Source of the DNA: an uncultured Parachlamydiaceae bacterium
GTDB lineage: Bacteria; Chlamydiota; Chlamydiia; Chlamydiales; Parachlamydiaceae
Length of the DNA stretch: 64,000 bases
Assembly: GCA_963801335.1 (NCBI GenBank)
Contig: CAWDEQ010000001.1
Coordinates: 1,452,237-1,516,236, forward strand
Direction: 5' to 3'
How positions within the stretch are numbered: position 1 is the stretch's first letter; each line of letters opens with the position of its first letter. The notes beneath the pieces are model-generated. The model saw only the letters and a list, made by a program, of their open reading frames with translations, did no database searches and was not told where the DNA came from. Both the position numbers and the translations under genes were made by a program. Shown piece after piece: positions 1-64,000 of the stretch.

Positions 1-1215
1 ATTGAAGAGCTCCACTTGGATAAGGGGCAGCTCGGCTTGTTGGGAAGCGTCTTTGCCATCACCTATGGAATCAGCAAATTTGCCGCCGGGGTGATTTCGG
101 ATCGGTCGAATCCGCGCTATTTCATGGCTTTTGGATTGTTTATGACAGGCATCATAAACATCTGTTTTGGCCTCTCCTCGAGCGTTTTCACATTCGCCAT
201 CTTTTGGGGATTGAATGGCTGGTTTCAAGGCTTCGGAGCTCCCCCCTGCGCCCACTTCTTAACCCAATGGTACTCCCACTCAGAACGGGGCTCTTGGTGG
301 TCGACATGGAATGTTTCGCATAATCTGGGGGCCTTTCTCATTCCCTATATTGTTTCCATTTGCCTTCAGTATTATGGATGGCGCTATGCCATGTATGTTC
401 CGGGAGTCATCTGCATCCTTGGCGCCCTCTTCTTAGTCAATCGCCTTCGCGATACTCCCCAATCCCTGGGATTGCCCCCTGTTGAGAGGTTCCGCAATGA
501 TTATCCCGACAATCAATCCAGGTATGATCAAGGCGAAACGCTGACCACCAATCAAATTCTCGTCCAGTATGTCTTGAAAAATCGATACATCTGGCTCCTG
601 GCCATTGCCTTCTTCTTTGTCTATATTGTGCGCCAGGGAGTCAACGACTGGACGGCCCTGTTTCTTATAGAAAGCAAGGGCTATAGCAAGATTACTGCTA
701 ATGCTTGCGTTTCCATGTTTGAGGTCGGTGGATTTATCGGAAGCTTGACGGCTGGATGGGCTTCGGACTACTTTTTTCGGGCCAGGCGCGGCCCGGTAAA
801 TGCCCTTTTTGCGCTCGGCATGCTCATTTCTATCAGTCTTTTCTGGCTTGTGCCTGCTGGATATCCCTGGCTCGATTCCTTTGCCATCTTTGCGGTTGGG
901 TTTAGCATCTTTGGACCCCAATTGTTGATTGGCGTTGCCGCAGCGGAATTGTCCCATAAAAAAGCGGCGGCCACCTCGAATGGATTTGCCGGAACTTTTG
1001 CCTATCTCGGCGCTGCTGTAGCGGGGTGGCCTTTGGGCAAAATTACTCTATTTTATGGCTGGGATGGCTTTTTCCTTTCTTTGGCTGTTTGTGGTGGAAT
1101 TTCTTTTTTAATTCTATTGCCGATGTGGAATGTGACAAAAAACGGCAAGCCTGTTACAGTTAGTCTCAAGGCCGATCCCGTAAACGCAACCGCATCCGCA
1201 CCCGAACCAGCCTGA
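1..1215 (+). CDS. uhpC: MFS organophosphate:phosphate antiporter, UhpC/GlpT family (5' end outside window)
   Basis: The frame is open from base 1 (IEELHLDKGQLG...) with no start codon in the window. The profile is multi-TM MFS. Motifs GVISDRSNPRYF, WGLNGWFQGFGAPPC and AAAELSHKKAAATSNGF are typical of sugar-phosphate/Pi antiporters. It lies directly upstream of dnaE, as in Chlamydia. Confidence 0.8.
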   Translation: MEELHLDKGQLGLLGSVFAITYGISKFAAGVISDRSNPRYFMAFGLFMTGIINICFGLSSSVFTFAIFWGLNGWFQGFGAPPCAHFLTQWYSHSERGSWWSTWNVSHNLGAFLIPYIVSICLQYYGWRYAMYVPGVICILGALFLVNRLRDTPQSLGLPPVERFRNDYPDNQSRYDQGETLTTNQILVQYVLKNRYIWLLAIAFFFVYIVRQGVNDWTALFLIESKGYSKITANACVSMFEVGGFIGSLTAGWASDYFFRARRGPVNALFALGMLISISLFWLVPAGYPWLDSFAIFAVGFSIFGPQLLIGVAAAELSHKKAAATSNGFAGTFAYLGAAVAGWPLGKITLFYGWDGFFLSLAVCGGISFLILLPMWNVTKNGKPVTVSLKADPVNATASAPEPA

Positions 1216-1243
1216 ACATTTTCTTTTAAAAAGGGAGTATCTC

Positions 1244-4200
1244 ATGTGGGTTCCGCTGCATGTTCATTCACAGTTTTCCATCCTTGATGCATCGGCTCCG
1301 GTGCAGGACATAGCCGAGCGAGCGGCTGCCTTTGGAATGCCGGCAGTGGCATTGACAGACCATGGCAACATGTTTGGGGCGATCGACTTCTATAAGGCTT
1401 GCAAAGAGGCTAAAGTTAAGCCCATCCTGGGCTGCGAGTTTTATGTGGCGCCAGAATCCCGCTTCGACAAAAAAAAGGAATATGGAACGCGAACCAATTT
1501 TCATTTGGGGTTGCTCGCCAAGAATAAGGAAGGCTATCACAATCTCTGCAAGCTCAGTTCCATTGGCTATTTGGAAGGGTTTTACTATCACCCACGCATC
1601 GATAGGGAAGTGCTCGAAAAGCATCGGGAGGGAATCATCTGCCTGTCTGGCTGTTTGAGCAGCCGCATTGCCCACGAAGTGCTGCATGGGACGCGGGAAA
1701 GCCTCATCGCCCAAATCCGTTGGTATCAGAGCCTCTTCGGGGAAGACTACTACCTCGAATTGCAGCGCCATCCGATGAGCGAAGAGGACCTCCAAAGCGA
1801 TGGGATGTACCAAGAATCCTGGCTTCTGCAGCACTATCGCGATTATATTGACAAGCAGAACAAAGTCAATGCCGCCCTTCTTGAAATCGCGAAGGAATTC
1901 CAGATCAAAGTGGTGGCGACAAATGACAGCCACTACATCGACCGCGAAGATTGGCGAGCCCATGAGATCTTGTTGAATATCCAGTCGGGTGAACCGTGTG
2001 AAATCTGGGAGAAGGATTCACAAGGCAACCCCAAATTCCGGGTGCCCAATCCGAAGCGGCGCACCTATGCCTCGCACGAGTGCTATTTCAAGTCCCCAAA
2101 GCAGATGGCGGAGCTCTTTCACGACATCCCGGAGGCGATTTCGAACTCCTTAGAAGTGGCGGAAAAGTGCAAGGTAGAGATCGATTTCAAGACGAGGCAC
2201 TATCCGATCTATACTCCACCCAGCCTTGAAGGCAAGCCGTTCCAGAAAGAAGTACAGGCAAAAGAGGTGGAAAAATTCCTCTGGCAGCTTTGCGAAGAGG
2301 GCATTAAGAAGAGATATACCCCCGAACGGCTAGCCAAAATCAAAGAGATCTTTCCCGATCAGGATCCTGAGACAATCGTCAGGGATCGCCTCAACTACGA
2401 GATGAATGTCATCGTCCCTAAGGAGATGTGCGATTATCTGCTCATCGTGTGGGATTTCATCAATTGGGCCAAGAACAATGGAATCCCCGTCGGTCCTGGA
2501 CGAGGCTCAGGGGCTGGTTCCATCGTCCTGTACCTCATCGGCGTGACCGATATCGAACCCCTGCGGTTCCACCTGTTCTTCGAGCGCTTTATCAATCCCG
2601 AGCGCATTTCCTATCCCGATATCGATGTCGACATTTGCATGGATAGGCGCAACGAGGTGATCCATTATACCTTGAACAAATATGGCAAGGATAATGTCGC
2701 CCAGATTATCACTTTCGGCACCATGAAAGCCAAGTCCGCCATTAAAGATGTGGGGCGCGTCCTTAGCGTCCCCCTCGCCAAGGTGAACGCGATCGCCAAG
2801 CTGGTGCCTGAAGACCTCAATATCACCATCGACAAGGCCTTAGAAAAGGATCAAGACCTTCGCAGCTTATACGAAGAGGATGAAGAGGCCCGCCGCATCA
2901 TCGACTTGGCAAAAAAACTGGAGGGGTCGATCCGTAATACAGGAATTCATGCCGCAGGCATTATCATCGCCGGAGATCCTCTCACTCATTACATTCCGAT
3001 TTGCCATGCGAAGGATTCCGATATGCCTGTCACCCAATATTCGATGAAGCCAGTCGAAATGGTCGGGATGCTTAAAGTCGATTTCCTGGGCCTCAAAACT
3101 CTGACGGCCATTCAGATGTGCGTCGAGGCTATTCCGAATTCAGGCAAAGGGATCGATTGGGTGAATCTGCCCTTGGACGACAAGCCCACGTTCGACCTCC
3201 TCAACCAAGGACATACTCTGGGGATATTCCAGCTGGAATCGGGCGGCATGCAGGACCTGTCGCGCCAGCTGCACCTCGATAAATTTGAAGAGATCATCGC
3301 CGTAGGCGCGCTCTATCGCCCTGGTCCTATGGATATGATCCCCTCCTATATCAATCGCAAGCATGGCCGTGAGCCCATCGAATACGACCATCCCTGGATG
3401 AAAGAGATCCTCTCTGAAACTTATGGCATCATGGTCTACCAGGAGCAGGTCATGCAGATCGCAAGCCAGCTCGCCAAATTCAGCTTAGGGGAGGGCGATG
3501 TTCTGCGGCGCGCGATGGGCAAAAAGGATATGGACCAAATGGCCCAGCAGCGCGAAAAGTTTCGCTTAGGGGCTCTGGAGAATGGAATTCCTGAACAGAT
3601 CTCCATGGCCATATTCGATAAGATGGAAAAATTTGGGGCGTATGGCTTCAACAAATCGCATGCGGCGGCCTATGGCTATCTTTCCTATGTGACGGCCTAT
3701 TTTAAGGCCAACTATCCCAAAGAATGGATGGCTTCCCTGATGACTTGCGATAGCGATGACTTGACCAAAGTGGCCAAGTTCATTGGGGAATGCCAAGCAA
3801 TGAATATTCCCATTTTGCCTCCAGACGTCAACGAAGCCGGCCAAACCTTTGTCGCCATGCCCCATGGAATACGCTTTGCGATGACGGGCATCAAGGGGGT
3901 CGGATCCGGAGTCGTAGAGGCTATCGTCTCTGAGAGGCGCAAGGGAGGGCCATTTAAGTCACTATACGAGTTTTTCAAGCGAATCGATTTGAATAAGGTC
4001 GGAAAAAAGGCTGTCGAGAACCTGGTGGATGCAGGCTGTTTTGACTTTACCGGATGGGCGCGAGATGCCTTGCGCGAGAGCATCGAAGCAATGCATGAGG
4101 TCACGTTAAAAGAGAAACAAGAGGCTGCAGCCGGTTTCCTGTCGCTCTTTTCTTTAATGGGCGATACCTCCGAAGCGCGGTTCAGCAAGCCCTCTGCCGT

Positions 4201-4969
4201 GAAAAATAAGACCTCCCGTTTGGAGTCGCTATTTAGGGAAAGAGAGCTTCTAGGCTTCTTCCTTACGGGCCATCCACTCGATGGCTATCGAGATGCGTTG
4301 AAGAAGCTTTCTTGCGTGCCTCTCAGCTATGTCGAAAAGATGGAGCACGATGCGGTATTTCGCGCTGCAGTATTTGTGGAGTCTGTCGATATCCGCATTG
4401 CCTCCAAGTCGCAGAAGAAATTCGCCATCTTGATGGTTGGAGATGGCTTAGATCGCTTTGAGCTGCCAATCTGGCCTGAACAATACGAAGAAAAGCAACA
4501 TCTCATCAAAGAGAATCAGCTGCTCTACATGGTATTGCAAGTCGAAAAGAAGGAGGAGGTACGCCTTCTCTGCCGCTGGCTCGATGACTTGACCTGCGCC
4601 AACGAGGCCATGGTCGAAAGCTGCGACCGCGCGTTCGATAAGGCAAAAGTGATGGCATCCAAATTCACCAAAACCAAAAAAGAAGCGACCGCTGCACCCA
4701 AACCTAAAAAAGTTGAAATCGCTGAGGATCCTGTAACTATGCTATCCATTAAACTCGATGCTGACAAAATCAAGCTGAGCCATATCATGAAAATCAAAGA
4801 GGCCATCCAGGAAAATAGGGGAAAGACGCCGATGGCGCTCGACTTCTTAGCTTCAGGTAAAACCATCGCCACAGTGCAAATCGACACCCGCTGGGGAATC
4901 ACCCACAACTCCCGCATCGAAAGCCTCCTAAAACAACTCCCCTGCATCATCGAAGTTGATCATCGGTAG
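1244..4969 (+). CDS. dnaE: DNA polymerase III alpha subunit
   Basis: 1241-aa ORF with an RBS-like GGGAG upstream. It has a PHP domain (PLHVHSQFSILDA, ALTDHGNMFGA) and core motifs GPGRGSGAGS, FERFINPERISYPDIDVD, KVDFLGLKTL and YQEQVMQIA. Confidence 0.97.
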   Translation: MWVPLHVHSQFSILDASAPVQDIAERAAAFGMPAVALTDHGNMFGAIDFYKACKEAKVKPILGCEFYVAPESRFDKKKEYGTRTNFHLGLLAKNKEGYHNLCKLSSIGYLEGFYYHPRIDREVLEKHREGIICLSGCLSSRIAHEVLHGTRESLIAQIRWYQSLFGEDYYLELQRHPMSEEDLQSDGMYQESWLLQHYRDYIDKQNKVNAALLEIAKEFQIKVVATNDSHYIDREDWRAHEILLNIQSGEPCEIWEKDSQGNPKFRVPNPKRRTYASHECYFKSPKQMAELFHDIPEAISNSLEVAEKCKVEIDFKTRHYPIYTPPSLEGKPFQKEVQAKEVEKFLWQLCEEGIKKRYTPERLAKIKEIFPDQDPETIVRDRLNYEMNVIVPKEMCDYLLIVWDFINWAKNNGIPVGPGRGSGAGSIVLYLIGVTDIEPLRFHLFFERFINPERISYPDIDVDICMDRRNEVIHYTLNKYGKDNVAQIITFGTMKAKSAIKDVGRVLSVPLAKVNAIAKLVPEDLNITIDKALEKDQDLRSLYEEDEEARRIIDLAKKLEGSIRNTGIHAAGIIIAGDPLTHYIPICHAKDSDMPVTQYSMKPVEMVGMLKVDFLGLKTLTAIQMCVEAIPNSGKGIDWVNLPLDDKPTFDLLNQGHTLGIFQLESGGMQDLSRQLHLDKFEEIIAVGALYRPGPMDMIPSYINRKHGREPIEYDHPWMKEILSETYGIMVYQEQVMQIASQLAKFSLGEGDVLRRAMGKKDMDQMAQQREKFRLGALENGIPEQISMAIFDKMEKFGAYGFNKSHAAAYGYLSYVTAYFKANYPKEWMASLMTCDSDDLTKVAKFIGECQAMNIPILPPDVNEAGQTFVAMPHGIRFAMTGIKGVGSGVVEAIVSERRKGGPFKSLYEFFKRIDLNKVGKKAVENLVDAGCFDFTGWARDALRESIEAMHEVTLKEKQEAAAGFLSLFSLMGDTSEARFSKPSAVKNKTSRLESLFRERELLGFFLTGHPLDGYRDALKKLSCVPLSYVEKMEHDAVFRAAVFVESVDIRIASKSQKKFAILMVGDGLDRFELPIWPEQYEEKQHLIKENQLLYMVLQVEKKEEVRLLCRWLDDLTCANEAMVESCDRAFDKAKVMASKFTKTKKEATAAPKPKKVEIAEDPVTMLSIKLDADKIKLSHIMKIKEAIQENRGKTPMALDFLASGKTIATVQIDTRWGITHNSRIESLLKQLPCIIEVDHR

Positions 4970-5332
4970 CGGGTTTCCTTGAAAATCAAGTTCTTCCTAG
5001 ATAAAATTTTGAAAAAATGGCCCAAAATTGTATAATTAAGATAAAATTTTCAAAGAAAAGGGTTGGGAATGGCCTCCAAAGAAGAAAAAGAAATAGAAGC
5101 ACATTTAAAGTTTGCTTTAGAGGAAAATCGGCCAAAATAATCCCGAAAATCGACGAACCCTGACTTATGCAACTGTCTCTAAAGGATCTAAAGAAGAAAA
5201 AGAAAGAATCTATGTGCCAAAAGATATAGCCAACTTTCTGAGAGAGCCTGGAGCTCTTGTATATCTCCGTGGCCTAATACAAGTCTGTCATCATGCGCAC
5301 CTACAAAGAAACCGACTTCCAAAACCCTCAAA

Positions 5333-5378
5333 TCTCAATTGCCGGTAGAATGGTAGCGCCGGACGCCTAGCTTGCAAA
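5333..5378. repeat. 46-bp direct repeat, copy A (duplicate of the 3' end of the ABC-2 permease gene at 7359-7404)
   Basis: Hand alignment of tctcaattgccggtagaatggtagcgccggacgcctagcttgca against 7359-7404 gives 41/46 identities in the same orientation. On the minus strand, copy A still reads KLGVRRYHSTGN-stop, like the real gene end. Confidence 0.75.
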
Positions 5379-5699
5379 TTATGCAGTGTAAGTCAATCTT
5401 GAAAGCCTTTGTTGCATGCCAATGATCCTTTTCCTAATTTCTCCTTTCGTATTCTGTAAAGGCTTCTTTTAAGTGTTTATTCGGCTTGGGAGGATTTTGT
5501 AAAGCATCAAGGAATATAAGTTCCTTGTATTTTTCCCTTTATCTTTATTTTATCAACAGCGATTCGTCGAGCTTAAATTAGAGTGCAATTTTATTCCGTA
5601 TTTTGTATTCTATTTAATTAACATTGAAGGATGTCTTAGACTCCACACCTGCGCTGTGCATGAGATTGTTCCCTTCAAGAAATACTTATAAAGGCCATT

Positions 5700-6872
5700 A
5701 TGAATATAATTAATTCTAATCCGTCGTATCAGCCAGATCTCGTCATTGTTGGTGCGGGGCCCTGGGGCTCCTTATATGCAAAGAGAGTGAAACAAATCTT
5801 CGATAAGAAGTTTGGAGACCAAAAACCATTAAGTGTTATCCTTCTGGAAAAGCGGCAAAGTCCAACGCCTCGCAGCAATACACTCACCTTGGATGAAGCG
5901 ACGCTGAAGAACCATCCGGATATTCGTCCCATCGTGAATGACAAAAGAGAAGCGCGCATTGCCGATCTCGAACAGCATCTGAGACAATGTGCCCAAGCAG
6001 CCGGTGTCGAGATTGCTTATCAAGGTGTGACGGATCCCGAAAAATTATATGAACAATTTCCTTCAGTTCATCTCTATTGCGGTGCTGATGGCGCCAATAG
6101 CATAGTGCGCCAAAAAGTCTTTGGGGATGAGGTTGAAAAAACTATTTTGAAACGCGTCGTGCAGATCCGCTACAAAGCCACAAATCATCGCCCTCCCTTA
6201 AAGAAACTCAAATTGGAAATTCAGACGTTTTCTACCAAATACAAAACGATGAAAATGGTCGATCGCGTCATTGAAGAACATGTAGGAAAAGACTTTGTGA
6301 CAACGCGTTTCTTTGTCTCCGAAGAAGAATTCAAAGCGATGGAAGCGGCAAAATCGGCAACTCCTTCCAAACTCAACGAAGGCTGTCAGAAGTGGGTCAA
6401 TTCCAAAATCCACAAAGATATTCAAGCTTATCTCAATATCAGGGCGCGTAAAGGGGAAGTCAGGCCAGCCGAGTCGATTGTGGAAGTGACAGCCTATCCA
6501 TTAGCCATCACGCGATCCAAACGTTTCGTCAAGTTGACGCCTGGAAAGCCTGCTTGGATTTTAGGAGGCGATGCGGCAATGAATTTTGCTTTTTGGAAAT
6601 CGTTCAATGTCGCTTGCAAAATCTTGCCCGAGCTTGCTGCCCTATCCGCAGAACATATTGCTCTTCATCGGAAGGATAAAATGAGCGCCAGCCCTCTGCA
6701 CAAATACCAACAGATTGGAGACAGAGAATTTTGGTGGTCATCGCTCGTGACACGAATCATCAACCTGTTTTTGTCGATTTGGGAAAAGTTTGTCTCGATT
6801 AGCGGCCGAGTTCCCTGGCAAATCAATCGGTGGAGCGACCAACAAATTCGAGAATTTGCAGCATCCCAATGA
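5700..6872 (+). CDS. FAD-dependent monooxygenase-like flavoprotein (group A fold)
   Basis: 390 aa. It has an N-terminal Rossmann GxGxxG (LVIVGAGPWGSLYA), a GADGANSIVRQ motif (the GD/DG FAD-NAD(P)H motif of PHBH-type monooxygenases) and a degenerate GGDAAM third motif. Confidence 0.6.
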   Translation: MNIINSNPSYQPDLVIVGAGPWGSLYAKRVKQIFDKKFGDQKPLSVILLEKRQSPTPRSNTLTLDEATLKNHPDIRPIVNDKREARIADLEQHLRQCAQAAGVEIAYQGVTDPEKLYEQFPSVHLYCGADGANSIVRQKVFGDEVEKTILKRVVQIRYKATNHRPPLKKLKLEIQTFSTKYKTMKMVDRVIEEHVGKDFVTTRFFVSEEEFKAMEAAKSATPSKLNEGCQKWVNSKIHKDIQAYLNIRARKGEVRPAESIVEVTAYPLAITRSKRFVKLTPGKPAWILGGDAAMNFAFWKSFNVACKILPELAALSAEHIALHRKDKMSASPLHKYQQIGDREFWWSSLVTRIINLFLSIWEKFVSISGRVPWQINRWSDQQIREFAASQ

Positions 6873-6878
6873 TCCTTT

Positions 6879-6916
6879 AAAGGGACAGTAATTTCGGATA
6901 GTCCCTTTGTCATTTT
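6879..6916 (+). terminator. Stem-loop after the flavoprotein gene
   Basis: aaagggac (6879-6886) pairs with gtcccttt (6901-6908) across a 14-nt loop, followed by a T-rich tract gtcattttcg. Confidence 0.4.
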
Positions 6917-7013
6917 CGTCGTTTTCTCTCTTGCGTCGTTGTCCTTTGGTCGTTTGTCGTTTGGTCCTTTTGTCCCTTTGCGGCTAAACAGCCTGACCCC
7001 GATCACCGATCAT

Positions 7014-7337
7014 TCAGTTAGGCGTAACTTTTATAATATAGCCCTTGTTTTCCAGCCATTGTATGACGGCCTTTCGACCTGAGATTGTAGCATGTACGAT
7101 TAAATGATATTCCGTAGGGCAATTATTCTCTTGTAACCAATCTAAAAGGGCTAAGTGCCCGCCTCTGCTTGAATAAAGCTTGCGTCGATCTTCCGGGCTT
7201 CTCCAAATGAAGTCTAGGGCATACAATCGTCTATTGACCATTCCAAGCGGAGTTAGAGAAATCTCTCGATCATTCAGGTGAGGGATTAGGACATCCCGAA
7301 TCACGTCATTTGGAAGTGACATTAAATTTGTTATCAT
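7014..7337 (-). CDS. F-box plus ankyrin-like repeat protein (eukaryote-like effector candidate)
   Basis: 107 aa. The N-terminus LPNDVIRDVLIPHLNDREISLTPLGMVNRRLYAL fits the F-box consensus (LPdEll..Il..L....L..l..VcK.w..l). The C-terminus GGHLALLDWLQENNCPTEYHLIVHATISGRKAVIQWLENKGY resembles ankyrin repeats of the GHLevlkWL.enGCp type. Confidence 0.6.
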   Translation of the reverse strand: MITNLMSLPNDVIRDVLIPHLNDREISLTPLGMVNRRLYALDFIWRSPEDRRKLYSSRGGHLALLDWLQENNCPTEYHLIVHATISGRKAVIQWLENKGYIIKVTPN

Positions 7338-7358
7338 GATCTTAGTCCTTATTTAAAG

Positions 7359-7404
7359 TCTCAATTTCCGGTAGAATGATAGCGGCGGACACCTAGCTTC
7401 CACG
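7359..7404. repeat. 46-bp direct repeat, copy B (authentic 3' end of the ABC-2 permease gene)
   Basis: Pairs with 5333-5378 (41/46 identities). It covers the last 14 codons and the stop of the 7361..8146 gene. Confidence 0.75.
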
Positions 7405-8146
7405 TCTGAAAGGAAAGCAGGAGAAAGAGCAATCCAGCCAAAGGAAAAAGCGCGCCTGCCCATAGGGGATAATCTTCATGGCGAAGCAGGGTGGCTATTG
7501 GGTAATAAGAAACGCAAGCCAAGGGAATAATTGCCGTAAAGACATACCTGAGAAGGGGCTTGTACACTGTGATGACATACTGGCCTGCCTCCACGCCTCC
7601 ATAGGTAGTAATGTTCATCAATTCCAGCGTTTCCACGGTCCAAAAGCAGAGGCTTCCCTGGATAACGAATAGCCCAAAGAATAACAACGTCGTTCCTAAA
7701 AAAGCCAAGAAGATCAATGGTGTCTCCCATGAGAATAGGGAAAACCCTAAAGCATAGCAGCTCCATAGCAATACGCAAAAACCTTGGGCAAACCTTCCCA
7801 TGCGCATGAGTTGAAAATCGCGGCAGGCGATTTGCATCAGGGTGCTGACCGGACGGAGCAGAATGAGGTCAAAGTCTCCCTTTTTTATCATCTGGCTAAA
7901 AGTGTCAAAACCCCTTCCTGCTGCTTCTGCGGTAGCAAATCCCATATGGATGATGCCGTAAATCAGAGCTAGCTCCTCCAAGATCCATCCATTTAATGTT
8001 TTGAATCGTTCATAGAGCACCCACATCCCGATGATATCGACAAAGGTAGAAATGAAATGGCTCAACATCAGCATCAAGAATGAGGCTTTGTGCTGCATCT
8101 GAGAGCGAATCGAGATTCTGATCATCTGCCAATAGAGGCGAAGCAT
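7361..8146 (-). CDS. ABC-2 family transporter permease
   Basis: 261 aa with about 6 TM segments. It is separated from the upstream permease by only 3 bp. The pairing of two similar permeases with one ATPase is typical of the ABC-2 (COG3694/COG4587-like) arrangement. Confidence 0.7.
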   Translation of the reverse strand: MLRLYWQMIRISIRSQMQHKASFLMLMLSHFISTFVDIIGMWVLYERFKTLNGWILEELALIYGIIHMGFATAEAAGRGFDTFSQMIKKGDFDLILLRPVSTLMQIACRDFQLMRMGRFAQGFCVLLWSCYALGFSLFSWETPLIFLAFLGTTLLFFGLFVIQGSLCFWTVETLELMNITTYGGVEAGQYVITVYKPLLRYVFTAIIPLACVSYYPIATLLRHEDYPLWAGALFPLAGLLFLLLSFQTWKLGVRRYHSTGN

Positions 8147-8149
8147 TTC

Positions 8150-8938
8150 TTAACCTCCCTGGATGACAACGCGTTTTAAGGCCAGCTTCATGAGAAGCCT
8201 CCCGATAGCAACCAAGGCAATAATCCAAGCTATTTGAAAACCAAAAGCAGGGAAAGCCTCTTGGACAGGAATGACTCCGGTATAGAGCCTGCAGGGAATA
8301 TCAATGATGCCTCTAAAGGGCTGCAAATTAAGCGCGGGCTGAAGCCACTCGGGGAATAGGGGCAGGGGAACCACAAGACCCGAAAGAAGCATGACGGTAT
8401 GGGGCATCAGCCTCATGAGTCCCTCTCCAGAGATGGTCCAGAACAGGGTGATCATGACAAAAGTCGTAATTGCTGCTGAGAGTAGGGCCCCGAAGCCTAT
8501 AGCGGCTAAAAAGGCAATAAAGGCCCCAGAGGAGACGGGCGCCTGCAGTTCAAAGAAGAGCCCTGCCAGGACGAAAATGGGCGTGCAGCGCAAGAGTGCC
8601 GGGACGACGCGCATAGCTAGAGAACGGAAAAACCAGAGCCCATAGAGGTCTAAAGGCCTGATGAGTTCATATAAGACATTTCCGCTTTTCACTTGGGCTT
8701 CGAGTTCTTTATCAAAAGACCAGGGCAGAAGCTGGAGCAGTGCCTGGCCAAGCCAGATGAATGTGATGGTCTGAGAAAGGGCAATGGGATGGTTCTGCGT
8801 TTCGGCAAAAAAGGCGGTCAAAATCATCATTTTCAACAATCCCCAAAATAGTTGGGTTGTCAACCCCGCCAGAGCGGCAGACCGGTACTGGCAGATCGTA
8901 AAAAATCGGCTGAGGAAGATGGCTTTATAAGATCTCAT
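8150..8938 (-). CDS. ABC-2 family transporter permease
   Basis: 262 aa, multi-TM. Its start overlaps the ATPase gene stop by 4 nt (translational coupling). Confidence 0.7.
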   Translation of the reverse strand: MRSYKAIFLSRFFTICQYRSAALAGLTTQLFWGLLKMMILTAFFAETQNHPIALSQTITFIWLGQALLQLLPWSFDKELEAQVKSGNVLYELIRPLDLYGLWFFRSLAMRVVPALLRCTPIFVLAGLFFELQAPVSSGAFIAFLAAIGFGALLSAAITTFVMITLFWTISGEGLMRLMPHTVMLLSGLVVPLPLFPEWLQPALNLQPFRGIIDIPCRLYTGVIPVQEAFPAFGFQIAWIIALVAIGRLLMKLALKRVVIQGG

Positions 8939-9909
8939 AGGTTGACTTCCCGATAGAGCTGAGCAATGATCTCTTCAATCGGTGGGTTTTCGATGTACAG
9001 GTCGCGTATGGGATAGTTGGAAGTAATGCGGCTGATTAATGCCGTAGTGGATGTCTTTTGGGGGTTGTATTTCAGCCATGCTCGATGGCCCTCCTGTTTC
9101 AATAATACTGCCTCGGGATCGCTCACAAAGGCTTTATCATCGATTAAATCGACGATGAGGCGCCTTTCCGGAGCCATCTTCTGCCTAAACGTTTCCAAGA
9201 GTCCATCATAGTAGAGTTTTCCTTCGTTGAGTATCAGAACGCGCCGGCAAAGGGATTCGATGTCATCCATGTCATGAGTCGTTAGGATGATCGTCGTCTT
9301 GTGCTGCTGATTGAGATTTCGGATGAAATTTCTCACGGCGATCTTGCTGACGGCATCGAGTCCAATCGTGGGCTCATCCAGAAATAAGATCTTAGGCGAA
9401 TGTAGAAGAGAGGCGGCGATATCGCAGCGCATCCGTTGCCCTAAACTCAAATGCCTCACAGGAATGCTATAGAGCTTCGCTAGATCCAATGCCTCTGTCA
9501 GCTCTTCTAAAGCCCTTTGATAGGAGCCTTGTGGGATGCGATAGATCTCCTTCAAAAATTGGAAAGAATCGATGACGGGAAGATCCCAAAGGAGTTGGGT
9601 GCGCTGCCCAAAAACGACTCCGATTTGACTGACCGTTTCAATCCGGTTTTCCCAGGGGATTTTCCCTAGGACTTTGACCTCCCCCTCATTGGGGTGTAAA
9701 ATTCCGGCCAATATTTTGACGGTGGTGCTTTTTCCTGCGCCATTGGGGCCGATATAGCCGACCAGTTCCCCTTCGCAAATATCGAATGATAGATGGTCCA
9801 AAGCGGATTTGATTAGCGTCTTTCGGTTAAATAGGAATGAGAAAATACCCTTCTTCTTTTCCGAAATGCGAAAATTTTTTGTTAGATTTTTTACAGAAAT
9901 GATGTTCAT
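8935..9909 (-). CDS. ABC transporter ATP-binding protein
   Basis: Walker A GPNGAGKST, Q-loop, signature LSLGQRMR, Walker B ILFLDEPTIGLD and H-loop LTTHDMDD. It has a C-terminal extension typical of ABC-2 ATPases. Confidence 0.9.
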   Translation of the reverse strand: MNIISVKNLTKNFRISEKKKGIFSFLFNRKTLIKSALDHLSFDICEGELVGYIGPNGAGKSTTVKILAGILHPNEGEVKVLGKIPWENRIETVSQIGVVFGQRTQLLWDLPVIDSFQFLKEIYRIPQGSYQRALEELTEALDLAKLYSIPVRHLSLGQRMRCDIAASLLHSPKILFLDEPTIGLDAVSKIAVRNFIRNLNQQHKTTIILTTHDMDDIESLCRRVLILNEGKLYYDGLLETFRQKMAPERRLIVDLIDDKAFVSDPEAVLLKQEGHRAWLKYNPQKTSTTALISRITSNYPIRDLYIENPPIEEIIAQLYREVNL

Positions 9910-10028
9910 AGACTTAACACAAATAAAGTCATCATATCAAAAAACCGAAACAGATGTCAATGAAAGATTTATATTGTAGTTTTTGCTATTCTCGCCTACA
10001 ATCAACCTCGAAATAACGGAGGATTGTA

Positions 10029-11003
10029 ATGCAAATGAAGAAGTTTGGGTTACTGACATTACTGGCTCTTTCATTTTGTGCTTTGGCTCATGCCGAGTGG
10101 ACGATTAGTAATGGAAAACTCATCGATAAAAAGAAAGCGGCTACATTAACTGTCCAAGATCACTTTGGGACTGGCATGGGCGCCATGGAACATGGCGATT
10201 GGCAGGAGGCAGCCACTCAATTCACCATCATTTCCAATTCTTTTCCCAATACCTCTTATGGGCAGGATGCTTCCTATTATCTGGGCGTCTCCTACTTCCA
10301 TTTAAAGGAATTAGATTTTGCCAATGATGCCTTTACACAATATCTAAAAAGCAAGAATAATCCCCAGTTTTTCCAAGAGGCGATTGAATACAAATTTCAG
10401 ATTGCTGAAGCCTTCAAAGGCGGATCCAAAAAACGCGTGATGGGATATAAGCAACTCCCCAAATGGTCTAACGCAGACAATTTATGTGTGCAGATTTATG
10501 ACGAAGTCATTGCGGCAATGCCCTGCCATGACATTGCAGCTAGAGCCCTTTATTCAAAGGCTGGTTTTCTATGGAAAAATGGACAATATCGGGAAAGCAT
10601 CGATGCCTATCAAACTCTCATCAAGCGGTTTTCAAAACATGAACTTGCCCCGGAATCCTTTCTTTGCATCAATAAAGTCTATCTAGACCAATGCCAAAAT
10701 GAATATCAAAATCCCGATATCTTGGCCTTTTCTCAAATTAATTTGCGCAGATTCAAACAGGAATTCCCCCGAGAAGAACGCATCCACATTGCAGAAGAAG
10801 ATTGCATGCGCATCAAAGAGGTTTACGCCAAAGGCCTCTACGAAACGGGACAGTTTTATGAGAGAACGCACCATCCCCATGCCTCGATCATCTATTACAC
10901 CAATGCGATCATGCAGTTCCCTGACACGCAGGTGGCTAACCTCTGTCGAGAAAGACTGGTTTCCCTCAAGGCAGATATCCTTCCAACAAAAAACGATTCA
11001 TGA
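10029..11003 (+). CDS. Secreted TPR-repeat envelope protein, BamD/YfiO-like
   Basis: Signal peptide MQMKKFGLLTLLALSFCALAHA. It has TPR-like helices (ASYYLGVSYFHLKELDFANDAFTQYLKS, ALYSKAGFLWKNGQYRESIDAYQTLIKRF). It overlaps the start of the downstream lipoprotein gene by 4 nt. Confidence 0.5.
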   Translation: MQMKKFGLLTLLALSFCALAHAEWTISNGKLIDKKKAATLTVQDHFGTGMGAMEHGDWQEAATQFTIISNSFPNTSYGQDASYYLGVSYFHLKELDFANDAFTQYLKSKNNPQFFQEAIEYKFQIAEAFKGGSKKRVMGYKQLPKWSNADNLCVQIYDEVIAAMPCHDIAARALYSKAGFLWKNGQYRESIDAYQTLIKRFSKHELAPESFLCINKVYLDQCQNEYQNPDILAFSQINLRRFKQEFPREERIHIAEEDCMRIKEVYAKGLYETGQFYERTHHPHASIIYYTNAIMQFPDTQVANLCRERLVSLKADILPTKNDS

Positions 11004-11566
11004 TCCAATACCGTCTGCTGCTCTTCATCATAGCTGCATTGGCTCTGCTTTGCGGCTGTGGCTACCGCCTAGGTGGAGGCGGAGCCCTTTCTGAAGGATA
11101 CACAACGATCTCTATCCCCTATGCAGGAGGGGACCTCGATGGAAACCTCACTGCCGCGATCATCAAAGAAATCACTGCTACAGGGTGCTTTGAATACCGC
11201 AGGGATGGAGGCGCCTTGAGCCTGCAAGTCAAAATCCTCGATATTTATGACGAAAATATCGATTTTCGCTATGATCGGCACAAAGATGGCAGAATCAAAC
11301 AAACGATTATCCCAACAGAAACCCGCATAACAGCAGTGGCAGAAGTGGCGGTTGTCGAGATGGGTTCGGGCTGCACCCTATTAGGTCCAGCAAAGATTGC
11401 GGCGAGCGTGGATTTCGATCACGACTTTTACAAAAGCCGCAATGGAATTAACGTGTTTTCTTTAGGGCAGCTGACAGACTATGATGAGGCCCAGGATGCC
11501 GCCGAACGGCCTTTAAATATCGCTTTGGCTCGAAAAATAGCAGATTTCGTCTGCGATAGTTGGTAG
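11000..11566 (+). CDS. lptE: LptE-like LPS-assembly lipoprotein
   Basis: Lipobox-type N-terminus LALLCGCGYRLGG resembles the CGFHLRG start of LptE/RlpB. The length (188 aa) fits. It is coupled to the BamD-like gene. Confidence 0.5.
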   Translation: MIQYRLLLFIIAALALLCGCGYRLGGGGALSEGYTTISIPYAGGDLDGNLTAAIIKEITATGCFEYRRDGGALSLQVKILDIYDENIDFRYDRHKDGRIKQTIIPTETRITAVAEVAVVEMGSGCTLLGPAKIAASVDFDHDFYKSRNGINVFSLGQLTDYDEAQDAAERPLNIALARKIADFVCDSW

Positions 11567-11576
11567 GTAGGACGAA

Positions 11577-11996
11577 GTGACCAAAAGATTTCCTGCTTCG
11601 CTCGACAAGCTGTATGAGATGCTCCAGTTCATTTGTAAACAGGCTCAAGCGGTCGGCTTTGAAGGTTCTTTTGCCTCTAAAATCGAACTCGCCGCCGAAG
11701 AGGCCCTCGTCAATATTATCCATTACGGTTATCCCGAAAAAAAGGGCAATATCTCCATTAAATGCCTTCCCTTAGACCAGGGCATCAGGATCCAAATCCA
11801 AGATAAAGGAATCGCCTTCGACCCTACGGATCATGCCAAAACGATCACGTTCAACACCGAGGCGATTGGCGGGCATGGTATCCTCTTCATCCTAAAATGC
11901 ATGGACGAAGTCCAATACGAAAGAAAAAATGCGCACAATGTGCTCACGCTGGTGAAGTATAAGACACTATCTATGATGCCTTCTGAATTTCTTTGA
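11577..11996 (+). CDS. rsbW: Anti-sigma factor serine kinase, RsbW-like (HATPase_c)
   Basis: 139 aa with a GTG start. It has an N-box-like EEALVNIIHYGY and a G-box GGHGILFILKCMDEVQYE. Its position relative to dacC is the same as in Chlamydia. Confidence 0.7.
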   Translation: MTKRFPASLDKLYEMLQFICKQAQAVGFEGSFASKIELAAEEALVNIIHYGYPEKKGNISIKCLPLDQGIRIQIQDKGIAFDPTDHAKTITFNTEAIGGHGILFILKCMDEVQYERKNAHNVLTLVKYKTLSMMPSEFL

Positions 11997-12399
11997 GGGT
12001 ATCTTCGTTGTCTTGGATTTCGAAGAGGAATTTTTCTAAGACGCGCAAGACGAGGCGCGAGGTGTTATAGACTCCCGAAGTGACGAAGACGAGTTCTAGG
12101 TGAGGATGGTCATTGTGATTGATCGCAATTAGGGTGTACGTATAAGCCATGGCATCTGCCTTTTCGGGGACAATCCAAACGACGAAGTCATCATTGACCA
12201 GGGTAATTTTTTCCTGGGATTCAATGACCTGAAAATAGCGGGTAAAAGAGGGATCAGGATTAGGATTTTGATGATAATTGAGTAAATTAAATTGATGGAG
12301 GAGCTGCAAATCTACATGAATGATCGATTCAGGCGCCCAATTGGCGATTTCATTCATAAATTTCTTATAGCTTTCTTCTAATTCTTCTAAATTATGCAT
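11971..12399 (-). CDS. Hypothetical acidic protein (lineage-specific)
   Basis: 142-aa ORF between rsbW and dacC, a slot occupied by a hypothetical gene in Chlamydia. Its 3' end overlaps rsbW convergently by 26 nt. No recognisable motif. Confidence 0.5.
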   Translation of the reverse strand: MHNLEELEESYKKFMNEIANWAPESIIHVDLQLLHQFNLLNYHQNPNPDPSFTRYFQVIESQEKITLVNDDFVVWIVPEKADAMAYTYTLIAINHNDHPHLELVFVTSGVYNTSRLVLRVLEKFLFEIQDNEDTLKEIQKAS

Positions 12400-12519
12400 C
12401 CTACTACTCCATATTTATTATTTTAAATCCTTATTAGTTAGTTTTCAATTATTTATTTTATAGTTAATTAGGGATATGCAATTTCCGGGCCAAAATTCAT
12501 TTTTGGGTTTGAATTTTAA

Positions 12520-13755
12520 ATGCCTCAGTGTACAGTAATAGCCAATTTTAAGAATGAAGGTGTATCTGTGATTTCACGTGTTTTCGCCCTAGCAGGGCTC
12601 ATTCTCATTCTCGGTACAAATCTTAGTGCCGAACCTCTGAAGCTGAAGGTGAATGCCGAAGCCGCCATTTTAATGAATGCCGATACAGGACAGATTCTCT
12701 ACGAAAAAAATGCTCGGTCCCTCTACTACCCGGCGAGCATTACAAAGATTGCCACCGCTGCCTATACGTTGCAAAAAAAGGGGGGAGAACTCGATCATAT
12801 CGTGACGGCCGATCAGGAATCGATCGCTTCGATTTCGGCGGAAGCTAAGAAAAGGGCAAATTATACCCTTCCCGCTTATTGGGTGGAACAGGGGAGCAAC
12901 CATATTGGAATAAAAAAAGGGGAGGAATTGACCCTTCGCAATTTGCTCTATGGCATGATGCTCGCCTCAGGCAATGATGCCGCTAATGTCATCGCCCAAT
13001 ATACAGGCGGTACAATCCCCAATTTCGTAGCTGAAATGAATGCCTATTTGAAGGAAATAGGATGCCAAAATACGACTTTCTACAATCCGCATGGCCTTCA
13101 TCATCCGAAGCATCAAACGACGGCTTACGATATGGCGATTCTAACCAGGCATGCCTTAAAGAATCCGACCTTTTGTCAGATCGTTTCCACTGTCCGCTAT
13201 ACGCGGCCAAAAACGAATAAGCAGGAGTCGACGACACTCGTTCAATCCAACCGCCTTTTGCGCACTGGAAAATACTACTATCCAAAGGCGATTGGGGTCA
13301 AAACAGGATATACCTCGGCGGCGATGAAGACTTTTGTAGCAGCCGCTAAACAGGGGGATCGCACCTTGATAGCCGTCCTTTTAAAGTCTAGTGAAAGCAA
13401 TGCCATCTTCACCGATGCGGCGAAAATGTTCGATGTGGCTTTTAACCAGGCTTTAGTCAGGCGCACATTGCTCAAGGCGGGACCCCAGAAATTTGTCTTG
13501 GAACTTCCAGGAGCTACCAAGCCTGTCAAGACCTATCTGAAAGAGGATTTGATCGTGGAATACTATCCTGCTGAAGAGCATAAATACAAATGCTTGCTTT
13601 ACTGGGATGAGGTGACCCCTCCCATTGCTAAAGACAGCCGGATCGGACAGCTCAAACTATTGAGTGAAAACGCTAATGAGCTTCAAGTGGTGCCTCTCTA
13701 TGCCCAGGAAGAGGTCAAAACGACCTGGATTCAGTGGTTTAAAAGTTGGTATTAA
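12520..13755 (+). CDS. dacC: D-alanyl-D-alanine carboxypeptidase (PBP5/6 class)
   Basis: Has a signal/TM segment and the three penicillin-binding motifs: SxxK (ASITKIATA), SxN (ASGNDAA) and KTG (VKTGYTSAA). Confidence 0.85.
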   Translation: MPQCTVIANFKNEGVSVISRVFALAGLILILGTNLSAEPLKLKVNAEAAILMNADTGQILYEKNARSLYYPASITKIATAAYTLQKKGGELDHIVTADQESIASISAEAKKRANYTLPAYWVEQGSNHIGIKKGEELTLRNLLYGMMLASGNDAANVIAQYTGGTIPNFVAEMNAYLKEIGCQNTTFYNPHGLHHPKHQTTAYDMAILTRHALKNPTFCQIVSTVRYTRPKTNKQESTTLVQSNRLLRTGKYYYPKAIGVKTGYTSAAMKTFVAAAKQGDRTLIAVLLKSSESNAIFTDAAKMFDVAFNQALVRRTLLKAGPQKFVLELPGATKPVKTYLKEDLIVEYYPAEEHKYKCLLYWDEVTPPIAKDSRIGQLKLLSENANELQVVPLYAQEEVKTTWIQWFKSWY

Positions 13756-13816
13756 GCCTTTTAAATAGTTTTTAAATTTACCACTGAGATCAGTGAGATC
13801 AGTGGATGTGATTTTT

Positions 13817-13919
13817 GAGCCCCGTCTCCGTGTTCTCCGTGTTCTCTGTGTTCTCTGTGGTTAAATATTTTATAACCACAGAGAACACAGAGAACACGGA
13901 GAGGGGCTCGAAAAACTCA
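13817..13919. repeat. Long hairpin (about 37-bp stem) between convergent dacC and rsmA; probable bidirectional terminator or REP-like element
   Basis: The left arm is gagccccgtctccgtgttctccgtgttctctgtgttctctgtggtta. The right arm is taaccacagagaacacagagaacacggagaggggctc. The arms are built of gtgttctc-type tandem units, and the left arm has one extra unit. Confidence 0.7.
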
Positions 13920-13952
13920 GACCCGATCATTATCCAAATGGCTCAGTGATAA

Positions 13953-14795
13953 TTAAAAAACAACACGTTCAAAGAAAGAAATAAATTCCGTTAAAGACAG
14001 GTCTTCCGGGCGGGCTTGCGGATTTAATTTCAATTGCGTTAAAGCCCCCATGATTTTTTCAGGAGGATATAAGTCCTTTAACGAGGAGCGCAGCATCTTG
14101 CGGCGCTGTTCGAATGCTCTTCGCGTCATTTTGAAGAAGGCTTCTGGATCTGATACTGTGGGAGGTTTTTGCAGCTCTAAGATGACAATTGCCGAATTCA
14201 CTTTTGGGGCAGGGTAGAAGCAGTTTTTGCTGACGGTAAATCCATACTTGACCTGGCAGTGATAGTTTAGAAATAGTGTGAAGGAGCTGTAATCCTTATT
14301 GCCTGGCTTTGCCACCATCCGTTGTGCGACTTCATCCTGTACCATGACCACCAGTTCTGAAAAGATCTCATGAAGAGGAACGAGTTGCGCTAGAATGGGC
14401 GACGTGAGGTGGTAGGGGAGGTTGGCGATCACTTTTCCTTTTTGGCCACCTTTTAGAAGCCTTTTAAGGGAAGGCCCGATCGGAAATTCCATGATGTCTT
14501 GGCAAAAGATCTCCAGATGTCTATCAGGGGATTTGAGCCGTTCCAAAGCAGAAGCCAGAATGGGATCTTTTTCTACTGCAATGACGCTGGCGCCTGCGTT
14601 CAATAACTCTTCAGTGAGGGAGCCGGGACCCGGACCAATTTCCAAGACAACATCATGAGGCTGCACGTCAGAAATTTTGACGATTTTGCGAATGATATTT
14701 CCATCGATGAGAAAATTTTGAGATAAACCCTTCTTCGGGTGAATGCCGATCGAATTCAAAAAAAGGTGCAGTTCAGAGGGCTTGTATATAGGCAT
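13953..14795 (-). CDS. rsmA: 16S rRNA (adenine1518/1519-N6) dimethyltransferase
   Basis: Motifs LSQNFL, SAM motif VLEIGPGPGSLTEEL and IANLPYHLTSPIL. Confidence 0.9.
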   Translation of the reverse strand: MPIYKPSELHLFLNSIGIHPKKGLSQNFLIDGNIIRKIVKISDVQPHDVVLEIGPGPGSLTEELLNAGASVIAVEKDPILASALERLKSPDRHLEIFCQDIMEFPIGPSLKRLLKGGQKGKVIANLPYHLTSPILAQLVPLHEIFSELVVMVQDEVAQRMVAKPGNKDYSSFTLFLNYHCQVKYGFTVSKNCFYPAPKVNSAIVILELQKPPTVSDPEAFFKMTRRAFEQRRKMLRSSLKDLYPPEKIMGALTQLKLNPQARPEDLSLTEFISFFERVVF

Positions 14796-14806
14796 GGGAG
14801 GGAGTT

Positions 14807-15868
14807 CTACTTTATAGAGAAAGGCTGAAAACCTGCCGAGAGCATCTCCTTTAAGGGTCCATCCTGGATGTCAAAGTGCTTGCGCAATTTTTTCAAGTAG
14901 CTATCCGTTTCTTTTTCTGCTTCCGCGTCGATGAGTTTATCCTTGATCGTTTCAGAGACTTCCCCGAATGGGACGACGCCCCCTTGCTGCATATCCTTCA
15001 AGTAAAAGATGCGATAGACTAATGAGGAGTCGGCTTTGCTTTTTTGGGAAATGGGGCTGCCATGTTCTCCCTTATTGAGTTTAGACAGGGCCTCTTTATT
15101 AGCCTCTGAGATCTCTTTTTCGCTGTGCTTATACTCTTGTGAGACCGATAGGGTTGTGGTGGCACCCAATAGATTTTCGTCTTTCACTTTCTGCGCAAGA
15201 GTTTCAAAAGGGGTTTTTTCGTTCAAAAGGTCATGGATGAGTTTGGAAGCTTGGGCTCCGATGGCCGCATCAGGATCGCGGATGGTCATCACATAATAGG
15301 TCCATTCGCTTTGGCGCACATTGTCTTTTGCGTATTGATCATAAGCAACGCGGACGTCTTGGGGGGTGACCTGTTTGATTGCCTTTGAGTTGACCCGTAT
15401 ATACATCATGCGGCGGATGGTGATGTCGTCATGCACCAACTTCAGCGCTTCATCATAGCTCAAGCCAACCTTATCCAAATTCATAATGATATTGGGTCCG
15501 AAGATGCTCTCCATCTCTTGTCGGACGTCCCCATTGCTTACAGGGAGTTTGTTTTCCTCGGCGTCGGCTAGGATGAGTTCTTTATCGATCAGGTCTTCCA
15601 GAACGAATTTCCAATTGACCTGGTAAAATTGGAAGCGGGCTTCGGGAATCGAGGCATATTCGGGATATTGTTTATAAAACATCATGTCCATTTTCTTCAT
15701 GATGTCGATCACAGAGATCACCTTGCCATTCACCTTTGCCAGAATGCAATTGTTGACGACGACCTGCTTAGGCTCATCTTTGCCAAAAAGGAACGATTCG
15801 TTTTTGACGGCAGAAGCCTGTGATGAAAGGGTTAGGAAAAAGCAAATGAGGTAAAGTAATGTTTTCAT
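14807..15868 (-). CDS. Secreted SurA-like periplasmic chaperone
   Basis: Signal peptide MKTLLYLICFFLTLSSQASA. The N-terminal region (ILAKVNGKVISVIDIMKKMD) resembles the SurA N-domain. No clear parvulin signature was seen. Confidence 0.4.
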   Translation of the reverse strand: MKTLLYLICFFLTLSSQASAVKNESFLFGKDEPKQVVVNNCILAKVNGKVISVIDIMKKMDMMFYKQYPEYASIPEARFQFYQVNWKFVLEDLIDKELILADAEENKLPVSNGDVRQEMESIFGPNIIMNLDKVGLSYDEALKLVHDDITIRRMMYIRVNSKAIKQVTPQDVRVAYDQYAKDNVRQSEWTYYVMTIRDPDAAIGAQASKLIHDLLNEKTPFETLAQKVKDENLLGATTTLSVSQEYKHSEKEISEANKEALSKLNKGEHGSPISQKSKADSSLVYRIFYLKDMQQGGVVPFGEVSETIKDKLIDAEAEKETDSYLKKLRKHFDIQDGPLKEMLSAGFQPFSIK

Positions 15869-15875
15869 AGCTCAC

Positions 15876-17024
15876 TTATGATAAATCAGGAATTCGTTTT
15901 AATACAACTCCAAAGAAGCCATCCATGCCGTCCTGTTTAGGAATACTTTGAAAAATGTCCCCTTCCACTTCGAGGCCATAGGTTTTGATAAAATGTTCCA
16001 GCTGCTGCTGGTTTTCTTCCTTCAAAAGGCTGCAGGTGCCATAGACGATCCGCCCTTCAGGATGCATATAACTTAAAGCCTTCTCAAAAATGACCCTTTG
16101 CTGACTTACGAGCCTTTTTAGGCTTTCTGAGGTAAACTTCCATTTCATATCGGGATTGCGCCTGAGCGTCCCAGTACCGGAACAGGGAACGTCGACGAGA
16201 ACCCAATTCATCTTCTTTTTCAATTTCTTCAGTTTTGGGTCCTCCTCTTGGACGATTTGCGCATTTTGAATGCCGGCTCGCTTCAACCGTTTGCGGCTTT
16301 CCTCGAGGATATGTGGGCGCACATCGTGCAGATAGATCTGCCCTTTATTCTGCATGCTAGGTGCAAAGGCTAAGGTTTTGCCTCCGGAGCCTGAGCAGTA
16401 GTCCATCACCTGTTCTCCTGGAAGCGCTTTCACCATCAGCGCCAAGAGCTGGCTTCCCTCATCCTGCACTTCAAAAAGACCCTCTTTGAATTCTGGCAGC
16501 GTGAAAAAATTCACCTTTTTCAGAAAGACAATGCCATAGGGAGAAAATTCACAGGGGGAGATAGAATGCGTATCCTGCCACATTTCGATGAGATCTTCTC
16601 GAGTGAACTTGAGAGGATTCACCCGGATGGTTGTAGGGGCGGGAAAGTTGGAAGCGCGGCAGATGTCGGTAGCCGCTTGCAATCTGTGGCTTTTGACAAT
16701 GAGCTCGAACAGCTCTTCGGGAAAGCTCAAACGGATGTGAAGAGGAATATCTTCGCGGCTTTTCGCTTCTTCTAAGAGGGTTGTATCGCGGTAGACTTCC
16801 AGCCGCCTTTCCCAAGAGTGGGGTTCTCCTGCGAGATAATCGATGAGGCCGAGCCACCGCACCAGGGCATAGACGGCTTCCGCGATATAGGCACGGTCTT
16901 TCGATCCCAATGCTGAGTGGGCGCGGAAGTAGTCGCTGATCGCTCGATCTAATGGCAGCTGCTGCTTTTCATAATCAGCTAAAAGATTGAGGAGATGATG
17001 TTCGCGAAATGGCTTTTGATTCAT
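15876..17024 (-). CDS. rsmB: rRNA m5C methyltransferase, RsmB/Sun (NOL1/NOP2) family
   Basis: SAM motif MDYCSGSGGKT and catalytic motifs VLVDVPCSGTGTLRRNPD and YGTCSLLKEEN. The ATG at 17024 is preferred over the TTG at 17045. Confidence 0.8.
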   Translation of the reverse strand: MNQKPFREHHLLNLLADYEKQQLPLDRAISDYFRAHSALGSKDRAYIAEAVYALVRWLGLIDYLAGEPHSWERRLEVYRDTTLLEEAKSREDIPLHIRLSFPEELFELIVKSHRLQAATDICRASNFPAPTTIRVNPLKFTREDLIEMWQDTHSISPCEFSPYGIVFLKKVNFFTLPEFKEGLFEVQDEGSQLLALMVKALPGEQVMDYCSGSGGKTLAFAPSMQNKGQIYLHDVRPHILEESRKRLKRAGIQNAQIVQEEDPKLKKLKKKMNWVLVDVPCSGTGTLRRNPDMKWKFTSESLKRLVSQQRVIFEKALSYMHPEGRIVYGTCSLLKEENQQQLEHFIKTYGLEVEGDIFQSIPKQDGMDGFFGVVLKRIPDLS

Positions 17025-17119
17025 GATCACATCCACTTTATTCAAATTTTGCTTTCTTTCATATGAATTTTTGAGTTAAAAGGGATGTAGTGAAATCCGA
17101 CACTACTTAAGGAGTTTTT

Positions 17120-17542
17120 ATGCAATCTTTTTGTACTTTTCTCATGTTCTTAGGACGCTTGTGCATCGGCGCCATATTCCTCTTTGCAGGAATCAGCAAA
17201 GTTTTGATGTATGACTATTATTCGAAATACATGGCCTCCAATGAGAATGCCGTGAATTTGCTCTCAGGACATAACGAATATATACCCTTCTTTTTGGTTC
17301 TCGCAGCTATCATCGAGATTGTCTGCGCCATCTCACTCATCCTCGGTTGGAAGGTCCGTTGGAGCGCAACGATTTTGTTCTTTTTCCTAATTCCTGTGAC
17401 ATTCTTTTTCCACGACTTCTGGAATTTGAGCGGTCCTGCACGCGATCTTCAGCTCTGGATGTTTTTAAAGAATATCGCCATCGAAGGCGGCCTTCTTTAC
17501 ATTATAGGGGCTGGCGCTGGCTGGGGTACAGCTAAAGAATAG
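17120..17542 (+). CDS. DoxX family membrane protein
   Basis: 140 aa with four TM helices. It has a DoxX-like N-terminus (LGRLCIGAIFLFAGISKV) and a FLKNIAIEGGLLYI segment. Confidence 0.6.
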   Translation: MQSFCTFLMFLGRLCIGAIFLFAGISKVLMYDYYSKYMASNENAVNLLSGHNEYIPFFLVLAAIIEIVCAISLILGWKVRWSATILFFFLIPVTFFFHDFWNLSGPARDLQLWMFLKNIAIEGGLLYIIGAGAGWGTAKE

Positions 17543-17567
17543 GGCTAAGAGACAATTGTAAAAATAC

Positions 17568-17793
17568 CTGAGGCTTGCGAATCCCAGGGCCGAAGGCCTG
17601 GCAGTTGTATAGCCCAGGCCGTAAGGCCTGGGTTACGAGGACGTTAGAAGATGAGGACTGAAGGTCCGACACAAATGTGTCCCATATTAGTGCCGGACCT
17701 TCGGTCCTCTTCTTTATGGCCATCTTAACCCAGGCCTTGCGGCCTGGGCTATACAACTGCCGGGCCTTCGGCCCTGGGTTTCGTAAGCCTCAG
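17568..17793. repeat. 226-bp nested palindromic element between convergent genes
   Basis: 68-bp arms at 17568-17635 and 17726-17793 are near-perfect reverse complements. An inner inverted repeat lies at 17647-17668 and 17694-17712. Each arm also contains local GC hairpins such as cccaggcc-gtaa-ggcctggg and gggcc-ttcg-gccc. Confidence 0.8.
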
Positions 17794-17836
17794 TATCCAT
17801 TCTTAAGCGTTATTTTCAGATAAACACCGCACTGCC

Positions 17837-18487
17837 TTAGAGAGCCGGCAGTATTTTCATTAATCCTGTATACTCCAAGTTCCGAATATTGGTCTTATCC
17901 ATTTCTTCCATCATGTAGAAATGCAAGTCTCTGATCGTCTCAACTGGTTGGTTTTTAGCGTCGATCATTAGCACCTTGTCGTCCTTGCCCAGCGATTGAG
18001 TTTCTACTCGATTGTGCAGGAGTTGGTAGTATTCATCCCATTTTGTTTGGAGCGTAATAATCTGGAATGGCAATAATATCGGCAATGCAAGGAGTGAAAT
18101 GATAGTTCCTAGAATGCGAAGAGGAATAGAGGGTTTTTCCTTCTTATACGCAAAATCGATGCCTAGATCCGAAGGATCGCCCCGAACAGACCGATACGTA
18201 TAGCCTCCAAATGCCCATCTGAAAGGAGTATTGATGATATCCACAATTCGATCTTTTAAAGGTTGATTCTTCCGCTCTATGACGTCGAAACATAAACCTA
18301 TATTATAAGATAAAGTCGATTTATCGACGGCGCGGTAGGCATGAGCCGCTACATTAAATAAAGGGTCAAATTGATGATCAATCACAACAATATTCTTGCC
18401 GCGGATTAACCCCTTAACTTGTTCCCGTTGAATTTCATTATTTTTAATAATCGAACTGTTTGATAAATTAGAAACATGTGCTGACAT
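17837..18487 (-). CDS. Hypothetical membrane-anchored protein (lineage-specific)
   Basis: 216-aa ORF with one clear TM segment (IPLRILGTIISLLALPILLPFQIITL). No recognisable catalytic motif. Confidence 0.5.
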   Translation of the reverse strand: MSAHVSNLSNSSIIKNNEIQREQVKGLIRGKNIVVIDHQFDPLFNVAAHAYRAVDKSTLSYNIGLCFDVIERKNQPLKDRIVDIINTPFRWAFGGYTYRSVRGDPSDLGIDFAYKKEKPSIPLRILGTIISLLALPILLPFQIITLQTKWDEYYQLLHNRVETQSLGKDDKVLMIDAKNQPVETIRDLHFYMMEEMDKTNIRNLEYTGLMKILPAL

Positions 18488-18640
18488 AAAAATCCTTTTA
18501 AAATTAAGAATTAATTATACTAAAAAATGCAATTTAATGCAATTTAATAATAGCAGTTCAAAGGTCGGTGGTCGTTTTGTCCTTTAGTCCTTTTATTCAA
18601 CGCTTTACATCAAACCTTTTTTTTGTTATTTTCATGTATT

Positions 18641-20374
18641 ATGGATTCTGAAGAAATACCCCTTTACCCAGCTCTTTCGCCCTCCAAGAAGTTGTTTCTT
18701 CTTGTTCTGTCCTTTTTTATTGTCGCTTTTGGGCAGCCAGCTTGGAGTTGGCTGAGCAGCCTTGCAGCAGCCGCTTTTGGATATGCTCTGTTTTGGAGAG
18801 TCCTATTGGACTATCCCTCGGCTTCAAAGCGTTTCTGGTTATCTGCCGAATGGTTTGCCGCTGTTCAGCTATTGCAACTCTCTTGGCTTTTGTCGCATCC
18901 CTATTCCTACATTTATTTTCTTTGGATTTTCCTTGCCTTTATGATGGGGCTGCAATTTGGCCTGATCGGACTGTTGATCCAACCTAAGAATTTTGAGCAT
19001 TGGATCAAGTGGATCGCGATTCCAGCACTTTGGGTGTTTCTAGAATGGGGGCGCCTTTTTGTCCTATCTGGTTTTTCTTTCAATCCCGCTGGGTTGGCCT
19101 TGACAGCCCATGAGCTGCCTCTTCAAGCTGCTTCCCTTATGGGAGTCTTCGGCCTCTCCTTCTGGGTGATGCTGACGAATTGTTTGGCGCTGAAACTCTG
19201 GCTCAAGCGTTGGTCCCTCACCTATTTTCTCATCTGGGGTATAGCGGTTGGCCTGCCCTATTTCTATGGCATTGCCCATCACTCTTATCACGACCCTTAC
19301 TTTGCCAAGCACGAGGCCGAAAAGCTAAAGCCCTTCCGCGCCGTCTTGGTCCAGACAGCGTTCCCCGTGGAAGAATCGTTGGCAATCTGGGGCTCAAAAG
19401 ATCGAGTGAGGTATGTGATTGGAGAATGGAAAAAAATCTTGTCTATATCCAAAAAAAACTTGGGAAAACCGATCGATCTCATCGCCTATCCCGAGTTTAT
19501 TGTTCCTTTTGGCACCTATACCATGATTTATCCTTATTCCCAGGTGAAGGGAATCTTTCAAGAGATCCTTGGCTTCGATAGCGTAAAAGATCTTCCTCCG
19601 CTAAGTTCCCCCTTTGCCCGGCAAGTGGATACTCAGCAGGGGCCTGTCTGGTTCGTGAACAATGCGTTTTGGCTTCAAGGGATTGCGAATATATTCCAGA
19701 GCGATGTGATTTCAGGTTTGGAAGATGTCGAGGAGGTAGCTCCAGGAAAACGCGAGTATTACAGCTCTGCCATCTACTTTCAGGCTAAGCAAAACCATCA
19801 GCCTGGGGAAGAGAACTACCAGATGGAGCGCTATGAAAAAAGGGTTTTAGTGCCCATGGGGGAATATATTCCTTTCGGATTTCTTAAAGAACTTGCAGGA
19901 ACCTATGGTATCCAGAGCTCTTTTACCTGCGGGAAGGAAGCTAAAGTCTTTACCAAAAGCAAAATCCCTTTTGGGGCTTCGATCTGCTATGAAGAAACCT
20001 ATGGGGATATGATGCGGGAAAATAGGATCAAGGGTGCAGAAATGCTGGTCAATTTGAGCAGCGATGTGTGGTATCCCAATTCTAAGTTGATCAAACAGCA
20101 TTTTGATCACGCACGGCTTCGCACGGTTGAGATGGGCATCCCTCTGATTCGCGCCTGCAACACGGGCATCACGTGCGGAGTCGATAGCTTAGGGCGAATC
20201 GTCGATGTGCTAGGCGATAATGAAGAACAGGAATGGATTGCCGATTCCTTATACTTGCGCGTCCCGACCTATACTTACCATACAATCTATGCAAAAGTCG
20301 GCGACGCTTTGATTGTTGGATTGTGCGCACTCCTGTTGCTTATCAGCTTTGTAACTCACAGATATCAGAGATAG
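18641..20374 (+). CDS. lnt: Apolipoprotein N-acyltransferase
   Basis: The N-terminal half is multi-TM. The C-terminal CN-hydrolase has an E-K-C triad context (AYPEFIVPF, YEKRVLVPMGEYIP, ASICYEETY). The ATG at 18641 is preferred over the TTG at 18623. It lies upstream of lpxC, as in Chlamydia. Confidence 0.85.
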   Translation: MDSEEIPLYPALSPSKKLFLLVLSFFIVAFGQPAWSWLSSLAAAAFGYALFWRVLLDYPSASKRFWLSAEWFAAVQLLQLSWLLSHPYSYIYFLWIFLAFMMGLQFGLIGLLIQPKNFEHWIKWIAIPALWVFLEWGRLFVLSGFSFNPAGLALTAHELPLQAASLMGVFGLSFWVMLTNCLALKLWLKRWSLTYFLIWGIAVGLPYFYGIAHHSYHDPYFAKHEAEKLKPFRAVLVQTAFPVEESLAIWGSKDRVRYVIGEWKKILSISKKNLGKPIDLIAYPEFIVPFGTYTMIYPYSQVKGIFQEILGFDSVKDLPPLSSPFARQVDTQQGPVWFVNNAFWLQGIANIFQSDVISGLEDVEEVAPGKREYYSSAIYFQAKQNHQPGEENYQMERYEKRVLVPMGEYIPFGFLKELAGTYGIQSSFTCGKEAKVFTKSKIPFGASICYEETYGDMMRENRIKGAEMLVNLSSDVWYPNSKLIKQHFDHARLRTVEMGIPLIRACNTGITCGVDSLGRIVDVLGDNEEQEWIADSLYLRVPTYTYHTIYAKVGDALIVGLCALLLLISFVTHRYQR

Positions 20375-20484
20375 GCTGGCATAACACAACAGGCTAACTT
20401 TACCAGACTTGTGGTGATGTGAATATCCTTGCTAAAAATCGATTCTGTCGAATACGATTCTAATCTCTTAATGATCAATGATGA

Positions 20485-21375
20485 GTGCACCTAGTGGTTA
20501 CAGTAAGCCCCAACTTGAAAACGCAGTGCCGGCGCCAGCAGACTTTAAAAAACAAGGTGGCGTTTTCTGGCATTGGGATCCATACGGGTGAGCAGGTGCA
20601 CATGTCCTTTTGCCCTGCAAAAGAGGGCACGGGCATCCTTTTCAAGAGGACGGATCTGCCTGGGCATCCGATCATTCCGGCTACAGTGGAATATGTGTGC
20701 GAAAGTGCGCGCAGCACGACGATAGGCATTAAAGGCATCCAAATTCAAACCATTGAGCATGTCTTGGCGGCCATACGTTCCCATGATATCGATAATTTAG
20801 TCATCGAAATCGATAGCATTGAACCGCCGGTTGGAAATGGGAGCTCCGATGTTTTTGTGAACATGATTGAAGAGTCGGGCATCCAAGAGCAGGAGGGATA
20901 TGTTCCGATCGTCAAAATCCAGAAGCCCGTCTATTTTTCTGAAGGGGAAATCCATCTGGTTGCTTTGCCCTATGAGGGATATCGCATCAGCTATACGCTG
21001 AACTACCCTAACCATCCCATTTTGCACTCTCAATACCATACCACGCTGGTCGACCGTGGGACATTTAAATCTGATATCGCCCCTTGCCGTACTTTTTCTC
21101 TTTATGAAGAGGTCGCCTACCTGATGGATCGCGGCTTGGTCAAGGGGGCGAGCCTGGATAATGGCGTTGTGGTAAAAGGCAACACAGTTTTCAGCAAAGA
21201 GGGATTATTTTTCCCCAACGAAATGGCTCGCCATAAGATTCTCGATATGATCGGGGACTTGTCGCTCGTGGGCTTTCCTTTCCATGCGCACATCATCGCT
21301 ATCAGGGCAGGACATGCATCGAACTACGCTTTTGCAAAGAAATTGTATAACTATATCACGATGGAGAGCATCTGA
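20485..21375 (+). CDS. lpxC: UDP-3-O-acyl-GlcNAc deacetylase
   Basis: Motifs RQQTLKNKVAFSGIGIHTGE, TIEHVLAA, HKILDMIGDL and AGHASN. The start is uncertain: GTG at 20485 or the in-frame TTG at 20515. Confidence 0.9.
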   Translation: MHLVVTVSPNLKTQCRRQQTLKNKVAFSGIGIHTGEQVHMSFCPAKEGTGILFKRTDLPGHPIIPATVEYVCESARSTTIGIKGIQIQTIEHVLAAIRSHDIDNLVIEIDSIEPPVGNGSSDVFVNMIEESGIQEQEGYVPIVKIQKPVYFSEGEIHLVALPYEGYRISYTLNYPNHPILHSQYHTTLVDRGTFKSDIAPCRTFSLYEEVAYLMDRGLVKGASLDNGVVVKGNTVFSKEGLFFPNEMARHKILDMIGDLSLVGFPFHAHIIAIRAGHASNYAFAKKLYNYITMESI

Positions 21376-21845
21376 TGCTTAAGAAAGAGTCGTTCCAAGA
21401 AAAATCTTTGGATATCAAAGAAATTGTCAAAATTTTGCCGCACCGATTCCCCTTTCTGCTCGTCGATAGAATCATCGAAATAGACTTGGAAAAGGGCTTT
21501 ATTGTCGGACAAAAAAATGCGACGATCAACGAGGCTTTTTTTCAGGGGCATTTTCCGGGTGCTCCGATCATGCCTGGGGTCCTGATCTTAGAAGCGCTTG
21601 CCCAAACGGGCGGGGTCTTAGTCCACCTCAAGCAACAAATGACCGACAAGGTGGCGGTATTGCTCAATGTCAACCATGCCAAATTCCGCAATCCTGTGCG
21701 CCCCGGAGATATCCTCAAACTGCGCTGCGAAGGCATCCATTTTAGTTCCAAAGGGGGCCGGATCCTGGCTCTCGCCACTGTCGATGAAAAAGTGGCAGTG
21801 GAAGCGGAAATGGGTTTTGCGCTCGTTGACAAAAGCCAAATATAA
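21375..21845 (+). CDS. fabZ: 3-hydroxyacyl-ACP dehydratase
   Basis: Motifs LPHRFPFLLVDRI and FFQGHFPGAPIMPGVLILEALAQ. The start overlaps the lpxC stop. Confidence 0.95.
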   Translation: MLKKESFQEKSLDIKEIVKILPHRFPFLLVDRIIEIDLEKGFIVGQKNATINEAFFQGHFPGAPIMPGVLILEALAQTGGVLVHLKQQMTDKVAVLLNVNHAKFRNPVRPGDILKLRCEGIHFSSKGGRILALATVDEKVAVEAEMGFALVDKSQI

Positions 21846-21887
21846 GGTAAAACACTATTAATTCCTAATTTACAAAAGAACATCCAT

Positions 21888-22745
21888 ATGACAAAAGCAA
21901 AGATACACCCAAATGCAGTTGTAGAGCCAGGAGCGCAAATAGGAGATGATGTCGTCATTGAACCTTTTGCCGTCGTCAAGGAACATGTCGTCCTCGAAAA
22001 GGGCGTGGTCGTCAAGTCCCATGCCTACATCGATGGATATACCACGGTCGGAGAAGGCACCACCATCTATCCCGGAGCCATTATCGGGGCTAAAACGCAA
22101 GACTTAAAATACCGCGGCGAAAAAACGTATGTCAAAATCGGCAGGCAGTGCGATATTCGCGAATGCGTCACGATCAATGCTTCGTGCGGCGAAGGGACAG
22201 CCGTCCAGATCGGGGACAAATGCCTCATCATGGCCTACTGCCACATTGCGCACAATTGCACGATAGGCAACAGGGTCATCATGGGCAACAATGCCACTCT
22301 GGCAGGACACGTCCTTGTGGAGGACTGTGCGATTGTCAGCGCCCTAACGCCTGTCCACCAATTCAGCCGCATTGGCTGTTATGCGATGGTGGGCGGCATG
22401 AGCCGTGTCACGCACGATATCCCCCCTTATACTATCGGAGCAGGCATTCCCTTCAAATTCGGAGGACTAAATATCATCGGGCTGAAGAGGCATGGCTTCC
22501 CATTGAAAACGCGCCAGGAACTGGCGAAAGCTTTCAAACTGCTTTATCGATCGCAGCTTAGGTATGAAGAGGCCCTCAATCAAATCGAACGGGAAGTGGA
22601 GCCGCTCTCGGAAGTGATCCACTTTGTCAAATTCTGCCGCGCTTCAAAACGGGGTCTGATTGGCCTGCAAGGCGTTTCGAGATTGGATGAAGAGATCGAA
22701 CAAAAAGAAGATGAAGAAGAGTTATCAATACCAGCATCTAGTTAG
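21888..22745 (+). CDS. lpxA: UDP-GlcNAc acyltransferase
   Basis: Left-handed beta-helix hexapeptide repeats (IHPNAVVEPGAQIGDDVVIEPFAVV...) and a C-terminal helical domain (GLNIIGLKRHGF). Confidence 0.95.
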   Translation: MTKAKIHPNAVVEPGAQIGDDVVIEPFAVVKEHVVLEKGVVVKSHAYIDGYTTVGEGTTIYPGAIIGAKTQDLKYRGEKTYVKIGRQCDIRECVTINASCGEGTAVQIGDKCLIMAYCHIAHNCTIGNRVIMGNNATLAGHVLVEDCAIVSALTPVHQFSRIGCYAMVGGMSRVTHDIPPYTIGAGIPFKFGGLNIIGLKRHGFPLKTRQELAKAFKLLYRSQLRYEEALNQIEREVEPLSEVIHFVKFCRASKRGLIGLQGVSRLDEEIEQKEDEEELSIPASS

Positions 22746-22748
22746 ATA

Positions 22749-23690
22749 ATGAATATCGTTTATTTCGGCACCCCACAGTTTGCAGCTGATGTATTGGACT
22801 ATCTCATCAAGCAAAAAGTGCCGATCTCTGCCGTCATCACAAAACCGGATAAGCCAAAAGGGCGCTCTGGAGAACCTGTGCAGACACCTGTCAAAAAAGT
22901 GGCTTTGGAGCATGACCTCCCTGTTTTCCAACCCGAAATCGTATCAGAGCCTGGCTTTGCCCAAACACTCGCCGATTTTAATCCCGACCTTTTTGTCGTC
23001 GTCGCTTATGGGGAAATCATCAAGCAGCACCTGTTAGATATGCCTAAAAGGGGATGCATCAACCTGCACGCAAGCCTTTTGCCTAAATGGAGGGGGGCGG
23101 CTCCGATCCAGCACAGCATCATCCACGGCGATCAAAAGACCGGAGTGACCATCATGCATATGGCCAAAAAGATGGATGCCGGAGATGTCATCAGCATGGT
23201 AAAAGTTCCCATTCCGCAAAATATGACTTTTGGCGAACTGGAAAAGGCCTTATGCGAAGCCGGCCAAGCCGCTCTTCTGGATGTCATCCACGACTTCGAA
23301 AAAGGAAACATTTCGCGGACTCCGCAGGATCATACCCAAGCGACCTATGCCCCGAAAATAGAGCTGGAGGACTGTGAATTGCATTGGGATAAATCGGCTC
23401 AGGAGCTGCACAACCTCGTCCGAGGCGTCAACCCCTATCCCGGAGCTTGGTGCTACATAAAAATGCGCGGGGGAAAAAAGCGCCTGAAAGTCCTCAGGAC
23501 TACCGTAGAAAGGGATGTGAGCGGGGCTCCCGGCTCTGTGATCGACAATGCCAAGGGGCTTGTCATCGCCTGCGGAAATGAAGGATTAAACCTCATCGAA
23601 CTGCAATTGGAAGGAAAAAAGGCCATGACGGCCGAGGAGTTTCTCCGGGGAATACCTAAATCAGCTTTGGAGTTTGTGTCAGTATGCTAG
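22749..23690 (+). CDS. fmt: Methionyl-tRNA formyltransferase
   Basis: Motifs IVYFGTPQFAA and INLHASLLPKWRGAAPIQHSI, plus a C-terminal tRNA-binding domain. Confidence 0.95.
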   Translation: MNIVYFGTPQFAADVLDYLIKQKVPISAVITKPDKPKGRSGEPVQTPVKKVALEHDLPVFQPEIVSEPGFAQTLADFNPDLFVVVAYGEIIKQHLLDMPKRGCINLHASLLPKWRGAAPIQHSIIHGDQKTGVTIMHMAKKMDAGDVISMVKVPIPQNMTFGELEKALCEAGQAALLDVIHDFEKGNISRTPQDHTQATYAPKIELEDCELHWDKSAQELHNLVRGVNPYPGAWCYIKMRGGKKRLKVLRTTVERDVSGAPGSVIDNAKGLVIACGNEGLNLIELQLEGKKAMTAEEFLRGIPKSALEFVSVC

Positions 23691-24322
23691 TCTCCCCTGT
23701 AAATTTCGTTATGACTCCCCCCTTTTATGGCAATGGGGGCTTCAGCTTTCCACCTCTCGTAAACCGCATCATCGATTTTTGCCGCACCCACTTTAAATTG
23801 ATGGAAAGCGCCGCCTTCCTCACATTGGGAACTAAAGAAATCGTGTACGACAACAAGCGGATCCGCAAAACATGGCCTTCGATAACCTCATTTTTCAGAG
23901 CTTTGATCGAAGAATTTAAAAAAAAGGATTTCGGCATCATTCATGGGGCGCTCTACATGGCTGTGGGCATTACAAGCTCTATTATCGTCGCCCATCAGTA
24001 TCAGCTTCTCAACTTGACAAAGTGGATTCCCTTTTTATCCAATACGTCCAACGGATTATTTATCGCTGCCAACATCTTTGCGCTGAATCACTATGGCAAC
24101 CTCTATCGGGAAGCGCTATTTGAAAAGGATCCAGTGATAGCAGGGAGGATGAGAGTTTCTGCTGCCATGGGAATCCTCAGCAGCCTCGGATACATTCTGG
24201 TTCCCCTTCTTACACTGTTTGGGGCGCCTATTGCTCTACCAATTGTATTAGGGGGAATAGCCGTGGCCACCGGATGCATCAAGATCCTTTACGATTACTT
24301 TTTTTCTGACTTTACATATTAA
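23684..24322 (+). CDS. Inc-like membrane protein, paralogue 1 (two hydrophobic hairpins)
   Basis: 212 aa. It has a central hydrophobic segment plus the family motif (QYQLLNLTKWIPFLS...GLFIAANIFAL). Its C-terminal bilobed hydrophobic domain is AAMGILSSLGYILVPLLTLFGAPIALPIVLGGIAVATGCI. It overlaps the fmt stop. Confidence 0.6.
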   Translation: MLVSPVNFVMTPPFYGNGGFSFPPLVNRIIDFCRTHFKLMESAAFLTLGTKEIVYDNKRIRKTWPSITSFFRALIEEFKKKDFGIIHGALYMAVGITSSIIVAHQYQLLNLTKWIPFLSNTSNGLFIAANIFALNHYGNLYREALFEKDPVIAGRMRVSAAMGILSSLGYILVPLLTLFGAPIALPIVLGGIAVATGCIKILYDYFFSDFTY

Positions 24323-24380
24323 ATCCAATGTGATATCAATAGATCCATTTGTTCCAAATCGCAACAGAAAGGAGAGTGCT

Positions 24381-25247
24381 ATGGTCCAACCAGCTGCTTG
24401 CCAACCATGCTTTATCGATAGCTGCAGAAAAAACGTCTCAAAGGTTTACCATCATATTGCTGACTCCCGCATTGTAAAAATTGCTAAGCAATGCATCGAA
24501 GAATTTTTAGCAATGGTAGATAAAATCAAAAATGATCCGAATTCCAACGGAAGAGTGTTGAAGCTCTTCACCTACATGATTCATGGAATTCAAGCGTATA
24601 GAGGCCGGCCAGACTTCCAAGCTACTGCTGAGTCTCGCCTTGGCACCGTGATTAATGTGATCGATTTAGTCTGCCTTGGAAGCGACAGCTATGCTCTCTA
24701 TAAGTCCCCATGGAAAGATATCAAAGATCCCAAAAAAGCGCCAAAAGTGATCCTAAACATTGCCTGCACGGCTCTTTTTGTAGCAGCAGATGCGATAGGA
24801 GCGGCATTGTGGCTGGACAGCTTGAAAATTATCGATTTAGCCAAAATCAGCGCCTCCTTAGGCAGAGTCCCTGTATTAGGGACAATAGTCAAAGTCGGCT
24901 TTGGAACAATGGTCAATGGCCTCGTAGCCGGAGCTTTCGGTTTTATGGGTATTGAATCTTGCATCAAATTATCCGAGGCCAATGCGGAGCTCAAAAAAGC
25001 AGAGAAGGGAACCGATGCCCATAAGAGTGCCAGAGCAAAACAGATCCAGTCGATTATCGAAATTGCATGGAGCGTAGCGGAAATCGCCAAGTGCGCCTTC
25101 ATCATCGCGGGGCTGGCCTCCGTCGCAACATTCGGCATAATAGGCCTATTGTCGCTCAGCGCCATCGCAGCTGCACTAGGTCTTGCCACGTTCATCCACT
25201 ACGAACGAAATAAAAAAGAGATACAGTACGAAGGTATCAGGGCATAA
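24381..25247 (+). CDS. Inc-like membrane protein, paralogue 2
   Basis: The ATG at 24381 follows a strong RBS aaaggagag (the ORF track starts at GTG 24330). Central motif ALWLDSLKIIDLAKISASLGRVPVLGTIVK. The C-terminal IEIAWSVAEIAKCAFIIAGLASVATFGIIGLLSLSAIAAALGLATFI is clearly homologous to paralogue 4. Confidence 0.7.
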   Translation: MVQPAACQPCFIDSCRKNVSKVYHHIADSRIVKIAKQCIEEFLAMVDKIKNDPNSNGRVLKLFTYMIHGIQAYRGRPDFQATAESRLGTVINVIDLVCLGSDSYALYKSPWKDIKDPKKAPKVILNIACTALFVAADAIGAALWLDSLKIIDLAKISASLGRVPVLGTIVKVGFGTMVNGLVAGAFGFMGIESCIKLSEANAELKKAEKGTDAHKSARAKQIQSIIEIAWSVAEIAKCAFIIAGLASVATFGIIGLLSLSAIAAALGLATFIHYERNKKEIQYEGIRA

Positions 25248-25267
25248 GATTTACATGAGGGTTAATT

Positions 25268-26422
25268 ATGACGACTAAACAAATCCATGGTTTTTCAGAA
25301 ACTTGCCGAGAAATAGCTCAAACTGTCGGAACAGAACTCTCTACGGGGTTCGACTACTTAGGAAGATCATTCCGCAAATTGGAAGGGATCGATCGACTCT
25401 TTAAATTTATCGTCCCAATAGGCGACCTTTTCGTTTACATCCTGGGAGCATTTGCTCCTTTTACGGCAGTCAGAGGGCAGTTTAAAGGCTTCAATGATTA
25501 TGTTAACTTCGCCAACATCTTCACTAGGGGCAAAGAATGGAGTAACAAGGACGACAGAAAGAAAATGTTTGACGATTGGAAAGAGATGGCGAAGAAAGTC
25601 ACGCTCACTGTTGCAAACGTGTTGACGTCTATCAATTTTCTCCATCTCTGCAAAGTCATCGATCTCGGACAAATCGCAGCCAAGACAGTCACTTGGCCTA
25701 TCTGGAATATTGTCTCGACACTATCTCCTATTATGCTTGTCGCGGATGGCCTGATCGTCGTGAGCAGCCTCTTCTCCTTGAGCCAGCAGCCTGCTGCTTT
25801 GGAAAAGGGAACGGCCCACCTGGAAAAAGCCAAGAAGGATAAGCTGAAAGCTGAGAAGTGGCAGATCAAATTAGACTATTACCATGCACGGAAAAAAATT
25901 GAGGATGAGCCGAAGCAGATGCAGAGCTTCGCGGACAAGTTAAAAGCAGAATATAAACTGAAGAAATTTCATCTGCTTAACCCTGCCAATGGCTGGGGGG
26001 AAGTCGAAGACCGGTTCAACCAAAAATGGGCCGAATTCCAAAATAAAGTCCAGAGAGGTGTCGAGCCATCGCAAGTCAAGCGCTGGGAGGACCGGGCTGA
26101 AATGTGGTCCTCAGCTTATGAAGTGCATCGCAATACGCGTAAGAAGGCATGGCTCACCATCGCCAATGACGTGGTCAAGATCGCCATTATCTCATTTGCC
26201 GCCATTGCGTTGAGCATTTTAGGAATCACAACAGCCCCTGTCATGGTGCCCTTCATTCTGTTAGGGATTACCGCTGGTACGCTCGGTATTTGGAAGTTCC
26301 TGTTCGATGACATCTACAAAGATAATGAAGAAAGCATGAAAGAACTGTTTGTTAAGTCGCATAAAAAGCAGGAACATTCTTCCGAAGTCCACCCGGGTTG
26401 GATGCTCCAAACGGCTAGATAG
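25268..26422 (+). CDS. Inc-like membrane protein, paralogue 3 (with coiled-coil insert)
   Basis: 384 aa. Central motif INFLHLCKVIDLGQIAAKTVTWPIWNIV, then a K/E-rich helical region. The C-terminal bilobed domain is WLTIANDVVKIAIISFAAIALSILGITTAPVMVPFILLGITAGTLGIW. Confidence 0.7.
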   Translation: MTTKQIHGFSETCREIAQTVGTELSTGFDYLGRSFRKLEGIDRLFKFIVPIGDLFVYILGAFAPFTAVRGQFKGFNDYVNFANIFTRGKEWSNKDDRKKMFDDWKEMAKKVTLTVANVLTSINFLHLCKVIDLGQIAAKTVTWPIWNIVSTLSPIMLVADGLIVVSSLFSLSQQPAALEKGTAHLEKAKKDKLKAEKWQIKLDYYHARKKIEDEPKQMQSFADKLKAEYKLKKFHLLNPANGWGEVEDRFNQKWAEFQNKVQRGVEPSQVKRWEDRAEMWSSAYEVHRNTRKKAWLTIANDVVKIAIISFAAIALSILGITTAPVMVPFILLGITAGTLGIWKFLFDDIYKDNEESMKELFVKSHKKQEHSSEVHPGWMLQTAR

Positions 26423-26476
26423 GATATTTTGCAGAGACTTGGTTTTTCGGTAGGGTACTGATGGGCCCAATGTAAA

Positions 26477-26716
26477 TCAAAAGGCTTTATATCGAGGTTC
26501 TCGCAAATTTTGCGTCTTTTTATTCAGAGGTTTCTTTGCGCCACGATACATTCCAAAAAATGGATGTTCTTCAATCTTCTTTTTTACTTTCTTTCTTGTA
26601 GGAAGAATCATTTCCTTTAATTTCCCATGGTGAAGAATTTGGACTATTTCATTCCTTTCCAAAGCTTTTAACACATCTTTCATATTGTATCCAAGGTCTA
26701 AAATAGACGCTTTCAT
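26477..26716 (-). CDS. Phd/YefM-type antitoxin-like protein (no cognate toxin gene adjacent)
   Basis: 79 aa. The N-terminus ILDLGYNMKDVLKALERNEIVQILHHGKLKEMILP matches the antitoxin pattern (...v.itrhGkp.avlvp). The C-terminal FFGMYRGAKKP...NLREPRY resembles the ffGlwkd...lR tail of antitoxins that pair with PIN or RelE-type toxins. Confidence 0.5.
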   Translation of the reverse strand: MKASILDLGYNMKDVLKALERNEIVQILHHGKLKEMILPTRKKVKKKIEEHPFFGMYRGAKKPLNKKTQNLREPRYKAF

Positions 26717-26817
26717 ACTGAATCCCTCTTTATTTCTATTTTCTTATTTACAATATCTTAACATTTCTGCTATTATTAATTCTCAATAATAAAAATAAAA
26801 CAAAATTGAGGTAATCA

Positions 26818-27609
26818 ATGTCAGGAATATCAGCCGTAGCCTCTACAGCTGGTGTAAAAGCATTAGCTGCAGCAGAAGTAACATTCGATACGACGTGCGC
26901 GATCATAACAGAGCCAAGCGCATTGGAAAAAGTGATGAAAATCGCCCTCTGCTGCCTTGAAGCAGTCAGCCATGCCTTTAAACAGGAGGCGCTCCCCATT
27001 TTATCGCGCATCCTCACGGCTTGCCTCGACGTGACGGGCGTTCTCGATACGATACCCGACGCGATTACCTTTTTCACGACGCCATTCAAAAAGAAAAATG
27101 CTTGTAAGCTTGCAGGCAGCGCCTTGCTGCTTTCCGCCGATATTGGCGGCGTCGTCCTCTTTTTAGATGACATCAAAGTATTAGAACTCGGGCGGATTGC
27201 GATGAATATCGGCAGGAGTCCCGTCACTCAGCAGGCTGTCAAAACCGCTTTAGGTACCGTCGTAAAATCAATCGTAGGAGTGGCTTTTGCTTTCTTTGCA
27301 GTGGATGCTGCCATCCATTTAGCCACAGCGAAAAATAAAACCCAAAGAATCAAGTCTCTACTTGAATTAGCCTGGTGCGTTTCAGAGGTTGCCCTAAAAG
27401 CATTTACTCTATTCGCCCCCGCTATTTTCACTGCTGTCGGTTTGGCAGCAGCTGTACCCGTGGCGTCGATCGCAGGACCGATTGCCTTGGGATTGATTGC
27501 CGCTGGTTTAGGACTAGCAGCTTTCATTTATACGTATACACATAAAAAAGAGTTGGAAGCCGAGCCAAAGCACAATCCGAGCGATGGTAGTGCCGCGGCT
27601 GCTGCTTAA
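26818..27609 (+). CDS. Inc-like membrane protein, paralogue 4
   Basis: 263 aa. Central motif VLFLDDIKVLELGRIAMNIGRSPVTQQAVK. The C-terminal LLELAWCVSEVALKAFTLFAPAIFTAVGLAAAVPVASIAGPIALGLIAAGLGLAAFIY aligns with paralogue 2. Confidence 0.7.
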   Translation: MSGISAVASTAGVKALAAAEVTFDTTCAIITEPSALEKVMKIALCCLEAVSHAFKQEALPILSRILTACLDVTGVLDTIPDAITFFTTPFKKKNACKLAGSALLLSADIGGVVLFLDDIKVLELGRIAMNIGRSPVTQQAVKTALGTVVKSIVGVAFAFFAVDAAIHLATAKNKTQRIKSLLELAWCVSEVALKAFTLFAPAIFTAVGLAAAVPVASIAGPIALGLIAAGLGLAAFIYTYTHKKELEAEPKHNPSDGSAAAAA

Positions 27610-27628
27610 GCTCAGATAAAGGAACGCT

Positions 27629-37456: not shown

Positions 37457-37957
37457 ATGGCAAAAAGTAGTGAAAACCCGAAAAAAGAAAAAGCGAATAG
37501 CGAGTTTACTGAAAAAGTACTCTATATCAACCGCTGCGCAAAAGTCGTGAAAGGCGGACGCAAATTCAGCTTTTCTGCGTTGATTCTCGTTGGCGACGCC
37601 AAAGGAAGAATCGGTTATGGATTCGCAAAAGCGAATGAATTGACCGACGCAATCCGCAAAGGCGGCGAAGCGGCGCGCAAACACATGCAAAGCTTCCCTT
37701 TAGAGGGCTCCACAATCCCGCATGAAATCATGGTTCATTGGGACGGAGCGACCGTGCTCCTCAAACCTGCCCAACAAGGCGCCGGCGTGATCGCAGGATC
37801 CAAAGTGCGGGCCGTCCTCGAAATGGCTGGGATCAAAGACGTCATGGCAAAAAGCCTCGGCTCCAGTAACCCCATCAATATCGTCAAAGCCACCTTCAGA
37901 GCACTGACAAAATTGCGCAAGCGCGAAACAATCAAACAGATGCGAGGTGCCGCATGA
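37457..37957 (+). CDS. rpsE: 30S ribosomal protein S5
   Basis: Motifs INRCAKVVKGGRKFSFSALILVGDAKGRIGYGFAKA and GAGVIAGSKVRAVLEMAGIKDV. Confidence 0.97.
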   Translation: MAKSSENPKKEKANSEFTEKVLYINRCAKVVKGGRKFSFSALILVGDAKGRIGYGFAKANELTDAIRKGGEAARKHMQSFPLEGSTIPHEIMVHWDGATVLLKPAQQGAGVIAGSKVRAVLEMAGIKDVMAKSLGSSNPINIVKATFRALTKLRKRETIKQMRGAA

Positions 37958-38406
37958 TGAATCTAGGAAAACTACAAGATACAAGCAGAGAGCGCAAGCC
38001 GCGCAAACGCGTGGGGCGCGGACCTGGATCTGGAGTAGGCAAAACGTGCGGGCGCGGTGAAAAGGGCGCAGGAGCCCGTTCAGGCTATAAGCGACGCTTT
38101 GGCTATGAGGGCGGACGCTTTCCCCTTTACCGAAAAGTTCCTTGCCGCGGATTTAGCAATGCCCGCTTCAGAAAAGCTTATGACGCCATCAACCTCAGCC
38201 AGATCGACGCCCTCTTCAGCGATGGAGAAGTGGTAAGCGCCGAAACGCTGACAGAAAAAGGCTACCTCAGCGGACCCACCTATGGAATTAAAATCCTAGG
38301 GGAAGGCGAACTGAATAAGAAAGTGACCCTCGAAATTGAAGGCCTTTCCGAAACGGCACGCGAGAAATTAGAAAAAGCAAAGATTAAATACACAGTGAAA
38401 TCCTAA
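37954..38406 (+). CDS. rplO: 50S ribosomal protein L15
   Basis: Motif [26 protein letters not shown]. It overlaps the rpsE stop. Confidence 0.95.
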
Positions 38407-38441
38407 AGCGATTTCCACAACTTCACCCCACAGGTGGGCTC

Positions 38442-39815
38442 ATGCTGCGCGAACTTCAAAAAGTATTTCAAGTACCGGAATTACGGCAAAAGATCCTCTT
38501 CACGATCATGATGCTTGCCGTTTTCCGCATTGGAGGCTTCATCCCAGTCCCCGGCATCAACGGAGAAATTGCCGTGCAATTTTTCCGGCATGCTACCGGA
38601 GGAGGCCAAAACCTCTTCCAAATGCTGGATAACTTCTCAGGCGGAGCCTTCTCCCAGATGACCGTCTTTGCGTTGGGCGTCATCCCCTATATCTCAGCAT
38701 CCATCATCCTGAACCTGCTCGTCGCCCTAGTGCCATCGCTCCAGCGCGAAATCCGGGAAAATAGCGAGCAAGGAAAACGCAAAATCAACAAGATGACCCG
38801 CCTCCTTACGGTCGGCTTAGCTTTTGTCCATTCCCTCTTTTTTGCTAAATACGCCGTCCAAATGAATTATGCCCGCCCCGGAATCGTCAACCCCGAATTG
38901 CTCGATATCCAGATTTTTGGGATCCCCCTCCTTTTCTACCTCATCGTGATCTTTACGATGACGACAGGAACGGTATTCCTCATGTGGATTGGAGAGCAAA
39001 TCACCGAAAGAGGCATTGGCAATGGCATGAGCCTGATCATCTCAGTGGGTATTCTTTCTTCCTTGCCCTCCGCTTTGGGCATCATCTGGCAGCAGCTTAA
39101 CCTAGATTCACAAGAACCCGGCCAGATGAACTTCGCCACTGTCCTCGTCCTATTCTCCCTCTTTGTCATCGTCACACTCGGCACCATCCTCATCATTCAA
39201 GGACAAAGGCGCATCCCTCTGCAGTATGCAAGGCGAGTCGTCGGACGCAAAGAGGTCCAAGGCGGCAGCTCCTATATCCCCCTCAAAGTCAACTACGCCG
39301 GCGTCATACCCGTCATCTTCGCCTCTTCGCTGCTCATGTTCCCAGCAACCATAGCGACCTTCTTAGGCACCGGAAATTGGTTAGGCGAAGCCGCCAGCTG
39401 GCTATCCCCTGGCAACACACTCTATTTGATGCTATTCGTTTCCCTCATCATCTTCTTCACCTACTTCTGGACAGCCACCCAGTTCCGGCCCGATCAAATC
39501 GCCTCGGACATGAAGAAAAATGGAGCTTTCGTGCCAGGAATCAGACAAGGGAAGCCCACCCAAGATTATTTAGAAGATACCATGAGCAAGGTCACCTTGC
39601 TCGGAGCCCTCTGCTTAGCGCTTCTCGCCGTCCTGCCTACAATTATTGGACGCATGATGAGCATCCCGCCAACAATCAGCTATTTTTTTGGAGGAACGTC
39701 CCTCTTGATTTTGGTCGGAGTCGTACTCGATACAATGAAACAAATCGAATCCCATCTGCTCATGAAGCGATATGAAGGCTTCATGAAGCGTGGAAGAGTA
39801 AGAGGACGTACGTAA
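38442..39815 (+). CDS. secY: Preprotein translocase subunit SecY
   Basis: 457 aa with 10 TM segments. Motifs [28 protein letters not shown] and [15 protein letters not shown]. Confidence 0.97.
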
Positions 39816-39872
39816 ACATTTGCTTTAAAAAGCTAAATGTGATAAAGTTTAACGCAATATTAGGAGAATTCA

Positions 39873-40241
39873 ATGCCTAGAGTTATCGGTATCGACATAC
39901 CAGATAATAAGAGATTAGAAATCAGCTTGACCTATATCTTTGGAGTCGGTCGCGCCCTTTCTAATGAGATTATTAGTAAGCTGGGTCTGGATAAAAATAT
40001 GCGAGCCCATAAGCTAACCCAAGATGATATCGCGCGTATCAATAATTTGCTGCAATCTGAATATACAGTGGAAGGAGATCTTCGACGCCAGGTTCAGAAT
40101 AACATCAAGCGTTTGGTCAGCATCCACTCCTATCGTGGGCTGCGCCACCGAACAGGCTTGCCAGTCCGCGGACAGCGAACACGCACCAATTCCAGGACGC
40201 GCAAAGGCCGCCGCAAAACTGTTGCCAATAAGAAAAAATAA
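39873..40241 (+). CDS. rpsM: 30S ribosomal protein S13
   Basis: Motifs PRVIGIDIPDNKRLEISLTYIFGVG and YRGLRHRTGLPVRGQRTRTNSRT. Confidence 0.97.
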   Translation: MPRVIGIDIPDNKRLEISLTYIFGVGRALSNEIISKLGLDKNMRAHKLTQDDIARINNLLQSEYTVEGDLRRQVQNNIKRLVSIHSYRGLRHRTGLPVRGQRTRTNSRTRKGRRKTVANKKK

Positions 40242-40259
40242 GTAGAGGAGTCCTGAACT

Positions 40260-40670
40260 TTGTCTAAGCTACCTGCAACACCAAAAAAAACAACCATCAA
40301 ACCGAAGAAAAGAGCCGGGCAGCACGTCCCATCGGGAGTCGCGCACGTCAAAGCCTCTTTTAACAATACGATCGTCACAATTACAGATCCCGCAGGGAAC
40401 GTCCTTGCCTGGGCATCCGCTGGAAAAGTGAACTTTTCAGGATCCCGCAAATCCTCCGCTTTTGCAGCTACAGTCGCTGCGCAAGATGCTGGAAAGGTCG
40501 CCATGACCCAGGGAATGAAAGAAGTAGAAGTCAACCTGAAAGGGCCAGGCGCAGGCCGGGAGTCCGCCGTTAGGGGATTGCAAAGCGCCGGGCTGCTCAT
40601 CACCGCTATTCGAGATGTAACCCCAGTGCCGCACAATGGATGCCGCGCGCGAAAAAGGCGCCGCGTCTAA
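40260..40670 (+). CDS. rpsK: 30S ribosomal protein S11
   Basis: Motifs [22 protein letters not shown] and [23 protein letters not shown]. The apparent TTG start is about 10 nt after a GAGGAG RBS. Confidence 0.93.
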
Positions 40671-40712
40671 GCCCCAACAAATTAGAATTATCAATTATTT
40701 AGGAGATGTCTC

Positions 40713-41828
40713 ATGACAGTCAAGTACGGTAAGTTCGAAATGCCTCAGAAAATCACAGTCGATGAACAAACCGCGACCACTACTTTTGCCCGGTTCGTCG
40801 CTGAACCCTTTGAAAGAGGATTTGGACATACAATCGGAAATTCCATGCGCCGCATGATGCTGTCATCTCTCGAGGCTCCGGCCATCATTTCCGTTCGCAT
40901 CGAAGGCATCCCTCATGAATACATGGCGATCGAAGGCATTGCCGAGGATATGACCAACATCATCCTCAATCTTAAGGGTTCCCTTTTGCGAAAACTCACC
41001 ATGGAAGATATTCCTAATGTCCGTGACACCCGCATTTTGACCAACATCATTGAAATTTCTCAGGAAGATCTCGACCGCAATAAAGGTCAAATCAATATCA
41101 CGCTCGCCGACATCATCACTGCTGGGAATTATGATATCGTCAATCCAGACCTGCATATCTTGACCGTGACAAAGCCGATGAAGCGGCAAATCGACCTCCG
41201 CATCGCCATAGGCCGAGGCTATGTCCCTTCCGAGCGACACCTCGTCCGCGATAAGACCGCCGATGAGATCCTCATCGACGCCGCCTTTTCCCCCGTCAGG
41301 ATGGTCAACTACTACGTCGAAAATACCCGCGTCGGCCAAGACACCGACTTTGACCGCCTGATCGTCGAAGTCACGACAGATGGCCGCGTCACCCCATTTG
41401 AAGCCTTGAGTTTTGCAGCCCAAATCGGCATGAAGCACTTCGAAGTCTTCACCAAAGTCAAAGCTCACCCCCTTAGCTTCGACGAAGGAGGAGGCGAAGG
41501 CGAAGGCGGCCAAGATGAAATCATGGAAAAACTGTGCCTCCGCATCGATGAAATCGAATTATCCGTCCGATCCACCAATTGTTTGAGCGGCGCCAATATC
41601 GATACCATCGCGGAACTCGTTTCCATCCCCGAGAGAAAAATGTTGGAATTCCGCAATTTTGGAAAGAAATCGCTCAATGAGATCAAGGCGAAACTCAATG
41701 AAATGGGCCTTTCCCTTGGCATGGACCTTGGCCGTTACGGCATTACCCCCGATAACGTGAAAGATAAGATCCGCCAGTTGCAGGAAGAGCGCAAAGGCAA
41801 AAAAGAGATGACAAAGGTTGAAGAGTAA
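40713..41828 (+). CDS. rpoA: DNA-directed RNA polymerase alpha subunit
   Basis: N-terminal domain motifs ([21 protein letters not shown]), a C-terminal domain HhH ([22 protein letters not shown]) and a Gly/Glu-rich linker. Confidence 0.97.
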
Positions 41829-41839
41829 AAGGTGATAAA

Positions 41840-42268
41840 ATGAGACACTTAAAAGATACATGTAAATTAAACAGAACATCGTCCCATAGGCGCTGCCTCT
41901 TTGCGAATATGCTTAAGTCTTTGATAGAAAGCGGTCGAATCGTGACCACTCTACCCAAAGCTAAGGCCCTTCGCCGCCATGCAGACCGTATGATCACCCT
42001 GGCAAAGAAAAATACATTAGCCACGCGGCGCCGCGCCATCAGCGCGCTTATGATTCGCTTTAATCATTTGACTGATAAAGAGGAACGCGCCGCAAAGAGT
42101 GGCGATAAGAGTTCCTATAACACAGACCGGCAAGTCATCGAAAAGTTGTTTGGGGAGCTAGGCCCCCGCTTTGCAAGCCGCAATGGCGGATACACCCGCA
42201 TCATTAAGCATAACCGCCGCATCGGCGACAATGCCCAAACCTGCATCATCGAATACCTTTCTGAATAG
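41840..42268 (+). CDS. rplQ: 50S ribosomal protein L17
   Basis: Motifs [40 protein letters not shown] and GGYTRIIK. Confidence 0.95.
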
Positions 42269-42331
42269 AGAATTTTGCCTTTACTTTCCACTTCGGCTAC
42301 GCTATGATAGAAGATAAAGAGACCGGAGTAA

Positions 42332-43363
<1,032 letters not shown>

Positions 43364-43400
43364 TTTATACCACTAACCTTTTAACAATGGATGGCATAAA

Positions 43401-44249
43401 GTGGATTTTACACGTGAACCCATTATTGAAACCATTATCACCCCGAAGGAAGGGTGCAAATTGGTCGTCAGGAGCAGTAAGAGCGCGGGGCAAGAGGAAT
43501 ATTTTGTTGATGCCCTAGAAGTCGTTTCTTTTGGAGGACAGTCGTTTTTTCGATCTTTAGAAAGGCCCAAGGCCTTTTTGGTTCCCACATCAGATTATGA
43601 AGTGCTCGAAGTGCGCGAAGCCCGCATGGTTTTGAAGAACGTCGGATTAGACCGTTCCATTAAGATTGGCGGAGGCCGCGAAGCGGCGATGCGTCCAACC
43701 AGAGAACCAGCTCCGGAAAAACCAGAGGCAGCAGCCGTTGCGGAAGAAGCTGAAGCCGGCAGCCCTGAAAAAGCAGAAGGCGGAGGCCGTGGCGACAAAA
43801 AGCGGGATCGCCGCCGCAATTATCGCCGCCGTAGAGGCCGTGATGAAGCCCCTTTAAAAGAGGGCGCAGCTGAGGAAGAAGCGGTAGTACGATCCGAGGA
43901 AGGCAAAGTTGAGGCACCTAGCCCAGCTAGGGAAGAGGGAGCAGTAGCTGCCCCATCAGTTATACCCTCGCTTTTGCCCCCGCCGCCCACTCTCATTTCA
44001 GAGACGATAGCTCGGTATAAGGACAATGCCCTTTTTAAGGGGGCTTTTTATACCCGGGAAGAAGTGAAGGAGGCAGAAGCCAAGACTGAGGGAGAAACCC
44101 TTCCCTTGGCCCAGCCCGAGTATGGTTCCTTTGAGATGACAGAGGATGCGGAGGAAGAGGTCTATCGGCAGCGCCATCGGGCGATGTTGGAAGAGACTTC
44201 AGAGACCACACCCCTTGGTGAGGATGTTCCCAACGGTAACAATCCCTAA
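43401..44249 (+). CDS. Conserved hypothetical protein with Arg/Glu/Ala-rich low-complexity linker
   Basis: 282 aa with a GTG start. A structured N-terminal part of about 90 aa is followed by EKPEAAAVAEEAEAGSPEKAEGGGRGDKKRDRRRNYRRRRGRDE. Its position after gapA equals the slot of a conserved hypothetical gene in Chlamydia. Confidence 0.6.
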   Translation: MDFTREPIIETIITPKEGCKLVVRSSKSAGQEEYFVDALEVVSFGGQSFFRSLERPKAFLVPTSDYEVLEVREARMVLKNVGLDRSIKIGGGREAAMRPTREPAPEKPEAAAVAEEAEAGSPEKAEGGGRGDKKRDRRRNYRRRRGRDEAPLKEGAAEEEAVVRSEEGKVEAPSPAREEGAVAAPSVIPSLLPPPPTLISETIARYKDNALFKGAFYTREEVKEAEAKTEGETLPLAQPEYGSFEMTEDAEEEVYRQRHRAMLEETSETTPLGEDVPNGNNP

Positions 44250-44256
44250 AAAATCT

Positions 44257-44291
44257 GGCTAAGCGGACCCCAGTCTGCTTAGCCTTTCTTT
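44257..44291 (+). terminator. Rho-independent terminator candidate
   Basis: ggctaagc (44257-44264) pairs with gcttagcc (44277-44284), followed by tttcttt. Confidence 0.5.
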
Positions 44292-44315
44292 AGCAATTTC
44301 CCCTGCAATTTCGCC

Positions 44316-44345
44316 TTGACAGATTTGGTAGAAAGGCCTTATTGT
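44316..44345 (+). promoter_or_regulatory. Promoter candidate for tRNA-Leu
   Basis: TTGACA (44316-44321), a 17-18-nt spacer, then TTATTG/TATTGT. It ends about 17 nt upstream of the tRNA 5' end. Confidence 0.3.
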
Positions 44346-44361
44346 GTCCTTTATTTCCGAC

Positions 44362-44445
44362 GCTCGGATGGTGGAATGGTAGACACTAGGGACTTAAAAT
44401 CCCTTGGGCTTTTTGCCCGTGCTGGTTCGAGTCCAGTTCCGAGCA
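44362..44445 (+). tRNA. tRNA-Leu (anticodon UAA)
   Basis: Hand-folded. The acceptor gctcgga pairs with tccgagc, with discriminator A. The D arm is gtg-gaatggtaga-cac. The anticodon stem aggga pairs with tccct, with loop cTTAAaa. There is a long variable arm (gggc-ttttt-gccc) and a T arm ctgg-ttcgagt-ccag. No CCA is encoded. Confidence 0.9.
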
Positions 44446-44447
44446 AT
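44391..44447 (+). repeat. attL: 57-bp core shared with 62232-62288 (3' part of tRNA-Leu)
   Basis: This perfect 57/57 direct repeat runs from the anticodon stem to 2 nt past the tRNA 3' end. The flanking bases differ on both sides. Confidence 0.9.
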
Positions 44448-44724
44448 CTCTGACTAAGGGATTTAGAAAAGGGAAATATCCCTCAAATGGTTAGAATGGA
44501 TTCTTTTCACCATTTTTTCGCCACTCATTCACAACACGAACCGACAAATGGCAATAATGAAAAGGTTCGCATATGTTGTATTTGACTGGAGAAAATTTGG
44601 CAAAAAATCCTGACTTTTCAGGTTCATTATCACTAGTTCTCGAGTGGAAAATCACAAAGACCCATGGGATTATCTATCCCATGGGTTATTTTTTTTGCAA
44701 AAAATTTGACCAAGGAGAGATCAA

Positions 44725-45773
44725 ATGGCAACAATAACACAACGCAAAGATAAAGACGGAAAGATTCGATTTTATGTGCGGATTAGGATGAAAGGAAATC
44801 CGCCTGAGCATGCTTCATTTTAAGCGAAAAAAGGATGCTGAACGATGGATCCAGCGAACAGAATCTGCAATGAGGGAGGGACGTCACTTCAAAACGTCCG
44901 AGGCAAAGAAGCATAGTCTAAGTGAGCTCATTGATCGATATATATGCTTTGTCCTTCCTACAAAGAAAGAAAAGTATCCCCAAACAAACAGCTCAGCTTC
45001 ACTGGTGGAAAAAGAAAATCGGGCATTATCTTCTTTCAGACATTACCCCATCTCTTATTGCCGAGCAAAGAGACAATCTTCTTAGAGAGGTCACCAACCG
45101 GGGAGAATTTAGAAGTGCAGCTACAGCTGTAAGATACATGGCCGCTTTGTCACATGCATTTACTGTCGCCGTCAAAGAATGGGGATGGATTGATGATTCA
45201 ATCGTAAAGTCACAAAACCAAAAGAACCGAGGTAGAGTTAGATTCTTAGATGAGGATGAAAGAACAAGATTATTGGCAGCTTGCAGGAAAGTCAAAATCC
45301 TTATCTCTATACATCATTGTATTGGCCTATCCACAGGTATGCGTCAAGGAGAAATTCTGAATCTCAAGTGGTCTGATGTAGATATCGAAAGGGGGCGGGT
45401 AATCCTACACGAGACTAAAAACGGGGAAATTCGTCAAGTGCTATTGCTGGGCATGCTTTGGAGCTAGTTAAGCAATTAGATAAAGTTCGACGAATTGATA
45501 CGCATTTATTATTTCCTGCAAAAAATCCGCAAAGCCTTGGATATGCGTACAGCTTGGGAGGCCGCTGTGAAGCGAACGAAGATCACAAATCTTCGATTTC
45601 ATGATTTACGCCATTCTTGCGCATCCTATCTTGCAATGGGAGGAGCCAGTCTTGCTGAGATTGCTGAGGTTCTTGGTCACAAAACCCTTGCGATGGTGAA
45701 ACGTTATGCGCACCTCTCTGACACACATACAGCGGGTGTTGTAGCCAAAATGAACGAAAAAATCTTTGGGTGA
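44725..45773 (+). pseudogene. Tyrosine recombinase (phage integrase), multiply frameshifted
   Basis: RBS aaggagag plus an ATG at 44725. The homology runs through at least four frames or segments: MATITQRKDKDGKIRFYVRIRMKGNPPEHASF / KRKKDAERWIQ... / ...LSTGMRQGEILNLKWSDVDIERGRVILHETKNGEIR / ...LRFHDLRHSCASYLAMGG...LGHKTLAMVKRYAHL. The catalytic R, HxxR and Y boxes are recognisable but sit in different frames. Confidence 0.85.
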
Positions 45774-45855
45774 TGGTATGGATTACACATCTAGTTCCTC
45801 CATCAGATGAAGAGATATTGAAGACAGATTTTATTGGAACTCATGAAGCTGCTTT

Positions 45856-46653
45856 TTGGCTTGTAGGATGGCCAAGGAAGGGGATTCTGAATATTATCCC
45901 GATCCTACGGTTCCATTTTACCCTGATAAATATGGGATAGAATTTCAGTCAGTATTTGAGGATTTGGAAGAATCAATAAAGAGGCATTATTTACGAGCAA
46001 AAATGACCACTAGTATTCCAGGTCTCTTGCATGCAGTGAGACCTAAAGATGTTCTAATATGGGCACTTGAGAAGGGTAGGATACCATCACGTCTTTTGAC
46101 TTTAACCGGGTTTCGACAAATTGATGACGAAACGAATTGGCCAAGATCTAAACGTGCTATAATCAATAAAATAGTTTTCCAGTGTATCTATAACGAACAT
46201 CCTCATTTGATTTCTCAAAGAGACTTTTTAAACCATCCCTGGATAGGTAAATATGGTGAAAAATCCTATTATCAAAATGGGGAACTAAAGGCTTTGAAAA
46301 AACAATTAAAAGAAGCATTGGGATTCAAGGCAGATCGTGGAAAAAATGAATCCAAAGCGAAGTTATCTCTAAAGCAGATCGAGGAAATAATGCGTGTGGA
46401 TAACGATTGTGTACAATATAGCCTGAGAGCATTTCAAACTTTCATTTCCATTGTTTGCCGTGTAAAAAAAGATCTATTGGAAACAAGTCCACATAAAATA
46501 AGAGAAATTACCCCTGAGGCATTTATGGAAAGTGTTTATCACTATAAAATTGTCGTTCCATATCTTGAACAGGCCCCATCAATTCTTTTGGAGGAAGTGA
46601 GGAGAATTTGTTTGCTCTACGTCCCGGAAATTCTAATACGATATTTAAGTTAA
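45856..46653 (+). CDS. Hypothetical island protein
   Basis: 265-aa ORF with no recognisable motif. A 27-codon ORF starting at the ATG at 45773 (overlapping the integrase stop) may be its displaced N-terminus, with the shift at a T5 run at 45853-45857. Confidence 0.5.
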   Translation: MACRMAKEGDSEYYPDPTVPFYPDKYGIEFQSVFEDLEESIKRHYLRAKMTTSIPGLLHAVRPKDVLIWALEKGRIPSRLLTLTGFRQIDDETNWPRSKRAIINKIVFQCIYNEHPHLISQRDFLNHPWIGKYGEKSYYQNGELKALKKQLKEALGFKADRGKNESKAKLSLKQIEEIMRVDNDCVQYSLRAFQTFISIVCRVKKDLLETSPHKIREITPEAFMESVYHYKIVVPYLEQAPSILLEEVRRICLLYVPEILIRYLS

Positions 46654-46798
46654 ATCGCCATTTAAAAAAAAGGTTGTAATTGAGTTGACTATTCACAAGT
46701 ACGCATGAATTCCAGTAGGTTATTGCTAATTTCAGTGAGAGTATTTAGATCGTCGCTGAAAACCAAAAAGATAATGCTTTAGAAGCAAAGGAGGAAGT

Positions 46799-47101
46799 AT
46801 GACCGTAGGAATGAATAGAATGGAGTTAATCAAGGATCCTACACAAGAATTTAAAGTCAACATGGTTGATGCAGACAAGGGGGACTGGAGAAAGGAACTA
46901 AAAGAAAAGAGTGAAACAAAAGTCTGCAACGTTCCAAGGTTTATGACAATAAAACAATGGGTTTCAGCTTTTGGATATATACCTGAGGGTGGTCTTAGAC
47001 ATTTATTGTTTACCAATGAAAGCTTTAATAAAAGAGTTGCAAAACGGATTGGCAGAAAAGTGCTTCTCGATGTTACTGCAACTAGAGGATTGGATCATTG
47101 A
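46799..47101 (+). CDS. HTH DNA-binding protein (excisionase/AlpA-like), possibly frameshifted at the C-terminus
   Basis: RFMTIKQWVSAFGYIPEGGLRHLLFTNESFNKRVAKRIGRKVLLDV fits an HTH_17-type pattern. An alternative frame after about 47085 reads LEDWIIEQN, the expected ending. Confidence 0.45.
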   Translation: MTVGMNRMELIKDPTQEFKVNMVDADKGDWRKELKEKSETKVCNVPRFMTIKQWVSAFGYIPEGGLRHLLFTNESFNKRVAKRIGRKVLLDVTATRGLDH

Positions 47102-47417
47102 GCAGAACAGCATAAGAGCCACAAAACACAACTGATCACAATAGAAAACAGCTTGAGGATATGTTTTGGAAAGATTTTGCTTAAATAATTAGTCCAATTA
47201 TGCAAGAATGAGTATTTAGAATTTTAAGGTTATGAAGACTTCCAGGGATGCTGGAAAATAAAAAGAGAAAATGCCATGCAGGTTAAATGAATTTTGAGAA
47301 ACAAAATGCCGCAAAGATGCTCGAACATTCCTTGCGGCCAAAGGCTGATTTAGACCCCAGCATTTGTTTCAACATGTTAGCATGAAATTCCTTGTGTTTC
47401 AATGGTAAAAAAATAAA

Positions 47418-47445
47418 TTGACACACGAGGAAGGTTCGCTATTCA
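47418..47445 (+). promoter_or_regulatory. Promoter candidate in the island regulatory gap
   Basis: TTGACA (47418-47423), a 16-nt spacer, then TATTCA (47440-47445), about 45 nt upstream of the ATG at 47489. Confidence 0.3.
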
Positions 47446-47488
47446 TCTTTTCCTGTAGGGCATTACCTTAAATTATTAAGGGGATGCT

Positions 47489-47734
47489 ATGACAACAGAA
47501 CTTCAAGATTCCTTAATTCAAGAGCTTGTTACAAGACTTGGGGATAAGGAATTTTATTCAGTTTCCGAACTCGTGACGATTGGCTTTTTCGGATCGAAGC
47601 CTGGAGCTCGGTTAGCGCTAAGGCAAGGGGCTCTTACTTTTATTCGAATATCTCCTCGTCGTATTGCAATTCCTAAACAAGCCTTGATTGCCTTTCTGCG
47701 TGATAACCTCGAGGAAAACATATGCCTGAAATAA
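47489..47734 (+). CDS. HTH DNA-binding protein (excisionase-like)
   Basis: 81 aa. YSVSELVTIGFFGSKPGARLALRQGALTFIRISPRRIAIPKQALIAFL resembles MerR/excisionase-type HTH proteins. It has the RBS aagggg. Confidence 0.5.
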   Translation: MTTELQDSLIQELVTRLGDKEFYSVSELVTIGFFGSKPGARLALRQGALTFIRISPRRIAIPKQALIAFLRDNLEENICLK

Positions 47735-48124
47735 AAAAGGCCGGGAATGTGTCAGCGGCCGACGATGCATCGATTTTTAGCATGCCCTTAAGTATAGGCG
47801 ATGGGGGCATTTTACTGGAAGCTAAACCATCTCTTAAGATAATCCTCTCCAATAACATTCTCATTCAATCGCCACCTGATGCCATCCTAGATGAGATTAT
47901 CAAGGAAAACACTTTCCAGAATCCAAAATTTTTCTGCGAATGAGCAGCACGGTTATTCCAATTGGAACGTTTCCCCTACAATCAAGACTTATCAATTTAT
48001 GGGCAGTAGCCTGATATTGCCCAAGGGGTATTTTGGCCAATTATTGACTGTATGCAAAGAGGATGGCCTTAATCCTGAAATCGATGACAAGCGGACAGTT
48101 AACTCAATCAAATTTCCGCGATAA
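47722..48124 (+). pseudogene. Disrupted N-terminal region of the SF2 helicase gene
   Basis: Two ORF pieces (47722..47943 and 47891..48124) join through a frameshift at the run aaaattttt (about 47926-47934). The second piece is in frame with the helicase core but separated from it by a TAA at 48122-48124. Confidence 0.6.

Positions 48125-64000: not shown

Follow-up and report, generated by a model that had tools for sequence, protein, structure and literature searches.

A stranded permease gene tail beside dnaE in a soil chlamydia, possibly the scar of an insertion at gene 3′ ends

How does the 3′ end of a protein-coding gene come to lie, without its gene, some 2 kb from the copy still in use? 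The question bears on the acquisition and reshuffling of accessory genes in obligate intracellular chlamydiae. These processes are poorly understood, and the very large F-box/ankyrin effector families of these bacteria are a leading case. The source organism, an uncultured member of the Parachlamydiaceae, is a soil chlamydia with a 3.25-Mb genome of the amoeba-associated type. The window (the whole stretch of DNA analysed, 64,000 nucleotides) contains the following features at and around the locus, in window positions:

1244-4969, plus strand: dnaE, a 1241-aa ORF and the conserved left flank of a variable slot.
4970-5329, no strand: non-coding spacer from dnaE to copy A, with one R1 copy.
5123-5181, no strand: R1 dispersed repeat, bracketed by a 19-nt direct repeat (5075-5093 and 5187-5205).
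5330-5376, minus strand: copy A (P′), orphan permease 3′ end of 13 codons, stop and 5 nt, without a gene body.
5377-5407, no strand: unique 31-nt spacer between copy A and M′.
5408-5431, plus strand: M′, orphan monooxygenase 3′ end consisting of the last 5 codons, stop and 6 nt.
5432-5699, no strand: AT-rich non-coding DNA preceding the monooxygenase gene, GC about 0.35, like other intergenic DNA here.
5700-6872, plus strand: monooxygenase-like gene, 390 aa, of group-A flavin type, from an uncurated family.
6855-6878, plus strand: M, the monooxygenase gene's own 3′ end.
6900-6978, no strand: one copy of R2, a dispersed, GT-rich repeat of intergenic DNA, here separating the monooxygenase and F-box genes, which converge on it.
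7014-7337, minus strand: F-box/ankyrin gene, 107 aa, with a putative F-box and about 1.5 putative ankyrin repeats.
7356-7402, minus strand: copy B (P), functional permease 3′ end and 5 nt past the stop.
7361-9909, minus strand: ABC-2 operon (permease 1, 7361-8146; permease 2, 8150-8938; ATPase, 8935-9909).
10029-11003, plus strand: gene for a BamD-like TPR lipoprotein (PF13525 YfiO, 38 bits), the conserved right flank.

We re-examined the direct repeat on which the sequence-only reading of this DNA had been built. That reading placed 46 bp at 5333-5378 and 7359-7404 and counted 41 identities; the repeat is real, although only 39/46 positions agree there, and the best register pairs 5330-5376 with 7356-7402 in the same orientation (41/47 identical, longest identical stretch 11 nt). 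A 23-nt core of the repeat had no match in 100 shuffled windows, which excludes chance, and a search of the whole 3.25-Mb genome found the 47-nt sequence at these two sites only. It is therefore not a dispersed repeat, R1 and R2 being separate sequences, and homology between copies A and B ends abruptly on either side. The first reading was right that the repeat brackets a discrete 2-kb segment at the permease 3′ end. It was also right that copy B is the end of the permease gene, although 13 codons rather than 14 are included, together with the stop and a further 5 nt, and that copy A is an orphan which still encodes the same end. The minus-strand translation of copy A is C-KLGVRRYHSTGN-stop. 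No ORF of at least 20 aa exists in its frame, positions 4970-5700 contain nothing else resembling a permease remnant, and neither tblastn (E up to 1000) nor tblastx against the genome revealed permease remnants beside it. A small plus-strand ORF (5214-5348), for which no homologue was found, overlaps copy A with its end.

Both junctions are present in independent sequence. A soil metagenome short-read contig covers 5252-5486 (junction A) with no mismatch, and in a different sample a variant-strain contig (~3% divergent) covers 7283-7500 (junction B); the arrangement is thus real DNA and not an assembly artefact. The genome holds 24 local two-copy direct repeats, and among the 15 whose ORF context we examined, the 47-nt repeat alone crosses the stop codon of a protein gene.

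The differences between the copies are unevenly placed. All five in-frame differences affect the third base of a codon, and four of them are silent; within the 12 codons common to A and B, 4/4 differences are synonymous and copy A has suffered neither frameshift nor missense change. This third-position-only pattern has p = 0.0024 with random placement and ~0.025 under a model of in-place divergence. It is therefore probable that both tails were coding while they diverged, which argues against a simple target-site duplication. The sequence-only reading had left open whether a replacement end was carried in or duplicated; the third-position differences favour the former over the latter. At least part of the divergence nevertheless arose in place, since one synonymous difference of the four, at position 7391 in copy B, varies within the population. 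The C-terminal motif of the permease is conserved among orthologues, which would explain why a functional tail was retained.

A second direct repeat, missed in the sequence-only reading, is nested within the first: 5408-5431 matches 6855-6878 at 21 of 24 positions and repeats the end of the monooxygenase gene. The match exceeds those in all 1000 shuffles, and its 13-nt exact core occurs at only those two sites genome-wide. Each of the two nested direct repeats thus overlaps a stop codon. The 31 nt separating copy A from M′ show no similarity to 6825-6854 or to the rest of the genome, and no gene-tail repeats were found near monooxygenase homologues in four relatives. The M′/M pair implies a history more complex than a single insertion.

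Between the outer copies lie AT-rich non-coding DNA, the monooxygenase-like ORF and, on the opposite strand, the F-box/ankyrin ORF, as first described. The AT-rich region (5432-5699) contains no ORF and has no Rfam match. The protein encoded at 5700-6872 scores below the Pfam cut-off itself, while 24 of 40 homologues match PF01494 (E up to 0.001) and an alignment of 40 sequences shows no variation in the GxGxxG, DG and GD motifs. Its AlphaFold model (pLDDT 90) has flavin monooxygenases as top Foldseek matches, with E ~1e-13 to Bmp2, Rox, MtmOIV and KMO. On these motifs and the modelled PHBH-type fold, the product is predicted to be a group A flavin-dependent monooxygenase; its best homologue is 35% identical.

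The F-box gene has many resident paralogues. Using phmmer, we found its product related to at least 57 F-box/ANK ORFs of the same genome, among which it is the smallest. The 107-aa ORF has no Pfam match of its own, and residues 4-101 align to paralogues; the two paralogues checked both score above the Ank cut-offs and one above that of PF00646. The permease stop and the F-box gene downstream of it are 23 nt apart, and AAGGA precedes the latter as a Shine-Dalgarno sequence; co-transcription with the ABC-2 operon is therefore probable. R2, beside the F-box gene, is present in 115-135 copies in the genome, of which ~30 form inverted pairs. A role for R2 as a cassette-associated site was rejected, with weak enrichment only (6/85 downstream of family ORFs versus 45/1875).

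We then placed the locus in the context of related genomes. The ORF at 7361-8146 (minus strand) matches PF06182 with 143.8 bits (cut-off 22); the operon holds PF06182 twice, together with an ATPase matching PF00005 (89 bits). This Pfam match and the neighbouring ABC ATPase are what is expected of an ABC-2 transporter permease, as which the product is predicted. By tblastn, dnaE abuts the bamD-like gene (gap ≤0.4 kb) in 15 of 29 relatives, and six others carry unrelated inserts of 0.6-4 kb between the two. The entire 5-kb block therefore sits in a variable slot, and, judged by gene order, the dnaE and bamD flanks evidently abutted ancestrally. This agrees with the statement in the sequence-only reading that dnaE and the TPR (BamD-like)/LptE-like genes are near neighbours: they adjoin directly in most relatives, and the 5.0-9.9-kb block is thus extra. 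The three-gene ABC-2 unit is conserved in 5 of the 40 relatives searched, in other genomic contexts each time, and none of the nine orthologous loci examined has a duplicated operon tail. The nearest permease homologues in public data are about 65-67% identical, and we found no genome of a closer relative there. A conserved linkage of flavoenzyme and ABC-2 operon was also considered and rejected: it is absent at eight other loci, and the one case, in relative G005, where a very distant member of the monooxygenase family (hhalign probability 87%) is convergent on the permease, was treated as coincidence.

The first description had considered a foreign segment, and no feature of the insert marks it as such. 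GC, GC3 and codon usage of both insert genes lie within the genome's normal range, and the F-box gene is one of the family of resident paralogues described above. Nor did we find machinery for movement. No integrase, transposase or other mobility gene lies in the insert or within 38 kb (the nearest PF00589 match, 38 kb off, is broken), the insert ORFs have no Pfam match at all, and no terminal inverted repeats occur at the insert ends. A transposon or insertion sequence with target-site duplication was rejected on a 47-nt repeat of 87% identity, with no inverted repeats and no transposase domain. An integron cassette did not fit either, there being no tyrosine recombinase within 38 kb and the repeats not being palindromic on inspection. 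An Xer-dependent integrative element (IMEX) would be flanked by dif-like 28-bp sites; no motif of the ATAAT-N6-ATTAT type was seen by eye in either repeat. The same genome carries integrative elements with att duplications in tRNA-Leu and tRNA-Pro genes, and action of their integrases in trans was rejected, as their att cores are unlike the 47-mer. No empty site, circle or excision joint was seen in 11 soil runs at a depth of only 2-4x. We found no second occurrence of the insert in the collections searched, no match to the codon-degenerate permease-tail pattern in genome-contig or metagenome-contig collections, and no match in phage and plasmid collections.

How, then, did the orphan tails arise? 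We regard it as roughly an even call that the locus is the inactive scar of at least one insertion at gene 3′ ends with replacement tails, resembling e14 and having no recombinase. Incoming DNA would have become linked to the resident permease gene of the ABC-2 operon 39 nt ahead of its stop codon, carrying at least the F-box/ankyrin gene (the monooxygenase gene is now also present) and supplying slightly diverged last 13 codons, copy B. The permease would stay intact because this tail was supplied, and the resident tail would be left stranded 2,026 bp away. The nested 24-nt pair may stem from a second event of like kind or from one that had already occurred within the incoming DNA. We infer insertion rather than deletion, with copy A as the displaced resident tail; the recombining enzyme would have acted in trans or since been lost. 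A site-specific recombinase and recombination with related-strain DNA through one illegitimate joint are about equally likely means. We read the locus, which lies in the variable dnaE-bamD slot, as a scar and not as a working mobile element; copies A and B are now too short and too diverged to recombine, with no identical run above 11 nt. Functionally, the one likely effect is that the transporter operon now has the F-box gene as its final gene.

Besides the repeats themselves, insertion is favoured by the unrelated inserts that occupy the dnaE-bamD slot in other genomes and by the att-duplicating elements at the two tRNA genes. Several points count against an insertion scar. The insert lacks a mobility gene, inverted ends and odd composition; the F-box gene is a member of the resident family and not alien; no empty site, circle junction or second occurrence of the insert was found; the polymorphism at 7391 places at least part of the divergence after the event; and the inner orphan M′ lies upstream of its gene on the linear map, which a simple replacement-end event does not predict.

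The alternative that survives best, unlikely as we judge it, is that the orphan tails are relics of deletion. A second, diverged ABC-2 operon and a second monooxygenase gene, either paralogues or acquired earlier, would once have stood here and been removed by one or two deletions, leaving the distal 47 nt and 24 nt 31 nt apart. The adjacency of the orphan tails is then explained as the two flanks of one deletion, the third-position-only differences by both copies having once been functional, and no recombinase is needed. Tandem paralogue arrays are, moreover, frequent in this genome, and the F-box ORF seems truncated against family members of 220-600 aa. On the other hand, both deletion end-points must fall within 50 nt of a gene 3′ end, and tandem duplication would not yield the order P′, M′, M, P. 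No other coding trace of a permease, ATPase or monooxygenase lies beside the orphan tails, and the operon tail is duplicated at 0/9 of the orthologous loci. Short, att-sized repeats are as insertion predicts, and random deletion end-points would not predict them.

Duplication in place appears rather improbable. Here the orphan pieces (47 + 24 nt) would be filler copied from nearby during break repair or template switching at the left edge of the block, or the remains of a trimmed 2-kb tandem duplication, with divergence afterwards. Such an origin accounts for the two pieces adjoining at one junction, each with its source within 2 kb in the same orientation, and for the similar divergence of both pairs (87% and 88% identity); the difference at 7391 did arise in copy B within the population. 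A non-functional copy is, however, expected to change at all codon positions, and the observed 5/5 at third positions (p ~0.0024 to 0.025), with copy A free of frameshift and missense over its 12 shared codons, argues otherwise. By a rough estimate, two random snippets would both cross a stop codon in ~0.1% of cases.

Quite improbable, in our estimation, is a general cassette process in environmental chlamydiae, free of any recombinase in cis, by which accessory or effector genes, for instance those of the 57-plus F-box/ankyrin family, are placed at resident 3′ ends with substitute tails so that the target gene survives, the 47-nt and 24-nt repeats being two successive footprints. Very improbable is that copy A is kept as a terminator, RNA element or still-used recombination site: it is intact and overlaps the end of the ORF at 5214-5348, but that small ORF has no homologue, copy A has no Rfam match or terminator-like site, its weak CCGG hairpin is not retained in copy B on inspection, and joints or excision products are absent from the reads (2-4x depth).

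At present the locus is best read as one inactive scar, explicable without new biology. It is a datable footprint, in which a gene of an effector family and that of an orphan flavoenzyme stand behind a transporter operon with a substitute tail, in a slot whose content differs across the family. If the cassette process were real, it would be one route by which large effector families spread round the chromosome. Empty sites or other gene-end cassettes in the genus would point to gene capture without an element-encoded recombinase.

Among known systems, the closest likeness is to e14 and phage 21 in the icd gene of Escherichia coli, where an insert likewise has a copy of the target gene's 3′ end on each side, in direct orientation. 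As with icd and the C-terminal pseudogene icdC, the ORF is completed by the copy that adjoins the gene body, while the distant one stands alone as an orphan. The icd duplication presumably spans about the last 50-odd codons, against a 47-nt repeat here. In PMC13626634 and in Hill et al. 1989, cited there, the icd copies are described as differing mainly by synonymous changes, and copies A and B likewise differ mainly by silent changes (4/4 in the 12 shared codons). In contrast, e14 is 15 kb long, carries an integrase gene of its own and is excised upon SOS induction, whereas the present insert measures 2 kb, has no recombinase, was not seen to excise and has a second gene-tail repeat nested inside.

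Genomic islands and prophage-like elements that integrate at tRNA genes share the flanking direct repeats of the target-gene end; the present genome has two such elements, at tRNA-Leu and tRNA-Pro. Those two elements differ in having tRNA targets, sizes of 11-18 kb, tyrosine integrases and att cores unlike the 47-mer.

Homology-facilitated illegitimate recombination is known from naturally transformable bacteria during uptake of related-strain DNA. It resembles the present case in that a homologous anchor and an illegitimate joint add genes beside a conserved gene; a recombinase is unneeded, and a stub of the replaced resident sequence may be left. We know of no demonstration in environmental chlamydiae, and alone it leaves the nested monooxygenase-tail repeat unexplained.

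Finally, Domman et al. 2014 (PMC4209131) concerns the expansion of F-box and ubiquitination-related effector gene families in the Parachlamydiaceae. The F-box/ankyrin gene carried here likewise belongs to a lineage-specific family with dozens of members; at this locus one such member follows an operon, and the spare gene tail is the footprint of its placement.

The window's source genome, from an uncultured soil chlamydia (3.25 Mb, four contigs, GC 45.7%), had been described in a sequence-only reading as carrying a 46-bp direct repeat around a 2-kb insert beside an ABC-2 operon. Repeat search and pairwise alignment identified a single outstanding direct repeat within 4-11 kb, 5330-5376 versus 7356-7402. 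Its existence was confirmed, with 41/47 identical positions in the best register, while the 41/46 first counted falls to 39/46 at the original coordinates. The locus is arranged as follows:

5330-5376, copy A (P'), orphan permease tail
5408-5431, M', orphan monooxygenase tail
5700-6872, plus strand, monooxygenase-like ORF
6855-6878, M, end of the monooxygenase-like ORF
7014-7337, minus strand, F-box/ankyrin ORF
7356-7402, copy B (P), the permease gene's own end
7361-8146, minus strand, permease ORF

As anticipated, no longer homology surrounds the repeat, the alignment of P' and P breaking off abruptly at both ends. The 23-nt core was absent from shuffled windows, and a whole-genome search returned just copy A and copy B, contrary to what a dispersed repeat would give. 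Copy B is indeed the genuine permease 3' end, terminating an ORF that matches the PF06182 ABC-2 permease family (143.8 bits), whereas no ORF lies in the frame of copy A; no further permease-like remnants were found from dnaE to the next gene. Both junctions are real DNA, since metagenome contigs cross them: short-read soil contigs cover 5252-5486 exactly, and a variant-strain contig from a different sample covers 7283-7500. The longest identical run in P'/P is 11 bases, and further recombination between the copies is therefore unlikely.

Read on the minus strand, both copies encode K-L-G-V-R-R-Y-H-S-T-G-N-stop, an instance of the conserved permease-family motif W-K-[LIV]-G-V-x-x-Y-x-S-x-G-x-stop present in nine orthologues. 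From K to stop they show four third-position differences, each of them synonymous. The adjacent inward codon (TGC in copy A, TGG in copy B) also differs at its third position, similarity is absent inward of it, and one additional difference lies 3 nt beyond the stop. In-frame differences thus fall at third positions in 5/5 cases (p = 0.0024 if randomly placed; an estimated p of about 0.025 if the orphan decays freely and the functional copy accepts silent changes alone). The simplest reading of these codons is that each tail had its own history as a working gene end before the two met in one genome, which argues against plain target-site duplication. One reservation applies: at 7391 the variant-strain contig has G, as in copy A, so at least one P'/P difference arose within the population. 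This co-occurring strain (218-nt contig, soil metagenome run X5) shows three differences in 9 nt of the permease tail (7391-7399), including a K-to-E codon change, and only three further differences elsewhere; the cluster may mark a short tract of recombination at this junction.

Nested inside P'/P is a second direct repeat, M'/M (21/24 identical). M' sits 31 nt right of copy A, and M comprises the final five codons and the stop of the monooxygenase ORF plus 6 nt. An exact 13-nt core is confined to these two sites genome-wide, and no other 24-mer in the genome lies within four mismatches of M. A targeted comparison of the insert's non-coding left part with 60-nt windows around six nearby stop codons gave a match above 1000/1000 shuffles. 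Its three differences are non-synonymous (V/A and C/S). Along the plus strand, P' is followed after 31 nt by M' and, 268 nt further on, by the monooxygenase ORF, whose end is M; a 141-nt stretch containing the repeat R2 then leads to the F-box gene (reverse), and 23 nt beyond that gene comes P, continuous with the permease. This nesting is incompatible with a single tandem duplication, and no single-step model predicts the inner repeat cleanly.

Other repeats were recorded nearby. R2 (6900-6978), GT-rich and about 78 nt, has 115-135 genomic copies, about 30 as inverted pairs; it also occurs in other organisms' contigs from the same soil runs and is weakly enriched downstream of F-box/ankyrin ORFs. 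R1 (5123-5181), a dispersed repeat of roughly 58 nt, has about 25 copies, 10 as adjacent inverted pairs; the copy here is solo, between 19-nt direct repeats (5075-5093 and 5187-5205) that look like a target duplication. A hairpin followed by a T-run at 5508-5537 (CAAGGAATATAAGTTCCTTG TATTTTTCCC) has near-copies at C1:523216 and C3:385056 on other contig positions of this genome.

Neither cargo gene stands out by GC, GC3 or codon bias. The 390-aa product of 5700-6872 has no Pfam match above threshold and belongs to a diffuse family (312 representatives, best 35% identity) in which GxGxxG, DG and GD motifs are invariant; 24/40 homologues match PF01494. Its AlphaFold model (pLDDT 90) matches group-A flavin monooxygenases (E about 1e-13), and the protein is a predicted monooxygenase-like member of an uncurated family without a covering Pfam model. 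Foldseek matches include the eukaryotic actin-oxidising MICAL monooxygenase domain. The 107-aa ORF can be aligned over almost all of its length with at least 57 resident F-box and ankyrin ORFs; of two paralogues tested, one passed the Pfam F-box cut-off and both passed the Ank cut-offs. As the family's shortest member, it may be truncated. It begins 23 nt past the permease stop with an AAGGA motif ahead, and so is probably carried on the ABC-2 operon transcript. Genome-wide, 85 ORFs contain an ankyrin repeat, and many F-box/ankyrin ORFs form tandem arrays (for example, C3:307-333 kb and C3:539-560 kb).

The BamD-like TPR protein was searched in 40 relatives; for synteny, the 29 loci in other genomes that matched best were used. 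In keeping with the original reading, which had dnaE and the TPR genes as near neighbours in Chlamydia, 15/29 loci have dnaE no more than about 0.4 kb upstream, six others carry unrelated inserts of 0.6-4 kb, and linkage is lost in four. Examples of inserts are:

L075:7913-11980 (genome G006), eukaryote-like Ser/Thr kinase and PP2C phosphatase
L074:5321-8297 (G022), TspO-like protein and two large hypothetical proteins
L068:202-1576 (G040), methyltransferase-like ORF

The whole of 4970-10028 therefore occupies a variable slot, and the dnaE-bamD gap is a hot-spot within the family. Orthologues of the three-gene ABC-2 operon were found in only 5/40 relatives (permease identity 53-63%), always at another location with different neighbours, and none of nine orthologous loci has a spare permease tail. 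In G005, the orthologous permease faces a convergent 417-aa FAD-Rossmann ORF (L037:7632-8885) that is very distantly related to the monooxygenase family of the window (hhalign probability 87%, E 4e-6); eight other ABC-2 loci lack this pairing.

Searches for mobility signatures found no recombinase or transposase domains in the insert, no inverted repeats at its ends, no Rfam match, nothing similar in phage and plasmid collections, and no deletion joints or circle junctions in eleven soil runs (depth only 2-4x). Nine PF00589 matches were found, the nearest 38 kb away and broken. Two att-flanked elements of the classical kind are present in the genome, one at tRNA-Leu and one at tRNA-Pro, with att cores dissimilar to the 47-mer. 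The tRNA-Pro repeat lies outside the window:

C1:927990-928059 and C1:939104-939174, 71-nt direct repeat, 92% identical, 11.1 kb apart

Between the two copies lies a tyrosine-integrase match (C1:930128-930667), and the tRNA-Pro gene overlaps one of them; the segment looks like another integrated element.

Integration at the permease 3' end with a replacement end, as originally proposed, is partly supported, the underlying observation being confirmed and extended. Insertion with a replacement tail is a better fit than either random deletion or in-place copying, given two features: short, att-sized repeats that both terminate just beyond a stop codon, and silent differences between the permease tails. 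Equally possible is that DNA from a related strain recombined by way of a homologous joint plus an illegitimate one; strains about 3-4% apart occur side by side in these soils. Loss of older gene copies by deletion, leaving their tails behind, is a less probable explanation, and templated copying in place a somewhat less probable one still.

For insertion with a replacement tail, the closest parallel is icd with its icdC pseudogene, the target of e14 and phage 21 (PMC13626634). An element-encoded integrase is among the defining features of that class and the insert carries none, so the locus is said to work like the class rather than belong to it. The kind of scar is already known, and the present case is a nested one from Chlamydiae that lacks a recombinase.
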